This document shows, one piece after another, positions 1 to 64,000 of a DNA stretch of 64,000 nt (positions are counted from its first letter, which is position 1; every line of letters starts with the position of its first letter). Under the pieces are notes generated by a model that saw only the letters and a list, made by a program, of their open reading frames with translations, was not told the origin of the DNA and did no database searches. This DNA is from an uncultured Planctomycetales bacterium (GTDB lineage: Bacteria > Planctomycetota > Planctomycetia > Pirellulales > S012-138), in the NCBI GenBank assembly GCA_937982665.1, contig CALJLD010000060.1:16596-80595 (forward strand). The letters run 5' to 3'. The translations under genes were made by a program, and so were the position numbers.

Positions 1-399
1 CGCGGCCTCGTAGAGGTGGAACTCATCGTCGCGCAAGCCGTTGTTGGCCGCGTGCTGCTTGAGCCATTTGACATGGACGGGCTCAGCCTCGGCGAAGCCA
101 ATGAAGATGTCCTTGATGCCTGCCTGCCGCGCCGCAAGCGCTCCACGAACGCCCCAACGACCGTAACCGGCGCCCAACTCTACCATTACGAACCGGTCCT
201 TGGCATAGTCCGCGGACTCCAGAATGTCGATCCACTCCAGGTAGTCTTCGTCCACAGGCGGCATCTGTTCGACCAGCCCTGGATTGGAAAAGCAACCAAA
301 CTCCATGCTTGTGCGGACTCCGATAAAGTCCGTGTGCATGCCATCTGGATCAGCCTGACGCTGGGCGGAGAACTTATCGAAAATGGAGTTTTTTGACAT
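1..399 (-). CDS. SAM-dependent methyltransferase, FkbM-like (first 133 codons; 3' end lies beyond window start)
   Basis: Not in the ORF track because it runs off the edge. Hand translation of the minus strand from ATG at 397-399 gives MSKNSIFDKFSAQRQADPDGMHTDFIGVRTSMEFGCFSNPGLVEQMPPVDEDYLEWIDILESADYAKDRFVMVELGAGYGRWGVRGALAARQAG..., open down to position 1. VELGAGYGRWG resembles class I methyltransferase motif I. Confidence 0.6.
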   Translation of the reverse strand, partial: MSKNSIFDKFSAQRQADPDGMHTDFIGVRTSMEFGCFSNPGLVEQMPPVDEDYLEWIDILESADYAKDRFVMVELGAGYGRWGVRGALAARQAGIKDIFIGFAEAEPVHVKWLKQHAANNGLRDDEFHLYEAA

Positions 400-462
400 G
401 GCTTGCTTCCTGAACTTTGTGGGTCATATGTTCGCGTGAGATTGAAAGTGGCAGTGCTCCAA

Positions 463-1809
463 TCAGGCAGCTTGAGTGACGTGCGATTGGGAACCACTTG
501 CGGCAATGACGTGATCCGGCAGATCGAGATTCGCCATGCCCCAATCACTACCGTTGAATTCGTAGACGCCGTCGGTCTCGCGAATCCGATCGTGGAGCAT
601 GTCCAGGTCTTCGTTTGTCAGGAACGGAATTCCCTTGGCACGTAAGCGATCCCAGAGGGCTTCGGCGGACTCGGGCGTCCAGCCGCCACGATGCTCGATG
701 TGATACAACTGATGCGGGACCACGCTCTCCAAAATGCCGGAGTGATACGCGGCAAAGACCAGCAGCGAATCGAGGTGCCAGGAGAAGATCTCTAACTCGG
801 CGTACCCGCCCAACTTCTCCCAGTCTTCGCGCGACATTAAAGTGAAATCGCCGCAACCGTTGGTGTGCATTCTGTTCAGCGGATTTGACCAGCCGCGCAA
901 TTGTCGCTTCAGGGCGAGGGAATTCGCTCGCTTCCAACACCGTGGATCAACGATGAATCTCGCACCTCTGGCGACCGCCTGAAATGACTCTTTGGCATAG
1001 TGCGAGCTGATGCGCTTGCCCAAGCTCACGGATTTTTGGCCACCGCGATAACCAAGTTTTGAAAAACGCCAGGCCTGCCGTGCTGCAAAGCGGGGTGAAA
1101 GGTCCAACACCGCATTCCCCAAGCGATAGAAAAGTGATCGCTGTCGCGCATCGTCCGGACCGTTCCCTTCACCGCCAAGCAATGTCCGGCGGACTTGGCG
1201 CCAGAGATGCTGACTCCAAGCCAGGCCTGGCAAAGCCGGGGCATGCCACTTGTCGCCATCAACGGTGCCGTACTTGGTGTGAACGCGGAGCAAGTTGTTG
1301 CGGCAGAACGCCAGTTGCTCATCGGAATCTTCCAAGCCCATCACGTCCATCGGCACGTCAAACCGGTCTGTGCGATAATAATACCCTTGCTTGAGCTTGC
1401 CGTTTGCCAGCCACTTCGTGAGTTCGTCAGAGAAGATCAAGTCGACATTTGTTGCCAGCACGAACTTCCCGTGCGCGCGGCGAATGCCGACGTTCTTCGC
1501 CAGCATTTGGTACAGGGGCAGCGAATCGCCACAGGCGAGCCCGAGATGCACATCACGCGGAACGGTGACCATGCGGTAGTCACACCAGCCGTCACACTCC
1601 GGCCAATGCAACTCGTCCGCCAGCGGACCGCGATCCTCCGGCGGATTCCATTCAACAAAGATCAACTCCGCACGAAGTTGATGACGCCGACATTGTTCGG
1701 CCACACTGTTGATGAACGTCTGCGTGCGGCGATTTAAGTCGCCTCCGTGATTGTCGTTTCGCGATGTCACGACAATGCTGAGGTACGGTTGCGATGGCTT
1801 TGCCGACAT
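463..1809 (-). CDS. glycosyltransferase (GT-A fold, family 2-like)
   Basis: 448-aa ORF with ATG at 1807-1809. The N-terminus LSIVVTSRNDNHGGDL is typical of GT2-type enzymes. It sits inside a sugar-nucleotide/ABC exporter cluster. Confidence 0.6.
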   Translation of the reverse strand: MSAKPSQPYLSIVVTSRNDNHGGDLNRRTQTFINSVAEQCRRHQLRAELIFVEWNPPEDRGPLADELHWPECDGWCDYRMVTVPRDVHLGLACGDSLPLYQMLAKNVGIRRAHGKFVLATNVDLIFSDELTKWLANGKLKQGYYYRTDRFDVPMDVMGLEDSDEQLAFCRNNLLRVHTKYGTVDGDKWHAPALPGLAWSQHLWRQVRRTLLGGEGNGPDDARQRSLFYRLGNAVLDLSPRFAARQAWRFSKLGYRGGQKSVSLGKRISSHYAKESFQAVARGARFIVDPRCWKRANSLALKRQLRGWSNPLNRMHTNGCGDFTLMSREDWEKLGGYAELEIFSWHLDSLLVFAAYHSGILESVVPHQLYHIEHRGGWTPESAEALWDRLRAKGIPFLTNEDLDMLHDRIRETDGVYEFNGSDWGMANLDLPDHVIAASGSQSHVTQAA

Positions 1810-1892
1810 GCCGAAAAGTCTCTCGCGTGAGCTGGAAAAAAAGGGCGTCGATTGACGCCCTTGGTGCTTTGAACCATTTGGCGAAAAACGAC

Positions 1893-2882
1893 CTACGCCG
1901 CTTTGCGTGCGGTTCCCATCTGGGTGGCCAATTCGCCTTCAATCCATTGGTAGGTTTGAGCCAGGCCATCTTCCAGAGAGATCTGCGGTTCCCAGCCCAG
2001 GACATCCCGCAGGCGGTCATTGTTCGAATTGCGACCGCGGACGCCTTGCGGTCCGGAGATGTGTTTCTTGGTGATCTCAATCCCGGCGGCTTGCGCGACA
2101 ATGTCAGCAAGTTCGTTGATGCTGATCAGGCGGTCTTGTCCCAAGTTGAGCGGTTCGTGGTAATCCGAATTCATCAACTTGAAGATGCCCTGCACGCAGT
2201 CATCAACGTGGCAGAAAGAACGAGTTTGCTCGCCGTCTCCCCAAATCTCGATCTCGTGATTGCCAGTCAATTTGGCATAGGCAATCTTGCGGCACATCGC
2301 GGCGGGGGCCTTTTCACGGCCACCATCCCAGGTGCCCAGCGGACCAAAGATGTTGTGGAAGCGGACAATCCGTGTCTCAATGCCGTAATCTTCCTGGTAG
2401 TGGATGCACAGTCGCTCCGTGATCAACTTCTCCCATCCGTACGCGTCCTGCGGCGCCGCCGGATAAGCATCTTCTTCCTTCAGCGGTGTGACTTCCGCGT
2501 CAGTCTGAAGATACTCCGGGTAAATGCAGGCGGAAGAAGTATAGAGATACTTGCTGACGCCGTTGACGCGAGCGGCTTCCAAAGTGTGGAAGTTGATTGT
2601 CGCGTTGTTGTACAAGATGAGCGCGTGATTGGCTGAAATGAAGCCCATGCCGCCCATGTCTGCCGCTAATGCGTAAACTTGATCAACATCGCGAGTAGCT
2701 TGCAGGCTATTATCCCAGCGCCGCAAATCCAGCAATTCAAATTCATCGGCATCGGTCTCGTTGAATTCGGGATGCTTGATATCAACACCGCGAACCCAAT
2801 AGCCTTGGTTCTTGAGGAAGGTCACCAAGTGATGGCCAATGAAACCGCCGGCGCCGGTAACGAGAACTTTTTTTTGCGACAT
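1893..2882 (-). CDS. GDP-mannose 3,5-epimerase-like NAD-dependent epimerase (SDR family)
   Basis: Rossmann motif VLVTGAGGFIGHH. Long stretches match the plant GME as I remember it: LAADMGGMGFI, YNN, SSACIYPE, PQDAYGWEKL, RFHNIFGPLGTWDGGREKAPAAMCRK, GDGEQTRSF, GPQGVRGRNSNN. Start refined to the ATG at 2880-2882, preceded by GGAGG. Confidence 0.8.
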   Translation of the reverse strand: MSQKKVLVTGAGGFIGHHLVTFLKNQGYWVRGVDIKHPEFNETDADEFELLDLRRWDNSLQATRDVDQVYALAADMGGMGFISANHALILYNNATINFHTLEAARVNGVSKYLYTSSACIYPEYLQTDAEVTPLKEEDAYPAAPQDAYGWEKLITERLCIHYQEDYGIETRIVRFHNIFGPLGTWDGGREKAPAAMCRKIAYAKLTGNHEIEIWGDGEQTRSFCHVDDCVQGIFKLMNSDYHEPLNLGQDRLISINELADIVAQAAGIEITKKHISGPQGVRGRNSNNDRLRDVLGWEPQISLEDGLAQTYQWIEGELATQMGTARKAA

Positions 2883-2967
2883 TGGGTTCCCCTCCTTGGG
2901 AATTCTGCAAAGCCGAGGTCTCGGCAAGATGGTGATGTGATTCTGCGGAACAAGGTTCACGGCCGAG

Positions 2968-3876
2968 CTAGGCCGCTTGTTTTGATGTGTTGATCTTTGT
3001 CGCCGCGGCGGACGCAGCGTTGAACTTTGCCGTCACGCACAAGTGCCAGCCCAGGTGAGTTTCGAACCAGCGGAACATAGCCTTGGGCATGTAGCGGAAG
3101 TACCAGACTTTCTTGTAGCGGTACTCTTTGTAGTCCTTGATGGCATACGGAAAGATGTGATCAACAAGCGTTTCCGTTGTCTGGAAGCCAAACTCGGCCA
3201 GCAGCTTGGACATCTCCTTACCGCTGTACGTGTAGGTCACCGGGCAGCCAGTTTGGGCCTCGGAGTATTTGGCCACAAGTTCGCTGGTCTTCCAGAATTG
3301 TCCCCAGCCGTACCGCATGACAATCCAATAGACCTTCCAAGCGAAACGGTAGTAATTCATGACCTTGAGCGTTGTGCCTTCGCCGGCATAGTGCGCCAAC
3401 TGTCCGTACACGCGCTCAGGATGCGGCGTGTGATGAATCACGCCGAAGGAATAGATCAGGTCATACTTTTCGACCGGAACGAAGCTTGTCAGCTCTTCCG
3501 CGTTACCTGGGCAGAATCGAATGCGATCCGAAAGTCCGAAGACCTCGGCGCGCTGTTTGGCGACAGCCATCGATTCGTTGGAAAGATCGACCGTTGTCAC
3601 TTCCGCGCCATGTCGGGCGAAGTTGATCGTGTCTGTTCCAATCCCGCAGCCGATTTCCAGCACCTTTTTGCCTTCCCAGGAGGGAAAGTCAGCGAAGGTT
3701 GGAATGTGCGGCTCCACGTAGTACTTGCGAGCTTCAACCTCGTTGAAGTACTCCTTGGTGCCAACCTCGCGCGGAGAATGGCGGATATTGCACGGGCGGC
3801 GATTCCAATAGTTGCGAACAGCGTCGATCGGAACCGTGCTGAATTCAGTTTCTGTAGACAATGCCTGTCTCCTCAC
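2968..3876 (-). CDS. class I SAM-dependent methyltransferase
   Basis: Motif I VLEIGCGIGTDT, then VTTVDLS and GNAEEL. The start is uncertain: GTG at 3876, or TTG at 3861 behind AGGAG. Confidence 0.75.
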   Translation of the reverse strand: MRRQALSTETEFSTVPIDAVRNYWNRRPCNIRHSPREVGTKEYFNEVEARKYYVEPHIPTFADFPSWEGKKVLEIGCGIGTDTINFARHGAEVTTVDLSNESMAVAKQRAEVFGLSDRIRFCPGNAEELTSFVPVEKYDLIYSFGVIHHTPHPERVYGQLAHYAGEGTTLKVMNYYRFAWKVYWIVMRYGWGQFWKTSELVAKYSEAQTGCPVTYTYSGKEMSKLLAEFGFQTTETLVDHIFPYAIKDYKEYRYKKVWYFRYMPKAMFRWFETHLGWHLCVTAKFNAASAAATKINTSKQAA

Positions 3877-3951
3877 TTACGCGGCAGGCGGTCACTTGCG
3901 GGAACAAAAACGCAGGCCAAGCCTGCGGTTGAGGACAATGTACATTTGGGA

Positions 3952-5316
3952 TCAAGCCGCCTTCGCGGTGATGCCGGAGGTGTGCTGCAAAGCGTGGGCT
4001 CGCTTGACGGCAACGTCGCTTGTGCCCCAGGCGATGTAGTTGCAAACCTGCGAAAACGCCTCGCGATCAAGCACTCGCCAGCAATCGATGATCGTGCGAT
4101 GTCCGGCCGCGTCTTGCGGCTGAACGGACTTGAACTCGGGGCACGGCAGCGTCAGTACCGCCACGTCAGATTGCTGAACGCACTCGTTCGGCGAGTCCAC
4201 GTAACGCAATGAATCGCCAAACACGCCCCGCGCGGTTTCATTCGCGGCCGGATCATAGGCCACGACATTTGCACCTTCGGCAATCAGGCACTCGGCCAGC
4301 ATCAGGCCTTGGGCTTTCTCGACAAAGTTCGTGTCCGGCTTGTAAGCCAGGCCAAGAATGCCCACAGTGCCGCCAGCCGGCAGGTGCGCGTTGACGGCAT
4401 CGTGTAGCCGCGGCACCTGGTGGCGATTGATTTCGTCCGTGGCGAGTGGCAACGGAGCCGTCACTTGCAACTCTTTGCAGATCGCGGTGATGGCCTTGTT
4501 GTCTCGTGGGAAACAGGGACCGCCGTATCCAACCGAACCCTTGAGGTATTTGCGGCCAATCCGTGTGTCCAATCCCAACGCGTTGGTAACGACGTCGACA
4601 TCGCCGTCATCCAGATGTTCGCAGATTTCCGCGAGCATGTTGGCGTAGGAGATCTTAGTCGTCACAAAGGTGTTCAACGCCAGCTTGGTCAACTCCGCAT
4701 TTGCGAAGCTCATTCGCTGCACCGCGGCATCATTCTCGACGACGCTGCGATAGATGCTCTCGAGCAAACTGCCGGAACGCTCGTCCGATTCCCCAATCAG
4801 GGTGAAGTCAGGGCGAAGGTAATCGCGAATGACGCTGCCCAGCGAAATGAACTCCGGACTGTAGCACAGCCCAAAGTCCTTGCCGCACTTCTTTCCGGAA
4901 ATGCGTTCAATCTCCGGCAAGACTTGCCTGCCTGTCGCGCCCGGCATGACCGTGCTCGTCAGGACGACAACGTGGAACTCATCTTTTTCGGCGATGACTT
5001 CCGCAATTGGACGCACGGCGGAAAACACATAGTCCAAAGAGAAGTGGCCGTTCTCTTGGCTTGGAGTGGGAACAATCAAGAAGCTGAAGTCGCACTCGCG
5101 GACAGCTGTTTTTGTATCTTCCGTTGCGGAAAGATTGCTGCCAGCGGCTTGAATCAATTCTTGCAACCCTGGCTCAAAAACCGGGGCTTGTCCGTCATTA
5201 ATCTTGGCGACGAAGTCCGCGTTCATGTCGACACCAATCACCTGGTGTCCCTTGGACGCGAAACAAGCTGCCATGGGGGAACCCAGTTTCCCCAGGCCAA
5301 TCACCGCGATCTTCAT
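3952..5316 (-). CDS. nucleotide-sugar dehydrogenase (UDP-glucose/GDP-mannose dehydrogenase family)
   Basis: N-terminal MKIAVIGLGKLGSPMA Rossmann motif and catalytic-Cys region GYGGPCFPRDNKA. Start refined to the ATG at 5314-5316. Confidence 0.85.
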   Translation of the reverse strand: MKIAVIGLGKLGSPMAACFASKGHQVIGVDMNADFVAKINDGQAPVFEPGLQELIQAAGSNLSATEDTKTAVRECDFSFLIVPTPSQENGHFSLDYVFSAVRPIAEVIAEKDEFHVVVLTSTVMPGATGRQVLPEIERISGKKCGKDFGLCYSPEFISLGSVIRDYLRPDFTLIGESDERSGSLLESIYRSVVENDAAVQRMSFANAELTKLALNTFVTTKISYANMLAEICEHLDDGDVDVVTNALGLDTRIGRKYLKGSVGYGGPCFPRDNKAITAICKELQVTAPLPLATDEINRHQVPRLHDAVNAHLPAGGTVGILGLAYKPDTNFVEKAQGLMLAECLIAEGANVVAYDPAANETARGVFGDSLRYVDSPNECVQQSDVAVLTLPCPEFKSVQPQDAAGHRTIIDCWRVLDREAFSQVCNYIAWGTSDVAVKRAHALQHTSGITAKAA

Positions 5317-5498
5317 ACTCGCTCCCTCGAGTTTTCCAAGTCGTTGACAGAAGCCGCCGATCATTCGCGGCAGCCGAGAGAGGAGACCTGCGCCAATCTT
5401 CCTTGACTGACGATCCCCCTCTGTGCGGTACGTGAGCAGCGATGTTTAATGCAAAACGAAAAACGCCGCAAGACGGGAACTTTGATCCAACACAAGCA

Positions 5499-6074
5499 TC
5501 AAGTGCTAGCAACCGCCATGTCCAATGCAAAGCACATCACCGCGGTGGCCAACCCGGCGAGGTTTTTAAATTCACCGTTGCGAATTGCTGACTGCAACTC
5601 CGAGGAACTCATCAACTCGGTTTGCAGGTCTTCTGTTTCGTCAACGCGAGGCGCGGCGACCTGTTTCGCGTTCAACGCGAGAAACAAGTGCATGCGTCCG
5701 CAGTGTCGGTTGGCGTCGACAACGAACGCGCCCAACGCTTGCCAGCTATCGCTTTCGTAGCCGGTCTCCTCAAGCAGTTCTCGCTGAGCGGCCGCCAGCG
5801 GCTCCTCGCCTGACTCAATCAGGCCAGCGGGCGGAAGCAAGGTCTCTTCGCCAATACCATGCTTGTATCCACGAACCAGAACGATTCGCCTATCGGCGCG
5901 CTTTGCCAGCACGCTGGCAAAGTCCGGCATCTCGATGCGATAGAAATCGTCAATCACACGCCCGGACGGCAGCGCCACTTCCTGCTGCACGACGCGAAAC
6001 CAAGGGCGCGCGCAAAGCAACTCTCGTTCGCTCCGCGTGTGCCAGGCTCGCGCTGAGTTCGGCCCGCTGGACAT
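5499..6074 (-). CDS. Nudix hydrolase (nucleoside-diphosphate-sugar pyrophosphatase-like)
   Basis: Nudix box GLIESGEEPLAAAQRELLEETGYE. ATG at 6072-6074. Confidence 0.8.
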   Translation of the reverse strand: MSSGPNSARAWHTRSERELLCARPWFRVVQQEVALPSGRVIDDFYRIEMPDFASVLAKRADRRIVLVRGYKHGIGEETLLPPAGLIESGEEPLAAAQRELLEETGYESDSWQALGAFVVDANRHCGRMHLFLALNAKQVAAPRVDETEDLQTELMSSSELQSAIRNGEFKNLAGLATAVMCFALDMAVAST

Positions 6075-6096
6075 CAAATCAACCTCACGGTCGCGC

Positions 6097-6858
6097 TCAA
6101 GCGGCCAGCTTGCTCGAAGTGCTGGTTTGTTGCTCGGAATAGGCTGCGATCACTTCCTTGGGCGGACCCATTTGGCGAATGCTGCCGTGGTCCATCCAAA
6201 TCACGCGATTGCAAAGCTCTTCCATTGCGTTGAGGTCATGGCTGGCCAAGACGACCAGGCTGGCCGTTTGGAACATCTCGTCCATTCGCGCTCTGGCTTT
6301 GCTCAGAAACGACTTATCGCCGGCGCCCAGGACTTCATCCACAATCAGGATCTCTGGGTGTATGGCCGTGGCGATCGAGAAGCCCAGGCGGACAATCATG
6401 CCGGTCGAGTAATATCGCAGCGGCATGTCCAGGTATTCGCCCAGTTCGCTGAACTCGGCGATTTCCTGCATCTTGGGCGTGATCGTTTGCGGCGTTTCGC
6501 CCAGCAAGTAGGCTCGGTATTTGATGTTTTCCCAGCCGCTGGCGTCCAACTCAAAGCCAAGCGTCACATCAAATAAAGAGCTTGTCCGACCAATGACATC
6601 GCGAGTTCCGTGCGTGGGCGGATAAACACCGGCAATCAGCTTCAACAAAGTGCTTTTGCCGGCTCCGTTGTGGCCGATGATGCCCAAGCGGTCACCTTCC
6701 TGGGCTTCAAACGAGACGTCATGCAGCGCGTTCACCGTGATGACAGGATTCCGCTTACGGCGAAACATGCCTTTGAGTACGTACTCTTTCAGCGTCACGC
6801 GGCCGTGGCGGCGGACTTCAAACTGAACGCCAACGTCCTTGAGCGAAATCTTGACCAT
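6097..6858 (-). CDS. polysaccharide ABC exporter ATP-binding protein (Wzt/TagH-like, NBD only)
   Basis: Walker A GHNGAGKST, signature YSTGM, Walker B ILIVDE. At 253 aa it has no C-terminal carbohydrate-binding extension. Confidence 0.85.
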   Translation of the reverse strand: MVKISLKDVGVQFEVRRHGRVTLKEYVLKGMFRRKRNPVITVNALHDVSFEAQEGDRLGIIGHNGAGKSTLLKLIAGVYPPTHGTRDVIGRTSSLFDVTLGFELDASGWENIKYRAYLLGETPQTITPKMQEIAEFSELGEYLDMPLRYYSTGMIVRLGFSIATAIHPEILIVDEVLGAGDKSFLSKARARMDEMFQTASLVVLASHDLNAMEELCNRVIWMDHGSIRQMGPPKEVIAAYSEQQTSTSSKLAA

Positions 6859-6900
6859 GACGCGAAAGCTACGAACAGAAGCGAAGTAACGAAGTTTGGA

Positions 6901-7695
6901 TCAAAGGTAGAAGATCAATCGCTTCTCCACCTTGGCCAGCGTCAGGCTGGCGATGGTGGCCATGACGAGAACAAAACTGCAAGCGTATGCCGTGGCTGCC
7001 ATTGATGGAGCCTGGCCTTCAAGGATGGGTTTGCGCAACATCTCCAGGCACGCCGCCAGCGGATTTGCATCCACAATCCAACCGATGCCGCGGTCCCGCA
7101 GCATCTGGGCGCGATAGAAGATGGGGGTCATGTAGAACAAAGCCTGCATGCCCACTTGCACCATGTGCTGCATATCTTGAAACACAACGTTGATCACGCC
7201 AAAGATGATGGCGACCGACCAACCCAACACAAAGAACAGCAAGAGCGTAGGCGCCAGCATCCACAAAGACGCCAGGTTGCCAAAGCCGCTTGTTGACCAG
7301 ACTAAGACCATCAGCACAACCAAAGCCACGACAAAATGGATGGCCATGCCCACGGTTGTCCGCAAGGGATAGATCGCCAGCGGAGCAGGTGACTGACGGA
7401 TGTAGGCTTCACCGGAGAAGTAGCACTGGCAGCTTTCGGTCAGCACTCCAGTGAAGTAGCTCCAAAACGCCAGTCCGGAGAGTACAAACGGCGCGTACGT
7501 GAGGATGTCTTGCCCAAACAACTGGCTGAACACAATGCAAAACACGCCGGTCATGGCGATGGGATGCATCAAAGACCAGCCGATCCCCAGCACACTGCGT
7601 CGATAGCGCTTCCGCAAATCGACCTTCACCAGCGACATCCAAAAGTATCGCTTGCGCCAGATCTCGTTGAGATATTGCGTTGCGTGCAAGATCAT
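6901..7695 (-). CDS. ABC-2 type polysaccharide exporter permease (Wzm/TagG-like)
   Basis: Multi-TM protein with the characteristic DLRKRYRRSVLGIGWSLMHP N-terminal motif. Adjacent to the NBD gene. ATG at 7695 preferred over GTG at 7770. Confidence 0.8.
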   Translation of the reverse strand: MILHATQYLNEIWRKRYFWMSLVKVDLRKRYRRSVLGIGWSLMHPIAMTGVFCIVFSQLFGQDILTYAPFVLSGLAFWSYFTGVLTESCQCYFSGEAYIRQSPAPLAIYPLRTTVGMAIHFVVALVVLMVLVWSTSGFGNLASLWMLAPTLLLFFVLGWSVAIIFGVINVVFQDMQHMVQVGMQALFYMTPIFYRAQMLRDRGIGWIVDANPLAACLEMLRKPILEGQAPSMAATAYACSFVLVMATIASLTLAKVEKRLIFYL

Positions 7696-7927
7696 GTTGC
7701 GTTGCCAGCATCCCTTAGCATGCGAGTGCCATCCGACCGCTGGCGTTTTGCCAGCGCGCAACGGCGGCACGCACGAACCCTACCGTGAAGGGGCGCGATC
7801 ATAGCGAGAGGGGCTCACAGCGGCAATCGCAACTGTGCTTGTGGTTCTTGACCGACAGCACTGCCAGCCAACGGCAAGGTTGTGATGACTCCCGAATCGA
7901 CTTCTGGCGGTAGTCTGCTGAATGCCG

Positions 7928-8263
7928 CTAGTTGGACTGAGCGGTCGATGCGCCAGTCGTTGTGGCGACTGCCGAAGCCTCGTCCGCGCTCAATCGCGGA
8001 AAGCGATTGCGGTAGATGATCCGCTCCAACCAATTGGCGCGGCGCAGGTTAGGATCGTCCGCACTGAGTACCCGCCGCTTGCCGCGACGAGTCTGGGCGA
8101 CGATCTCGCCGCTGGGAAGAGTCTCGGCAACAATCCAGAATTTGTCCACAACGTAGGAGTAGTCATCGCCTTTTGAAGAAGGGCGGACTTTCCTCGCGCG
8201 CGGAGATGGATGCGGACTGTTTTTGCTCTGTCGGAAGATGAGTTGGTCGCCAAGTGCAAACAT
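7928..8263 (-). CDS. hypothetical protein (111 aa)
   Basis: ORF with ATG at 8261-8263 behind AGGAGG. Codon usage looks like its neighbours. I recognise no motif. Confidence 0.45.
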   Translation of the reverse strand: MFALGDQLIFRQSKNSPHPSPRARKVRPSSKGDDYSYVVDKFWIVAETLPSGEIVAQTRRGKRRVLSADDPNLRRANWLERIIYRNRFPRLSADEASAVATTTGASTAQSN

Positions 8264-8319
8264 GGCTACCTCCTTAATCCTTTGTCTTGACAAACCTAAT
8301 CGTCCATGATTCCTCGGAA

Positions 8320-8348
8320 ATTATATGCTTTGCTTTCGCCGTTGTCGA
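8320..8348 (-). promoter_or_regulatory. sigma70-like promoter for the 7928-8263 gene
   Basis: On the minus strand: TCGACA (8343-8348), a 17-nt spacer, then TATAAT (8320-8325). A TTTGTC-TT-GACAAA palindrome (8281-8294) lies between it and the RBS. Confidence 0.35.
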
Positions 8349-8517
8349 ATTTAATGGGTCCAAACGTGCGGTTTTTTACGGTCGTCGGGTGTTGTTTCGT
8401 AAAGAAACTATGAAGTCGGCCATTAGTCCGTCGCCGTGTGGCATTTGCTGAGTAGCCTCGCGAGATGCTGCAGCGCGACGGATTCTCGGTTGCGGCCACC
8501 CAAGTAGCCTTCCAGAG

Positions 8518-9540
8518 CTATGCCGGCAAGCTGTCAATGAACTGTCTTTGCCCTGGCGTCAGCGCGTCTTTCTGTGCTTCATCAAATACGTTGGCGGACT
8601 CAAGCTTTGCGTGCGTGCCTTCGATTGCGGTTCCTTCGTCATCGAGCGTAACAAAGGTTGCCCCGAACAAAGAGGCGCCGGAAAAGACCGCACCACTGAG
8701 ATCACAGCCGGCGAAATCCGCGCCTTCGACGTCAGCGTTTGTGAAGTCCGCGCCGCGCAAGTCGGCTTGTTGTAATCGAGCGTTGCTCAAGTTCGCGTCG
8801 CGAAAGTTTGCTTCACGCAAGTTGCACTTGCGGAAGTCGGCATCGCGAAGTTGTGCGCCCCCCGCGCTCAGCCCGGCAAGGTCTCGGCCGGAAGCGTTAA
8901 TACTTCGCAAGTCTTTACCAGCGAAATCCCGGCGATCGATGGCCTGACGTGCTTCTTGACGAGACAAAGTTGGGGCCAGATACCTCTGCTCCAGCCAGGG
9001 GTCTGCCGTGTTGTGGTAACCGGTTTCGGCCTCCCAATAACCCAGCCGATCTTCGCTCAACAACTCAATTCGCTCGAGCCACTTCAGGCTCTTGTAGAAA
9101 TAGCGGCCCGGCGTCACGGTCCGCACAGGCCCTCCATGTTCGGTCGGCAGCGGCGCGCCTTCGTAATGCAATGCGGCAAACGTCCCTAGCTCAATAACAT
9201 CCGCCAGTGGCAGCGACGTGCTGTGGTTGCGTTCGCTGCGAGCGACAAACGAAACGAACTGCGCTGTTTCCCGCGGCGCAGCCAGCGCGATGAGATCGGG
9301 AATCAGCACGCCGGAAAACGTCGCCCCCAGCTTGGACCAACGCGTGACGCAATGGATGTCCAGCTCAAAATCCTGCTGAGGCATTGCCAGCAAGTCGCTC
9401 ACAGAGAACTCGCGCGGTTCGTCGACTTCGCCAACTATGGTAACCGTCCAAGGACGGTCATCGCGCCGCGGCGCTTTCTCGCCGGTGATCGGCCATTTAT
9501 CTCGCGCGACGAGTTGCTGATTGGGAGGGAGCCTGGTCAT
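8518..9540 (-). CDS. sulfite-oxidase-like molybdopterin oxidoreductase domain fused to pentapeptide repeats
   Basis: The N-terminal ~190 aa (HCVTRWSK, GGPVRTVTPGRYFYKSLKWL, GYWE) resemble the YedY/MsrP/sulfite-oxidase Mo-binding fold. Residues ~205-296 are A(D/N)LXX pentapeptide repeats (ANFRDANLSNARLQQADLRGADFTNADVEGADFAGCDLSG). Confidence 0.7.
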   Translation of the reverse strand: MTRLPPNQQLVARDKWPITGEKAPRRDDRPWTVTIVGEVDEPREFSVSDLLAMPQQDFELDIHCVTRWSKLGATFSGVLIPDLIALAAPRETAQFVSFVARSERNHSTSLPLADVIELGTFAALHYEGAPLPTEHGGPVRTVTPGRYFYKSLKWLERIELLSEDRLGYWEAETGYHNTADPWLEQRYLAPTLSRQEARQAIDRRDFAGKDLRSINASGRDLAGLSAGGAQLRDADFRKCNLREANFRDANLSNARLQQADLRGADFTNADVEGADFAGCDLSGAVFSGASLFGATFVTLDDEGTAIEGTHAKLESANVFDEAQKDALTPGQRQFIDSLPA

Positions 9541-9631
9541 CGCTTCAATGCTCTTTGGCGAATTGCCTTTCGGTCTCGATCAACATCGTTTTCTGGCTCG
9601 GGACGCACGGCGCGATCCCGCCGCCCAGACT

Positions 9632-10162
9632 TCATCTGCGTTGCGAGTTTTTTATTTCCTCAATCTTAGATTCGAGAACCTGAATAAACAGGTCATTTGC
9701 TCGTGCATTAATCTCGCTGACACTTGGCACGGCGCTACTTGAATGCGTTGACCATTCACGCCAATCAAACTCAGACCCCACGTAAACGGGGATTGCATAG
9801 TTGATGACGTATTCGTCGACACCAAATTCCCTGCGATCACGTGCCGACAATGTTATCTCCCCTGAGCGAATGAGTGTCGAAAGTTCTGCAAGGCCTTCCT
9901 TTTCAAGCTCGCGACAGTAACTAGACGAAATCTCGCCGCTTTCGAGAGACGCTTGGAGCAAGCCGAATTCATCCGGTTCCATCTCTTCGAGCGGTATTGA
10001 ATAAGAACGAGGAAGCCGTGGCCCAAGCTCGATCACACTATTCGAATACGCAATGTAGAGCCAGAAGGCGGCAACCCCACAGAATAGGATTGCAAGTACA
10101 GAAAGCACCAGAGCAAAAGGGCGCACCCGTCGCGACTCACTGGATGCTTTTATGCGATTCAC
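9632..10162 (-). CDS. hypothetical membrane-anchored protein (176 aa)
   Basis: One N-terminal TM helix (FALVLSVLAILFCGVAAFWLYIA). GC is visibly lower than in the flanks. No recognisable domain. Confidence 0.45.
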   Translation of the reverse strand: MNRIKASSESRRVRPFALVLSVLAILFCGVAAFWLYIAYSNSVIELGPRLPRSYSIPLEEMEPDEFGLLQASLESGEISSSYCRELEKEGLAELSTLIRSGEITLSARDRREFGVDEYVINYAIPVYVGSEFDWREWSTHSSSAVPSVSEINARANDLFIQVLESKIEEIKNSQRR

Positions 10163-10254
10163 CCGCTTCTCCCATCGTGTGCCAGGATCGACAAGAAGCG
10201 TCCCCCGGTGTGTTGATCAACATGGAAGTCGTACTGCAAACGGAACTGTTAATG

Positions 10255-11949
10255 CTACTCTTCCATCAACGGCAGTTCATAGCATGCGGCCTCTAAATGA
10301 TTCCGTAATAAAAGATACTTGCCGGAAATTGCGGGATTGTTCCAGGTGCGGTCTTCAAACGGTTGAATCCGGCCCAATTCCTCAAAGCTCTCCGGCGTTG
10401 CACGCACCAGTGCCAGCTCGCCAGTTTCCGCCTGGACGATGATCTTTTGAGTGGGGATCTTGTCGCCAACAAGTATCACTTGCCCGTGCCCATAAGTGCC
10501 GGCACGAACCTTCCATTGCCGCTTGCCGGTTCTCCATTCCACGCACGTCAAGATTCGCGCATCAAGGCCGTACAGGTAATCGCCTTGCACCAGGACGTTT
10601 GTGAACTTGCTCTTAAGATTGTTGCTCAGCCAGATGAGTCCCGAAGAAAACCGGCCATCATCGTCGCGCGAAACCTGGATCAACGCATCGCCGGATGTAT
10701 AACCGGCCGAAACGAATACGTGATTGTCCGGAAGCACAACTGGCTGAGAAACCAGCGGGTGAGCGAAGCCACCTTGCCAGGGCCAAGGGTGTTCCCAAAG
10801 CAGATCAAGCGACTCTGGATCAAACGCGGCGATGCCTTTGTTGTTGATGTGCAGCACCTGCGGCACGCCGCAGATTGTTCGCAAGGTAGGCGAGACATAG
10901 AAGTCCGTTCCTCCCAACTCCGCATCACCACCACGGACCGCAGGTTGCGGATGAGAATCGGTCGTATCCAAGCGATATCCAACCAACTGCGCGTTTCCGC
11001 TGCCGCCGGCGCTCACGATCACGTGTGGCTCGGCAATTAATGGAGAAGCGGAGTAGCCCCAGTTCGCGTTGATGCTTTCAGTGTGTTCGAAGATATCGGC
11101 TTCCCAAAGTCGCTCGCCTGTTGTTGCGTCGAAACAGGCTAACAAACCGGCCGAACCGACCGCGTAGATGCGACCGTCATAATAAGTGGGCGTGGCACGC
11201 GGCCCGTCTCCGGCGACGTTGCTCTCAAACACCACCGCGTCATCGTCATCGGTCTGTGCATTCCGCCAAATCAACTCGCCGGTCAGCAGTTCGAAACAAG
11301 AGACGTACTCCGCATCACCGCGCAGTTCCTGCGTGTAGGCACGCTCGCCTACTATGGCGAAGGAACTATGCGCGGCGCCCAAGGAATTTTCGGCGCCTTG
11401 CTCGATTCGCCATAACTCGCGCGGCGGGTTGGCATCCCAATCGGCGGCCAACGACACGTTCGGCACAATGCCATCGCGGTTCTCGCCCAAGAAGCCGGGG
11501 TAGTCGAGCACGGGGTTGGGAACGACTGGTTCCGAGTCTGGCGCCAATTGGACGTTGGCATCCAAGTTGACGTAGGCATCTTCCACCCAACGCCAGGTCA
11601 AACTGAACGAGGCGTCTCCATCGGCATAGTCAATGCGGAAGAGAGAAATCAAGACTATGACAACCAGGGCGATAACACCCTGCACGCGCCACCATCGCGC
11701 GGAGCGAAAACCAAGACGGGCGAAGAAAAGTTCCCAAACCAGCAGGCTCAACACAGCCACGCCTGTGGCGATTTGAGTCACAACAATCTGCAGGCCGCGA
11801 GCCGTATCGACATCATCAAGAATCACCCACGTTGTCAGCCAGATACCGCCGTACACCAACAAAATCAGGACCGCAGGCCACCAACGGATGCGCGTGCTCT
11901 CGCGCGTTGAAGAGTTTTTCGTCTCTGGATTGGTTGACTGGTCTGACAT
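10255..11949 (-). CDS. PQQ-like beta-propeller repeat protein with N-terminal TM helices
   Basis: 564 aa with 3-4 N-terminal TM segments. These are followed by repeated G-x-(L/I)-x-a-l/d-x-x-T-G-x-x-x-W motifs (TGELIWR, TGERLWEA, TGKRQWKV) typical of BamB/PQQ propellers. Confidence 0.7.
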   Translation of the reverse strand: MSDQSTNPETKNSSTRESTRIRWWPAVLILLVYGGIWLTTWVILDDVDTARGLQIVVTQIATGVAVLSLLVWELFFARLGFRSARWWRVQGVIALVVIVLISLFRIDYADGDASFSLTWRWVEDAYVNLDANVQLAPDSEPVVPNPVLDYPGFLGENRDGIVPNVSLAADWDANPPRELWRIEQGAENSLGAAHSSFAIVGERAYTQELRGDAEYVSCFELLTGELIWRNAQTDDDDAVVFESNVAGDGPRATPTYYDGRIYAVGSAGLLACFDATTGERLWEADIFEHTESINANWGYSASPLIAEPHVIVSAGGSGNAQLVGYRLDTTDSHPQPAVRGGDAELGGTDFYVSPTLRTICGVPQVLHINNKGIAAFDPESLDLLWEHPWPWQGGFAHPLVSQPVVLPDNHVFVSAGYTSGDALIQVSRDDDGRFSSGLIWLSNNLKSKFTNVLVQGDYLYGLDARILTCVEWRTGKRQWKVRAGTYGHGQVILVGDKIPTQKIIVQAETGELALVRATPESFEELGRIQPFEDRTWNNPAISGKYLLLRNHLEAACYELPLMEE

Positions 11950-12156
11950 GCTCGCTCATTTGCTGGGTGTACGATGATACTCCAGCTTATCGGCCAAACG
12001 TCATGAATTGAAAGGGCCGAATTGGCATTACGGCGGCGATTGGACTAACCTTGCAGCGAACGGATCCTTGCTTGCTCCAGCAATCTTGGATCGGCAATCT
12101 TGTTTCATCGATGCCAAGAGCTTTTCGCCGTTAACCCAATCTCGAAGCCTGGTGCC

Positions 12157-13293
12157 ATGCTCTCGAAAGTCAAACTAAGTTGCGCCTTACTTGCTTGTGC
12201 GTCTTCCTTGCCGCGATTCCGGTTGCCGTCATTCCGGGTGGTGATCGCGTTGGCCGGTGTGATGACAGCAATGTGGCTGACGAGTGCAGGCGATTTCGCA
12301 TGCGCTCAGGAACCTGCTGATGCTCAGGCCAGCGTTGCTTTGGAATTGGTGTCGGTCGCAAAAATTTCCGACTCCGCGCCGCACAGCGCTTTCACCGACT
12401 TGATTTGGCATGATGGTTTCTATTGCGTGTTTCGGGAAGGGGCCCGTCATGTTTCGGAAGAAGCCAGCATTCGCGTGCTGTACTCGCCTGATGGCGGTGA
12501 ATGGAATTCCGTGGCTGAGATTGCGGTTGAAGGCATTGACCTCCGCGACGCCAAGATTTCCGTCACACCCTCAGGCAAGCTTGCTTTACTTTGCGGCGCT
12601 GCGGAACGAGAAGGCTCGGGACCGGCCACACGGCACCGCAACTTTCTTTACACCAGTTCCAATGGCCGCGATTGGGACGGGCCGCAAGAAGCCGCCCGAG
12701 AAAACACCTGGCTGTGGAGGATCACCTGGCACGGCGAGGATGCCTATGGCGTTGGCTATGAAGTTGCTCCGCAAAAGCGGGCAGCCAAGGAATATGGAAC
12801 AACGCTTTGGCGCGGCCGCGAAAACGCCAAGATGGAAACCATCATTGAGCCGCTATTCACCGAGAATGGTCCCACGGAATCCACCTTGCGTTTCGGTAGC
12901 GACGAAACGCTCTATTGCCTGCAACGTCGCGATGGCCGGCCGACAAACACGGCGATCCTTGGCCACAGCAGGCCGCCATACCAGGATTGGACCTGGCGAG
13001 ATTTGGGTGCGTACTATGGCGGGCCCAACTTCCTGCAAGTGACTGCTGACGACGCGCAAGCCTGGATCGCAGGCGGACGGTTGCATGTTGCCGATAAGGG
13101 ATCGCGAACAGTGCTGTGCGAACTGGACGTCGACGACGCCAAGCTGATTCCGCTACTGGAATTACCTTCCGGCGGCGATACTAGTTACCCAGGCCTGGTC
13201 TGGCGCGAGAATCGACTCTATGTGAGCTACTATTCCAGCCACGAAGGCAAGACAAGCATCTACTTCGCCGAAGTAAAAGTTACGGCGAAGTAA
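12157..13293 (+). CDS. secreted BNR/Asp-box-like (sialidase-fold) protein
   Basis: Signal-like N-terminus from the ATG at 12157. Asp-box-like motifs YSPDGGEW and SSNGRDW. Repeated propeller-like blades. Confidence 0.5.
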   Translation: MLSKVKLSCALLACASSLPRFRLPSFRVVIALAGVMTAMWLTSAGDFACAQEPADAQASVALELVSVAKISDSAPHSAFTDLIWHDGFYCVFREGARHVSEEASIRVLYSPDGGEWNSVAEIAVEGIDLRDAKISVTPSGKLALLCGAAEREGSGPATRHRNFLYTSSNGRDWDGPQEAARENTWLWRITWHGEDAYGVGYEVAPQKRAAKEYGTTLWRGRENAKMETIIEPLFTENGPTESTLRFGSDETLYCLQRRDGRPTNTAILGHSRPPYQDWTWRDLGAYYGGPNFLQVTADDAQAWIAGGRLHVADKGSRTVLCELDVDDAKLIPLLELPSGGDTSYPGLVWRENRLYVSYYSSHEGKTSIYFAEVKVTAK

Positions 13294-13302
13294 GTGATCT
13301 CC

Positions 13303-15321
13303 TCAGTTGCCTGTGGCCTGGTCAAATGCTTGCTGCCCACCGACGACGGGCAGTTCCAGTGAAGTACCGTCCAAGTCAATCGTCAGCTCCGTTCCGGCTT
13401 CCGGCCAGAGGGTGAAGTCGCGATCGCTGGACATGATCATCAGGCCAATCTGCTGGCCGGCCCGAATGACCTGATCGTCCGGCTGCAGATCGAATGTCAT
13501 CTCGTAGAACTTGCCGGGCACCAGCGGTTCGCTCTCTGTGAGTGACTTGTAGTTCTGCGGATCAGCCCAACCTCGCGTGATCAGGTTGTCGGTAATCGGC
13601 GTTCGCGACCTTCCGCGGCCACGCCCACGTCCACGGCGCCCCCGCTGACCTTGGTTCTCTTCGCCTTCCGGTTGCGGCCTTTCCGCCCAGGGAAGCGAGA
13701 CCAGCCACACGGAAAGATTTGCCGCCGGCTTGCTGCTGGCCAGTTTGATTGTGATTCGCGGCGTTCCGGAGATGTGCAAGTCTTCCGTCAACTCCGCAGT
13801 GGCGTAGATCAGCCGGTTTTCGGACTCCTCCGCCTGGGCCAACGTCGCGCCGTCGTGACTCACGTCATCGATCAGCTTCTCCACGCTGGCTCCGCCTGAC
13901 CGATTGCTTTGCGTCGCGGCAGGGCTGAGTGAACCAACTTTGTTACCGCCTGCGGAAAGGCGAAGCGTCACGGGGGCTGAATCCGGATGAGGATAGTCTT
14001 CGTACGAAGTTGGCTCCTGCCGATTGGCCTCTTCACGAACGACCCATGCGCGGGGATCATTCTCGACGCCGTTTTCGATTCCGTACAAATAGCGTGTGAA
14101 CCAGCGGTTCATCATGGAAAACGGCGGCGGCCCTCCATGCCCTCCCTGATGGAAAAAGCATTGGACCGGGACGCCCTTCTCCTTCAACGCCTGATAGATC
14201 CGCACGCTGTGTTCCGGAACGACGTTCCAATCGTTGAAGCCGTGGGCGATCAGCGTGGCGGCTTTGAGCGGACCAAGATCATTCAGGTAATCGCGGCCGG
14301 CCCAAAACTCATTGTAGTCGCCAGTCACACGGTCAAAGTTGGCCATCAACTCGTCTTCGCGGACGAGTGTGTTACAGCCATCGCGACCCTCAGGATCGCC
14401 GCTGTGGATGTAGTCATACAACACGTCGATATCTTCGCCCATGTAACCGCCTGGGTGGCGGATGAGTCCGTTTGAGCGGTAGTAATGGTAGTATGAAGTA
14501 TTGGGTGCGATGGGGATGATTGCTTCCAATCCGTCAACACCGGTGGTGGCCGCCGCGAGCGGAAGCGTTCCGTTGTACGAAGTGCCCGTCATTCCCACCT
14601 TGCCGGTACACCAACTTGTGGCGTCCACTTCTTCATCGCCATCAACTTCGGTATAACCCTTCGCGCGCCCGTTGAGCCAATCGACAATGGCCTTGGGTGC
14701 GAGCGATTCGTTGTCGCCGCCCACGGTTGGGCAGCCTTCGGACAATCCGGTGCCCGGCGAACAAGAATGCACAACTGCAAAGCCGCGCGGAACCCAGTTG
14801 TTGATTTCGCTACGAGAAATGATCGGCCGGTTAATACGGGCTTGAATCTCCGGCGGGTGCTCGCGCACCGGCGGCTCTGCGCCAAGTTCCTGCTCCGGAT
14901 TCCAGAAGAACTCGCGGTTTGCCCCGGATGTGCCTGAGTAATAAGGACTCGTGGCATAGATGACGGGAACCTTCAGGCCTTCGGTTTCTGTCTGCTTGGG
15001 CCGCGTGACGTCCACGTGCATGCGGTCAAGCTTGCCGTCCTTGTCGGAATCGAACGAAGTCTCCACCCAAAGGTCGTACTGAATCCACTCATCGGGATTG
15101 TTGAACGCTTCCACTACCTGGGCTTCGCCGTTCTCGAAATTCGGTTTGGCCGCATTGCCGTCATCCTGCGCGCGAACCGCGTCAGTGGCGTTCTGTTGGT
15201 TGCCACCTTGCTGATCTTGCGAACCCGCTCGACTGGCCGAATAGGCCAAGAGCGATACCAAGACAATCGTCAACGTGGAAACAAGAACCGGCTTCACGCG
15301 AGCTTTTTGGGACAACTTCAT
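13303..15321 (-). CDS. Xaa-Pro dipeptidyl-peptidase / CocE-NonD family hydrolase (peptidase S15)
   Basis: Signal peptide, nucleophile motif GMTGTSYNG, later GFNDWNV, and a C-terminal beta-sandwich-like region. Confidence 0.8.
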   Translation of the reverse strand: MKLSQKARVKPVLVSTLTIVLVSLLAYSASRAGSQDQQGGNQQNATDAVRAQDDGNAAKPNFENGEAQVVEAFNNPDEWIQYDLWVETSFDSDKDGKLDRMHVDVTRPKQTETEGLKVPVIYATSPYYSGTSGANREFFWNPEQELGAEPPVREHPPEIQARINRPIISRSEINNWVPRGFAVVHSCSPGTGLSEGCPTVGGDNESLAPKAIVDWLNGRAKGYTEVDGDEEVDATSWCTGKVGMTGTSYNGTLPLAAATTGVDGLEAIIPIAPNTSYYHYYRSNGLIRHPGGYMGEDIDVLYDYIHSGDPEGRDGCNTLVREDELMANFDRVTGDYNEFWAGRDYLNDLGPLKAATLIAHGFNDWNVVPEHSVRIYQALKEKGVPVQCFFHQGGHGGPPPFSMMNRWFTRYLYGIENGVENDPRAWVVREEANRQEPTSYEDYPHPDSAPVTLRLSAGGNKVGSLSPAATQSNRSGGASVEKLIDDVSHDGATLAQAEESENRLIYATAELTEDLHISGTPRITIKLASSKPAANLSVWLVSLPWAERPQPEGEENQGQRGRRGRGRGRGRSRTPITDNLITRGWADPQNYKSLTESEPLVPGKFYEMTFDLQPDDQVIRAGQQIGLMIMSSDRDFTLWPEAGTELTIDLDGTSLELPVVGGQQAFDQATGN

Positions 15322-15512
15322 ATCTCACCCGTTGAAGAATGAATTTGGTACTTTCGCAGCCTGCGCCTGGCTCGAACCCATCGCTTTTGCGGGAACAGGC
15401 TGGCGTTGCATTGGGCAATAGTATAAGAGCCAGTCTCGCACGATGCTCGCTGTATTTCGACAATTCGCGCGCGGCAGAAAAAGTCACTCAACGCGTGTGT
15501 GTAAAGGCAAAC

Positions 15513-16658
15513 TCAGGGCGATAGCTCCAGCAATTCGCCATAGATTTCCTGCAAGCGATCCAGCCGCGTGCGGAACGAAAGGTCCGTTTCGACGCGTTTT
15601 CTGGCAGCATCGATGCGCTCGGCTGTCTCTTGCTTGTCCGTAATCGCGCGGACAATCGCGTCGGCGAGTTGTTGCGGTTCGCGTGGCGGAACAATCAGGG
15701 CATCCGTGCCGGGCCGGACGAGTTGCGTTGTGCCGCCGACGTCGGTCGCCACGATGGGCAACCGGCAAGCCATTGCTTCGACAAGGACAGTCGGCGTGCC
15801 TTCGTAATCAGAAGATTGCACAAAGAGATCAAACGCATGGTACAAATCGCGCATGTCTCCGCGGTGGCCCAGCATTGTGCATTCGTTGGTCAGGCCAAGT
15901 CGTTCGATGCATTCGCGAATCTCCTGATCCTTGCTGCCGGTGCCACAGATGAACAGCCGCAGCTCAGGGTGATCCGGTTTCAAAAGCGCGAGCGTCTCCG
16001 CAAGGACGTCAAATCGCTTTTGCGGTTCAACACGACCGACCCCGCACAAAGCGATTTGGCCCGGCTGGATTCCCAACTGCTCGCGGAGTTTCTCCCTCAG
16101 CCCTGGGGCCGGTTCGAAGTCTTCGGGGTCCACGCCGTTGAGCAACACGGTCACTTGCTCGGCTTTTCCGCCCGACCGTAAGTACGTGTCACGCAAGTCC
16201 TCTGAAACTGCAACAATCCGCGGAAAGGATCGAAGGATTCTTCGCTCGGCCGGGTAGTAGAAGAAGCGCTCGAGCGGTGTGTGACCCGTCCAGCCATGCA
16301 AGGTGGCGATCGGCAAGAAGTTTCGCTTGCGCAAAAGCCGCCATGTATGGAAGACCGGCTTATACCCATGCGCGTGAATGATACGCGGCTGCAACTGTTC
16401 CACAATCTGTGTCAGTTGCTTGCCGACTTCTCGGTCCAGGACACCGCGCTGGCATATCTCGTGAATGTCGATTCCCAGCGATCGCGCCCTGTCTGTGAAA
16501 CTGAACTGCTCGTCAACCACGTCACGGATCACGCAGATGGACATGGCGAACCGCTGGGGGTCAATCCGCGAAGCGGTGCGCAGCACGATCTCTTCCGCAC
16601 CACCGCCTGGGCCGGTGACACTCATGATTGTCAGAATGCGAGCGATGTCTTCCGACAT
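15513..16658 (-). CDS. glycosyltransferase family 4 (GT-B)
   Basis: EGTPTVLVEAMACRLPIVATDVGG (E-X7-E region) and an N-terminal GGAE motif. Start refined to the ATG at 16658 to avoid overlapping the upstream gene. Confidence 0.8.
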   Translation of the reverse strand: MSEDIARILTIMSVTGPGGGAEEIVLRTASRIDPQRFAMSICVIRDVVDEQFSFTDRARSLGIDIHEICQRGVLDREVGKQLTQIVEQLQPRIIHAHGYKPVFHTWRLLRKRNFLPIATLHGWTGHTPLERFFYYPAERRILRSFPRIVAVSEDLRDTYLRSGGKAEQVTVLLNGVDPEDFEPAPGLREKLREQLGIQPGQIALCGVGRVEPQKRFDVLAETLALLKPDHPELRLFICGTGSKDQEIRECIERLGLTNECTMLGHRGDMRDLYHAFDLFVQSSDYEGTPTVLVEAMACRLPIVATDVGGTTQLVRPGTDALIVPPREPQQLADAIVRAITDKQETAERIDAARKRVETDLSFRTRLDRLQEIYGELLELSP

Positions 16659-16713
16659 GCGAACGGCGCGAAGCAAGAAAATGCGAGATAAGTTACAGCG
16701 AGCGAGTTGATCG

Positions 16714-17205
16714 TTATTCGCCGGTTGGGCCGGAAGACGAAGCCACATCGGCCGGCAGCGGAACAACGCGGATCTCATCACCGACAGAGAAAGTGCCTGC
16801 ATGAAGCACTCGACCGTGCACTCCCGCGCGGACCTGCGGCTTCAGCGCATCTTTCAGCCCCGGCTGCAAACGATCCATCAGCCCGCAGGGATGAGTCTCG
16901 CCTTCGACGCGAATCCGCACATCGCCGATTTCCAACATGCAGTCGAACGACTCGGCAAGCTTGAGGCCCCGCACCAGGACGTTAGCCCGGCGAGTGTGCC
17001 AGGGAATATCGACGTTGAGTTCGCCTGTTGTTTCGTCCCATTGCTCGGCCGAAATGAATGTGACACCGCGATGGGGCGAACTCGGCAAGTCACCTTCGAT
17101 GCCACCAGCGACCGCGACTGTGGCTTCGTCGATCAACTGCATCGGCCCTTCTTTTTCAGTGCGGATGGCAATGGCTTCAATCTTGCCGGTCTGCTGTTCG
17201 CTCAT
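16714..17205 (-). CDS. MOSC domain-containing protein
   Basis: 163 aa. The pattern GIEGD...H...RGVTFISAEQW...ANVLVRGL...GDVRIRVEGETHPCG is typical of MOSC beta-barrel proteins. Confidence 0.75.
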   Translation of the reverse strand: MSEQQTGKIEAIAIRTEKEGPMQLIDEATVAVAGGIEGDLPSSPHRGVTFISAEQWDETTGELNVDIPWHTRRANVLVRGLKLAESFDCMLEIGDVRIRVEGETHPCGLMDRLQPGLKDALKPQVRAGVHGRVLHAGTFSVGDEIRVVPLPADVASSSGPTGE

Positions 17206-17266
17206 GACTGCTGATATGCACTTTCTTACGCGGTGAAGCGGGTTGGAACCGCTTATTGTTTTGTTG

Positions 17267-17962
17267 TTACGATCTTATCGCCAAAGACATTGAATGCGTT
17301 TGGCCCTTTGCACTGCTGGGCCCCGCAACGTTCAACTTCTTCGGACCGCTGATGTATTGATTGTCGGCAAAAATGTAGCGAAGGGGAAGGTCCGCTGCGG
17401 AAGTCACTCCAATACGCGGAGTTGTGAGGATCTCGCACACGGCATCGCGGATTTCGGGCTGATCCCGTGCCTCGGCAATGAACAGCGATCGGCCTTTCGT
17501 CAAATCCCAGCCATTGAATTGGCGGTCAATCGCAAAGGCCTCGCATAGCCGGGCGGGTCCTCGGGCAAGGTCACGTACAGCATCGCGCCCTCGTCGTTGT
17601 CGCATCAAAGACATTCCAGCGAGCGGGTGAACTGCACGAATCAAGGCGGCACAGCCGGTACCCTCGGCGTCAGCGACGGTGTTGAAACAATGCCGTGCGT
17701 GAATCACATAGACATAGGCCGTGCCAGGCGGACCAAAAATTGCGGCCGTCTTGCGGTTGCTGCCGGCGACGGCATGACAGGCAGAATCTCCTTGGGGCAA
17801 GTAGGCTTCGGTTTCAACAATGCGGCCCAGAGTGGCGCCTTCTCGCGAACGCCTGACGATGAGCTTTCCTAACAGCTCACGCGCGACATCTCTCACATCG
17901 CGATCATAGAACTCGCGCGGCAGTGGCGATGGATGTGTGATGGCGTTCGTTTCTTTACTCAT
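17267..17962 (-). CDS. mpg: DNA-3-methyladenine glycosylase (Mpg/AAG family)
   Basis: Motifs FYDRDVRDVARELLGKLIVRR, GRIVETEAYL, D.ACHA, GTAYVYVIHARHCFN, ALIRAV.P. The start ATG at 17960-17962 overlaps the upstream kinase stop (ATGAGTAA). Confidence 0.85.
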   Translation of the reverse strand: MSKETNAITHPSPLPREFYDRDVRDVARELLGKLIVRRSREGATLGRIVETEAYLPQGDSACHAVAGSNRKTAAIFGPPGTAYVYVIHARHCFNTVADAEGTGCAALIRAVHPLAGMSLMRQRRGRDAVRDLARGPARLCEAFAIDRQFNGWDLTKGRSLFIAEARDQPEIRDAVCEILTTPRIGVTSAADLPLRYIFADNQYISGPKKLNVAGPSSAKGQTHSMSLAIRS

Positions 17963-19784
17963 TGCCGTCGGCTTCGTTCGATTCCGCCTCGGCGAGTTTT
18001 CTGGTGGCACTGTCAACATACTCTTGGGCCCAAGATTCGTCGGCGTAAAGAGTTTGAAGACCACGGAGGATTTGCTTGCCTTGTTCGCGGTCCTCGGCAT
18101 TTCCGTTGCTCAGAAATCGATCAGCGCGACCGAGACTCGATTCGATGAAATCTATTGCATCCTCGCGATATTCCGTCGCCGGCTCGCTGAGCTCTCCCAA
18201 CTCGTATTCGGCGGCCTCTAGATACTCAGGCAGATTCTCTATCTCATCACGGTCAATTCCCGCGGCTAGCACAACGAACGTTTGCAGCATTTCGGTTTGC
18301 CGGGTTGGCGAGAGCTGCGCATCGGTGGCACTCAAGAATAGACGCTCCAGCGGGTGCAATTTTCCGGGAGGCTTTCGACGTAATCGGTTGCGAAGATTGC
18401 GAGTGTTGGTGTTCTGTGCAAATGTGTTTTGGAAAGTACGAACTGCTTCCGCGTCCGAATGATTTGGAAAACGCTCAAGAAACTCAACGACTTTTTCCTC
18501 CACACGGTTGTATGCGTCTTCCGTGTCTTGCCCGATGGCTTGTTCAATTTCCGCATACAGATCATTAGCGCTAGGTGGTTGCATGAACCACCACACCAGG
18601 CCCAAGATGACAATCAATGCTGTCGCCAGCAAAACGATCTTTGGCCAGTTGCGAGTTGGTTCGTCGTCAGAAAGTAAGTCTTCGCCCAGGTCACTCTCAT
18701 CCACTTCCGTGTAATGAGTTGCCGGCGCAACTTCGCCTGACTCCGGATCACGGGCAACCACCGAAGCCTGTGTCGCGGCCAGATCTGAGTTCCCGGTTTG
18801 GCGAGTTGGCCCCATCAAATCGACCGAGTCGTTCTTGTGCTCGCCGGTGGCCACTCGTGTGAGTTCGATTTGTCCAGTCGCGCCAGGGTCAACGTGTGGG
18901 TCCGCGGGCGTTACGCCGGTGCCAAGTTCAAAATCACCGTCGCCTTCAGGCTTGACAATCTGTTTGGAAAGCCCCCGTTCGGTTGATTCCAAACGACGCA
19001 TCAAAACCGCGGCGTTGGAGACGCGCTCTTGCGGATCCTTTGACAACAGTTGCATGACGATGTCGTCAAACTCTCTGGGCACGTCCGCGTTGTGCCGCCG
19101 CAGCGGGTCGGGCTTGGAAAACCGCTGCATCTGCAGGACATCAACAATCGACTTGGAAACAAACGGAGGACGTCCGGCCACTAATGCGTAAAGAACTACG
19201 CCCAAGCTGTAGAGATCGCTGCGATGACTGACGGGGCGTCCGTCGGCTTGTTCGGGAGCCATGAACTCGGCGGTGCCGATAACACCGCCGGCCATGGTCA
19301 TGCCGGAGGCGCCAAACAACTTGGCGATCCCGAAATCGGAAATCTTGATTTGGCCTTCAGGCGTGATCATCAAGTTGGCAGGCTTGATATCGCGATGGAT
19401 CACGCCGCGGTCGTGCGCGTGCTTGAGCCCTTTGCACATTTGCACGCCGATTTGGGTCGCCTCGGACCAATCGAACTTTCGCCCTTTGCGAACCTCTTGC
19501 TCAAGGCTGCTGCCTTCGACAAGTTCCATTGTGTAGAAGAGTGTGCCATCCTGCTCCCCAAAGCCAAAGAGTCGCACGATGTTCTCATGCCGTAGTTTCC
19601 GCAACGTTTCAATCTCTTGTTCAAAACGCTCGCGAAAACCTTCGTCCGAGGCCAGAGACTGCGAAAGGACTTTGACCGCGACTCGCTCGCCGGAGTCTTC
19701 ATTCAGACCTGCGAAGACGGTCCCCATGCCGCCCCGGCCAAGTTGGTCACTAATGGTGTAAGGGCCAAGTTGCTTGAAATTCAT
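17955..19784 (-). CDS. Hanks-type serine/threonine protein kinase with TM helix and helical C-terminal ectodomain
   Basis: GRGGMGTVF, VAVK, HRDIKPAN, DFG, APEQ. TM helix WPKIVLLATALIVILGLVWWF, followed by about 200 aa of helical region. Confidence 0.9.
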   Translation of the reverse strand: MNFKQLGPYTISDQLGRGGMGTVFAGLNEDSGERVAVKVLSQSLASDEGFRERFEQEIETLRKLRHENIVRLFGFGEQDGTLFYTMELVEGSSLEQEVRKGRKFDWSEATQIGVQMCKGLKHAHDRGVIHRDIKPANLMITPEGQIKISDFGIAKLFGASGMTMAGGVIGTAEFMAPEQADGRPVSHRSDLYSLGVVLYALVAGRPPFVSKSIVDVLQMQRFSKPDPLRRHNADVPREFDDIVMQLLSKDPQERVSNAAVLMRRLESTERGLSKQIVKPEGDGDFELGTGVTPADPHVDPGATGQIELTRVATGEHKNDSVDLMGPTRQTGNSDLAATQASVVARDPESGEVAPATHYTEVDESDLGEDLLSDDEPTRNWPKIVLLATALIVILGLVWWFMQPPSANDLYAEIEQAIGQDTEDAYNRVEEKVVEFLERFPNHSDAEAVRTFQNTFAQNTNTRNLRNRLRRKPPGKLHPLERLFLSATDAQLSPTRQTEMLQTFVVLAAGIDRDEIENLPEYLEAAEYELGELSEPATEYREDAIDFIESSLGRADRFLSNGNAEDREQGKQILRGLQTLYADESWAQEYVDSATRKLAEAESNEADGNE

Positions 19785-19911
19785 AGCGAGTCAGTCGGCC
19801 AGCCGGAAGTCGGCCAAAGAGTACGAATGTGTGTTCACGCCCAGCATCGAGTTTATCAAGCGTCAGGCAAGAAAACACGCAGGGCAATACTCAAGCGTTT
19901 TTGCGGGGCGA

Positions 19912-20919
19912 TCACTGAACGGCCGCGAATCCTCCAATGTCCTCGGCGATTTCCGCGGCAACCTCGGCCACATCGCGATTTGCATTCATCTCCACCACAC
20001 GGCATTCACTCAGGCTTCGCAACCACGTCCGCTGGCGTTTCGCGAATCGTCGCGTGGCCGTTTGGATATCCGCAATCAATGAGTTGGAATCTTGCTGAGA
20101 ATTCAGCGTTTCAAGCAATTGCCGATAACCCACGGCCTGAGATGCTGTTCGACCCAGCGGCCCAGCAGCGGCAAGGATTCGCACTTCTTCTCGCCAGCCA
20201 CTTTCCAGCATACTTTCGACGCGACTGTTAATCCGAGGATTGAGTTCGTCGGTTGGCCAATTCAGCCAGTAGACGCGGCAGTCCTCGCGCGGGACCGGTT
20301 GGGCAAAATGGGCCGGCGTGTCACTGATGGGCCGGCCAGTGATCTTGTGGACTTCCATGGCGCGAATGACGCGTTTCAAGTCGTTGGGGTTGAGCCGCTT
20401 TGCGGATGGCGGGTCAATTTCCGCCAGCCGCGCGTGGACGGCTTCCTTCCCTTGCTCCTCCGCGATGGACTGCCAATGCTCACGGAACTCCCAATCCGGC
20501 GGAGGACCGGAATCAACGCCGCGCAACAGCCCTGTCAGATACAATGGTGTGCCGCCCACAAACAGTGACCGCTTGCCACGAGAGCTGATATCATGCATCG
20601 CCTGATGTGCAGCGGCGATGTACTGCCCCAGGCTGAATTCTTCCGACGGCGCAACCAGGTCAATCAAGTGATGCGGTACACGGTCCCGCTCCGCGACCGA
20701 AGGCTTGGCGGTGCCAACATCCATGCCGCGGTAGACGGCCATCGAGTCAAGCGAAAGGATCTCGGCATTGATCAGTTCCGCCAACTGCAAGCCCACTGCT
20801 GACTTGCCAGACGCGGTGGGTCCGGTCAAGAAGATTGCGCGCCCGCCAACAGGATTGAAAGCATCCGCCGCGGGAACATTCGCATCCGGAGATTGGTCTG
20901 GCTGTTGGCGCGAAGGCAT
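19912..20919 (-). CDS. miaA: tRNA dimethylallyltransferase
   Basis: P-loop GPTASGKS, then DSM.VYRGMDVGTAKP, HHLID and GGT.LY motifs. Confidence 0.9.
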   Translation of the reverse strand: MPSRQQPDQSPDANVPAADAFNPVGGRAIFLTGPTASGKSAVGLQLAELINAEILSLDSMAVYRGMDVGTAKPSVAERDRVPHHLIDLVAPSEEFSLGQYIAAAHQAMHDISSRGKRSLFVGGTPLYLTGLLRGVDSGPPPDWEFREHWQSIAEEQGKEAVHARLAEIDPPSAKRLNPNDLKRVIRAMEVHKITGRPISDTPAHFAQPVPREDCRVYWLNWPTDELNPRINSRVESMLESGWREEVRILAAAGPLGRTASQAVGYRQLLETLNSQQDSNSLIADIQTATRRFAKRQRTWLRSLSECRVVEMNANRDVAEVAAEIAEDIGGFAAVQ

Positions 20920-21036
20920 ACAGAGCGGCCGAGCATCTTAGCTGGCGGAAAAGCAGAGTCGTTGAGGCGCAGCTTGCGCCAAACCGCTATCCTAGCCAGC
21001 CAAGCAGCTTTTCGCGACTGATTGAGACACTGTGGG

Positions 21037-21540
21037 CTAGGGTGTTGCCTGCTCGCCAACTTTTGCCGCAGCGACGAAATCATCCGTCAACCTCAAGAGA
21101 ACCTCGCGCGTAACCTCGGCATCCAACGGAGTGCGGCTTGTGCCGCCGGGAGTGTTCTTCCACCGGCGAAGTTCAATATTCCCGCCATTGCGGACCAGCA
21201 TTTCATAATACACGGTCCCGTCATCGTCCTTGCGCGGCGGAATCGAGCGCAATTGCACGACGGCGCCTTCGGAATCAATCTCGATAGGCCCAATTGCTTC
21301 GAGCAGATATGTCACGCGATCCGAAAGATCCTGCGAGACTTTCTTTAACGTCTCCGTCGCCGCACCACGAATCCGCTCGGTCTGCAGGGCCATCCGCTTA
21401 AACGCGCAGGCGATGCTGTCCAACGCGGTCAGATCAACCTCAAGGTTATCAACGTCATGCGCTAAGGTGAGATTCGCAGGCGCCGGGAGCGGTGTCGGCT
21501 GCGTGGAAAGAGCGCTGGCGAGTTGTTGACGAAGACTCAT
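21037..21540 (-). CDS. hypothetical protein (167 aa), last gene of the prkA-type operon
   Basis: ATG at 21538-21540, only 29 nt downstream of the spoVR-like stop. No recognisable motif. Confidence 0.5.
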   Translation of the reverse strand: MSLRQQLASALSTQPTPLPAPANLTLAHDVDNLEVDLTALDSIACAFKRMALQTERIRGAATETLKKVSQDLSDRVTYLLEAIGPIEIDSEGAVVQLRSIPPRKDDDGTVYYEMLVRNGGNIELRRWKNTPGGTSRTPLDAEVTREVLLRLTDDFVAAAKVGEQATP

Positions 21541-21569
21541 GGGATGGCCTCTTCTTCTGGCCGCAGTTT

Positions 21570-23105
21570 CTAGTTGGCGGCGGCCGTGGATTTCTCCTTG
21601 GTCACTTGGTGTTCCGTTCCGTCATACGACACGATGCAGAATTCCTCTTCCAATTGTGATTCAATGTGGACGGGGCGTCTCCAAAGTGCATACAGATTTG
21701 AGAGCGTGTCTTTGGCATAAGCCAGGTCAAGCTCCACACCTTCAAAACGATGTTCCAAATAGAGTTCGCCACGGTTCTTGTGGTTCGCGTCTCGCACATA
21801 AATATGCGGACGGCCGCGGTTGGTAAGTCCAAACAACAGTCGCTGCTTGATCTGCTGGAACTCACGGCTCTCTAATTCGTAGTAATCGGACCGTTTGTTG
21901 TAGGCAAACGAGAAAAGGTTTTGCCGGCGGCAGAATTCTGGCGTCAGGAAGGTGTCAATAAACGTGATATCGTTGTGGACCTGGCGGACTTCAAAGATCT
22001 TCTCCCGGCCCAAACCGGCTTCCGTATTCCACTGCTCCTGCTTCCGCCAGTCGTCACATTCCTCGAACTCTTTGCCGAATTTGCCCCGGTTCCAGCGATC
22101 TTCGATATCGCGGAACAACTCCAAGCCCAGCTTGTAGGGGTTCAAGCGGCCGGGTTGTGTGGCCAAAGTTCCGGCTGTGTGGTCGGCATAGTTGATGACA
22201 TCCGCCGGCTCCAAGCCGTGGCGAGTCATGATGGTTGAGTGCCAATAGGTCGCCCAACCCTCGTTCATGATCTTGGTCTGACCCTGCGGCGCGAAGTAAT
22301 AGGCTTCGTCGCGAATGATCGAAAGCACATCCGCCTGCCAGGGTTTGAGCGGCGCATGCTCGATGAGGAATTGGACGACATCGCGGCGCGGTTTTGCGGG
22401 AAAACGCTCTTCTTGAGCCTGCAGCTCTTCTCGCCGTGCGTCTTGTTCTGCCTTGAGGACGTCCGGCGGATTGATGAACCGGTCCATGTACTGCTTGGCC
22501 TTAAACTTGCCATCGGCATCGTCCCCGTCGCCTTCTGCGGCTGACGAGAAATCATAGCGGTTGGCCGGCCCTTCATCGCGTTTGATGAAGGGAGAGTAGA
22601 TGTCGATCAAGTCTTCCAAGCTAAGGCAAGCGTCAATGAATGTCTCAACCTCTTCAACGCCAAAACGGTCCATGTAACGGCGGATGCGATTGCCGTGATT
22701 GGCCATCTCATCCATCATCTTGCGATTGGTCTGACTGAACCACTGGTTGTTCTTAAAGAAATCGCAGTGACCGTAAACGTGAGCCATGACCAACTTCTGA
22801 TCGGTCAGCTCGTTGGATTTCATCAAGTAGGCGTAACACGGATTGTTGTTGATCACCAACTCGTAGATCTTCTGCAGCCCATAAGAGTAGCCTTTGGAAA
22901 GCTGCTCGTACTCCATGCCAAAACGCCAGTGGGGATAGCGCGTGGGGAAGCCACCGTATGCAGCAATGGCGTTGAGCTGGTCATGATCGACGAGTTCGAA
23001 GATCGTCGGAAAGAAATCCAGGCCATACTTCTTGGCGTACGCTTCAATTTCCCGCTGGATGTTGCGGAGTTCCTCAGTCAACGGAGTGAAGGAGTGAAGC
23101 GCCAT
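21570..23105 (-). CDS. SpoVR/YcgB family protein
   Basis: 511 aa. N-terminus [21 protein letters not shown]...MEYEQL, then [12 protein letters not shown] and NEGWATYWH, all characteristic of SpoVR. Confidence 0.9.
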
Positions 23106-23172
23106 GGGGCATTCTGTTGATGTTTCGAATTCGCAGGCTGGTTGGACGCAATATGCAAACCGTGCTTTGAAA

Positions 23173-23376
23173 TCAGCCTAATTGGCGAATATCAAAGTCG
23201 GTGTCTTGCATGTCGTAGATCTGGTCCCACAAGCGCGGCAGGTCCATGCCAAGTTTGCGGCGGGCAATTCGCAGGGCCTCGGCTTCGCTTGCGGCTTCAA
23301 CGACAAGGCAATGATGTCCGACTTGGACTTCGTACTTGCGCTGTTGCGGTTCGGGTTGACGGTTGTTCGCGTTCAT
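23173..23376 (-). CDS. small hypothetical protein (67 aa) between the yeaH-like and spoVR-like genes
   Basis: In-frame ATG at 23374-23376 inside the 120-aa track ORF, whose longer form would overlap yeaH. Sequence: [67 protein letters not shown]. Codon usage looks native. Both flanks are 67-nt gaps. Confidence 0.45.
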
Positions 23377-23443
23377 CGGTGTGACAAACAGTTGCTCTCG
23401 GGATGAAATCGATCTTTGTTGACTGCTCGTAGTTCGTTGCGGC

Positions 23444-24547
23444 TTACTTGCCCTTGCCAAGGAAAGTCTTGATGGAGTCAAAAATCGCTTCCTTGTCTTC
23501 GATCTCTGACAGCACGACATTCTCGGTATCGCCAAGGCCTTCGCTCAGGGCGCGAATGTACTCGCCGGAACCGTAAGGGCTTTCGACCTGTCCGTAGCAA
23601 AACAGATTGACGTGCGGGACGATGCCGTCACGCAAGATCTGCAAGGCTTGTTCGTTGTCTTCGCCCCAGTTGTCTCCGTCAGAGAACTGGAAACAGTAGA
23701 TGTTCCAATCCGCGGCTGGAAACTCGCGCTCGATCAGTTGCGCGGCCACCTTATATGCGGCGCTGATCCGTGTGCCGCCGCTTTCGCGCGTGTGATAGAA
23801 CGTGTGCTCGTCAACTTCCTTGGCGGCTGCGTCATGGATGATGTAACGCTGTTCAACGCCGTCGTAGTTGGACTTCAGCCACGTATCGATCCAAAAACTC
23901 TCAGTGCGGACAATCTCCTTTTGCTCGTCAGTCATCGAACCGGAGACATCCATCATGTAGATGATTGCCGCGTTGGCGACCGGCTCCATCTTCACGTCCC
24001 ACGACCGATAGCGTTTGTCTTCGCGAATGGGAACGACAATCGGCCGTCGCGCGTCATATTTGCTCGAGGCAATTTGCCGACGCAACGCCTGCACGTAAGT
24101 ACGCTTGAAATGCCGTAGCGATTCCGGCCCGGTACGGCGGATGCTGTTGTAGCGGGCTTTCTCTTCACTGACGGTTTCTTTGCCTTTGGGTTCAATCCGT
24201 GGCAATTCCAACTCATCGCCCAGGATTTCCGCCAGCTCTTCCAAACTGACTTCAACCTCCAAGATGTGACCGCCGGGGGTATCTCCGGCTTGCCCTTGTC
24301 CCTGTTGCCCTTGCCCAGGACCGAGCGGATCACCCGGCTCGCCTTCTCCTTGTCCAGCCCCACCGGCACCGTTATCGCCAAAGCGAAAATGCGGCGTATC
24401 AAGCTGAGGCAGCGGAATGCTGACGAGATCCTTCCCCTTACGGCCAATCATTTCGCCGTGGGTGACGTACTTCTTCAGATTCTCGCGGATCTTGCCGCGA
24501 ACAATCTGGCGGAAGCGATTCTGATCTCGTTCGATCTTGAGGGACAT
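23444..24547 (-). CDS. YeaH/YhbH family protein (DUF444, vWA-like)
   Basis: Motifs [20 protein letters not shown], a G/Q-rich linker, and the MIDAS-like MMDVSGSM. Confidence 0.9.
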
Positions 24548-24758
24548 TGGTCAGTGAGTCAGGAGTTTGTGGTTCAGGAGGATGAACTTCGCTTTCGTTG
24601 TTTGGCCAGTTGTTCTTGTAAGTGGATGTATTGCGAGCGGGCCGCAACGCTTTGGCCATAAGCGCCTCGGCAACCGTTCTTTGCGTGGGCGAGCCCCCCG
24701 CAGCTTCCGCCCTATGTTGCGTTGGTAACAACTGTGAGGGCGCTCGCTCCGGTCTCGC

Positions 24759-26801
24759 CTAACTCTTGGTATCCCCGCGGGCGAAGATGCTGGCCACATA
24801 GTTGAGCACGTCCGTCGCGCTTTCGTCGTCGTACCCAAAGTCACGGATCAACCGGCTCTTAACGACGTCAATCTTTGCTTGCGTGTCGGCATCGACCACG
24901 TTGGAAACCAGGCTCGAGAGCTTGATGGAATCCTTCTGGTCTTCAAACAGCTTGAGCTCCAAGGCCTTGTGCAGGCGCTCATTGGTCTTGTAGTCAAACT
25001 TCTTGCCGTCGATCGACAAGGCGCCGATGTAGTTCATGATTTCGCGACGGAAATCATCCTTGCGGCTTTCCGGGATGTCGATCTTCTCTTCGATCGACCG
25101 CATCAGGCGTTCATCCGGCTCTTCGTACTGCCCGGTGAACTTGTTCTTGACCTTCTCGTGCTGAGTGTAGGCCTTGATGTTGTCGATGTAGTTGGCACAC
25201 AGCCGCTTCAAGGCGTCCTCATCGGCGGCGATCGCCCGTTGGACCTCGTTCTTGACGATGTTCTCGTACTCCTCTTTGACAACACCCAGCAGATCGCGGT
25301 AGTGCTGCTTGAGTTCGTCATTGTTAATCAGCGAATGATGCTTCAAACCGGCTTCCAGTTCATTGAGCACCATGAAGGGGTTGATGCTCTTGGAGTCCGC
25401 GTGGGCAACCAGCGCGTTGGAGATCTTGTCTTGCACATAGCGCGGGGAAATGCCTTGCAACCCTTCGTAAATGGCTTCTTCCCGCAGTTCCTTAATGTTC
25501 TCTTCCGTGAAACCTGGCAGTGTCTTGCCGTTATAGAGCTTGAGCTTCTGCATCAGCGTCAAGCCGGCGTTCTTTGGCTCTTCCAACCGAGTGAGCACAG
25601 CCCACATGGCCGCCATCTCAATGGTGTGCGGAGCGATGTGCTTGCCTTTGACCTTTTCGTTGTTGTAGTCCTTCTCGTAGATGTGGATTTCATCGTTGAG
25701 TCGGGTGACGTAGGGAATGTCGATCTTCACCGTTCGGTCGCGAAGAGCTTCCATGAACTCGTTGCTCTGCAAGCGGCGATACTCGGGCTCATTGGTATGG
25801 CCGATGATCACTTCATCGATATCTGTCTGGGCGAACTTCTTCGGCTTGACCTTATGTTCCTGGCTTGCGCCAAGCAGGTCATAGAGGAAGGCCACGTCCA
25901 GCTTGAGGACTTCGACAAACTCGACCACGCCTCGGTTGGCGACGTTGAACTCGCCATCAAAGTTGAAGGCGCGCGGGTCGCTGTCGCTGCCGTACTCGGC
26001 GATCTTGCGATAGTTGATGTCGCCGGTGAGTTCCGTGGAGTCCTGGTTCTTTTCATCCTTCGGTTGGAAGGTTCCAATGCCCACGCGATCTTTCTCGCTG
26101 AGGATGACGCGGCGAACGCGCACGTCTTCCAACACGCGCGGCCAATCACCGCCGTATCGCTTCAGCCGCTCCGCATAGATGAAGCGGCAGAACGGGCAGA
26201 GTTCGCCTTCGATGCGGACGTGATAGTCGTTCTCGGCTTGGTTCTCGTTGAGGTTGGCTGCCACATCGCCGCGGAAGCGCTCAGGCATGATGTGCAACGG
26301 CTCCTCATTCATCGGGCACCAATGCACAGCGGACTCGTCCTCCAGGTCTTTCCAACCGATGGAGTACAAAGCGCCTTCGTCAGATTGCGAGTATCGCTCC
26401 AGCCCCTTCTTGATGATGCGAACAATTGTGCTCTTGGAACTGCCGACAGGTCCGTGCAAGAGGAGCACGCGACGTTCTATGCCATAGCCCTTGGCGGCAC
26501 TCTTGAGCGCGTTGACCAGGTCCGCCAATGCGGTGTCGATGCCGAAGACGGCATCCCGCCCATGATTGTCCGGGTCCGAGAAGAAGCGATATTGGATCCG
26601 CTTCTCGCGGCCGTGTTCATAATCGACGGTGCCGTACGACATGATCATGTCGTACATGCGCTCATAAGCGTTTCGCGTCACTTGCGGGTTCTGCTTCACA
26701 ATATCCAGGTATTCCGCGAAGCTTCCTTCCCAGATCTTCTTGCGGAACTGGTCCAAGTCCTGGCGCGAAGCCACAAGGTTGATGATGTCGATTCCAGTCA
26801 T
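24759..26801 (-). CDS. prkA: PrkA family serine protein kinase (AAA+ N-domain)
   Basis: Walker [14 protein letters not shown], and length and sequence typical of PrkA/YeaG. Start refined to the ATG at 26801 behind GGGAG. Confidence 0.9.
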
Positions 26802-27491
26802 CTTGCTCCCTTTGTTCCTTGCCGCTGGCAACCTCTTGATTGCCAGTTGGCGATGGTTTGCCGCCTTCTTTTGTTTTTTGTGATCTGTTGGCGAGTTCGT
26901 GCGACTTTCTGGAAACGTGTGACGACCTCACTCCGAAATTTACGTCGCGCAGCCGCTTGCCTTCGGCGAAATCTCGGAACAGGGGGTGAATTGCTTGTTT
27001 CGCGGCGCGCAGCGGCGAATGACGGACCTCTCAAGGGCGTCATCCCCATCAAGAAGTGGCGCATTTTGCTACACCAGAGCGTGCAATCCGCACGGAATTG
27101 ACTTCCGCGCAGCCGCGCGCGTCAGATGGGACGCAGAGAGAATCCGAATTTGCGCAGCAGCGAATGCCGCGAAACTCGCTTGGGGGATTGCAAAAGATCG
27201 TTGCTGAGCGGGTGTGACAATCAGGCAGGTCTGGGGATTTCCGCTCAATCAGTTACGGAACGTCCTTGCGCCGCGCTGAGCGTTGCTTGTCACCGTCGAT
27301 TCTGCTCAACCACTTGTAGTATTGCTCGCACCCTGGGGGCAGGCAATACCAACCGGTGTTGCCAAAAAGCATCAACTGGGAACGCCGGTGCAGCGGAGAT
27401 CACTGCATAAGACATTGATAAATAATGACTTACGAGATCAACTCCGCGAGAGTTTTTCGCCGCCGGAATCTTCTCAAAAGTGTGTACTTTG

Positions 27492-27875
27492 TCAGGCAAA
27501 CGCCTTTTCCACAGATTCCAACAACCTGTCCATGGCGAACGGTTTACGGATGTAATCCGTCACTCCCAGCATCTCCGCATAGGCCTTGTGGCGACTCCCT
27601 TCGTTGGCCGTGATCATGATGACGGGGATTTGCCGCCCTTCGTTGCGACGCAGCTTCTCAAGCACCAGAAAGCCGCTGCGCTTGGGCATCATCATGTCCA
27701 AGATCACCAGGCCAGGGAGTTCGTGCTCGGCCAGGGCCAAACCCTGGTTTCCGTCTCGGGCAATCTTCACTTGATAGCCGCGAGACTCCAAAGCCAGACG
27801 CACCGATTCAACAATTTCGCGGTCGTCATCGACGACCAGCACGGTGCGGTCACCGTCATCATTTTCATTAGCCAT
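27492..27875 (-). CDS. single-domain response regulator (CheY-like receiver)
   Basis: 127 aa with VLVVDDD, a phospho-acceptor context LVILDMMMP, the T position in VIMITA, and the conserved K in IRKPF. Confidence 0.9.
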   Translation of the reverse strand: MANENDDGDRTVLVVDDDREIVESVRLALESRGYQVKIARDGNQGLALAEHELPGLVILDMMMPKRSGFLVLEKLRRNEGRQIPVIMITANEGSRHKAYAEMLGVTDYIRKPFAMDRLLESVEKAFA

Positions 27876-28145
27876 CTGCGCATCCAGAAAACGCCGTCCC
27901 TAACGTCATGCACCAATCAGGTGAAATCAGTATCGTCCACCTGATCAAGATTGCAAGCGCTGGACGGTGCTCTGCACTAACCATGGCTGCGCGCAAACAT
28001 CAGGCCTCACCTCTGCTGTAAAGCATTGGCGCGTGGCTGGCCGCGTGCATAGAGCAATCTCCTCCGGACCCTACGCCCGCCCCGCCGGCCAGCCTCGCGC
28101 CAATTGGCGAATCCTCAACGCGAAACAGGTTTCTTTGAGCTCATT

Positions 28146-28169
28146 GTGAGAGCTATCGTGAGAGCTATC
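28146..28169. repeat. 12-nt tandem duplication (GTGAGAGCTATC x2) spanning the stop codon of the 28165-28488 gene
   Basis: Read directly. Unit 1 is 28146-28157, unit 2 is 28158-28169, followed by a partial GTG. Confidence 0.8.
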
Positions 28170-28488
28170 GTGCGGTGTCTTTCTCGCTGATCTCCTCTTG
28201 TTGTCGGATCAAATTGCGCCGTACGAGCCCCAGTTCGTGTCTTGCTGCCCCAAATTCTTGATGTGTTTGCATTCGCTCGGCCTTGCGCAATCCGCGAACA
28301 ACCGACGAACGCTGGGTTTCTGTCAGCGGCAATTGCCCCACAAGGTCCAAGGCCGTGAGGAAATGCCGCGAAATGTCCAGCGGTTGTTGGGCCAAGGCGA
28401 TGAGCTGTGAGACAATCCCAATCGATGTTTCGAACAAGTTATTCCTCGCATTGATCGCCGATTGGACGACGCCGCCGACAGTCCCCAT
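28165..28488 (-). CDS. hypothetical helical protein (107 aa)
   Basis: ATG at 28486-28488. Divergent from the ECF sigma gene. No TM helix and no recognisable motif. Confidence 0.45.
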   Translation of the reverse strand: MGTVGGVVQSAINARNNLFETSIGIVSQLIALAQQPLDISRHFLTALDLVGQLPLTETQRSSVVRGLRKAERMQTHQEFGAARHELGLVRRNLIRQQEEISEKDTAR

Positions 28489-28782
28489 TGGAAATACCCC
28501 TCTTGCAGCATTGATTGGTCAATCAACTGCTATCCCCACTCGTAAATGATCCACTAGCCTTGAACTCGCAATCGAGCCTTGGGACCCCTCACGGAATTTG
28601 AAAAAAATCTTCGAATGTTCGCCTGTCCCCAAAAACCGCCGTTTTTCGGTAGTGTTATGCAAACGCATGATGCTCAAACCGGTTGCCGTTGTGCCGCCTC
28701 GCTAATCAGCTTGCGGCTGGCTGCTGGCAAAACTAGCATCAATGTTCTCTTCTCTATTGCTCTGGATTCTTAAGGGGGAGCC

Positions 28783-29406
28783 ATGTCAAGCAGCAGCTCG
28801 CAGGCCAGTTTCAGCGACTCGGTTTCGGACTTGTTGGAACAGCTCAAAGCCGGCAAGCAAACCGCCGCTCAAGGGATCTGGTCGCGCTACGTGGAACGGC
28901 TTGTAAATGAAGCCCAAAAACGCCTGCGCAACTCGTCGCGGCGCGTCGCTGACGAAGACGACGTCGTCAACCACGCGTTCGGTTCATTTCTGGAAGGAGT
29001 CAAGCAAGGGCGCTACAGCAAACTGAATGACCGAACGGATCTGTGGCAAGTCTTGGTCATGCTGGTAGAACGCAAAGCCATCGACCAGATTCGCGCGCTT
29101 GACGCTCAAAAGCGCGGCAATGGTCAAACGCGCGGCGATTCCATCTTCCAAAAAGCTACAGACGAGTCCGGCGCGATTGGCTTTGACGGAATTGTCGATC
29201 CGCATCCCTCGCCAACGTTGGTGAAGATGTTTTGCGAGCAGTTTCGCGCATTCCTGAATGGACTTGATGAGCAATTTCGCGAAGTTGCCATACTCAAACT
29301 GCAGAACTACACCAACCAAGAGATCGCTGACATAGTTGGAATCAGTGTGAGTTCCGTGGAAAGAAAGCTCTCCATCATTCGTGACGGATGGCGAAAGCAA
29401 GAATAG
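28783..29406 (+). CDS. ECF-type RNA polymerase sigma factor (Sigma70_ECF / kinase-associated type)
   Basis: RBS AAGGGGGAG upstream. Region 2-like WSRYVERLVNEAQKRL...DEDDVVNHAF and region 4 HTH NYTNQEIADIVGISVSSVERKL. Adjacent to a Ser/Thr kinase gene. Confidence 0.85.
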   Translation: MSSSSSQASFSDSVSDLLEQLKAGKQTAAQGIWSRYVERLVNEAQKRLRNSSRRVADEDDVVNHAFGSFLEGVKQGRYSKLNDRTDLWQVLVMLVERKAIDQIRALDAQKRGNGQTRGDSIFQKATDESGAIGFDGIVDPHPSPTLVKMFCEQFRAFLNGLDEQFREVAILKLQNYTNQEIADIVGISVSSVERKLSIIRDGWRKQE

Positions 29407-29584
29407 CAGCCAGTCGAGTTGTCAACTTGCTGCGAGCCCTTCAAGGCGTGGGTGCAAATAATCGCAAAGCGAAGCGGGCGATCATGCGAAAGTCACTCGC
29501 GCAATGTGCGAAGTTGAAATGCCGTGAACGCATTTTCAACATTGGTGGCGGCAACCGGCAGCAAGAAAACCCAAGGAGTGAATC

Positions 29585-32500
29585 GTGTCTCTCGACCGCG
29601 AAATCGATGCTCTTTGCGATGAGTTTGAAGAGAAACTGGGAACACTTGACGCGCTCACAATCGAAGAGGTTTTGCCGCGGATTGACGAACCGCGTCGCCC
29701 GACTCTGCTGACCGAGTTGATCAAGATCGAACTCGATTCGCTTGAAGGCGTCGATCTCACGGAGCGCCAGGCAGACTACGAAGCCCGCTTTCCGGAAAAT
29801 GGTCGTGATGTCGTCCGCGCCTATCGTGAGGTTTTCGGACGAGACACCGAGGATTTTGAGCGGGAAGAGGACGGGAGGTCACTCCCACTTCAGGTTGGCG
29901 AATCGATCGGCAAGTACGATCTTCTGGCGTTGTTAGGAGTCGGGTCCTTTGGCGCTGTCTATCGTTCCTACGATCACGAGATCGACCGCGCCGTCGCAAT
30001 CAAAGTTCCCCTGGAAGGCCAACTCGCCAGTCGCCTGGAAGAGGATCAGTTCCTCCGCGACGCCAAGAACGCCGCCCAGTTGAAGGCGCCGGGCATCGTT
30101 TCCATCTACCACTCAGGGCGAGCCAAAGAGATCCCGTACATCGTGGAGGAATTCCTTCCCGGCGGTGACCTCAAGCAGGCACTCGCCAGCAAGCGGTTTT
30201 CGTTCCGCGAGACAGCGACTTTGATCCTGGGAGTCGCGGAAGCTTTGGACATCGCGCACCAACGTCGAATTATTCATCGCGACCTCAAGCCTGGAAATAT
30301 CCTGCTCACCAAGGAAGGCAAGCCCTGCATCACGGATTTTGGGCTTTCCATGCGGGAAGAATCTCGTCACCTGCATCACGATGAAGTCTGCGGCGCGCCG
30401 GCATACATGGCCCCGGAACAGGTTCGCGGAGAGTCGCATCGCATTACCGCCCAAACGGATCTGTGGAGCTTGGGCGTCATCCTGTATGAGATGCTTTGCG
30501 GCACAACGCCATTTGTCGCAAAGACGCGCGCCGAGTTGGCCGCCGAGATCAAGGAGAAAGACCCGCTTCCCCTGCACAACCATGTCCGCGAAATTCCCGC
30601 CGAGCTGGAACGCGTCTGTATGAAGTGCCTGGCAAAGCGGATGTCCGATCGATACTCGCGCACCGGCGACCTGGTCAACGACCTCAGGGAATGGCTTGAG
30701 TCAACCCGGCAGTACAAACACACGGAGCTCTTCAAGCTGCCCGTCGTCATTCGGCCCAAAGGCTTGCGTCCCTTTGATGAGGACGATGAGGAATATTTCC
30801 TCAACTTGCTCCCTGGTCCGCGAGATACACGCGGCGTGCCGGACTCGATCCGTTTTTGGACCAACAAGATTACGCAGCGCCGCAACAGTAGGACATTTCG
30901 CGTCGGCTTGTTGTACGGGCCCAGCGGAAGCGGAAAAACTTCGTACGTTCGCGCCGGCATATTGCCCAGGCTGCCTAAGGAAGTCACGGTTCTGCACGTC
31001 GAGGCCACTGGCGAAGAAACAGAACTGCGAATTCTCAGACAATTGCGAAGTTTGTTTCCGGACCTTTCTCCGGACCTGGACTTGCCTCAGGCACTTGCCA
31101 CTATCCGCGACGGAAACTGGATGGCAACCGGCGAAAAGCTCCTGATCATCATTGATCAATTCGAGCAATGGTTGCACGCCAACCGCGCCTTGGAAGAAGC
31201 GCAGTTAGTGGATGGATTGCGGCAGTGTGACGGCGGCAATGTTCAAGCGATGGTACTGGTGCGAGATGAATTCTGGATGGGGATCACGCGCTTCATGGAA
31301 TCCCTTGAAGCCGGGCTCGAACGAGGGACCAACACGGATATCGTTGATCGGTTCAGCCTTGCTCACTCTCGCAAGGTCCTCCAACTCTTTGGCGAGGCGT
31401 ACGGCCATGTTGTGCCAGAGGACGAGGAATCGCGGCGCGAGTACAACGAGTTCCTGGACGCCGCGGTGCAGGAACTTGCGGAAGATGACCGTGTGGTTTC
31501 GATTCGGCTCGCGTTGTTTGCGGAAATGATCAAAGACAAGCCTTGGCATAAGTCAACGCTTGACCAGTTTGGTGGCGCGGACGGTATTGGAGTTGCGTTC
31601 CTGGACGAGGCCTTTGATTCGGCCCGCGGCAACCCGGCACATCGCGTGCATGCTGCCGCCGCTCGCAAGGTTCTTGAAGCCTTGCTACCTGACGAGGTCA
31701 CGGAAATCAAAGGGCACATGCGCTCATTGGCGGAACTTCGCAAAGTGAGCGGTTATGAAAAAGACGACGCCGCATTCACGCAGTTGCTCAACGTGCTTGA
31801 TCGTCAGTTGCGGCTCATCACGCCAACAGACCCAGTACTGGGCCAAAGTGCGCTTGGTGAGTCTTCACAAAGTGCGTCCAATGCGTCTTCAAGCCAGGCC
31901 GCGGAAACTCATGTCCACTATCAGTTGACGCATGACTTTCTCGTTCCGGCGTTGCGGAGTTGGATTCACCGCACCGAACTGGAAACCTGGCGTGGCCGCG
32001 CTCGGCTCCGCATGCGCGAGCGCGCCCAACTTTGGAATGCTCGGCGGGAACCTCGCCAACTGCCATCACTATGGGAATGGTCCGGCATGAAGCTGGCCAC
32101 CCGCAAGAGAGAACGCAGCGAAGTTCAGGAAGAGATGTTGAAGCAGGCTGGCGGGCTGCGGTTACGCCAGGCAGGTGCGCTGATGCTGGTCATTGCCGCG
32201 GTGGTGTTCGGGATTCTCGCCATTCGCCGGCAAGTCCGCGATGAAGCCGCGCTACAACTTGTCGTGAATATCGTCGAATCTCCTCCAGATCAGCTGCGCA
32301 CACATATTGAGAAATTGGTCGCCATCTATCCAGCCGAGGGGCGGGAACTTCTGCTGCACCTGCATCGATTGGAAGGCGAAGTATCGCCAGACGTATTGCG
32401 GCAGCCCCGCGCCCAACGGAATATCGAGATCGCCTTGGCCTCCCTTGGCGTTCAACACTCAGACTGGCTCATCGAACAAGCCCCTATCACTCCCTTACCT

Positions 32501-33706
32501 GAGATCCCTAACCTTGCCCGCGCGCTCAAAGGCGCGGAGGCAAGCGCCCTGGGCAAATGGAGTAGTACCTACCGGCAAAACACGGTAGATGAAAATGCAC
32601 GCCTGACCTATTTGCTGCTGCTCTTGGGCGAAACAACTCCAATTATTGAGATCGCCAAGGACAATAACTCTGTGGATGTTTACTCACATCTGCAGGTTGC
32701 CATCCCCAATTCAAATCCGGATACCGGGGCACTCGCCGACGTCTTGATAACGGCAAGTGCCCGGGACGCAGACCAAAACCAGCATGAGCTCAGCAGCCTG
32801 TGCTTGATCTTGGCCGGCATTCCGCCTGAAGATTTCCCCGCGGAAAAGCGCGCGCAAGTCGAGGACAAGCTGGTGTCACTCTACACAACGTGTCGCTTTG
32901 CCGATGTGCACAGCGCTTCAAAGTTCGCCCTGGAACAATGGCAAATCCCGCTCCCGCCGATTGCTCCACAAGATGTGAATAAGATCGGTGACAAAGAGTG
33001 GTTTGTGAATTCCTGGGGCATGACGATGTTGCTAGTGCCCGACACGGAAGACTCACCCCTGTTTGTTGCAGCATACGAGACAGCCGTTGCCCAACTCTTG
33101 GAATGCATTCGCTTCGCCAAAGCGAATAACCGGCTATTGCTCGAAGATAATTCTTCGCCTGAAGACAGTCCGTATGTTGGCTGCCCAATAACCAACATCT
33201 CCGGCATAGACGCGCTTCGGTTCTGTAATCAACTCAGTGAAGCAAACAACTTGACGCCGTGTTATGTACAGACCGCCGATAGTTGGTTTCTCAATCCCGT
33301 CGCCAACGGATATCGATTGCTAACGACCGACGAATGGGAAAACACCTGTCAGGCGGGATCCAAAACACCATACTCGTACGGCTCAACGGTTCGGTACTAT
33401 GACGAGTTCCTAGCGCATGGTTACGAACATTTCCCAGTTGGCGGATCAAGGCGACCCAATCTCTGGGGGTTTTTTGACTTTCCCGGGAGCGTTGGCGAAT
33501 TGACAATGCAGGTCGATGCAAACAACAGGGTCAGGTTCGCAATGTCGGGGCAGTCAATGCGTTTTCAAGATGGGCCAGAAGTTCACTCCTCGGACGCGAG
33601 GGTGCATTTTGACGCTGATTCCAACCCCAGCGCGCTCTTCATGGGCTTTCGTGTTACCTGCCAACTTCCCGTGGCGAATGAACAACCACGCGATTCGTCC
33701 GAGTGA
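29585..33706 (+). CDS. multidomain Ser/Thr kinase: Hanks kinase + STAND-like P-loop NTPase + TM helix + FGE-sulfatase (SUMF1)-like C-terminal domain
   Basis: GTG start behind AAGGAG. Kinase motifs GVGSFGAV, VAIK, HRDLKPGN, DFG, APEQ (aa ~111-371). NTPase motifs GLRPFDEDDEEYF, Walker A GPSGSGKT (aa 445-452), LLIIIDQFEQ, and YQLTHDFLVPALRSW. TM helix at aa 863-880. C-terminal motifs WFVNSWGMTMLLVP, GYRLLTTDEWE, NLWGFFDFPGSVGELT. Confidence 0.85.
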   Translation: MSLDREIDALCDEFEEKLGTLDALTIEEVLPRIDEPRRPTLLTELIKIELDSLEGVDLTERQADYEARFPENGRDVVRAYREVFGRDTEDFEREEDGRSLPLQVGESIGKYDLLALLGVGSFGAVYRSYDHEIDRAVAIKVPLEGQLASRLEEDQFLRDAKNAAQLKAPGIVSIYHSGRAKEIPYIVEEFLPGGDLKQALASKRFSFRETATLILGVAEALDIAHQRRIIHRDLKPGNILLTKEGKPCITDFGLSMREESRHLHHDEVCGAPAYMAPEQVRGESHRITAQTDLWSLGVILYEMLCGTTPFVAKTRAELAAEIKEKDPLPLHNHVREIPAELERVCMKCLAKRMSDRYSRTGDLVNDLREWLESTRQYKHTELFKLPVVIRPKGLRPFDEDDEEYFLNLLPGPRDTRGVPDSIRFWTNKITQRRNSRTFRVGLLYGPSGSGKTSYVRAGILPRLPKEVTVLHVEATGEETELRILRQLRSLFPDLSPDLDLPQALATIRDGNWMATGEKLLIIIDQFEQWLHANRALEEAQLVDGLRQCDGGNVQAMVLVRDEFWMGITRFMESLEAGLERGTNTDIVDRFSLAHSRKVLQLFGEAYGHVVPEDEESRREYNEFLDAAVQELAEDDRVVSIRLALFAEMIKDKPWHKSTLDQFGGADGIGVAFLDEAFDSARGNPAHRVHAAAARKVLEALLPDEVTEIKGHMRSLAELRKVSGYEKDDAAFTQLLNVLDRQLRLITPTDPVLGQSALGESSQSASNASSSQAAETHVHYQLTHDFLVPALRSWIHRTELETWRGRARLRMRERAQLWNARREPRQLPSLWEWSGMKLATRKRERSEVQEEMLKQAGGLRLRQAGALMLVIAAVVFGILAIRRQVRDEAALQLVVNIVESPPDQLRTHIEKLVAIYPAEGRELLLHLHRLEGEVSPDVLRQPRAQRNIEIALASLGVQHSDWLIEQAPITPLPEIPNLARALKGAEASALGKWSSTYRQNTVDENARLTYLLLLLGETTPIIEIAKDNNSVDVYSHLQVAIPNSNPDTGALADVLITASARDADQNQHELSSLCLILAGIPPEDFPAEKRAQVEDKLVSLYTTCRFADVHSASKFALEQWQIPLPPIAPQDVNKIGDKEWFVNSWGMTMLLVPDTEDSPLFVAAYETAVAQLLECIRFAKANNRLLLEDNSSPEDSPYVGCPITNISGIDALRFCNQLSEANNLTPCYVQTADSWFLNPVANGYRLLTTDEWENTCQAGSKTPYSYGSTVRYYDEFLAHGYEHFPVGGSRRPNLWGFFDFPGSVGELTMQVDANNRVRFAMSGQSMRFQDGPEVHSSDARVHFDADSNPSALFMGFRVTCQLPVANEQPRDSSE

Positions 33707-33780
33707 TACACGCACGGGCACCACTCAGTGAGGTCACAGAGCATTGCCGGTGCGGACCGGTTTCGAACCTGGGCAACCGC

Positions 33781-34401
33781 TTACTTTGAGATCGTAAAGC
33801 CCCAACTCATGCCAGGACGACGCCGATAGCGTCTCGGTCCCCAATGGTGGTAATAAACCGGTGGGCCCCAATGCTCTTCGACGATCACCGGTGGCGGAGT
33901 TGTGTAAACCACTTGAGGTGGTGCCGAAGCTGCCGCAACTCGCGGGGGTGATTGCTGCGCGGCTTGCATGACTTCTTCGGAAACGCCTTGCGAATTCATG
34001 TGAATGAAATCGTTGGGCTGCATGTCACGAGCCATGCCAACGGTTCGCACGTGCGAGGCGATGACAGAACTAGGAACGCCTGAGCGCGTCATGGCAACGA
34101 TGTCTTCCACCGCCACCCCACCCGGCGGCAGATCTCGGCCCAAGTGTGCCGCAATCTCCGCCCTGTTCCGAGCCTCGATCTCATCCATCGCGCTTCCGGC
34201 AGCTGCGCCGGTGATTCCGCCCAAGGCCGCGCCAATCAGTGCGCCTTCGGCCGCATTGCCGGATTGATTGCCGATAATCGCGCCGGCACCCGCGCCAGCC
34301 AACGCTCCCAGGCCAGCGCCTCGATCCGCATAGTAGGGTGAAGCGCAACCAGCAGTGCAGGCCGCCGCCAACAACAGCGCGCCAAGTACGGACTTTCGCA
34401 T
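33781..34401 (-). CDS. lipoprotein with glycine-zipper segment
   Basis: Lipobox LLAAACTAGC. Glycine zipper GALAGAGAGAIIGNQSGNAAEGALIGAALGGITGAAAGSA. Confidence 0.7.
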   Translation of the reverse strand: MRKSVLGALLLAAACTAGCASPYYADRGAGLGALAGAGAGAIIGNQSGNAAEGALIGAALGGITGAAAGSAMDEIEARNRAEIAAHLGRDLPPGGVAVEDIVAMTRSGVPSSVIASHVRTVGMARDMQPNDFIHMNSQGVSEEVMQAAQQSPPRVAAASAPPQVVYTTPPPVIVEEHWGPPVYYHHWGPRRYRRRPGMSWGFTISK

Positions 34402-34557
34402 GAATCAACTCGCGTGCGAGCCAGGTGGGTCGTGAAATCGCCTCTAGGGCAAGATCGGCAATTTTGCGGGGCGGGGATTATTCTCGTCCCCATCATTCCG
34501 GTCAAGACGAGAGGTCCCCATCATCGCTGGCAATGCAGGCAAACTTTTCCGAATATA

Positions 34558-35433
34558 CTAATCGTCTGCTTGCTTGCGCTGCTTCGCCCGTTCGACGGCT
34601 GCATGATACTTCTTGCGAATCTCTTCCAGGTCGACGCTCGGTGCCGGCGTTTTGAGATCCATGCTTTCCAAGGCCTCAATCACAATCCGCCCTACGGCCA
34701 CGTTGCGATACCACTTGCGGTTTGCCGGGATGACAAACCACGGGGCATGCTCCGTACTGCATTGCGCGAACACATCCTCAAACGCCTCGTCGTATTGACT
34801 GTCTAAGCGGCGTTCGGAGTAATCCGCGTCGCTGATTTTCCATTGCCGGTGCGGATCGTTCAGGCGATCGGCAAAGCGTTCCAACTGTTCGTCCGGGTCG
34901 ACATGCAAATAAAACTTCAAGATGCGCGTGCCGTTATCAGCCAGCAACCTTTCAAAATTGTTGATGTGGTCGAAGCGTTTTGACCATACATGTTCCGGCG
35001 CAAGATTGCGGACACGAACAACCAACACATCTTCATAATGCGAGCGATTGAACACGCCCACCTGGCCTTTGGCCGGCGCCGCTTTGTGGCAACGCCATAA
35101 GAAGTCGTGAGCGGCCTCCTCGGCGGTCGGCACTTTGAAGTTGGAAATCACACAGCCCTGCGGATTCATTGCACCCAACACAAACTTGATTGTGCCGTCT
35201 TTGCCGCCGGCATCTTTCGCTTGAAAGACAAGCAACAGCGCATGCTCGGCCGAAGCATGCAGCAGATATTGCAGCTCATTCAAGCGATCCTCGATCCGCT
35301 TGAGTTCGTCCTTCGCCGCTTTCTTGGAAGCGAACTCCCCGGTAAACCCAGCATCCGTTTCGGCAAGCCTGATCTGGCTGCCTGGCGGAACGCGAAACTT
35401 CAGCGTGTAGCTTTCTGTGGAATTCATAGCCAT
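34558..35433 (-). CDS. ppk2: polyphosphate kinase 2 family (polyphosphate:nucleotide phosphotransferase)
   Basis: Motifs FQAKDAGGKDGTI, FNRSHYEDVLVVRV, and WFVIPANRKWYRN near the C-terminus. ATG at 35433 preferred over GTG at 35448. Confidence 0.85.
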   Translation of the reverse strand: MAMNSTESYTLKFRVPPGSQIRLAETDAGFTGEFASKKAAKDELKRIEDRLNELQYLLHASAEHALLLVFQAKDAGGKDGTIKFVLGAMNPQGCVISNFKVPTAEEAAHDFLWRCHKAAPAKGQVGVFNRSHYEDVLVVRVRNLAPEHVWSKRFDHINNFERLLADNGTRILKFYLHVDPDEQLERFADRLNDPHRQWKISDADYSERRLDSQYDEAFEDVFAQCSTEHAPWFVIPANRKWYRNVAVGRIVIEALESMDLKTPAPSVDLEEIRKKYHAAVERAKQRKQADD

Positions 35434-35597
35434 GCAAAGATGTGGCACGATACGATCCAGGAATCACGGCGGTCGCTCCTGATATTCGTCTCAGGCACTG
35501 CGGAAATCAAGCAGGCCGCGTAAAAGCCATCGCCAACGGGGAAAAGACCCAGCCAAGCTGCAACACGTGCGGACAACAAACTTTTTCAAAATTCGTG

Positions 35598-35639
35598 TTG
35601 ACGACAAGTGTCGTCATTCGTAGACTACTCGTGTCGTCA
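35598..35639 (+). promoter_or_regulatory. putative blaI promoter with BlaI-type operator
   Basis: -35 TTGACG (35598-35603), a 17-nt spacer, -10 TAGACT (35621-35626). A perfect palindrome TGACGACA-AG-TGTCGTCA (35599-35616) fills the spacer. A third half-site TGTCGTCA lies at 35632-35639. The CDS starts at 35666. Confidence 0.5.
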
Positions 35640-35665
35640 ATAACGGACTTGCCACCTTCGACGCT

Positions 35666-36079
35666 ATGAACAAACGCCAACGAGAATCGATCGGCCGTGT
35701 GGAATGGGAGATCCTCCAATTTGTGGCGGACCATCATCCCATCTCCGTTCGCGAAGTTGCCGATCATATGGCCGAAACCTCCGGTCAGGCACGGACAACT
35801 GTACTCACCGTCCTGGAGCGCTTGCGGGCCAAGGGCTACCTCACTCGCCGCAAGAAGGCCGGCGTTAATCACTATTCGCCCAAAGTCAGCAAGTCGGAAC
35901 TCGTGCAGGAAATGGTGGGCGATTTCGTGCAAGGCATGCTCGGCGGCTCCGTCTCGCCGTTCTTCGCCTACTTGGCCGAGTCCGGCGAACTCAGTCCAAA
36001 ACAGCTCTCGGAATTGCAGTCGATTTTGAAAGAACTTGAAGATCGTGACGAAGAAGGGGGACAGCCCGAGGCCGGCTAG
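35666..36079 (+). CDS. blaI: BlaI/MecI/CopY family transcriptional repressor
   Basis: 137 aa with a winged-helix N-terminus EWEILQFVADHHPISVREVADHM....TTVLTVLERLRAKGYL. Followed by an M56 peptidase gene. Confidence 0.85.
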   Translation: MNKRQRESIGRVEWEILQFVADHHPISVREVADHMAETSGQARTTVLTVLERLRAKGYLTRRKKAGVNHYSPKVSKSELVQEMVGDFVQGMLGGSVSPFFAYLAESGELSPKQLSELQSILKELEDRDEEGGQPEAG

Positions 36080-36124
36080 CTGTGCGGCAATGCAAGGTTT
36101 GCCGAATTGAAGATCCGGTCTCTG

Positions 36125-36257
36125 TTTCTGTCCTCAGTCTCCGTCATTCATCCGCTGTCCTCAGTCATTCCTCGTCCATCCTCCGTCATTCCCGCGCAGG
36201 CGGGAATCCAGAGACCAAACGTTCCGCGCTGGATTCCCGCCTGCGCGGGAATGACGG
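36125..36257. repeat. composite intergenic repeat: degenerate direct repeats leading into a perfect 29-bp inverted repeat with nested ATTCCC-N8-GGGAAT hairpins
   Basis: Left arm CCGTCATTCCCGCGCAGGCGGGAATCCAG is at 36183-36211. The right arm at 36229-36257 is its exact reverse complement, with a 17-nt spacer between. Each arm contains its own 8-bp/4-nt-loop hairpin. Upstream, GTCCTCAGTC occurs twice (36130, 36157) and CCGTCATTC twice (36141, 36183). Confidence 0.9.
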
Positions 36258-36348
36258 AACGGGGCAACGAAGCAGGGCAGCACAAAGAGAAACACGACAC
36301 GCCAAGCGACAAACGGCACACCGTGGCACAAGACGATAGAGACACACC

Positions 36349-38595
36349 ATGAATACAGACATCATTGGAACGGACGTCTCGGCACGGGTTGTTGATCAGC
36401 TGGCGACCGCTGCCTGGCAGGGAGGGCTCGCGCTGTTGATCGTCTGGTGTTTGTGCAACGTGTGGAAGAACTGTGCGCCGCGTGTTCGCTGTTGGCTGTG
36501 GCGGATCGCTTTCGCCAAGTTGTTGCTCGCCACAGTTTGGTTGAGTCCCTGGGAATTGGCTGTGTTGCCGGCGGAATCGCCCCAGCCACAGGCGCAGCGC
36601 GAGACCGATGAGTCAGCGTCGGAAAGTGTCAACATGCCGTATGCGGCCGCGAACAACGTGGCCGGCAACAGTAACAACTTCGCTCGTAACAATTCATTCA
36701 AATCCGCGCCTGCTGGCAGTGTTTTTGCCACGCCTGCCAACGCTGGCGATCAGAACACAAACGCATCAGCAACAAGTGCAACGGCAACGCCATTGGTCGC
36801 CAGCCAATCGACAAGACCTGGTTACGCAACCTCCGAACTTGAAACCTCCGAGCTAGAAACTGTCGAGCTCGAACAGGCGGAGCTGGCAGAATCCGCAGCG
36901 GGTGCCGGTTTCCCCGTCAAGCTGGCACTGGCAGGTGTTTGGCTGGTAGGCGTGGTTGTCGGACTGGTCATCCTTTCAAGACAACAGTTCATCGCTTGGA
37001 AACTGCGTCGAACATCAAGCGGCGAGACTTCGTCCGCGCTGTCGGACGAGCTTGTCAGCCTTCGCGGCGCAATCAAGAGGCGGCTATCGCTTGCTCACGC
37101 GCCCCAAGTTCATTATTCGCCTTCCGTGCATGGCCCGATGCTGATTGGGTTTCGCGAACCGCTGGTTTTGCTGCCGCAAAGCTGGCGAGAAGACCCGCAG
37201 CCGGAGTTGCTGCGCATGGCGTTGACTCACGAGTTCGCGCATGTCCGTCGCCGTGACCTGCTTTGGAACTGGTTGCCGGCGGTCGCGCGAATTGTGTTTT
37301 GGTTCCATCCGCTGGTTTGGATTGCCAGTCGGCACTGGAGTTTGGATGTGGAAGAAGCCTGCGACGAGCTTGCGGTCAATGTCGGCCGGTTGCCGCGAGT
37401 TCGCTACGCGGAATTTCTTGTTGGGATTGTCGCGCGTCGTCATGCGGGCTTTGCTCCCATGGCACTTGGCGCCGCCAGCCCATTCTCTCACTTGAAGAGG
37501 AGATTACTCTCGATGAAAAAGCGAAACGATAAACCGGGCAGACTGTGGTTGGCCATGGCCGGCTGCGGATTGCTGGGACTGGGCATTCTTGCGCCTGTGC
37601 AACTCACCGCTCAGGATGCTCCGCCCAATCCGGCGACACAAACCGCCGGCACTTCACAAACAGGCGGCGTTGTCACGCAGCGCTCAAACACGTCTGGTGG
37701 AACCGTGCAATCGGCAGGCGGTGGAACGGGCGTTGTCACGCAACGCTCGGGCGGATCCGGAACGACCGTCCAATCGGCCGGTGGCGGTGGAGGAATTGTC
37801 AGCCAAAGCAGCGGCGCGACTGGTCGTTCGGCCACTTCGCCAGCTGGCGGTGGCGGAGGAGTTTCCGTCCGATCGAACCAAGGTTCAGGAACAACCGTGG
37901 CTTCAGCTGGACGCGGCGATGGAAAAGGCAAGACGACCGTCTCGATTGCGAAAGATGGCAAGTCCATTTCCGTCGAAGTCGAGCCTTCCGATGACAAGGT
38001 TTCCGTAACCGTCACGCGTACCGAAGGCGAAAACAAAACCGTCAACAAGTATTCCTTGGACAGCCTTGATGAGTTGAAGGAAAACGATCTGGAAGCCTAC
38101 GACACCTTCAAGGAACACACTCAACCTGTCGCCGGCACAATTCGCGGCGGTGCGGGTCGGGCGGTTGGCGCCGGACAAAATGTTGGCGGTTCAGTTTCTC
38201 GGGCGTCCGGTGGGGGCGCGGGTCGAGGAAGCAACGCGGAAGGAAGCGGCGGAGGCTCGTTCGGTCGGGCTTCCTCTGGCCAATCCGTGGGTTCCGGCTC
38301 AGGCGGTGGCGCTTCCCGCAGCGGTCAGAATGTGACTGGTGCAAGTTCGTTTGGACGTGGCAGTTCCGGTCAGTCTGTTGCGGGATCCGGAACTGGCAGT
38401 TCCGCAAACGAAGGTGGCTCTGGCTCAAATCAAGCCGGCGCTTCCGGCGGACGCGGCTCGTCCCGGGCGGGCATCAACAGCCTGCTCAAACAACTCAATG
38501 AGCTGCGCGAGAAAAACCAGGACAACCCCGAGGTCGTTAAGGCCATCGATGAACTGGTGCAACAGTTGATGGGCGGCAGATCCAGCGGACGTTAG
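36349..38595 (+). CDS. BlaR1-like M56 family membrane metallopeptidase with long low-complexity C-terminal region
   Basis: HEXXH in HEFAHVRRRDLLWNW and several TM helices. The C-terminal ~330 aa are G/S/T-rich repeats, with no penicillin-binding-type sensor motifs (no SXXK seen). Confidence 0.8.
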   Translation: MNTDIIGTDVSARVVDQLATAAWQGGLALLIVWCLCNVWKNCAPRVRCWLWRIAFAKLLLATVWLSPWELAVLPAESPQPQAQRETDESASESVNMPYAAANNVAGNSNNFARNNSFKSAPAGSVFATPANAGDQNTNASATSATATPLVASQSTRPGYATSELETSELETVELEQAELAESAAGAGFPVKLALAGVWLVGVVVGLVILSRQQFIAWKLRRTSSGETSSALSDELVSLRGAIKRRLSLAHAPQVHYSPSVHGPMLIGFREPLVLLPQSWREDPQPELLRMALTHEFAHVRRRDLLWNWLPAVARIVFWFHPLVWIASRHWSLDVEEACDELAVNVGRLPRVRYAEFLVGIVARRHAGFAPMALGAASPFSHLKRRLLSMKKRNDKPGRLWLAMAGCGLLGLGILAPVQLTAQDAPPNPATQTAGTSQTGGVVTQRSNTSGGTVQSAGGGTGVVTQRSGGSGTTVQSAGGGGGIVSQSSGATGRSATSPAGGGGGVSVRSNQGSGTTVASAGRGDGKGKTTVSIAKDGKSISVEVEPSDDKVSVTVTRTEGENKTVNKYSLDSLDELKENDLEAYDTFKEHTQPVAGTIRGGAGRAVGAGQNVGGSVSRASGGGAGRGSNAEGSGGGSFGRASSGQSVGSGSGGGASRSGQNVTGASSFGRGSSGQSVAGSGTGSSANEGGSGSNQAGASGGRGSSRAGINSLLKQLNELREKNQDNPEVVKAIDELVQQLMGGRSSGR
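37667..37923 (+). repeat. four degenerate ~63-66-nt in-frame tandem repeats inside the M56 gene
   Basis: The units encode GVVTQRSNTSGGTVQSAGGGT / GVVTQRSGGSGTTVQSAGGGGG / IVSQSSGATGRSATSPAGGGGG / VSVRSNQGSGTTVASAGRGDG. Confidence 0.7.
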
Positions 38596-38644
38596 AAAGT
38601 CCGCGGGTCGCCAATTTGGCCCAGTGCTATCGCAAGTCTTGCAA

Positions 38645-38682
38645 GGCCGCCGTGCAAACACGCACGCGCGGCCTTTTTTTTT
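38645..38682 (+). terminator. rho-independent terminator after the M56 gene
   Basis: GGCCGC-CGTGC / loop AAACAC / GCACG-(C)-GCGGCC, followed by T9 (38674-38682). Confidence 0.8.
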
Positions 38683-38763
38683 GCTGCCAGCCAATTCGTT
38701 CCGAGAAGAAGCCCTGGCGCATTCCGCTGCCGCTTTGGCTATCATCATTGGACCAACAGTGCG

Positions 38764-40047
38764 TTGAACAATTCGACACGCTGCCAAACCAACGTTGACC
38801 TCGTTTTGCAATCCATTGTGAGTCAAACCGCCACGAAAGAACTGTTCGCTAATTCCCTGCAACCGCAATCCACCGCGGAAGTCGCCGATGCGATTCGCCA
38901 GGCGTATGAATACACGCAATCCGTGTGTGCAACCGGCGGCTGCACGGCATTGGGCTGCGGAATACGTATTCCCGCCGGCGCGACGGAAATCAGCACGGCC
39001 AACATTGCTGAGGTCGTTGATTATCCTCATGAAGATATGACGATCACGGTGGGGTCAGGCATCACCATCGCCCAATTGCAAAACACACTCGCCGAGCAGG
39101 GACAGCGGCTGCCTGTCGACGTTCCGCAATGTGAGCAAGCCACCTTGGGCGGGGCGATCGCCACAAATCAAAGCGGCCCTCGACGCTACGGTTGCGGCAC
39201 GCTCCGCGATTACGTGATTGGTGTCACCGCGGTTGATGGCCGCGGCGTGGTCTTCTCTGGTGGCGGACGAGTCGTCAAGAACGTGGCCGGATATGACTTC
39301 TGCAAACTGCTGATCGGCAGCCGCGGCACGCTGGGCATTCTCACGCAAGTCACACTCAAGGTGCTTCCCAAACCAGAGACAAGCGCACTCTTCAGCGCGC
39401 CCGTGGCGAACGAAAACGAACTGCGCGCCGTGTTGGAAGGCATCGCGAGTTCGCCGTTGACGCCTGTGACCATTGACTACGTGCGGGGCGTCGCGTGGCC
39501 AGGTGTGTTTGCGGAAGAGAATGCCGACAACGGTCGCGTCGTCATCGGCTTTGAAGGCACGCGCGATGAACTCGCCTGGCTGCAGGAAACATTGGCCGAA
39601 AACTCGCGAAGTTGGGGTGCGCGTTTTGAACATGTTGCCGAGGACCGGCAAACAGCCGCGTGGCAGGCGTTGAGCGAATTCCCCGCGGGCGATCCTGCCG
39701 CGCTGACGTTTGTGGCCAACGTCGTTCCCAGTGGCGTGCCGGAGTTTCTCGCCGCTGTGAACAAGATTGATCCGGCGGCATCTCTGCTGGCCAGGGCCGG
39801 GAACGGCATTGTTTACATCCGTACGTCACTCAGCGCTGCGGACGCCGTCGCGGCGCATGCGAAGACGCTCCTACCGCAAGCGAGAAAACAGCACGGCAAT
39901 TGCCTTGTCTATGCGGCGGCCAGCGACATCGAACTCACGCCGCTGGCCGCTTTTGGCAGCCCTGCCGAAACGACCGCAGTCTTCCGCCGCGTGAAAGAGA
40001 CGTTTGACCCACGCGGAATTTTGAGCCCCGGATGTTTGCAAAACTAA
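38764..40047 (+). CDS. FAD-binding oxidoreductase (PCMH-type, GlcE-like)
   Basis: Motifs GGCTALG, MTITVGSGITIAQLQNTLAEQGQRLP, GGAIATNQSGPRRYGCGTLRDYVIGVTAVDGRG and KNVAGYD. The TTG start at 38764 is uncertain. Confidence 0.75.
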   Translation: MNNSTRCQTNVDLVLQSIVSQTATKELFANSLQPQSTAEVADAIRQAYEYTQSVCATGGCTALGCGIRIPAGATEISTANIAEVVDYPHEDMTITVGSGITIAQLQNTLAEQGQRLPVDVPQCEQATLGGAIATNQSGPRRYGCGTLRDYVIGVTAVDGRGVVFSGGGRVVKNVAGYDFCKLLIGSRGTLGILTQVTLKVLPKPETSALFSAPVANENELRAVLEGIASSPLTPVTIDYVRGVAWPGVFAEENADNGRVVIGFEGTRDELAWLQETLAENSRSWGARFEHVAEDRQTAAWQALSEFPAGDPAALTFVANVVPSGVPEFLAAVNKIDPAASLLARAGNGIVYIRTSLSAADAVAAHAKTLLPQARKQHGNCLVYAAASDIELTPLAAFGSPAETTAVFRRVKETFDPRGILSPGCLQN

Positions 40048-40155
40048 TCGCGATGATACGAACTGGGCAAGTCACGCTTTCGAAGAGATTCTGGTCTTGT
40101 GGTGTTAAAGCGTTTCTTGCCGTGTGAAGATCACAGACAAGCAGGGCGTGCTTGA

Positions 40156-41619
40156 TCAATCGACGTTCGTGATTGCGTTCAGTTCCGGGTTGCTGCGGCG
40201 ACGCCAGATGAAGCCGTCGAGGATGTAGTGTGTGAGTTGCGGCACGGCCAGCAAGGGCACCAGCACAATCCGCCAGTTGCCCAATTCCCACTGCGAACCA
40301 AACAGCCAACTGCGTTCGTGCCAGATGCCGCGGTCCCAGAGAAGTTCTTCGGCATATGCCAGCAGCCAGACTGCGCCCAGAAACATCACCACCGTTTGGG
40401 CATGTCGACGCCAGCGGCCAGACTTAACGCCATCTTCCTGATTGGGGGTGGCGTTTTGGTGCGATGAGGCATCTTGTCTGGCGCCAACTTCTTGGTCGAG
40501 GTGTTTGGTCAGTTCTGTTTGATTCAATTTGCTTCCGTTCGTATCGCGCGCATCATCAGCCGTGCGAACAAAACGATACCAATAAACCAAGACCAGGTAT
40601 GGCACGCCGTGGATGATCACATTGGTCACCGTAAAGGCGTAATCAGAATTCACGGCCACAATGCCCAAGTACCAACACAAGGCGGTTGTCGCCACGACGA
40701 TATCTTTGCCGGGATTCCAAAACCGGTGTCGGAAGCCGTTGTGCAAGGATCTGGCGAAATACGCGGACAGGGCGAGCCAATAGATTGGCTCCAACACGCG
40801 CGCGGCGGTCAGCGGAAGGTTCGCGAAGTCTCCTTCCAGGAACCACCAGAAGTTGCGGGGCAAATGCGCGTGCCAATAAACGAGCGGAAAGACTGTTGCC
40901 AGGTAGATCGCAATCGTATCAATCCAGCGGCCGAGTTGCCCTTGCTCTCCCGCCCTGGCTCGATACAACGCCACCCAGCCGTATTGTTGTCGGACGAAGT
41001 GAAACACGGCCAGGTAGGCCAGCCCTCGCCAAAAATAGACTTCACTTTCCGAGTAGACCGCCAGGCCGATGATGAAACCCAACGCAGGCGCAAGACCATA
41101 CACCCAGGGTCGCCGCGAGAACTCGCCAGGCACAAAGTACACGCGGAAGCCGGTTGCATACACATGGGCGACATCCACCAACAAGATGAATGAGACCCAG
41201 GTCCAGTCAGGCGTATCTTGATTCAGCCAGCCGGCACTCCAACCAACAGCCAGCAAACCGAGCGAAACAACGGCGCTTCCCAAGAAGGCGGCAATATCAA
41301 CGGCGGGAGAAAACAGCCAGACCGGGCCGCGTGCCCCAGCCAAGGTACTCGCGGAGTTTTGCGCAGCGATCTCTGACGGCTGCCGATCAGGCGAATTGAT
41401 AGCGCGACTTTGCCAGGGCGATTCCGCGGACATCGCCACATTATGAATCAAACCAAAACCGCCAACCACCAGCCCAATCAAGTGTCCGGTGGGATTCGTC
41501 GACAGATTCGGCCACGGAGATTCGCTGATCCTTGGTCGAGGAATTCGTGCGGATTGGGCTTCTTCGTGCCAAAACCTGATTCGCCGCGGCATAAGACTTG
41601 TTTCAATCAGCGCTGGCAC
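40156..41619 (-). CDS. polytopic membrane protein, unknown function (conserved His-rich motifs)
   Basis: About 10 hydrophobic segments. Recurrent motifs VDVAHVYAT, FHFVRQQYGW and IIHGVPYL. The start is uncertain (41619, or the ATG at 41433). Confidence 0.55.
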   Translation of the reverse strand: MPALIETSLMPRRIRFWHEEAQSARIPRPRISESPWPNLSTNPTGHLIGLVVGGFGLIHNVAMSAESPWQSRAINSPDRQPSEIAAQNSASTLAGARGPVWLFSPAVDIAAFLGSAVVSLGLLAVGWSAGWLNQDTPDWTWVSFILLVDVAHVYATGFRVYFVPGEFSRRPWVYGLAPALGFIIGLAVYSESEVYFWRGLAYLAVFHFVRQQYGWVALYRARAGEQGQLGRWIDTIAIYLATVFPLVYWHAHLPRNFWWFLEGDFANLPLTAARVLEPIYWLALSAYFARSLHNGFRHRFWNPGKDIVVATTALCWYLGIVAVNSDYAFTVTNVIIHGVPYLVLVYWYRFVRTADDARDTNGSKLNQTELTKHLDQEVGARQDASSHQNATPNQEDGVKSGRWRRHAQTVVMFLGAVWLLAYAEELLWDRGIWHERSWLFGSQWELGNWRIVLVPLLAVPQLTHYILDGFIWRRRSNPELNAITNVD

Positions 41620-41695
41620 GAAAAATAGACTCTGCGAGCGACTCTACGCTTGCAGCGAGTTTCCTGTTGGCGCCTCAATTCCAACGGCAGCAACG

Positions 41696-43381
41696 ATGTC
41701 CCAGGCGATGCAGAAAACGCCCGACCCGGCGTTGGATCTCACGATTGACGCCCGCGATCCGGCACCCAACAAGTCCGCAAAGTCCGCATGCGGCGAATCA
41801 AGCAGTTCCTTGTTGGCCGGATTGTTTTGCTGTCGCGGCGGCAAGATGGACAAGAGTAAAGCTGGGTTGACCAGCTACACGCGAGGAATCTTGATCTCGC
41901 GATTGAAAGCGGCGGCCGCGATTTTGCTGGGCGCGTTTTGCTTGTTTCTGGTGTGGACGTTGCTTGCGCCTGCGGACTATGTGGCGGTCAAGAGCTTGTG
42001 GGCCTGGCACCTTGTGGCGATTGCTGTCCTGAGCGCTGCGCTGTTCAGTTTGTTCAATTCTCGCCGGATGCCTGACGGCGTGCTTCGCGGCGTGGAGTTC
42101 CTGGTCTTTGCCACTCCGGCGGCGTTCTTCTTGTACATGGATGCGGCTGTGCTGGAAGAAGCCGCGCGGCAATACGGCGTCAGCCGATCGATCTCCTCCG
42201 GCTGGCTGATCCTGATGCTGGTCTACGCGTTGATGATCCCGAATACCTGGCGTCGCGCGGTACTGGTGCTAGGGCTGTATGTATTCGCGCCGGTGAGTTT
42301 GTTGCTGGTATTGCAAACCACCAGCACAGAACTGGCCGAAACTTTGACATACGCCAACATTTCGGTGGATGCGTTAGTGCTGTTGACCGGATGCGTGGCC
42401 GCAACATATGGCGTGCATGTGATCAATTCGCTGCGGCGCGAAGTGTTTGAAGCCAATCAAATTGGTGTCTACCGGTTGAAGCGGTTGCTAGGCCGCGGCG
42501 GAATGGGCGAAGTGTATTTGGCCGAACATCAACTACTCAAACGTCCTGCGGCCATTAAGTTGATTTCACCAGAAAACGCTGGCGACCCCAAAGCCTTGCA
42601 GCGGTTTGAACGCGAGGTGCGATCGGCTGCGACGCTGACGCACCCCAACACGATTGAGATTTATGACTACGGGCGCACGGACAATGGAACGTTCTACTAC
42701 GTGATGGAATACCTGCGCGGGATGAACCTGGCCGACCTGGTCAAGCAACACGGCGCTTTGCCGGAACAACGCGTGTTGCATTTCTTGAGCCAGGCCGCGC
42801 ATGCGCTGGCGGAAGCCCACCGCGCCGGGCTGATTCATCGCGATTTGAAGCCGGCCAACATCTTTGCAGCCGAACGCGGCGGCGTGTTCGATTATGTCAA
42901 GATTCTCGACTTTGGCCTGGTCAAGGACAACAAGGCCCGATTGGGCAATGAAACCAACGATAACGACATTACTGTCGAGGGTTCGATCACAGGCTCGCCG
43001 CATTACATGTCGCCGGAACAATCCGTCGGCGGAGAAGCTGACGCCCGGAGCGATCTCTATTCGCTGGGGGCGGTTGCGTACTATTTGTTGACGGGTCGTC
43101 CGCCGTTTGAGGGAGATAACGCCGTGGCTGTGCTGGTGGCGCACGCCCGGGACGAAGTCCCGCCGATCTCGCAGGTTCGCGATGATGTTTCGCCGGGCGT
43201 GGAAGCCATCGTGCGGCGATGTTTGAGCAAGCAGCCCGATGATCGCTTTGCTTCCGCTGAAGATTTGGCCGCAGCGCTGAACGCGTGCATCACGCCCGGC
43301 GATTGGGATACGTCAGCCGCGGCAATGTGGTGGCAGGACAAAGCGCCGGCTGAAGCGGAGCTCGCACAAACAACGACTTGA
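41696..43381 (+). CDS. Hanks-type serine/threonine kinase with N-terminal multi-TM domain
   Basis: GRGGMGEVY, AAIK, HRDLKPAN, DFG, SPEQ. Five or six TM helices precede the kinase. Start refined to the ATG at 41696, because the track start overlaps the divergent gene. Confidence 0.85.
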   Translation: MSQAMQKTPDPALDLTIDARDPAPNKSAKSACGESSSSLLAGLFCCRGGKMDKSKAGLTSYTRGILISRLKAAAAILLGAFCLFLVWTLLAPADYVAVKSLWAWHLVAIAVLSAALFSLFNSRRMPDGVLRGVEFLVFATPAAFFLYMDAAVLEEAARQYGVSRSISSGWLILMLVYALMIPNTWRRAVLVLGLYVFAPVSLLLVLQTTSTELAETLTYANISVDALVLLTGCVAATYGVHVINSLRREVFEANQIGVYRLKRLLGRGGMGEVYLAEHQLLKRPAAIKLISPENAGDPKALQRFEREVRSAATLTHPNTIEIYDYGRTDNGTFYYVMEYLRGMNLADLVKQHGALPEQRVLHFLSQAAHALAEAHRAGLIHRDLKPANIFAAERGGVFDYVKILDFGLVKDNKARLGNETNDNDITVEGSITGSPHYMSPEQSVGGEADARSDLYSLGAVAYYLLTGRPPFEGDNAVAVLVAHARDEVPPISQVRDDVSPGVEAIVRRCLSKQPDDRFASAEDLAAALNACITPGDWDTSAAAMWWQDKAPAEAELAQTTT

Positions 43382-43469
43382 AGCTGACTTCCAGAGCTGT
43401 GCGATCTTGATAACAGTCGGCAAGCGTTCTCGCTCACGCTGGGCGATTTTGTTGCATGCCGGTGCGGGG

Positions 43470-43499
43470 TTTGCCGATACGGAGTTTGCTGATACGGAG
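43470..43499 (+). repeat. 15-nt direct repeat x2 (TTTGCYGATACGGAG) upstream of the small lipoprotein gene
   Basis: Read directly: 43470-43484 and 43485-43499, with one mismatch. Confidence 0.8.
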
Positions 43500-43534
43500 C
43501 AACTCAACCCCCTGCACTTCAGCGAAAGGACGCC

Positions 43535-43627
43535 ATGAAGAAGCTCACCCTGGCAGCAATGCTGGCGATTGCGGCATGCAGCGGATGCAGCACGATCACC
43601 GACTACTTGGATTCTTGCACAACGTGA
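43535..43627 (+). CDS. small lipoprotein (30 aa), absent from the ORF track
   Basis: ATG at 43535 behind GAAAGGA. Sequence MKKLTLAAMLAIAACSGCSTITDYLDSCTT* has a signal peptide plus lipobox (IAAC). A strong terminator lies downstream. Confidence 0.45.
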   Translation: MKKLTLAAMLAIAACSGCSTITDYLDSCTT

Positions 43628-43752
43628 GGCGTTGCCGCCTATCCGTCCCGTGTGGATGGAGAGAGTTGGGATCAACACATGTTGATCGAGAATCCGGAGC
43701 AGTCGCATAGCGAACAAGTCGGCTAGCGAAGTAAGCCCTACCAAACAAAAAA

Positions 43753-43788
43753 CGGCCTCCGGCAAGCAAGCCGGAGGCCGTTTATTTG
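43753..43788. terminator. bidirectional rho-independent terminator
   Basis: CGGCCTCCGGC / AAGCAA / GCCGGAGGCCG (43753-43780), flanked by an A-run (43746-43752) and TTTATTTG (43781-43788). It sits between convergent genes. Confidence 0.85.
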
Positions 43789-43807
43789 TTGGCAATAACC
43801 TGACGCG

Positions 43808-44608
43808 CTATTGGTTGCCGCCGACGGCAGGCGGATAACCAGAGCCGGTACCTTGTCCCAACGGCGGTTGTTGATTGCCGCCGCCTTGGGCGTTGCCCTG
43901 TCCGTTGTTGAGCGGAACTGCGCCGCCTTGGCCGTTGTTGACCGGACCGCGATCGATCGGAGGGCCATCGGTTCGGCTGGCGACTTGCATGCGGCGGATT
44001 GTTTCTTCTTCCACCCAGGCGATTGTCTTCTGGAAGTCAACCGGGTCTTCAAAATCAAGCACAACTGGCTTGTCCATATCTTCGAACGGCTTGAACATTG
44101 CGCCGGCGATACCCCAGCCAACGTTCTCTTCCTTCTTCAACACCCAGAGGATGTCCGACTTGCTAGGTGGAATGCCTGCTTGAGGATCGCCAAGATCGCT
44201 CCATTCGGTGAGTACTCGCGAGGCGGCTCCTTCATTGAGGAACTCTTCACCAACAATGGTGAATTCCGCGGAAGGGTTGGCCGGCGGGGCGAAGGGCGTG
44301 CCTTCGCGTTTGTTGGCGATGATGGCTCTGTGCGTCAGATAGGCCTCACCGTCGATCGCGCTGTTTTCGCCATCGCGAACCGCGTTCAGGAAGGTTCGCA
44401 CCACATCCGTTGGCGTTTGCGATTTCTCAGCTGGCGTGGGAATCCCGGCCAACAATTCGGCGTCGGTCGGGCCAGCAGGCTCGGCGCTCTCGTTTGTGTT
44501 AGCGGAAGAATCTCCGCCACCGCCTTCGGTGGATTCTTCCCCGCCGCAGCCGCAAAACAGAACCGCCAGCGAGACGGCAATCGCGCAAGTCCATCGCGAC
44601 ATCTGCAT
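43808..44608 (-). CDS. secreted lipoprotein, unknown function
   Basis: MQMSRWTCAIAVSLAVLFCGC lipobox, acidic linker, G/Q/N-rich C-terminus. The equally long plus-strand mirror ORF is Arg-rich and was rejected. Confidence 0.6.
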   Translation of the reverse strand: MQMSRWTCAIAVSLAVLFCGCGGEESTEGGGGDSSANTNESAEPAGPTDAELLAGIPTPAEKSQTPTDVVRTFLNAVRDGENSAIDGEAYLTHRAIIANKREGTPFAPPANPSAEFTIVGEEFLNEGAASRVLTEWSDLGDPQAGIPPSKSDILWVLKKEENVGWGIAGAMFKPFEDMDKPVVLDFEDPVDFQKTIAWVEEETIRRMQVASRTDGPPIDRGPVNNGQGGAVPLNNGQGNAQGGGNQQPPLGQGTGSGYPPAVGGNQ

Positions 44609-45013
44609 GGTGTTTCGCCTCCGTGCGAAAAACGCGCTCAACAATGATTGAAATCAAACCGCAGGCAAATCCGGCCAGCAGCGAAGCGAAAGTCTTGCAA
44701 TTTGCCGCAAATGGGTCAAGCCAAGTCTACGAGTCTGGGCACCACAACGCGAGAGCAAGCGGGAATGACGGGGGACAGCCAATCTAACAGGTGTTCAGCC
44801 GTGCAATCACGGACCGCCTGCGGGCTCTGTGATCAATGTGCGCGCATTGCTGGCACGCATTAGCCGGCGCGATATGCGTGCTTGATTGGTGAACAATCCT
44901 ACATCCGAAAAGTGATGCTTTCGGTCACAATGGAGAGAATCGAAAGGCTCTCCTCGCGATAACTGGCTGGGACAAGTTAAGCCACAGTACAATCTGGCAG
45001 CAGGCATCAACTC

Positions 45014-46336
45014 ATGAAGACACTCCGCACTGATCGAAAAGGACAAAGAATGGTGCGCAACGCTATGCGATCTTTCTGCATTTTCAGTTGCCTGCTGCTG
45101 GGTTCCGCGGCGGTTGCCCAACAGCCGGTGAGAGAAGCGGCGACGATCGACCGTCCGGCCGTTACGTCCGCAACATTTGTGGAACGGCCGATCATTGCCG
45201 ACGAGGATGCGTTCGTCACCGTTCGGCATGTGCGGATTGACGGCAGCAATTTTGAGATTGGCCGCCGCCTGGCCGAGTTGGGCAAGACCCGACATGGTTA
45301 TCAGCCCAGCCAGCCGGAGGACAAGCAATTGGCCGCAGAGCGGTTGGAATATTTTCAGGAGAAATTCCCCGCTCATGCCGAACGCATGCGCGGCGTGGCG
45401 GCCGCATTTGGCGGAGACCTGAACGCCGAGGAATCAACAGATTACTCCGCTTTGGACTACGGATTTGTTCAGGCGGGGTGCAGCGTTGTTTTTTATCCGC
45501 CCAGCGTAACGGCGAGCGGCAAAGGAATCTTGAGCCGCAACTTTGATTTCACCACCGGCACCATCGAAGGCCGCAAGCCGCCGCAGGGCCAACCGGCCAT
45601 CTGCGAACAGCCGTACATCATCGAGCTTTATCCCGATGAAGGTTACGCCTCGCTCGCGCTGGTTTGTTACGACCTGCTGGGCGTTGTTGACGGCGTGAAC
45701 TCTGAATGCCTGAGCGTTGCATTGCTGGCAGACGATGAATTGGTCAGACGGTTTGGCGTTTATGATGGCATTGGTCCGCAAGCCGGTTTGGGCGTGTTGC
45801 AGGTTGGGCGAATGTTGCTGGATACGTGCGCGAACGTCGAGGAAGCCAAAGCGGCATTGCAAAGCCACAAACTTTATTACGCGCAGATTCCGTGCCATTA
45901 CATCATCGCGGACCGCCACGGCGAGTCATTCGTTTGGGAGAATAATCGCGAGATGAATGGCGGATTCGTCTTTCCCGGCGAGGGCCAACCTCAGGCAACA
46001 ACCAACTTCATGCGGTTCCTGCATGATGATCTGGCGGACCTGCCGGACGAATCGCATCCTGGCGGCAGTTTCAACCGCTATCGCAGGATTTGCGCAGGCT
46101 GGGAGGAACACGGCGAGTTGCTTACGCTGGCGGCCGTGAAAGAAATCAACGGCAGCGTCGCCGCTTCTGTGCCCAAGTCCAATCCGGACGCAGTGCCGGG
46201 ACGAACGATCTGGCACTCGGTCTATGTGCCGGAAAATCGCAGTTTGGAAGTTGATTTTTATGTCGGCGAGCCTGAGGACGAAGGCGGCAAGATTCGACGC
46301 AGCAAGTACTTCCAATTTCAATTGGATCGTCGCTGA
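45014..46336 (+). CDS. Ntn-hydrolase superfamily protein (C45/choloylglycine-hydrolase-like)
   Basis: Signal peptide (MRSFCIFSCLLLGSAAVAQQ). Candidate nucleophile context QAGCSVVFY, followed by the SRNFDF motif reminiscent of the Ntn RN.D motif. Confidence 0.45.
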   Translation: MKTLRTDRKGQRMVRNAMRSFCIFSCLLLGSAAVAQQPVREAATIDRPAVTSATFVERPIIADEDAFVTVRHVRIDGSNFEIGRRLAELGKTRHGYQPSQPEDKQLAAERLEYFQEKFPAHAERMRGVAAAFGGDLNAEESTDYSALDYGFVQAGCSVVFYPPSVTASGKGILSRNFDFTTGTIEGRKPPQGQPAICEQPYIIELYPDEGYASLALVCYDLLGVVDGVNSECLSVALLADDELVRRFGVYDGIGPQAGLGVLQVGRMLLDTCANVEEAKAALQSHKLYYAQIPCHYIIADRHGESFVWENNREMNGGFVFPGEGQPQATTNFMRFLHDDLADLPDESHPGGSFNRYRRICAGWEEHGELLTLAAVKEINGSVAASVPKSNPDAVPGRTIWHSVYVPENRSLEVDFYVGEPEDEGGKIRRSKYFQFQLDRR

Positions 46337-46496
46337 TCCCATGTCGCGCAAAGCGACATTCGTCGCGAATTTGTGACACTCGACACAATTGCGAGACATT
46401 CGCCGGCGCGACGGGTAGAATCAATGGGCGCGTAACGCCTTGTTGTTTCTAAAGAGGGACTGTGGTGTGCGTGATGTCGCTTCGCCCCGCAGCTGC

Positions 46497-46516
46497 AATT
46501 GTGAGCGCTCAAAACT
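46497..46516 (+). promoter_or_regulatory. LacI/GalR-type operator-like palindrome
   Basis: AATTGTGAGCGCTCAAAACT matches the symmetric lac operator AATTGTGAGCGCTCACAATT at 18 of 20 positions. It ends 1 nt before the RBS-like CCAGGAGG of the next gene. Confidence 0.35.
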
Positions 46517-46530
46517 CCAGGAGGAATGCC

Positions 46531-47583
46531 ATGGATCAACTTAACGAACAAACGGGCAACAACGGGAGTCGAGATTCGCTTGACCGGAGAAAGTTCATTC
46601 AAACGGCCAGCGCGGCGGCAATCGCCAGCGCGGCGCTGCCTGTGTTTGCGCAGGACACGGCCACGGACCGAGTTCAGGCTGACGGCAAACCGAAACCAGA
46701 AACCCTGGTCAAGCAACTTTATGATTCGCTGAATGAGCGGCAACATTCGGCCGTGTGTTTTGATTGGGATCATCAGGACAACAATCGCGGACTGTTGCGG
46801 ACGCGCGTATCCGCAAACTGGAAGATCACCAATCCAGACATCATCAGCAACTTTTACACCAAGGATCAGCAGGAGCTGATTCGCACAATCTTTGAAGGCA
46901 TTTATCACCCGGACTGGATTCCGCAGATTGAGAAGCAGTTGCAGGACGATGCCGGCGGTTATGGCAAAGATCAGACCATCGCCATCTTTGGTAAACCTGG
47001 CGAAGACAAGTTTGAGTTTGTCATGACGGGTCGGCACATGACGATTCGTTGTGATGGCAATTCGACGGACAGCATGGCCTTTGGCGGACCCATCTTCTAC
47101 GGTCACGCCGCGGAGTCAAACAACGAAAGCAAAGACCACAAAGGCAACGTCTATTGGCCGCAGGCGTTGGAAGCCAACAAGGTCTTTGAAATGCTGGATG
47201 GTCAGCAACGTCGCACTGCATTGGTGACCCGTCAGCCTGCCGAAAATGCCGTGGGCTTCCGCGGTCCGGATGCCAGGTTCCCCGGAATTTCGATTGGCGA
47301 ATTCAGTTCTGACCAGAAAGAACAAGTGCAAAAGACGCTGCAATCCATGTTGCAGGCCTATCGCAGTAGCGATCAGGAAGAAGCGCTTGATTGCCTGAAG
47401 CAGCAAGGCGGGCTGGATGCCTGCAGCCTGGCCTTCTATCAAGAAGGCGACATTGGCGATGACGGTGTTTGGGATTGCTGGCGAATTGAAGGGCCATCGT
47501 TCGTGTGGTACTTCCGTGGTGCCCCGCACGTTCACGTGTGGGTCAACATCGGCTCCGATCCCAGCATTAAGCTCAACGCTTAG
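46531..47583 (+). CDS. Tat-signal secreted protein (DUF3500-like?)
   Basis: Twin-arginine motif DRRKFIQTASAAAIASAALPVFA. The family assignment is from memory only (FEFVMTGRHMTIRCDG, HVHVW). Confidence 0.5.
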   Translation: MDQLNEQTGNNGSRDSLDRRKFIQTASAAAIASAALPVFAQDTATDRVQADGKPKPETLVKQLYDSLNERQHSAVCFDWDHQDNNRGLLRTRVSANWKITNPDIISNFYTKDQQELIRTIFEGIYHPDWIPQIEKQLQDDAGGYGKDQTIAIFGKPGEDKFEFVMTGRHMTIRCDGNSTDSMAFGGPIFYGHAAESNNESKDHKGNVYWPQALEANKVFEMLDGQQRRTALVTRQPAENAVGFRGPDARFPGISIGEFSSDQKEQVQKTLQSMLQAYRSSDQEEALDCLKQQGGLDACSLAFYQEGDIGDDGVWDCWRIEGPSFVWYFRGAPHVHVWVNIGSDPSIKLNA

Positions 47584-47615
47584 CACCCATTAGCTGGGAC
47601 CAACAGGAACAAAGT

Positions 47616-47642
47616 CACGGCGCGTAAGCGTCGTGGCTTTTT
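47616..47642 (+). terminator. rho-independent terminator
   Basis: CACGGCGC / GTAA / GCGTCGTG (one G-U pair), followed by GCTTTTT. Confidence 0.6.
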
Positions 47643-47669
47643 CATTATGGCGCTGCCAAGAAGGAGGCG

Positions 47670-48431
47670 TTATTCCGCAGACAAGCGAGCGCCGGCGGGA
47701 AGTTTCTCAAGCGGCGTGTAGCGCGGATGCCGTGAGTCTTCGTAGGGATCATTGCGGGCGGCGTTGTAGCAACAGATCAATGACCAGCGAGGATTCTCGG
47801 ACTTGTTGGCATCTGATCGATGCAGCAGATTGCAGTGAAAGAACAACGCATCGCCGGGTTTGGCTTCAATGTAATCCAGGGGGAATCGCTCGCGGGCGAC
47901 TTCGACACGCCGCAACTCGGCTCCGGCTTGATCTCCGGTCTTGCCGTGATCAATGCGACCAATGGCATGCGAACCCCGTAAGACTTGCAAGCAGCCGTTC
48001 TCGCGGTTTGCCGCGTCAACGGCAATCCAACAACTGGCCAACAGCGGTTCCAAACAACCGTTGTGATACCAATACCCGTAGTCCTGGTGCCACTCCCAAG
48101 CGCCACCCACGCGCGGCTCCTTGAGGATCATCTTGGAATGCCAGTGGTAGACCTCGCCGCTTAAGATCTGTTCCATGCGATCAACTATGCGCGGCAGCCG
48201 GCTGACTTGCCCGTAAAGATCGTCGCCGGGATTGTTCCAAAGCGCCAAGCGAACGGGCTGGCCGTCTGCGTCCGCTCGACCATATGCCGAGCCCACCAGC
48301 GAATGATCGCCACGCGCGTGCGCGGCCAGCAGTTGAATTTCCTGCTCGCTCAGTAGCGAGGGAACAAGCACGTAGCCGTCGCGCTCAAACGCGGCAAGTT
48401 CTTCCGGCGAAAATGTGGAGGTAGCGCTCAT
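47670..48431 (-). CDS. phytanoyl-CoA dioxygenase (PhyH) family Fe(II)/2-oxoglutarate oxygenase
   Basis: Motifs F.RDGYV, WHQDYGYW (H-x-D) and FFHCNLLHRSDAN. ATG at 48431. Confidence 0.8.
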   Translation of the reverse strand: MSATSTFSPEELAAFERDGYVLVPSLLSEQEIQLLAAHARGDHSLVGSAYGRADADGQPVRLALWNNPGDDLYGQVSRLPRIVDRMEQILSGEVYHWHSKMILKEPRVGGAWEWHQDYGYWYHNGCLEPLLASCWIAVDAANRENGCLQVLRGSHAIGRIDHGKTGDQAGAELRRVEVARERFPLDYIEAKPGDALFFHCNLLHRSDANKSENPRWSLICCYNAARNDPYEDSRHPRYTPLEKLPAGARLSAE

Positions 48432-48451
48432 CAAAGCATCTTGGTCAGGCG

Positions 48452-49261
48452 TTAACCCCTTTGCAAGATCAGGACGACATCTTCGGTCGTATCATCAATG
48501 TCATAGGGCGCTTCCAGATCGTAGGCAAAGTCGTACGTCGCCAGCAAATGAAATTCGGGCACAGAACGTAAGAGCGCCGTGAGTTGCTGTTTTGAATACG
48601 TACGAAAGACCATCTCCTCGCGAAAGTGATGCCCCCCGGTGGGCGTTTCGACATCAACAAACAGATCGACCAACTCGCGACGACGGCGGCGATCGATCTT
48701 TCGCGTGATCATCCGCGTGCTGACTTTCAGTTTCCCGCGCTTCGATTCCCAGCTTTCCTCGGTACAAAGCGGCTCACCAGGCGGAGTCAGATGAAAACCG
48801 AGAACGTAAAGCCCGCCGGGACGGAGAACTTCCGCCACGCAACGAAGATGCGCCACGGCCGCATCCTCGGTATCCAAGTGCCGGAAGCTATTAATCGTAT
48901 TGAAGGCCGCATCAAATGGCCGCCGAACTTTGAAATCGTCGAGGCGGAAATCCGCCATGTCCCCAACGATGGCCGTTTGCTTTAGCTCGCGACGAAGCAA
49001 TCGACGATTGCAATAGCGGACGGCGCGAGGATTCAGATCGATGCCATGGCAGGCATAACCGGCCTTGGCGAATCGATACAGCAACCGCCCCGTTCCACTT
49101 GCCGGCTCCAGCAAGCGCTGGCAACGCCCGCTGACAAACTCCGCAAAGCACTCCTCCAGGAAACGGAACTCGCGCTTCCAGTCGTTTCCAAAAACAACGT
49201 CGTAGTACTTTGGGTGGTCGTAGAGTTTCGCCTGGGGAATTGTGGTTGCGGCCTTGCTCAC
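48452..49261 (-). CDS. class I SAM-dependent methyltransferase
   Basis: Motif I LLEPASGTGRLL, then HGIDLN and FNTINSF. The track start (49468) overlaps the upstream gene by 71 nt and adds a basic low-complexity tail. I prefer the GTG at 49261 behind AAGGA, but the start is uncertain (GTG at 49336 is also possible). Confidence 0.7.
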   Translation of the reverse strand: MSKAATTIPQAKLYDHPKYYDVVFGNDWKREFRFLEECFAEFVSGRCQRLLEPASGTGRLLYRFAKAGYACHGIDLNPRAVRYCNRRLLRRELKQTAIVGDMADFRLDDFKVRRPFDAAFNTINSFRHLDTEDAAVAHLRCVAEVLRPGGLYVLGFHLTPPGEPLCTEESWESKRGKLKVSTRMITRKIDRRRRRELVDLFVDVETPTGGHHFREEMVFRTYSKQQLTALLRSVPEFHLLATYDFAYDLEAPYDIDDTTEDVVLILQRG

Positions 49262-49397
49262 AACAGTCCTTTGGCAAACGTCTACGTTGTGGAATTTCGG
49301 AAGCGTGATTGTGCGATCACTTTTTTTCAGGGCCACTTTGCTGTGGCCTTTTCGCGGCGCCTCTTTTGCGGGAGAGAGCCGACCAGGAAAGTCCAGG

Positions 49398-51497
49398 TTA
49401 GTCGTCTTCCTCTTCTTCCAGCTTCGCCTTGGAGATGATCTCCTGCTGCACGTTGCCAGGCACGACATCGTAGCGAGAGAACTCCATCGTGTAGCTTCCT
49501 TGGCCTCCGGTGATGCTGGAAAGCGTGCGGGCGTAGGTCGTCACTTCGGACAGCGGAACTTCCGCGGTGATGATCATCATTCCGCCGCCAGCGGCATCGG
49601 TTCCCAGCACTCGCCCTCGACGACCGGAAAGATCGCTGTTGATGTCACCCAGTTTGTCGCCAGGTACGGTGACTTCAATCTGCACGATGGGCTCAAGCAG
49701 CGAAGGCTTTGCCTGTTGGAACGTGTTACGGAAAGCCATAGAGCCGGCAGTCTTGAACGCGGCTTCCGAGCTATCCACATCGTGATACTTGCCGAAGTGA
49801 ACTTCCACGCAAACGTTGACGACCTGATAGCCGGCGATGACGCCGCGGGACATTCGTTCTTTGAAGCCTTTTTCGACCGCTGGCAAGAAGTTTGAAGGAA
49901 TGGTGCCGCCAACGATGGAGTTCACCCAAACAAAGTTGTTGCTGGGTTCGTGATGGAATTCCTTCATCTGCGGGAACTTGTCCGACGTGCAAAAATCTTC
50001 GGCGGCGATGTTGTCCGGGAAAGGCATCATGCGAATGTGGACTTCGCCAAATTGACCGCGTCCGCCCGACTGCTTCTTGTGGCGGTAGCTGTCTTCGGCT
50101 TTGGCCGTGATAGTTTCGCGATAAGGAATCTTGGGTTCCTTGGTGCTGACTTCAACTTTGTCACGACGTTTGAGACGCTCCTGAATAATCTGCAGATGGA
50201 GTTCGCTCATGCCGGTCATGACCAGTTCTTTGGTCTGCGCATCACGGTCGAGCTTGAAGGTCGAGTCTTCTTCGACAATCTTGGCCAACGCACCGGAGAG
50301 CTTGCCTTCATCACCGCGACTCTTGGGCGTGACCGCCAGGCCAACCATGGGCATGGGGAACTTGATTGCCGGAAGTTTGATCTTGCCCAGCGACACGCCG
50401 GTGTGCAGATCATCCATCTTGGCCACGGCGACAATTTCGCCAGGACCGGCGGCATCAATGGCTGAAGTCTCCGAGCCTTGGACAGTGAGCAATGCGCCCA
50501 TCTTCACCGGCTTGCGCGCGCTGGAGATGTCCACCGACTCATCCTTGGCCAGCTTGCCGCTGTAGATGCGGATGAAGCTGAGCTTTTGCACGAAGGGGTC
50601 AATCCGCGTCTTGAAGACTTGTGCGGCCAATGGGGCGTTGGCGTCCGGCTTGATTTTCACTTCGTTGCCGTCCCCGTCCGTGCCGGTGCGATTCACCGTG
50701 CCCGGCGGCACGGCGCAACGGCGGAACGCCTGCAAGAGTTCGTTCAGTCCGATCTTGTTTTTTGCTGAGATGGCGACGATGGGAATCAGGCTGCCGGCAA
50801 CGATGGATTCACGCAGCAGGCGGTTCAGTTCATCACCGCTGGGTTTCTCGCCTTCGAAGTATTTCTCGGTCGCGGCTTCGTCAACTTCGACGATCGCCTC
50901 AATCAAGCCTTCGTGAATCTCATTGGGGTCAATCAAAGCGCCGGCCGCATCGCCGGAAACTTCCAGACAGCTGGCCACACCTTTGAAGTCCGCACCAGCG
51001 CCAAGCGGCACGTTCAGCGGAATGCAGGCCTGGCCCCAAACCTCTTTGATGGACTCCACCAGCGCGGGGTAATCCACATTGTCCGCGTCCATACGGTTGA
51101 TGATGATCATCCGCGCCAGCCCTAGCTTGCCGGCTTCCGCAAAGACGCGCCGCGTGTTGACTTCAATCCCGGAGCCGGCGTTGATGACAATCGCCGCCGT
51201 CTCAACTCCGTGCAACGCTCCCAGCGTCTGCCCGATGAAGTCCGGATAGCCAGGCGTATCGATCAGGTTGACGTGCATCCCTTCGTGATCGAAGTGAACG
51301 AGCGAGGCTTCGATACTGTACTTGTGGTCCTTCTCTTCTTCGTCGAAGTCACACAGGCTGGTGCCATCGTCAACACTGCCGGCAGTCTTGACCGCGCCGG
51401 TCATTGCCAACAGCGTGTCTGCAAGTGTTGTTTTCCCCGCCGAGCCGTGGCCGCAAAGTGCGAGATTGCGAATATCGTCGATTGCATACTTGGCCAT
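49398..51497 (-). CDS. elongation factor G paralog (EF-G2-like)
   Basis: G1 GHGSAGKTT, DTPGYPDF, NRMD. Full five-domain length (699 aa). Not located next to rpsL/rpsG/tuf. Confidence 0.85.
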   Translation of the reverse strand: MAKYAIDDIRNLALCGHGSAGKTTLADTLLAMTGAVKTAGSVDDGTSLCDFDEEEKDHKYSIEASLVHFDHEGMHVNLIDTPGYPDFIGQTLGALHGVETAAIVINAGSGIEVNTRRVFAEAGKLGLARMIIINRMDADNVDYPALVESIKEVWGQACIPLNVPLGAGADFKGVASCLEVSGDAAGALIDPNEIHEGLIEAIVEVDEAATEKYFEGEKPSGDELNRLLRESIVAGSLIPIVAISAKNKIGLNELLQAFRRCAVPPGTVNRTGTDGDGNEVKIKPDANAPLAAQVFKTRIDPFVQKLSFIRIYSGKLAKDESVDISSARKPVKMGALLTVQGSETSAIDAAGPGEIVAVAKMDDLHTGVSLGKIKLPAIKFPMPMVGLAVTPKSRGDEGKLSGALAKIVEEDSTFKLDRDAQTKELVMTGMSELHLQIIQERLKRRDKVEVSTKEPKIPYRETITAKAEDSYRHKKQSGGRGQFGEVHIRMMPFPDNIAAEDFCTSDKFPQMKEFHHEPSNNFVWVNSIVGGTIPSNFLPAVEKGFKERMSRGVIAGYQVVNVCVEVHFGKYHDVDSSEAAFKTAGSMAFRNTFQQAKPSLLEPIVQIEVTVPGDKLGDINSDLSGRRGRVLGTDAAGGGMMIITAEVPLSEVTTYARTLSSITGGQGSYTMEFSRYDVVPGNVQQEIISKAKLEEEEDD

Positions 51498-51623
51498 GAA
51501 ACACGTTCCTTAGTTTGATTGACTCGCTTCATAAGTGGCGTCAGCCAACTTATGAGCCCCACCCACTGGATGTGTAGTTTGAATTCTTCCGCATTTGTCG
51601 GCGAAACACAAAGCGGAGCACAA

Positions 51624-52379
51624 TCAGGAAGGACTGCGCTCTTTCGGTTCGACATTTTCCGCATGATCAGCGGCGACTTGGACGGCTTCCGCCAGATCAA
51701 TTTTTCCCTCGTAGAAAGCCCGCCCGATGATGCACCCCGCGGCACCGGCATGTTTGAGCTGCGCGACATCATCAACTGTCGTCACGCCGCCGGATGCCAA
51801 AACCGGGGAACGGACTTTGTCGCACAATGTCTTGGTGGCAGCAAGATTTGGCCCCTGCAACATTCCGTCCGTGGCGATGTCCGTGAACAGAAACGCGGCG
51901 ATGGGCTCATCATCAAGGTCCAACGCAAGGTCAACCGCGTCCCGGCCTTCGGTTGTTTTCCAACCATCTGTGGCCAACTTTCCGTCGCGAGCATCAATTC
52001 CCAGAACCAGCTTGTTTGGGTACTTCCGGCACATGGACCGGAACCACTCCGGCTCGCGGATGCCACGAGTGCCGATCACCACCCTGGAAACGCCTGACTC
52101 CAGCCAGCGGACGATAGCGTCTTCATCTCTGATGCCACCGCCAACCTGACAAGGCAATCCGGACGCTTGAACAAGCGATTCGACGATGGGTTGATTTGTG
52201 GGCCGACCGTCACGGGCGCCGTCCAAATCAACGATATGCAATCGCAGGGCCCCAGCTTCAGCCAGTCTTGTTGCGGCGGCGGTGGGGTCCGCTTCAAAGA
52301 TGGTTTCCCGCGCGTAATCGCCTTGCTGAAGCCGCACGCAGTGTCCGTTGCGAAGATCGATCGCCGGCCAGACCTGCAT
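51624..52379 (-). CDS. hisA: 1-(5-phosphoribosyl)-5-[(5-phosphoribosylamino)methylideneamino]imidazole-4-carboxamide isomerase
   Basis: MQVWPAIDLRNGHCVRLQQGDY, HIVDLDGA, QVGGGIR, and ASGGV near the C-terminus. Start refined to the ATG at 52379. Confidence 0.85.
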   Translation of the reverse strand: MQVWPAIDLRNGHCVRLQQGDYARETIFEADPTAAATRLAEAGALRLHIVDLDGARDGRPTNQPIVESLVQASGLPCQVGGGIRDEDAIVRWLESGVSRVVIGTRGIREPEWFRSMCRKYPNKLVLGIDARDGKLATDGWKTTEGRDAVDLALDLDDEPIAAFLFTDIATDGMLQGPNLAATKTLCDKVRSPVLASGGVTTVDDVAQLKHAGAAGCIIGRAFYEGKIDLAEAVQVAADHAENVEPKERSPS

Positions 52380-52628
52380 CAGCTGAGGCTCGCTTTCCCT
52401 GGGCACATTCTCTGAATGGAAACCTGGAATATGCCAGAGATTATGGCGATTTTCAAGCCTCGCGACCGCCAAGAATCGCCTCCATCGCACGAACTCCCTG
52501 TATGGGCTCGCCGTATGCCCAAGGGGTGAGGTTGCGGCAATGGGCGCGTTTTTTGCTGTGTAGGTAATGTTCGCGGAAGCTGCCATTTTGGCGAGCCGAC
52601 CGATCATCGATTCTTTGAGTGAGACGCA

Positions 52629-53309
52629 ATGTTTTTCTTTGATCTCTGGTACCTGGCGTTTATTGCTCCGGCGATTGTGCTCATGATCTGGGCTCAGTAC
52701 CGGTTGCGGTCAACCTATGCGGAAGCTCAGCAGTTCCCTGTCTTTCAGACCGGCGCTCGGGCCGCACGCGATATCCTCGATTCGGCCGGACTGCACAACG
52801 TCCGAATTGAACACGTTGGTGGCAAATTGTCCGATCACTATGATCCGCGGCATCGCGTTTTGCGGCTGAGCCACGATGTGTACGCCGGACAGAATGCCGC
52901 GGCTGTGGGAATTGCCGCGCATGAAGCAGGCCACGCCCTGCAAGACGCCAAGGGATATTCCTTGATGGGCATCCGCAACGCAGCCGTGCCAATCGCCAAG
53001 TTTGGCAGCAGCTTTGGCGTGCTGCTCATCATCTTGGGCTTCTTTCTGCAGGCGATGCCTGTGGTCTGGATCGGGATCATCGCCTTCGGCGGCGTGGTCG
53101 CGTTCCAGCTCATCAACCTTCCCGTGGAGTACGATGCCAGCCGTCGTGCGAAGGCCCAGCTCGCGGCATTGGGGATTGTGGGCGATACGGAAATGGTCCA
53201 GGTGCAAAAGATGCTCTCTGCTGCCGCCCTGACGTATGTGGCCGGCGCGCTGCAATCGCTGCTGATTTTGCTGTACTACGTGTGGCGGTTTACAGGCTCG
53301 CGCGATTAA
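52629..53309 (+). CDS. putative neutral zinc metallopeptidase (Zn_peptidase_2 family membrane protein)
   Basis: Motifs LSDHYDPR...L, VGIAAHEAGHALQ, and C-terminal TM helices with the pattern PVEYDAS.RA. Confidence 0.8.
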   Translation: MFFFDLWYLAFIAPAIVLMIWAQYRLRSTYAEAQQFPVFQTGARAARDILDSAGLHNVRIEHVGGKLSDHYDPRHRVLRLSHDVYAGQNAAAVGIAAHEAGHALQDAKGYSLMGIRNAAVPIAKFGSSFGVLLIILGFFLQAMPVVWIGIIAFGGVVAFQLINLPVEYDASRRAKAQLAALGIVGDTEMVQVQKMLSAAALTYVAGALQSLLILLYYVWRFTGSRD

Positions 53310-53464
53310 GCACCAATCTGGGCTGGGGATGCCCAGGTCGATAATGCCTAGGACGATGAAGAATTGGCACATTGCACTGTGCCCACAAGCTGCCTTGGTT
53401 TACGCCGCCGGAATACATCATTATCCTGATGCGCTCGAATTCTCGTCACTCTGCTTGAGAACCG

Positions 53465-54613
53465 ATGCGCTATCAGAACGTATTCCTCGAATCCATCGGC
53501 TATGTCCTCCCCGGCGAGGTCTTAACGTCGAGCGATTTGGAAGCGCGGCTCCAGCCGGTCTATTCGCGGCTGCGGCTGCCTGAAGGCCGCTTGGAACTCA
53601 TGTCCGGCATCCAGGAACGCCGACTTTGGCGGCCAGGCACGCTCCCCAGTCAAATGAGCGCGGCTGCCGGGGAATTGGCTCTCAAAGCCGCGGAAGTTCA
53701 GCCGCAAAGCGTGGGAGCAATCTTTCATTGCGGAGTTTGTCGGGATCAATTGGAACCGGCCACAAGCTGTCATGTCCATCGCAGCCTGAAGTTGCCGTCA
53801 ACTTGCCTAGTGCATGACGTTTCCAACGCATGCCTGGGCTTCCTCAACGGCATGATCCTGGCAGCCAATATGATCGAGCTTGGCCAGATCAACTCGGCCT
53901 TGGTGGTCACCAGCGAAGGCAGCCGCGAGTTGGTCGAAGGGACGATCAACGAACTCAATACCAATGAGACTCTGACGCGCGACGACATCAAGCTCGCCGT
54001 TGCGTCGTTGACAATTGGCTCAGCCGCGGTTGCCGCCGTGCTGACCAACCAGCAACTTTCACGGCACGGCACAAGGCTCTCCGCAGCCGTAAGCCGCGCA
54101 TACACACAGCACGACAGGTTGTGCCAGGGGACAATGGATCAAGGCGTCGCCGAGGGGATGCAGCCTTTGATGCAAACCGACTCCGAGCAATTGCTGACCG
54201 CAGGCATTGAATCCGCCACCGCGTGCTTTGACGACTTTGCGGCTGAGTCGGGATGGTCACAAACACAGATTGACCGCACCGTTGGCCACCAGGTTGGCAA
54301 AGCCCATCGCAAGGCGTTGTTGTCAACGCTAAAGCTGGACCCTGCGAACGATTTCACCAGCTACGAACGCCTGGGCAACACCGGAAGCGCGGCGCTCCCC
54401 ATCACAACGGCGTTTGCGGCCGAGGCGAACTTCCTGCGACCTGACGACCGCGTCGCCCTCATGGGCATCGGCTCCGGCATCAATGTCGTAATGCTCGCCG
54501 CCGATTGGCAATCGATCGCCATTGAGGGACGGGATGAAATAGCGGTTAGTCCCGTTGCCATTCGTCCGCCTAACACTGCGAGACCAGAGCGCCCGAAGCT
54601 GAGTCTTTCGTGA
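53465..54613 (+). CDS. 3-oxoacyl-ACP synthase III (KAS III/FabH)-like condensing enzyme
   Basis: Active-site Cys context DVSNACLGFLNG, a later HQVGKAH, and GNTGSAALP. No other fab genes are nearby. Confidence 0.7.
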   Translation: MRYQNVFLESIGYVLPGEVLTSSDLEARLQPVYSRLRLPEGRLELMSGIQERRLWRPGTLPSQMSAAAGELALKAAEVQPQSVGAIFHCGVCRDQLEPATSCHVHRSLKLPSTCLVHDVSNACLGFLNGMILAANMIELGQINSALVVTSEGSRELVEGTINELNTNETLTRDDIKLAVASLTIGSAAVAAVLTNQQLSRHGTRLSAAVSRAYTQHDRLCQGTMDQGVAEGMQPLMQTDSEQLLTAGIESATACFDDFAAESGWSQTQIDRTVGHQVGKAHRKALLSTLKLDPANDFTSYERLGNTGSAALPITTAFAAEANFLRPDDRVALMGIGSGINVVMLAADWQSIAIEGRDEIAVSPVAIRPPNTARPERPKLSLS

Positions 54614-54642
54614 ATGCCATTGCCCCCGGATAAACGTACTGG

Positions 54643-55065
54643 TTATCGGCTCGCTGTTTGAAAGTCAAACTCTGTTTCACCGCTGGCGGTAACTTCTACC
54701 TTCAAGATCGTTCTTCGATTGAATTGGGGCGCCACCGAATTCGGCGGCTGCACGAGCTTGCCTTCTTGCTCCAGAAACGTTGCGGGATCATCTAACCCTT
54801 CAGGCACGGGATCGTCCCGATAGATTTCCACCGCGTAGATTCCGGCCGACGGGCCATCGGAAGATCCAAAAGCGTATCCGCCGTCGGTGATTGAAGTTGA
54901 CGTCGTGGGAGCATCAACACCGGCAGCGGGGACAAACTTAATGACTCCCGCTGCCAGTGGTTCTCCGTCCAATGTGACCTTCCCGGAAACCGGAATTCCG
55001 TCACCGCATCCAATCAAAGTTGTCAAAACCAACAGAAGCAAACTAAGGAAGCGTGCGCGGAGCAT
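54643..55065 (-). CDS. small lipoprotein with carboxypeptidase-regulatory-like beta-sandwich
   Basis: Lipobox LTTLIGCG, then VSGKVTLDGEPLAAGVIKFVP. Typical partner of DUF1559 genes. Confidence 0.65.
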   Translation of the reverse strand: MLRARFLSLLLLVLTTLIGCGDGIPVSGKVTLDGEPLAAGVIKFVPAAGVDAPTTSTSITDGGYAFGSSDGPSAGIYAVEIYRDDPVPEGLDDPATFLEQEGKLVQPPNSVAPQFNRRTILKVEVTASGETEFDFQTASR

Positions 55066-55120
55066 GACAATTCACCGGAAAGGCTGCGAACAACTGGACG
55101 GGAGAGAAGAGACGCAAGCG

Positions 55121-56008
55121 TTATTTACCGGCAAGTGTTTCCGTTTCGCCGCGATCACGAGTCACCAAAGCTTTCAAGACATCCGGGCTCGTATACGTGG
55201 GCACAAAGTGAACGGAGGAATCTCCCATCACAAAATTTGCGCCAGCGGGGTGATCGCTGCGGAACGTCCACAGTTCGTCAAAACCGTTGATTAGCAGTTC
55301 CGAGTTGTAGACGCCGACCATTGTGCCTTGCGAGTAGCCGGGATATCCGGTGGCCCATTCGCCCAATCCCCCGCGCAAGTTGCCGGAGCTGCACATGTAA
55401 TTGCGGATACTGTAATCCGTTTCGCCGGCCATGAAGGTATTGGATGAGCCGTCAAGAATGGTCGAGAACGAAGTGTGCTGGTTGTCGCCATCCCAGACAA
55501 AGAAACCATCTCGAGCGGCCGCACTGTGGCCCGACGAGTTACTCGATATCGAAAGCACATAGCTGCATTGGCCCTGCTCACCCTGGCAATCAGGGAACCA
55601 ACGCGCCATTGAAGGGCAAATAAAGAACTCAATCTCCTGACTCACGGCGGCTTGATTGGCCGGATCCGACCAGTCCTTCGAAATGTCGTAGAGCTGGTAA
55701 AGGTTCGAGTTCTCGCAAAATGGCAAGATGTCGGTAAACCCGCTCCGCAATCGTCCGACGCCTGCTCCTGGCGAAAAACCGCTGGAAGCAAATGGGAACT
55801 GGCCATGCACATCATGGAACATCGTTGTCGCCAACCCAATCTCGTGCAGGTTGTTTGTGCACGATGATCGCCGACCCGCTTCTCGCGCGGCCTGAACAGC
55901 AGGCATCAGCAACGCAACCAGAATGCCTACGATTGCGATGACGATGAGTAATTCGACCAGAGTAAAGCCAGCGGCATCGCTGGCCCGTAGGCCCTTTTTG
56001 ACTTTCAT
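55121..56008 (-). CDS. DUF1559 domain protein with type II secretion/prepilin-type N-terminal methylation motif
   Basis: GFTLVELLIVIAIVGILVALLMPAVQAAREAGRRSSCTNNL. Start refined to the ATG at 56008. Confidence 0.85.
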   Translation of the reverse strand: MKVKKGLRASDAAGFTLVELLIVIAIVGILVALLMPAVQAAREAGRRSSCTNNLHEIGLATTMFHDVHGQFPFASSGFSPGAGVGRLRSGFTDILPFCENSNLYQLYDISKDWSDPANQAAVSQEIEFFICPSMARWFPDCQGEQGQCSYVLSISSNSSGHSAAARDGFFVWDGDNQHTSFSTILDGSSNTFMAGETDYSIRNYMCSSGNLRGGLGEWATGYPGYSQGTMVGVYNSELLINGFDELWTFRSDHPAGANFVMGDSSVHFVPTYTSPDVLKALVTRDRGETETLAGK

Positions 56009-56168
56009 GGGAGTCCTCTTCGCGTATTTCCAAAGGAAACGGCTCAGTCCAGCAACACTGCGTGGACTCAAACACGGACAATGGCTGGCTAGCGAAGAGG
56101 TGCGGCAAGAGCCGGCGGCCATGGCGGGCGGACGAACGATCCGTGTGAGAAAGAAATCTATCAAATGC

Positions 56169-56199
56169 CTTATTGATATCAAGTCTCAATTTCAATAAG
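56169..56199. promoter_or_regulatory. AT-rich inverted repeats upstream of hemP (candidate metal-responsive operator)
   Basis: CTTATTGA (56169-56176) pairs with TCAATAAG (56192-56199). A nested perfect 10-bp palindrome TTGATATCAA lies at 56173-56182. Confidence 0.3.
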
Positions 56200-56209
56200 A
56201 TCTCGCGTA

Positions 56210-56461
56210 GTGGGCCAGGTGAGTTCTAAGTGCCGTTCTTGCCAGATGATAGTGAAACGCCTGATGTCTGCCGAATCTCAATTCCCTTCGCAGCAGCCAA
56301 CGAATGCGAGCGATTCGCAACCTCGTCTGATTCCCCATTCGCCACGAACTATCGAGTCCGAAGACATCCTCCAAGGCGAAGACGAAGTGCAGATTCTCCA
56401 TTTGGACAAGGTGTACCGCCTGCGCAAGACGCGGAACGGAAAGCTCATTCTGCAGAAGTGA
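56210..56461 (+). CDS. hemP: hemin uptake protein HemP-like
   Basis: The C-terminus ILQGEDEVQILHLDKVYRLRKTRNGKLILQK matches the HemP signature (...Y.LR.T..GKLIL.K). The start is uncertain (GTG at 56210, ATG at 56246 or 56264). Confidence 0.65.
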   Translation: MGQVSSKCRSCQMIVKRLMSAESQFPSQQPTNASDSQPRLIPHSPRTIESEDILQGEDEVQILHLDKVYRLRKTRNGKLILQK

Positions 56462-56707
56462 ATCTCGGCGTTCCCTGCTCGCGCATTCGCTCGTTCCAAT
56501 GCACGCCTGCTAACGCACATTGCGGCTGCACGACATCTGGCAGACCGTGTTGGTTTGGTGTCGCCGGCGGTTCTTGGGCATGAAAGTTTGCCGTGGACAT
56601 TGCCCTCGTGCGCGGATTCGCTTGCGTCAACAGAGATGCGAGATAAAACCAAGGCTCATTCCCTTTGGTTCTTCCGTCCAGCATTCTCACTCCGGCGCAT
56701 CGGCAGC

Positions 56708-58744
56708 ATGTCAGAACAGCAAAGACTTCCGCGCACGGCATATGGTCTGAAAGAAGGCGAGAAGTTTGTTCCGTTGACTTACGGTCAAACGCTGACGGAA
56801 TTCACTTTCAAGTCCATACTCTCAGGCGCTGTGCTGGGCATGCTGTTTGGCGCGGCCAACACATACTTGGGATTGAAGGCGGGATTGACCATCTCAACGT
56901 CAATTCCAATTGCCGTCCTCACGGTGATCTTGTTTCGCGCGCTCGCCAGCGCCGGCAAAGGCGGTTCAATCCTTGAACTGAACATGTCGCAGACCGTTGG
57001 TTCGGCGAGTTCGTCCGTGGCATCCGGCCTGTTGTTCACAATCCCGGCGCTGTACTTGTGGAACAAGGAGCCGGAATCGCTGGGGCCACCGACGTGGTTG
57101 CAGATGGCGCTCCTGGGTATGGCAGGCGGTTTGTTGGGCGTTTTGGCGATGATCCCACTGCGCCGCTACTTGATTAAGCAAGAGCACGGCAAACTGCTCT
57201 ACCCCGAAGGCATGGCTTGCGCCGAAGTCTTGGTTGCCGCCACCCGCGGCGGAGCCAGAGCAGCCGGAGTTTTCTGGGGGATTGGTGCCGGTCTGATTCT
57301 GAAACTGCTGACCGGACTCAAAGTTGTTGCTGACAAAGTTGTTGTTTCTTTGCCGTTCAAGTCCGAGTTCTCGATCAGTGTTTCGCCAGCATTGATTGGC
57401 GTGGGTTACATCCTGGGCCCAAGGATCGCCACGGTCATGGTCGCCGGCAGCGCGATCTCCTACTTCATCATCATCCCGTCCATTGTCCTTATCGCCGGAA
57501 ATGACGCACCGTTCTTACCGGAGATCCAAGGCGATGAAGTAAAACTCATCTCGGAGATGAAGACCAAAGACATTTGGAATCTCTACGTGCGATACATTGG
57601 CGCCGGAGCTGTGGCCACTGGCGGGATATTCACACTGATCAAGTCAATCCCCACCATGCTCGCCTCGTTCCGTTTGGGTCTTGCGCACATGCGGGGCAAA
57701 CAGCAAGGCGATGATTCCAACTCTGGCGAAGCCCGACTCGACCGCGACCTTTCGTTTCGTGTCGTCGGGCTTCTTGTCACCGGCATCCTGCTGGTTCTAA
57801 TCTTCGTTCCCGGCATTCTCGGCAAACTTGATACTATTCCCGAACGCGCTTGCGCGGCCGTGCTTGTCGCGATCTTCGCGTTCTTTTTTGTGACTGTCTC
57901 GTCACGAATTGTTGGCCTTGTTGGCGTGACGTCGAATCCCACATCGGGAATGACAATCGCCACCGTGATTGGCACCAGCCTGATCTTCTATGCATTGGGA
58001 TGGACCGGGATGGAAGGCAAAGTCACCGCCCTGATGGTCGGCACAGTCGTCTGCACCGCGGCGTCAATCGCCGGCGACACTTCACAAGACCTGAAGACTG
58101 GCTATGTGTTGGGGGCTACTCCGCGCTGGCAGCAGATTGGCGAGTTGCTGGGCGTGCTCACTTCCGCAGGCGTTGTCGCGCTTGTGCTCATGGTTTTGGA
58201 TCGCACAGCCAAAGGTGGCATCGGTGGCGAAGAGTTCTCCGCACCGCAAGGTACGCTGATGAAGATCGTGATCTCTGGCGTGCTGGATCAACAACTTCCC
58301 TGGATGCTGATTCTCACCGGCGTGATCATCGCGACGATTGCCCTGATCTTCCGCTTGCCTGTGCTTGCTTTCGCCGTTGGCGTGTATCTGCCCCTTTACA
58401 CAATGGCCGCAGTTTTTCTCGGCGGCATGGTGCGGTTGTGGATCACACACAAACAGCCGGAAGCGGAAAGCGAGCGTCGCCGCGAGCAGGGCGTATTGGC
58501 CGGCTCAGGCTTTGTCGGTGGCGAAGGGCTCACCGGCGTTTTGATCGCAATTGTTGTGCTCAGCCTGGCGTCGTTCGGGGGATCGCTTTGGGACAAGACG
58601 CTTGTTGAGTCATTGCCGCTTTCGGCCAGCGCCGTTCCGATTGTGAACAACATCCTCAGCGCCGCGGCCATTGTGGCGATTGCACTCTTCTTGCGATGGC
58701 AGGCACTGCGGCGCGTCGACAAGCCTGACGATGCTTCAGCTTGA
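56708..58744 (+). CDS. OPT family oligopeptide (or metal-chelate) transporter
   Basis: About 16 TM segments. N-terminus LTEFTFKSILSGAVLGMLFGAANTYLGLKAGLT, and later DLKTGYVLGATPR, typical of OPT. Start refined to the ATG at 56708. Confidence 0.85.
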   Translation: MSEQQRLPRTAYGLKEGEKFVPLTYGQTLTEFTFKSILSGAVLGMLFGAANTYLGLKAGLTISTSIPIAVLTVILFRALASAGKGGSILELNMSQTVGSASSSVASGLLFTIPALYLWNKEPESLGPPTWLQMALLGMAGGLLGVLAMIPLRRYLIKQEHGKLLYPEGMACAEVLVAATRGGARAAGVFWGIGAGLILKLLTGLKVVADKVVVSLPFKSEFSISVSPALIGVGYILGPRIATVMVAGSAISYFIIIPSIVLIAGNDAPFLPEIQGDEVKLISEMKTKDIWNLYVRYIGAGAVATGGIFTLIKSIPTMLASFRLGLAHMRGKQQGDDSNSGEARLDRDLSFRVVGLLVTGILLVLIFVPGILGKLDTIPERACAAVLVAIFAFFFVTVSSRIVGLVGVTSNPTSGMTIATVIGTSLIFYALGWTGMEGKVTALMVGTVVCTAASIAGDTSQDLKTGYVLGATPRWQQIGELLGVLTSAGVVALVLMVLDRTAKGGIGGEEFSAPQGTLMKIVISGVLDQQLPWMLILTGVIIATIALIFRLPVLAFAVGVYLPLYTMAAVFLGGMVRLWITHKQPEAESERRREQGVLAGSGFVGGEGLTGVLIAIVVLSLASFGGSLWDKTLVESLPLSASAVPIVNNILSAAAIVAIALFLRWQALRRVDKPDDASA

Positions 58745-58781
58745 TCGATCGGTGAACTCAACCTGACAGTTTCATCCAGAC

Positions 58782-60398
58782 TTATTCTGAGCCAGATTTA
58801 GCTTCAGCTCGACCATGCCGCCGCAACAAGTCGTCGATTTCTCGATGACCTGACGGGAATGGCGAGACGCGCCTCACGTCCGCGCCGGCGGCAATCAACG
58901 CTTCCACACTCTTCACATATTGTCCGGCATGGGGGCGTCTGATGCCGCGAACTCTTCCGGCGGTGTCGTCCTCACAATTGGACGCGCCAAAGACACAGCA
59001 ATCCAGCGCGGTGCCTTGGAAGTTGTTGAGCGTCTCCAGATTGGCGCCGCGTGAGATCAAGAATTCGATCACTTCAAAGTTGCCGCGCCAGGCTGCCTGA
59101 TTAATGGCCGTCCCAAAATCGCCTTTGGCCTCGATCGAGAATCCCAACTCCACCATCAACCGCACGGCCGGCAGATTTCCTTCATAGGCAGCCTGCGGCA
59201 GCGAACCATGTTCCGCGGGGGTCAGGTCTTTGATGATGTCAGGATGCTTGATCAGCAGCGCTCGAGCACTTGGCTCATCCGCGTTGAAGCATGCACACAA
59301 GAATCGGTCGACGTCTGACGCTTCGTGCTCGTGCGCGCCATGCCGTTGCAACAACTCGGCCGCTTTGGCATGGCCCCAGCGTACGGCCCAAGCATACGGC
59401 GTGCGCCCGCTTTCGACTCGCATCTTGAGGTTTGCGCCACCGTTGACCAACATCTGGATTACGTCCGCGGATCTGCGCCGCACAATCGCTCCGTGCAGAC
59501 GCGTTTGATGTTCACCCCACGGTGTCTTGAAGTTCGGGTCCGCGCCGTGTTGAAGGTAAAGCTGAACACCTTGCGGATTCTCAAAGTCCAGCATTCGCCC
59601 CATGCAATACGAAACCTTATCCGTGTGTGGATCCGCTTCGAGGATCAGCCTCAGGCATTCCAGTTCCTGGAACTCGCTGGCGTGGTAGAGCGATTCCGGT
59701 CCCAAGCCCGGTGCGGCGTCGTTGGGGTCCGCCCCCGCTTCCAGCAACATGCGAGTCAACTCCGCCACGTTGTTGATGCCTGCCGCGCCGTACAAACAGG
59801 TCTGCCGGGCGTTGGGGTCCGCGTTGACCATGTAATAGGCATTCGGGTCCGCGCCGGCATCCAGCAGCAACCGCGCAATCTCCAACATGTTTCTCTGTTG
59901 CTCGCCATCCCGCGCCAGAAATCGGGAGAAGCACAAATAAGAAAGTGGCGTACGATCGCCCGGCCCGCCGGCAAGCTTCGCGGCCAGCGGATTCTCCCCG
60001 ATCAAACGCTGAGCCGATTCCAGGTGACCGCTGACAGCCGCCGTGTAGATATCGTGCTCTGCCAGTGTTGGATCAGTCTGCAGCAACCGTTCCGCGAGCG
60101 CAATTTCCTGAGAGACGGCCGCGCGAACTAAATGCGAAGCACGCTGGGAACGCGGCGCATTTGTCTCTTGCGAATATTGCCGCAACTGCCCCCAATGATC
60201 GAAGTCATACTCGCGAGCCAGGGCCAATCTTGCGTTGTCCAGCGTAAAGAGCTTCGGAGGAATGGTCGCCAGCCACGGGACAATCGCCTCCACGCGTTTC
60301 CGCGCCTGGGCGTCGCCACCTTCAAAGGCAGCCTGCAACTCCACCGAGGCTTGTTCGAGATCTGCAAGGACCGGCAAATTGGGACCGAGACTGGTCAT
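58782..60398 (-). CDS. ankyrin repeat protein
   Basis: Repeated TPL..A...GH...V..LL..GADPN units (at least 8). Start refined to the ATG at 60398. Confidence 0.8.
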   Translation of the reverse strand: MTSLGPNLPVLADLEQASVELQAAFEGGDAQARKRVEAIVPWLATIPPKLFTLDNARLALAREYDFDHWGQLRQYSQETNAPRSQRASHLVRAAVSQEIALAERLLQTDPTLAEHDIYTAAVSGHLESAQRLIGENPLAAKLAGGPGDRTPLSYLCFSRFLARDGEQQRNMLEIARLLLDAGADPNAYYMVNADPNARQTCLYGAAGINNVAELTRMLLEAGADPNDAAPGLGPESLYHASEFQELECLRLILEADPHTDKVSYCMGRMLDFENPQGVQLYLQHGADPNFKTPWGEHQTRLHGAIVRRRSADVIQMLVNGGANLKMRVESGRTPYAWAVRWGHAKAAELLQRHGAHEHEASDVDRFLCACFNADEPSARALLIKHPDIIKDLTPAEHGSLPQAAYEGNLPAVRLMVELGFSIEAKGDFGTAINQAAWRGNFEVIEFLISRGANLETLNNFQGTALDCCVFGASNCEDDTAGRVRGIRRPHAGQYVKSVEALIAAGADVRRVSPFPSGHREIDDLLRRHGRAEAKSGSE

Positions 60399-60788
60399 GG
60401 AAGGACGAAAAAACGCGGAAGGATGCAGGGCTGGTGAGAAATGACTTGACCGCGGCGAACCTGGAGGGCTTTCGATTGTCTGTTGGGGCAGGCGAATTCC
60501 CGCCTCAAACCTCGCCCCCAAGCAAGCTTGCATGGGCGCTGCCTGGAACATTGTTCCAAGAAACGCTGCTGCTGAAGAGCAATCGATGAGAATTGAACGA
60601 AACGAAATGTCGGCAACCAAGGCGATCGCCACAAACGGCGGTTTGCCTCGAATGTCGATGTAGCGTGATTGTAACGTGGCACGCAGCGGCGTGTAACAGT
60701 TTCCGTCGCACTCCGCGCCGTTCGTTCTGTTCGATACAATGCCGCCACGAGCGGTGTTTACCTCATCTTGCCAGCAGCATTCGGTTCC

Positions 60789-62825
<2,037 letters not shown>

Positions 62826-62853
62826 CGGCGAGTCGCGGACTCCTCAACTTGCG

Positions 62854-64000
62854 TTAGCGCGAGTAAAAGAGGGCTTCGCCTGTGCGCAAATCGGGAAAGT
62901 CGCGCTTGGCGTCCGGAGCCACGTTTTGCTCTTCAAGCAAACTGTCGACGAAATAGAAGACGGCAGACTCACCCTGAGTTCTTGCTTGTTGAATAGCGAA
63001 GACCGCGTACGCGGGAATCCGGTTGGGCCAATCTTTCCCGAACGTGGCTTCCACATCTTTCATCTCCACAATGCCATCTGCATTGGCATCCAGTCGCGGA
63101 AGCAACTGTTTAGCCAACTCCACAAGATGCGCGACATCGTCCGCTGTCCAAGCGGGTGCGATCCGCCGTCGGGCAAACGGGATCGCCAAACCGCGCATGG
63201 GCTCAAAGTGGATGAACTTCAAGCGTCGAAGTTGTTGAAGCAAGCGCATGCCTTCCCCCCGCACGGTTTGTGTCGGCAGTGTCAGGCTCACGAGATTTTC
63301 CATCTGCGCCACGGACTCCATCCCGGCGTCGGTAACACGCGTTCCGGCAAGATTCAGCGTTCGCAGCTTGGGGCAGGCGATGAGCGATTTCAATCCCTCG
63401 TCGCTGACCCAGGTATCGTAAAGGCTTAACCGCAACAAGTCCGGCATTGTGGCGATGTACGCCATGTCTGCGTCCGTCGCCAGGCTGTCATCCAAGGCAA
63501 GGTGCGTGATCCCGGCTTGATTCTCCAGCAGGTCCAAGTGGTACCACTCGCCAATGTTCAAGCTGAGGTATCCGGTGTCGCTTGCAGCGCGATCAATCCG
63601 CTTTTGAAAGTTCGCACGAACCTCAGCGATCCGTTCAGGGTCGGGAGCCATTGTCGCCGGATCAAATTCCAAGCCATCCTCCCCACCGGGAGGCCACGCC
63701 ATTTTCACGCCTGGCGCCGCGCTCGGAATGGACCAACCATTGACGATCATCCCTTCAGAATTGCGGAACACACCCAGCACAACATTCTTCAAGCTGGGAA
63801 ACTCGCACAGCACATCGTACGTCTCGTAACTAATCAGCGTGCCAAGCAAATGCAGGCGAGCGAGTTGCGCAAGCCCCGTCAGTTCGCGCAGGCCTGCCGG
63901 TGTGATTTCGGTGTGAGAGATTCGCAAGTCCCGCAGGTTGGAATAGCGCGCAAGCGCCGGAACGTCGTCGTCCTCAATAAACGTGCTCTCAAGCCGAAGT
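62854..64000 (-). CDS. leucine-rich repeat protein (5' end beyond window end)
   Basis: LRR units (LRELTGLAQLARLHL, LRTLNLAGTRVTDAGM, and others). The frame stays open upstream of the track ATG (63927) to position 64000 (...LRLESTFIEDDDVPALARYSNLRDLRISHTEIT). Confidence 0.7.
   Translation of the reverse strand, partial: LRLESTFIEDDDVPALARYSNLRDLRISHTEITPAGLRELTGLAQLARLHLLGTLISYETYDVLCEFPSLKNVVLGVFRNSEGMIVNGWSIPSAAPGVKMAWPPGGEDGLEFDPATMAPDPERIAEVRANFQKRIDRAASDTGYLSLNIGEWYHLDLLENQAGITHLALDDSLATDADMAYIATMPDLLRLSLYDTWVSDEGLKSLIACPKLRTLNLAGTRVTDAGMESVAQMENLVSLTLPTQTVRGEGMRLLQQLRRLKFIHFEPMRGLAIPFARRRIAPAWTADDVAHLVELAKQLLPRLDANADGIVEMKDVEATFGKDWPNRIPAYAVFAIQQARTQGESAVFYFVDSLLEEQNVAPDAKRDFPDLRTGEALFYSR

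Follow-up and report, generated by a model that had tools for sequence, protein, structure and literature searches.

The prkA-yeaH-spoVR locus of an uncultured Planctomycetales bacterium probably constitutes a five-gene module, in which the canonical PrkA/YeaG-YeaH/YhbH-SpoVR/YcgB triad is extended by two small genes coding for proteins of 167 and 67 residues, and the biochemical roles that we infer for these proteins are those of a dedicated SpoVR-coupled accessory subunit and of a lineage-specific accessory protein, respectively. The triad is among the most widespread bacterial and archaeal modules without an explained mechanism; it affects sporulation, starvation survival and the use of nutrients, and the kinase and protease activities of PrkA are disputed. 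Its members are reported to show strong mutual cofitness, and a literature search on the triad found no mention of a fourth or fifth component.

All five genes are located co-oriented on the minus strand of the window, that is, the entire analyzed stretch of 64,000 nucleotides. prkA (24759..26801) codes for 680 amino acids from the ATG at position 26801 and combines an AAA+ ATPase domain with the PrkA C-terminal kinase-like domain; its ORF extends to an alternative TTG start at 26831 (24759-26831), and relatives are called at 680 aa, the length of the ATG version. PrkA matches the Pfam profiles PF08298 (AAA_PrkA; E = 1e-95, profile positions 2-357 of 358) and PF06798 (PrkA; 1.2e-87, 1-255 of 255) as well as PDB entry 9xip, 'Serine protein kinase' (E = 5e-290), and a Walker A motif, GPVGSSKS, is seen in its translation. 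After 211 nt follows yeaH/yhbH (23444..24547; 367 aa), which matches PF04285 (DUF444; 5.9e-86, 289.6 bits versus a cutoff of 27) in two stretches up to the end of the profile and has a DxSxS motif (MDVSGSM) in its translation. The 67-aa gene (23173..23376) lies 67 nt downstream, and another 67 nt separate it from spoVR/ycgB (21570..23105; 511 aa), which is matched by PF04293 (4e-145, 484.1 bits) and PF24755 (SpoVR_C; 4.8e-9, 36.5 bits), each above cutoff. The 167-aa gene (21037..21540), the 'fourth gene' of the module, begins 29 nt after spoVR and codes for a compact, soluble alpha+beta protein. Orientation, coordinates and gap lengths in the ORF list of the window agree with what a first-pass annotation of this DNA had given. 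The equal length of the two 67-nt gaps is a coincidence, since L005, the closest relative, has gaps of 61 and 60 nt at these places and the two gaps of the window have no repeat in common. No terminator-like sites were seen on the minus strand from 21037 to 26801 and no significant hairpin 3' of the 167-aa gene. As in the canonical triad, the three Pfam-matched families are adjacent, co-oriented and in the same order, which is common to most of 80 genome loci; the window operon differs by its two additional dedicated genes. A PDB search returned no structure of SpoVR and none of DUF444.

With which part of the module is the fourth gene associated? Among 80 genome loci picked by SpoVR similarity only, a member of the 167-aa family was found immediately 3' of spoVR on the same strand in 38 and was lacking in 37, five loci being too short to judge. 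In the reverse direction, 76 metagenome loci were reached through the 167-aa family, and in 65 of the 66 informative ones (at least 150 nt of upstream sequence) spoVR is located directly upstream, the lone exception being a chimeric or fragmentary contig. Stop and start codons of spoVR and the 167-aa gene overlap in 59 of 100 non-redundant loci, 49 of these with a 4-nt ATGA overlap, which indicates that the 167-aa gene is usually translationally coupled to spoVR. In two Gemmataceae loci (L042 and L043) spoVR and the fourth gene occur together without prkA-yeaH, and the genes on the 3' side of the fourth gene vary, with miaA in the window and in L005, chlorite dismutase in L002 and others in L001. 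The 167-aa gene is thus linked near-obligately to spoVR specifically and not, as the first-pass annotation had suggested, to the kinase module in general: it keeps spoVR as its partner when prkA-yeaH is detached. Because its family is nearly always encoded directly 3' of spoVR, the 167-aa protein is probably a fourth component. A search for gene fusions of the 167-aa family with SpoVR found none; an apparent fusion in L053 was set aside, as it is also frameshifted and probably an assembly error. Likewise, no SpoVR residues were found that separate partnered from unpartnered SpoVRs beyond the share of phylogeny.

The 167-aa family is large, comprising at least 1,385 clusters at 50% identity and 544 clusters at 90% identity, all members being standalone proteins of about 155-170 aa. 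They share the motifs TYLLE, E-x-D, RS-x-x-P, YYE, R and T-x-E in this order, and the window protein carries every residue that is invariant in the alignment (L79, E81, E87, D89, R98, S99, P102, E113, R126, T144). Neither this family nor that of the 67-aa protein is named in current family databases. Searches of the 167-aa protein against Pfam, NCBIfam, PADLOC and PHROG gave nothing above curated cutoffs (best match Phasin, 16.5 bits versus 28.8), no weak match recurred among 73 scanned family members, and no sequence match exists in the PDB. An AlphaFold model of the 167-aa protein is very confident (pLDDT 95.8, pTM 0.90) and has the secondary-structure order alpha-beta3-alpha-beta7-alpha. 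Invariant residues that alternate on the predicted strands (E87, D89, R98, E113 and R126, plus Y111) suggest a single exposed, conserved polar face on the C-terminal beta-sheet. A Foldseek search with this model revealed no significant neighbor. The best neighbors, none of them significant, are TBP-like and helix-grip folds (DUF4468 4e6f, START, Bet v 1); like the model, they all have helices packed against an antiparallel sheet. First among them is 4e6f_A, with a probability of 0.97 and the best TM score of 0.36. Measured by a criterion of TM of at least 0.5, the TBP-like/SRPBCC folds fall short (TM 0.27-0.36, at most 0.31 for START and Bet v 1; E at least 0.015), a remote kinship being conceivable, and there is no sequence similarity to TBP-like or helix-grip proteins. 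The helix-grip fold also has its elements in a different order from that of the model.

On a SpoVR tree the 167-aa family spans the whole Planctomycetia clade with all orders sampled, and it also occurs in at least five other phylum-level groups (KSB1/Zhuqueibacterota, Nitrospinae, Spirochaetia, Deferribacteres, Calditrichia); it was not found in sampled Phycisphaerae, Myxococcota and Bdellovibrionota. The suggestion of the first-pass annotation that both extra ORFs could be lineage-specific fits the 67-aa protein, the family of which is narrow and of Pirellulales type, but not for the 167-aa protein. About half of the sampled triads lack the fourth gene, and the model triads of E. coli and Bacillus, to our knowledge, also work without it. 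The fourth gene is therefore not a core requirement of the module.

The start of the 67-aa gene needed a correction. Its ATG at 23376 lies inside a 120-aa ORF with a TTG start (23173-23535), the upstream extension of which (23377..23535, outside the gene) overlaps the 3' end of yeaH by 92 nt. In homologues the frame upstream of the ATG closes after 0-29 codons (106 in L117), so the extension varies in length and is not conserved, and public gene calls are 65-67 aa long. The 120-aa ORF was therefore rejected as a gene, in line with the preference of the first-pass annotation for the shorter start, and 67 aa is the correct call, in place of the lengths of 120 or 54 aa that are given elsewhere. 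The family comprises 24 sequences of 63-77 aa with the motif Y-x-V-x-V-G-H, A-x-x-x-A-R, L-P-R-L-(W/Y)-D-x-I and F-x-V, and the window protein has the conserved residues V17, G20-H21, A34, A38-R39, P47-R48, D51, I53 and F61. The predicted fold is beta-beta-alpha-alpha-beta (model pLDDT 76.5). Searches of Pfam, NCBIfam, PADLOC, PHROG and the PDB with the 67-aa protein gave nothing below E = 0.03 and no recurring match. All 24 sequences are encoded between yeaH and spoVR; as most of these loci were retrieved around spoVR, a constant position at this junction rests on the four unbiased database matches, all four of which are located just upstream of spoVR.

Several alternatives have to be weighed against an accessory role of the two proteins. 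The region has a GC content of 55-58% and abounds in long shadow ORFs, one of which spans 740 aa antisense to prkA, and neither small ORF has a Pfam match. Taken together, this could point to non-coding spacers or to ORFs that are open by chance in GC-rich DNA. This explanation is effectively refuted by the substitution pattern relative to L005, an 80%-identical relative, with pN far below pS for both the 167-aa gene (0.14 and 0.71) and the 67-aa gene (0.21 and 0.81; for comparison, spoVR 0.066 and 0.69), and by homologues down to 20-45% identity in which the frames are open and length and motifs are conserved, in addition to the 1,385 clusters and the confident model of the 167-aa family. Both ORFs, for which public data contain identical gene calls (P0001 and P0011), are genuine genes under purifying selection, and both are co-inherited with the module. 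Synteny with prkA triads in other Planctomycetota, on which the first-pass annotation had made its proposal depend, was borne out for both genes. Genuine genes could still be unrelated passengers that share a transcript, the 67-aa gene especially. The yeaH-spoVR junction of other lineages contains genes for Uma2 nucleases (L024, L025, L031), a TylF methyltransferase (L076), a ClpB-like AAA ATPase (L067) and an STK-PBP fusion/Ser/Thr kinase (L036), and because the junction accepts such unrelated insertions the 67-aa gene could be a tolerated passenger; it is patchy in the Pirellulales clade, being present in 4 genome loci out of about 20 and in 14 of the 29 metagenome loci in which the junction can be seen, and its gaps of 35-300 nt to its neighbors are not coupled. 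However, 24 sequences as diverged as 30-45% identity occupy one and the same junction under purifying selection, and no mobile-element or toxin-antitoxin signature was seen. Hitch-hiking of the 167-aa gene is hard to reconcile with its adjacency to spoVR in 65 of 66 loci across phyla, despite changing downstream genes, and with the 59% of stop/start overlaps. Taken for one or both genes, we consider passengers to be very unlikely.

A different alternative is that the 167-aa protein is a dedicated client or substrate, which PrkA, YeaH and SpoVR phosphorylate or remodel, for example in the R98-S99-x-x-P102 loop, and the modified state of which is the output of the module. S99 and T144 are invariant, R98-S99 ends a predicted strand right before the invariant P102, the stop/start overlaps would imply tight co-expression with spoVR, and the literature consulted names no physiological substrate for the triad. 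PrkA/YeaG was reported to phosphorylate casein and itself in vitro; purified PrkA of B. anthracis, however, had negligible kinase and protease activity in a 2026 study. Moreover, the fourth gene goes with spoVR and not with prkA in split operons, and a structural role alone can explain invariant Ser and Thr residues, so that a client, although possible, seems to us unlikely. For the preferred reading, an accessory subunit, the following sequence of events could be imagined. The 167-aa gene would share a transcript with spoVR and, in the majority of genomes, also be coupled to it in translation; being coupled in this way, the two proteins would be made together, presumably in matched amounts. 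The exposed polar face of the predicted structure may then bind SpoVR, or the ligand or client of the module, and the 167-aa protein would serve the starvation/stress machine of Planctomycetia, and of a small number of other phyla, as a fourth, accessory or regulatory subunit. A second accessory protein, of much narrower distribution, would come from the 67-aa gene, which lies in the yeaH-spoVR junction and would be expressed as part of this operon.

MoxR-type AAA+ ATPases form remodeling pairs with VWA proteins, such as RavA-ViaA, CbbQ-CbbO and NorQ-NorD, and these pairs are accompanied by small accessory or client proteins. By analogy, the window has a gene for an AAA+ ATPase (the PrkA N-domain) next to a gene with a DxSxS motif (yeaH), and further products of this operon might serve as clients or adaptors. 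PrkA differs from these systems, as it has been reported to be a Lon/clade-III-like AAA+ protein, not MoxR, with a kinase-like C-domain, and no homology was found between the small proteins and clients of MoxR/VWA systems, nor, by hhalign, between the 67-aa or 167-aa protein and the three core proteins. An expanded triad is also known from haloarchaea, where a lineage-wide four-gene cluster contains two adjacent PrkA paralogues, DUF444 and SpoVR (PMC3102087). The additional gene there is a duplicated PrkA, whereas the additions in the window are two small proteins of unnamed families unrelated to PrkA.

What does the five-gene locus mean for the module? Two protein families are newly defined, and a gene call is corrected to 67 aa. 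The fourth gene is a useful experimental entry, as it is linked and coupled to spoVR and its product has a confident predicted structure with few invariant residues on the predicted surface, and the module could become more tractable where it consists of four or five parts. On a more speculative and rather doubtful note, the 167-aa protein, with a fold that has no solved relative, might offer a handle on the target of the machine, either as a dedicated client or as a ligand-sensing subunit that docks on SpoVR via its invariant polar face. If this were true, the pair of SpoVR and the 167-aa protein would reveal the activity of a module that has gone unexplained for some 30 years.

The operon lies on the minus strand and consists of prkA (24759-26801), yeaH (23444-24547, 367 aa), a 67-aa gene (23173-23376), spoVR (21570-23105, 511 aa) and a 167-aa gene (21037-21540), with intergenic gaps of 211, 67, 67 and 29 nt. 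ORF coordinates, Pfam assignments and gap lengths all agree with the five-gene layout described in the first-pass annotation. For the three large genes Pfam returns AAA_PrkA and PrkA, DUF444, and SpoVR and SpoVR_C, respectively, with E-values of 1e-86 or lower; it finds no significant match for the two small ORFs. The prkA ORF itself runs from 24759 to 26831, and the internal ATG at 26801 yields a protein of 680 aa, the length called for PrkA in relatives. The equality of the two 67-nt gaps is a coincidence because their counterparts in the closest relative, locus L005, measure 61 and 60 nt; a repeat shared by the two gaps was also considered and rejected, as comparison revealed none in common. 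The sequence stems from a metagenome-assembled, Pirellulales-like planctomycete. Proteins identical to those of the window are found on ENA and Logan contigs, and the top SpoVR in a species-representative genome set is 72% identical to that of the window.

Are the two small ORFs genuine genes? Both are coding genes under selection. In the comparison with L005, whose small proteins share 80% and 74% amino acid identity with those of the window, pN and pS amount to 0.21 and 0.81 for the 67-aa ORF and to 0.14 and 0.71 for the 167-aa ORF, next to 0.066 and 0.69 for spoVR. In homologues the 67-aa frame is open and keeps its length and motifs down to 30-45% identity (24 sequences, 63-77 aa), and the 167-aa frame does so down to about 20% identity. 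That pN lies far below pS and that the frames are open and conserved bears out the earlier view of both ORFs as real genes and makes it unlikely that the 167-aa ORF is non-coding. The 67-aa gene starts with the ATG at 23376, inside a 120-aa ORF that begins with TTG (23173-23535). The longer reading is wrong, the upstream extension being of variable length and not conserved in homologues, where the frame is closed 0-29 codons 5' of the conserved ATG (106 in locus L117). With public gene calls of 65-67 aa for this family as well, the first-pass annotation had rightly preferred 67 aa to the longest ORF.

The 167-aa gene is near-obligately adjacent and coupled to spoVR and stays with it when the operon splits. 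An initial search with the 167-aa protein returned 10 relatives only. A profile of 25 diverged family members from genomic loci (alignment A3) retrieved 544 clusters at 90% identity, and an exhaustive profile search 1,385 clusters at 50% identity, of which 1,100 have an E-value of 1e-10 or better. The 150 matches listed of these 1,385 are all standalone proteins, with lengths of about 150-175 aa in nearly every case, and family members named by their source are called "hypothetical protein" (e.g. WP_210652116.1 of Gemmata palustris). When 80 genome loci were picked by SpoVR similarity alone, this fourth gene was next downstream on the same strand in 38, absent in 37, and five loci were too short to judge. 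In the reverse direction, 76 metagenome loci were found via the 167-aa family, and spoVR lies directly upstream in 65 of the 66 that have at least 150 nt of upstream sequence, in a sample leaning to Pirellulales-like sequences because it was scanned with the family alignment A1. The exception, L162, is a contig of 1163 nt on which a C-terminal fragment of the family comes after rplJ and a truncated rplL; it probably represents a chimeric assembly or else the remnant of a gene. Among 100 non-redundant loci, 59 have a start codon that overlaps the stop of spoVR, 49 of them as a 4-nt ATGA and nine by 35-38 nt, the latter typical of Gemmata and Isosphaera, and in 21 further loci the start lies within 60 nt of the spoVR stop. 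Beyond the 167-aa gene the genes vary (miaA in the window and L005, chlorite dismutase in L002, others in L001), and the pair of spoVR and fourth gene stands apart from prkA-yeaH in two Gemmataceae loci, L042 and L043; spoVR is therefore the specific partner of the 167-aa gene, and it is unlikely that this gene is a mere passenger of the operon. Two apparent fusions of SpoVR with the fourth gene were rejected: the ORF at 4938-6998 of L053 probably stems from faulty assembly, given a frameshift inside the fourth gene and the origin of the locus from a long-read MAG, and that at 4967-7006 of L030 is a long shadow ORF in a different frame. In the loci lacking the fourth gene, the genes downstream of spoVR are heterogeneous, and profile iteration over all their ORFs converged with zero new matches. 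SpoVR columns and indels specific to partnered SpoVRs, i.e. those followed by the fourth gene, reflect phylogenetic signal only and are absent from partnered SpoVRs outside the planctomycetes.

On a neighbour-joining SpoVR tree, with taxa taken from MAG labels of which some are unreliable (L043 is labelled "Alcaligenaceae" yet clusters with Gemmataceae), the fourth gene is found throughout the Planctomycetia clade (Pirellulales, Planctomycetales, Gemmatales and Isosphaerales) with few losses, and also in MAGs of KSB1/Zhuqueibacterota, Nitrospinae, Spirochaetia, Deferribacteres and Calditrichia. Among the taxa sampled, no copy was detected beside spoVR in Phycisphaerae, Myxococcota, Bdellovibrionota, Acidobacteria, Verrucomicrobia and Pseudomonadota. 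The earlier suggestion that both ORFs could be lineage-specific thus fails for the 167-aa gene, which occurs in several phyla, and fits the 67-aa gene, which among the genome loci was seen only in the Pirellulales part of the tree. Four loci of Planctomycetales type (L039, L041, L044, L058) carry a spoVR that lacks prkA-yeaH on its upstream and the fourth gene on its downstream side; their SpoVRs form a subclade beside the partnered ones and may represent a second, orphan paralogue in some Planctomycetales.

The 167-aa protein is soluble (GRAVY -0.27; family median pI 6.1), and AlphaFold2 models it from a 73-sequence alignment with a pLDDT of 95.8 and a pTM of 0.90. The predicted topology comprises a helix (3-13), three strands (22-58), a second helix (62-75), seven strands (83-144) and a long C-terminal helix (145-165). 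L79, E81, E87, D89, R98, S99, P102, E113, R126 and T144 are invariant in the family, and D41, R136, E146 and D154 are about 99% conserved. Along the predicted strands E87/D89, Q96/R98, Y111/E113 and L124/R126 alternate with hydrophobic positions, which suggests that the C-terminal sheet has a single exposed, conserved polar face. The family has no match in Pfam, NCBIfam, PADLOC or PHROGs, nor any recurring weak match among the 73 members scanned, and a sequence-profile search of the PDB returned nothing. Foldseek searches with the model gave DUF4468 (4e6f_A, E 0.015, TM 0.36) as best PDB match, with START, Bet v 1, Whirly and PUR folds next at a TM of 0.31 or lower, and no significant match in BFVD. 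Since hhalign probabilities were all below 4%, also for the two small families against each other, the small proteins are not split-off domains of PrkA, YeaH or SpoVR, and the 167-aa protein is not an internal duplication of its N-terminal in its C-terminal half.

The 67-aa family shares the motif Y-x-V-x-V-G-H ... A-x-x-x-A-R ... L-P-R-L-(W/Y)-D-x-I ... F-x-V and is predicted, with moderate confidence (pLDDT 76.5, four-sequence alignment), to fold as beta-beta-alpha-alpha-beta; searches for structural neighbours, for families and for PDB sequences came back empty. Copies are present in 4 of the 80 genome loci, each of which falls in the Pirellulales portion of the SpoVR tree, and in 17 of the 76 metagenome loci; among the latter, yeaH is visible in 29, of which 14 carry the 67-aa gene. 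The earlier loci L001 and L005-L007 have it too. All copies found lie between yeaH and spoVR, a biased test of position because these loci had been collected around spoVR; unbiased evidence comes solely from the four database matches to the 67-aa protein, all of them located just 5' of spoVR. In most triads yeaH and spoVR are less than 100 nt apart, with no 67-aa gene. In other lineages this junction behaves as an insertion hot-spot, holding putative Uma2 endonucleases (L024 3549-4906, two in tandem; L025 4208-4894; L031 1971-2528), a TylF-type methyltransferase (L076 4137-4895), a ClpB-like AAA ATPase (L067 3610-4965) or a fusion of a Ser/Thr kinase with a periplasmic-binding domain (L036 1763-4417). 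Such a Hanks kinase-Peripla_BP_5/6 fusion lies directly 5' of spoVR and the fourth gene in two Gemmataceae-type loci, L036 and L043 (2288-4954), and neither L043 nor L042 has prkA-yeaH within 5 kb.

What might the two small proteins do? We consider it likely that the 167-aa protein is a dedicated partner of SpoVR and the 67-aa protein a narrower accessory of the same operon. For the former we infer physical binding to SpoVR, the interface and any regulatory role: it would be co-translated with SpoVR, could bind SpoVR, or a ligand or client, through the conserved polar face of its modeled sheet, and would thereby be a fourth subunit, accessory or regulatory in nature. The main rival, which we regard as improbable, is that the 167-aa protein is itself the client or substrate of the module, engaged for example via the invariant R98-S99 loop. 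For the 67-aa gene a passenger role is possible, since the unrelated genes inserted in other lineages indicate that the junction is permissive; purifying selection and the fixed position, however, argue for a role linked to the module.

The surroundings of the operon were searched for regulatory signals. E. coli yeaGH has a sigma-54 promoter upstream. No sigma-54 promoter match lies 5' of prkA in 26802-27491, and matches across the window are below chance; scans for sigma-70 promoters and terminators gave no enrichment over shuffled sequences, and Rfam found nothing in 19500-29500. An inverted repeat TGGCAA...TTGCCA (26819-26845), which overlaps TTGCCGCTGGCAA, lies 20-45 nt 5' of the prkA ATG; its spacing is wrong for a sigma-54 promoter and it is not conserved in L005. 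Further upstream, a 51-nt island on the minus strand (27303-27353, GTTGGTATTGCC...GCAATACTACAAGTGGTTGAGCA) with the 7-bp inverted repeat GTATTGC-N17-GCAATAC is near-identical in L005/L006 (4217-4267), the remainder of the 690-nt intergenic region upstream of prkA having diverged. The island is situated about 140 nt past the stop codon of a response regulator gene, with about 500 nt between it and the prkA ATG; no counterpart was found in more distant loci. Operator, promoter and RNA hairpin are all conceivable roles for it. The response regulator, a single-domain CheY-like protein (27492-27875, minus strand; PF00072, 2.6e-28), has close homologues at the equivalent position in L005/L006, L009 and L014; in Pirellulales it may take part in regulating the operon. 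Beyond it follow a 107-aa ORF of no matching family (28165-28488, minus strand) and, divergent to it, an ECF sigma factor gene (28783-29406, plus strand), a layout conserved only in L005/L006. On the other side, miaA (IPP transferase, 335 aa) and a gene for a 609-aa Hanks-type Ser/Thr kinase (17955-20919, minus strand) follow the 167-aa gene in the same orientation, an arrangement common only to the closest relatives L005-L007; the 117-nt gap before miaA contains no significant terminator hairpin (z = -0.66).

The canonical triad is the closest known system, the form in the window having four or five components. MoxR-AAA+/VWA remodelling pairs are a candidate analogy for the module, a likeness that may be suggested by the DxSxS motif in YeaH, its sole basis. 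The only expanded version that we found described is a haloarchaeal cluster with two PrkA paralogues (PMC3102087). In the literature searched, coverage of which was incomplete, no mention of a fourth or fifth gene was found, and neither small protein is named in the family databases searched (Pfam and NCBIfam among the InterPro members). We classify the locus as a form of the PrkA module with four or five components; it also defines two unnamed protein families. The biochemical function of the triad is still to be explained (10.1101/072470), and for PrkA, an AAA+ protein with a kinase-like C-terminal domain, protease and kinase activities are disputed (PMC13001217, PMC9512850). The PDB holds no structure of SpoVR or DUF444 and, in 9xip, 9xiq and 9xir, PrkA alone, as a 692-aa "Serine protein kinase" (30 chains over the three entries) that the window PrkA matches at an E-value of 5e-290. 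The finding is no surprise in kind; the 167-aa protein offers a concrete, structurally well-predicted handle on the long-standing problem of the PrkA module.

Follow-up and report, generated by a model that had tools for sequence, protein, structure and literature searches.

A repeat with the sequence features of a CGTC-1 REP doublet, sharing its core with Neisseria dRS3, between blaI and blaR1 of a Pirellulales-like bacterium

Background

The CGTC-1 family of tagged REPs was defined by Di Nocera, De Gregorio & Rocco in 2013, and its members in Neisseria were equated with the dRS3 repeat (PMC3733652). A unit of this family has an unpaired terminal CGTC, with TGTC and CCTC as variants, an 8-bp stem with A-T in the first two positions, a 4-nt loop and a short unpaired tail near CCA (PMC3733652). 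The units occur mainly as HH dimers, that is with the tags outside, and mostly as homodimers; they are extragenic, are found mostly between unidirectional or convergent ORFs and are present in many copies per genome (PMC3733652). The 2013 survey recorded CGTC repeats in Proteobacteria, Chlorobi, Bacteroidetes, Spirochaetes and Thermotogae, and only GTAG repeats in Planctomycetes/PVC, and it described the CGTC REPs as being without a dedicated transposase (PMC3733652).

The 21-mer ATTCCCGCGCAGGCGGGAATC is the commonest 21-mer and the REP seed of N. meningitidis 2594, where it has 241 copies and is the seed of the only REPIN population (Bertels & Rainey, bioRxiv 10.1101/2021.07.10.451892). The decay of the Neisseria REPINs tracks frameshifts in the RAYT gene, and this is the basis for the assignment of the population to a Group-2 RAYT (bioRxiv 10.1101/2021.07.10.451892). 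As dRS3, the repeats carry the 20-mer ATTCCC-N8-GGGAAT and bound the NIMEs, in which inverted pairs enclose 19-214 bp, usually RS segments of 50-150 bp, often in long arrays (PMC1797815), and they are the site at which the MDA phage integrates (PMC12477760; PMC1797815).

The REPs, BIMEs and REPIN-RAYT systems of E. coli and Pseudomonas are built on the same plan, as extragenic inverted palindrome pairs that fold into one long hairpin and replicate unit-wise, and their co-transcription with operons allows them to stabilise the mRNA upstream or to attenuate read-through. Stems of this kind, in E. coli REPs as well as in Neisseria repeat elements, can shield the upstream mRNA from 3' exonucleases, act as RNase III cleavage sites or attenuate read-through. 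The REPs of E. coli and Pseudomonas differ from the CGTC-1 type in their GTAG tag and in having a cognate RAYT that is flanked by the same REPs.

Here we describe a repeat of the CGTC-1 type between a blaI-type and a blaR1-type gene. The window, by which we mean the whole 64-kb stretch of DNA that was analysed, encodes a MetRS whose nearest named relative, from a 'Pirellulales bacterium' MAG, is 87% identical, and those of Gimesia and Symmachiella are identical to about 72%, which places the host among the planctomycetes.

Results

A perfect inverted repeat

The repeat finder, run on 35900-36500, returned a perfect inverted repeat with arms of 30 nt each (36182-36211, TCCGTCATTCCCGCGCAGGCGGGAATCCAG, and 36229-36258) that are 100% complementary and lie 17 nt apart, which is slightly longer than the 29-bp repeat first noted at this place. 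It also confirmed the 8-bp hairpin that had been described for each arm, ATTCCCGC-N4-GCGGGAAT, at 36188-36207 and 36233-36252 (Table 1). With up to three mismatches allowed, the 20-mer core has two sites only in the window, both of them in the doublet; the mean in shuffled sequence is 0.01 matches and none of 100 shuffles reaches two, and the pattern ATTCCC-N8-GGGAAT behaves in the same way against shuffles. The doublet is the longest and best inverted repeat of the window, the runner-up having 23 nt at 87%. Extension of the palindrome beyond the 30-nt arms is not significant, with 390 of 500 shuffles scoring at least as high as observed.

An independent ENA contig (L121) is identical in sequence to the repeat of the window, and a Logan contig from another sequencing run (L122) has the left arm, and together they rule out an assembly artefact. 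The Logan contig breaks at the left arm, which could be taken as a sign of multiple copies; we reject this, since a perfect 30-nt inverted repeat suffices to branch a k=31 graph. The ENA assembly of the same organism has breaks at window positions of about 421 and 3910-4276 (contigs NODE_15864 and NODE_280).

Table 1. Coordinates, in the window, of the doublet, its parts and the features around it
Feature	Position	Strand	Details
blaI-type repressor gene, upstream neighbour	35666..36079	+	Penicillinase_R, PF03965, E 1.4e-26
Pyrimidine-rich degenerate direct repeats	36128..36183	+	hold partial REP heads TCCGTCATTC, CAGTCATTCC; repeat finder
Left CGTC-1 REP unit	36184..36211	+	CGTC tag, stem, loop, stem, tail, as in the CGTC-1 family description (PMC3733652)
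Left unit, CGTC tag	36184-36187	+	CGTC
Left unit, 5' stem	36188-36195	+	ATTCCCGC
Left unit, loop	36196-36199	+	GCAG
Left unit, 3' stem	36200-36207	+	GCGGGAAT
Left unit, tail	36208-36211	+	CCAG
17-nt spacer	36212..36228	.	AGACCAAACGTTCCGCG; loop of the long hairpin
Right CGTC-1 REP unit, inverted	36229..36256	-	CTGG tail, ATTCCCGC, CTGC, GCGGGAAT, GACG tag (36253-36256)
A/C/G-rich blaR1 leader, nearly T-free	36259..36348	+	1% T in 36259-36330
blaR1-type M56 sensor-protease gene, downstream neighbour	36349..38595	+	Peptidase_M56, PF05569, E 1.5e-38
Half REP remnant, intergenic	44759..44772	-	CCCGTCATTCCCGC, then TTGC loop; 3' stem lost

The intergenic gap and its flanks

The doublet is extragenic and lies between two co-directional genes, its left arm starting at 36182, 102 nt past the blaI stop, and its right arm ending at 36258, 90 nt ahead of the blaR1 start. 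Upstream of it, CTGTCCTCAGTC is found twice, at 36128 and 36155, and a 21-nt unit CTCCGTCATTC... three times from 36139 with 71-76% identity, and the degenerate direct repeats reported for this side are thus real. The left flank, 36118-36181 with the direct repeats included, consists to 77% of C+T. The gap between the genes was correctly given as 269 nt (36080-36348), but the doublet (77 nt) and the upstream repeats make up 131 nt, about half of it and not most of it as the initial annotation had stated. The ORFs of 40 aa or more that overlap the element number five, where three had been counted, and two, one per strand, do read ...VIPAQAGIQ...IPACAGMT as had been noted. For annotation this means that the five palindrome-derived ORFs across 36082-36365 are not to be called genes, and that the 269-nt gap is accounted for.

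Partial copies of the repeat head are not specific to this locus: among the matches listed, partial head duplications are present at 10 of the 226 doublet ends, while the control orientation gives them at 1 of 226. Tandem partial heads just outside the doublet were observed in L216, where GCGGGAATGACGAACGGT stands three times, and in L169, L170 and L175, as well as at 36128-36181 of the window. They resemble the short repeats that adjoin dRS3 in Neisseria, where partial tandem head copies also stand next to full units.

Upstream of blaI, a triple motif (TTGACGACA / TGTCGTCA / TGTCGTCAA) at 35598-35640 overlaps the sole sigma-70-like promoter match, and this motif is likely to be a BlaI operator.

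Identity of the doublet

Judged by its anatomy, the feature is made up of two CGTC-1-type REP units in head-to-head orientation, a homodimer with the same sequence as Neisseria dRS3, or, put in other terms, a 73-nt non-coding repeat that is bounded by CGTC tetranucleotides and is a REPIN in structure only. Both ends carry the tag, as CGTC on the left and GACG on the right; in both arms the tag is followed by ATTCCCGC, GCAG, GCGGGAAT and CCAG, that is an 8-bp stem beginning with A-T, a 4-nt loop and a CCA-type tail; the tags are on the outside, with stem and loop identical in the two units; and the dimer is extragenic between unidirectionally transcribed ORFs, blaI (+) and then blaR1 (+). A very high similarity across distant hosts is also shared with the CGTC-1 family. 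The spacer of 17 nt differs in being shorter than the usual 20-100 bp.

The 21-mer of the window arm is identical to the Neisseria REPIN seed ATTCCCGCGCAGGCGGGAATC, and the locus has in common with dRS3, the NIMEs and the Neisseria REPIN population both this 20/21-mer core and the arrangement as an inverted pair around a short variable segment. The 25 nt enclosed between the two 20-mers are within the range described for NIMEs, although below the usual one (PMC1797815). Another difference is that the window unit is isolated, while those in Neisseria often form long arrays, and that it is found in an unrelated host with no filamentous phage or IS110/Piv-like gene near it. The two inverted REPs fold into one hairpin, which is the structure of a REPIN, but compared with the systems of E. 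coli and Pseudomonas the unit is of the CGTC-1 type and is without a linked RAYT. No match at the gathering score was found in Rfam anywhere in the window, and a permissive Rfam search returned only generic long hairpins (miRNA precursors) and one partial hit, to Coxiella CbSR3, that is weak at 21 bits against a threshold of 101.

The initial annotation had placed a REP/MITE-like element of the dRS3 sequence class in a planctomycete genome, and the exact 21-mer and the fit to CGTC-1 bear this out. What it said about dRS3, the mosaic elements bounded by it (NIMEs) and the integration of filamentous phages agrees with the literature (PMC1797815, PMC12477760).

Orthologous blaI-blaR1 loci

A protein search with BlaI, combined with contig look-ups, gave three lineages with orthologous blaI-blaR1 pairs, and the N-termini of their BlaR1 proteins are clearly orthologous to that of the window. 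Their BlaI proteins are 88% (L252/L253), 87% (L256) and 80% (L246/L247) identical, and the spacers between the two genes measure 62, 54 and 68 nt, respectively; in L246/L247 the downstream FAD_binding_4 gene is also in the same place. The pattern ATTCCC-N8-GGGAAT is found in none of these three spacers (54-68 nt). Only the last ~20 nt of the window spacer resemble the spacer of the closest orthologue, and some 200 nt of it are lineage-specific, comprising the 77-nt doublet, the pyrimidine-rich left flank with its partial heads and the nearly T-free right flank. Three orthologous spacers of 54-68 nt without the element, as against 269 nt in the window, therefore show the doublet to be a lineage-specific insertion, which by this comparison entered the blaI-blaR1 spacer after the split from the relatives with short spacers, and not a conserved leader or operator. 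The inspection of orthologous spacers had been named in the initial annotation as the check that could overturn its own reading, and the absence of the element from the relatives speaks for that reading. The extra ~130 nt beside the doublet are more than a simple 73-nt insertion accounts for.

Dispersal in other genomes

Species-representative genomes were scanned for GCAG-loop homodimers with spacers of 12-22 nt, the bin purity of the MAGs being taken as given, and the short-spacer doublet was found in at least 118 genomic stretches. Among those listed, at least seven Planctomycetota MAGs have the doublet: Pirellulales SRP263527_co1_258 and Planctomycetaceae AS06rmzACSIP_219 with at least five separate doublet loci each, and a Schlesneria, a Bythopirellula, SZUA-33, Dive96 and a binchicken MAG with one listed stretch each. 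The other hosts among the at least 118 listed are many Alpha-, Beta- and Gammaproteobacteria, Desulfobacterota, a 'Deferribacteres' MAG and one Minisyncoccia MAG. In the last of these (L144, JBAQFI010000012.1), the CGTC-1 doublet is on a 256-kb contig assigned to the candidate phyla radiation, which would be an unexpected host unless the contig was binned wrongly. With BLAST, the doublet was found on plasmids or chromids of Neisseria, Azospirillum, Cupriavidus, sphingomonads and Photobacterium. The single CGTC-1 unit is also present in viral contigs, and among the matches listed there are 13 inverted pairs with the tags outside and one with the tags inside.

Among the matches listed, the spacer is conserved within a genome, in dispersed copies and in both orientations, and between genomes only the arms are shared. 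The AS06 MAG has the spacer GCACTCGGCAAACGCCA and close variants of it in five of the copies listed, and the Deferribacteres MAG has TCAATCGCGCACAGCCC and variants in 10 of the 13 copies listed. At the 234 doublet ends among the matches listed, information content falls from ~1.8 to ~0.1 bits exactly at the C of CGTC, and the GTC of the tag is 98% conserved. Genome-specific conserved spacers and a sharp end at CGTC are what is expected of a mobile unit with defined ends, and the conserved spacers show that the doublets in other genomes replicate as whole units, arms and spacer together.

The window has one doublet and one half-copy (Table 1), and apart from these it has no exact match to the 12-mer CGTCATTCCCGC. 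No CGTC-1 units are present in ~29 kb from the two closest relatives, scans of the viral and metagenome collections gave no copy of the exact spacer AGACCAAACGTTCCGCG, and the host genome is not among the at least 118 stretches listed in the genome scan. The copy number of CGTC-1 in the host genome may be low.

RAYT genes and other genes near the repeats

Relatives of the E. coli RayT and the gonococcal RAYT, searched for with tblastn and a two-sequence profile, were found neither in the window nor in 2.1 Mb of REP-bearing DNA. We also inspected a sample of 80 metagenome loci with a Group-2 RAYT (L263-L342), of which 23 are 81-99% identical to the Neisseria enzyme. Not one of the 80, the 23 Neisseria-type loci included, has CGTC-1 units on both sides of the gene, and GTAG-tagged inverted repeats flank the gene in 16 of the 35 loci having full flanks. 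The gonococcal RAYT (L257, N. gonorrhoeae NZ_CP119142.1 1071363-1074835) has GTAG-tagged palindromes directly on its flanks and a CGTC-1 pair 150-230 nt upstream, on one side only. These results agree with the view of Di Nocera and co-workers that CGTC REPs have no transposase of their own, and they do not fit easily with a Group-2 RAYT as the enzyme assigned to the Neisseria population. When the ORFs of all REP-bearing loci listed were clustered, the recurrent families were phage genes and ABC-transporter ATPases only, and the genes bracketed by two units were, among the loci listed, phage or housekeeping genes save for one IS110 element.

Discussion

The explanation of this locus that we regard as probable, taken as a whole, is that a CGTC-1 doublet was inserted into the blaI-blaR1 spacer of this lineage, that such doublets are spread by an HUH/Y1-type enzyme acting in trans, and that the position in the operon is incidental. 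The doublet and the ~130 nt of degenerate and compositionally odd flank would have been inserted together in the Pirellulales-like lineage. Spread would take place as single-strand cut-and-paste or copying by a RAYT-like HUH/Y1 enzyme that works in trans and cuts at CGTC beside the small hairpin. Such a single-strand mechanism is, going by the anatomy, the most likely one for CGTC-1 doublets, because they have sharp ends at the tag, tagged hairpins as their ends and no target-site duplication, and because they are copied unit-wise.

A variant of this explanation is that the CGTC-1 doublets are moved by a conserved and hitherto unrecognised enzyme, either of another HUH/Y1 class or a recombinase, and a horizontal spread between phyla would also be possible. 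It is suggested by 28-nt arms that are near-invariant across at least four to five phyla while the spacers are genome-specific, and by the lack of CGTC-1 units on both sides of any of the 80 Group-2 RAYTs. HUH/Y1 enzymes of 'class 3' have been reported from Planctomycetes (PMC6006769). We hold this variant to be unlikely, if still worth keeping in mind.

Even in an incidental position the doublet is probably transcribed, as the genes on its two sides are co-directional, and its RNA would form a perfect 30-bp stem. The predicted folds favour the long hairpin, with -65.7 kcal/mol against -26.7 for two small hairpins as RNA and -43.0 against -17.6 as DNA, and the whole 269-nt spacer as RNA reaches -120.7 kcal/mol (z = -7.6). 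By analogy with E. coli REPs and Neisseria repeat elements, possible consequences of such a stem are a block to 3' exonucleases, cleavage by RNase III and a partial attenuation of read-through, each of which would lower blaR1 relative to blaI. A regulatory effect of the doublet on blaI and blaR1 is thus plausible from the predicted fold. An intrinsic terminator is ruled out, since the stem is followed by ACGGGGCAACGAAG with no T/U run, and the scans, which did not call the element as a terminator-like site, also gave no promoter-like match in the stretch from the doublet to blaR1.

A rival explanation is that the host has taken the doublet into use and that selection keeps it between the two cistrons, where processing or attenuation at the site (RNase III, exonuclease barrier or Rho-dependent) sets the ratio of BlaI to BlaR1. 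In its favour are the place within a regulatory gene pair and the perfect 30-bp stem, and REPs in general have a preference for positions downstream of ORFs and are assumed to work at the RNA level (PMC3733652). The arms are still 100% identical, which would mean that the copy is either young or constrained, but a recent insertion explains perfect arms equally well, and the three orthologous operons work without the element. Not a single BlaI or BlaR1 homologue was found in the at least 118 doublet-bearing blocks listed, and the link to the operon is therefore incidental; the doublet is not a purpose-built regulator. This argues against the dedicated uncoupling of repressor and sensor that had been proposed in the initial annotation, and we find a regulator kept by selection quite improbable.

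A third possibility is that the doublet is an attachment site in active use here, the target of an IS110/Piv-type recombinase or of a filamentous phage. For the family as such there is good reason to think of targets. In Ottowia sp. VDI28, an element of the IS110 family (PF01548 + PF02371) interrupts the right arm of a CGTC-1 doublet inside its stem, with GGATTCCC on one side and GCCTGCGCGGGAAT on the other (L132, NZ_CP149820.1 6352001-6360000, at ~4079-5552), with an intact sister doublet having the same spacer at 5722-5800; IS110/Piv-like genes adjoin these repeats in seven Neisseria-type prophage contigs; and the integration of the MDA phage at dRS3 has been mentioned above. The window, however, is without an IS110-like gene, both arms are intact with nothing inserted, and members of the family are potential targets in general, which leaves the position of the doublet here unexplained. 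The recombinase target suggested earlier thus holds for the family and not for this locus, where we consider a site in active use very unlikely.

It is even harder to see the doublet as a classical MITE, i.e. a decayed insertion sequence with TIRs, mobilised by a DDE transposase that duplicates its target site. It is short and non-coding, has inverted-repeat ends and is inserted relative to its relatives, but no direct repeat flanks it (...CATCCTC on the left, GAACGGG... on the right), each 'TIR' is a self-contained hairpin with a 4-nt tag, which is the architecture of a REP, and the spacer is only 17 nt, so that we think this origin extremely unlikely.

BlaI-type repressors bind palindromic operators, and the doublet is a palindrome within the operon, but the chance that it serves the operon as a conserved leader of the ordinary kind, as BlaI operator or as intrinsic terminator is next to nothing, as it is absent from all three orthologous spacers (L246/L247, L252/L253, L256), has the identical sequence in unrelated contexts of several phyla, lacks a T run after the stem, and is separate from the operator-like triple motif (TGTCGTCA) that lies at the promoter-like site upstream of blaI.

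Conclusions

The insertion of a CGTC-1 doublet, incidental in its position, accounts best for the blaI-blaR1 spacer of this bacterium, and it extends the host range of CGTC-1/dRS3 to Planctomycetota, a phylum that is absent from the hosts of this class in the 2013 survey. The literature is split on what moves the CGTC repeats, between "no dedicated transposase" and a "Group-2 RAYT in Neisseria", and the flanks of the RAYT loci bear on this question. If the stem shifts the ratio of repressor to sensor, this lineage and its insertion-free relatives would be a natural experiment on the disturbance that a selfish repeat causes in a sensory operon of two genes.
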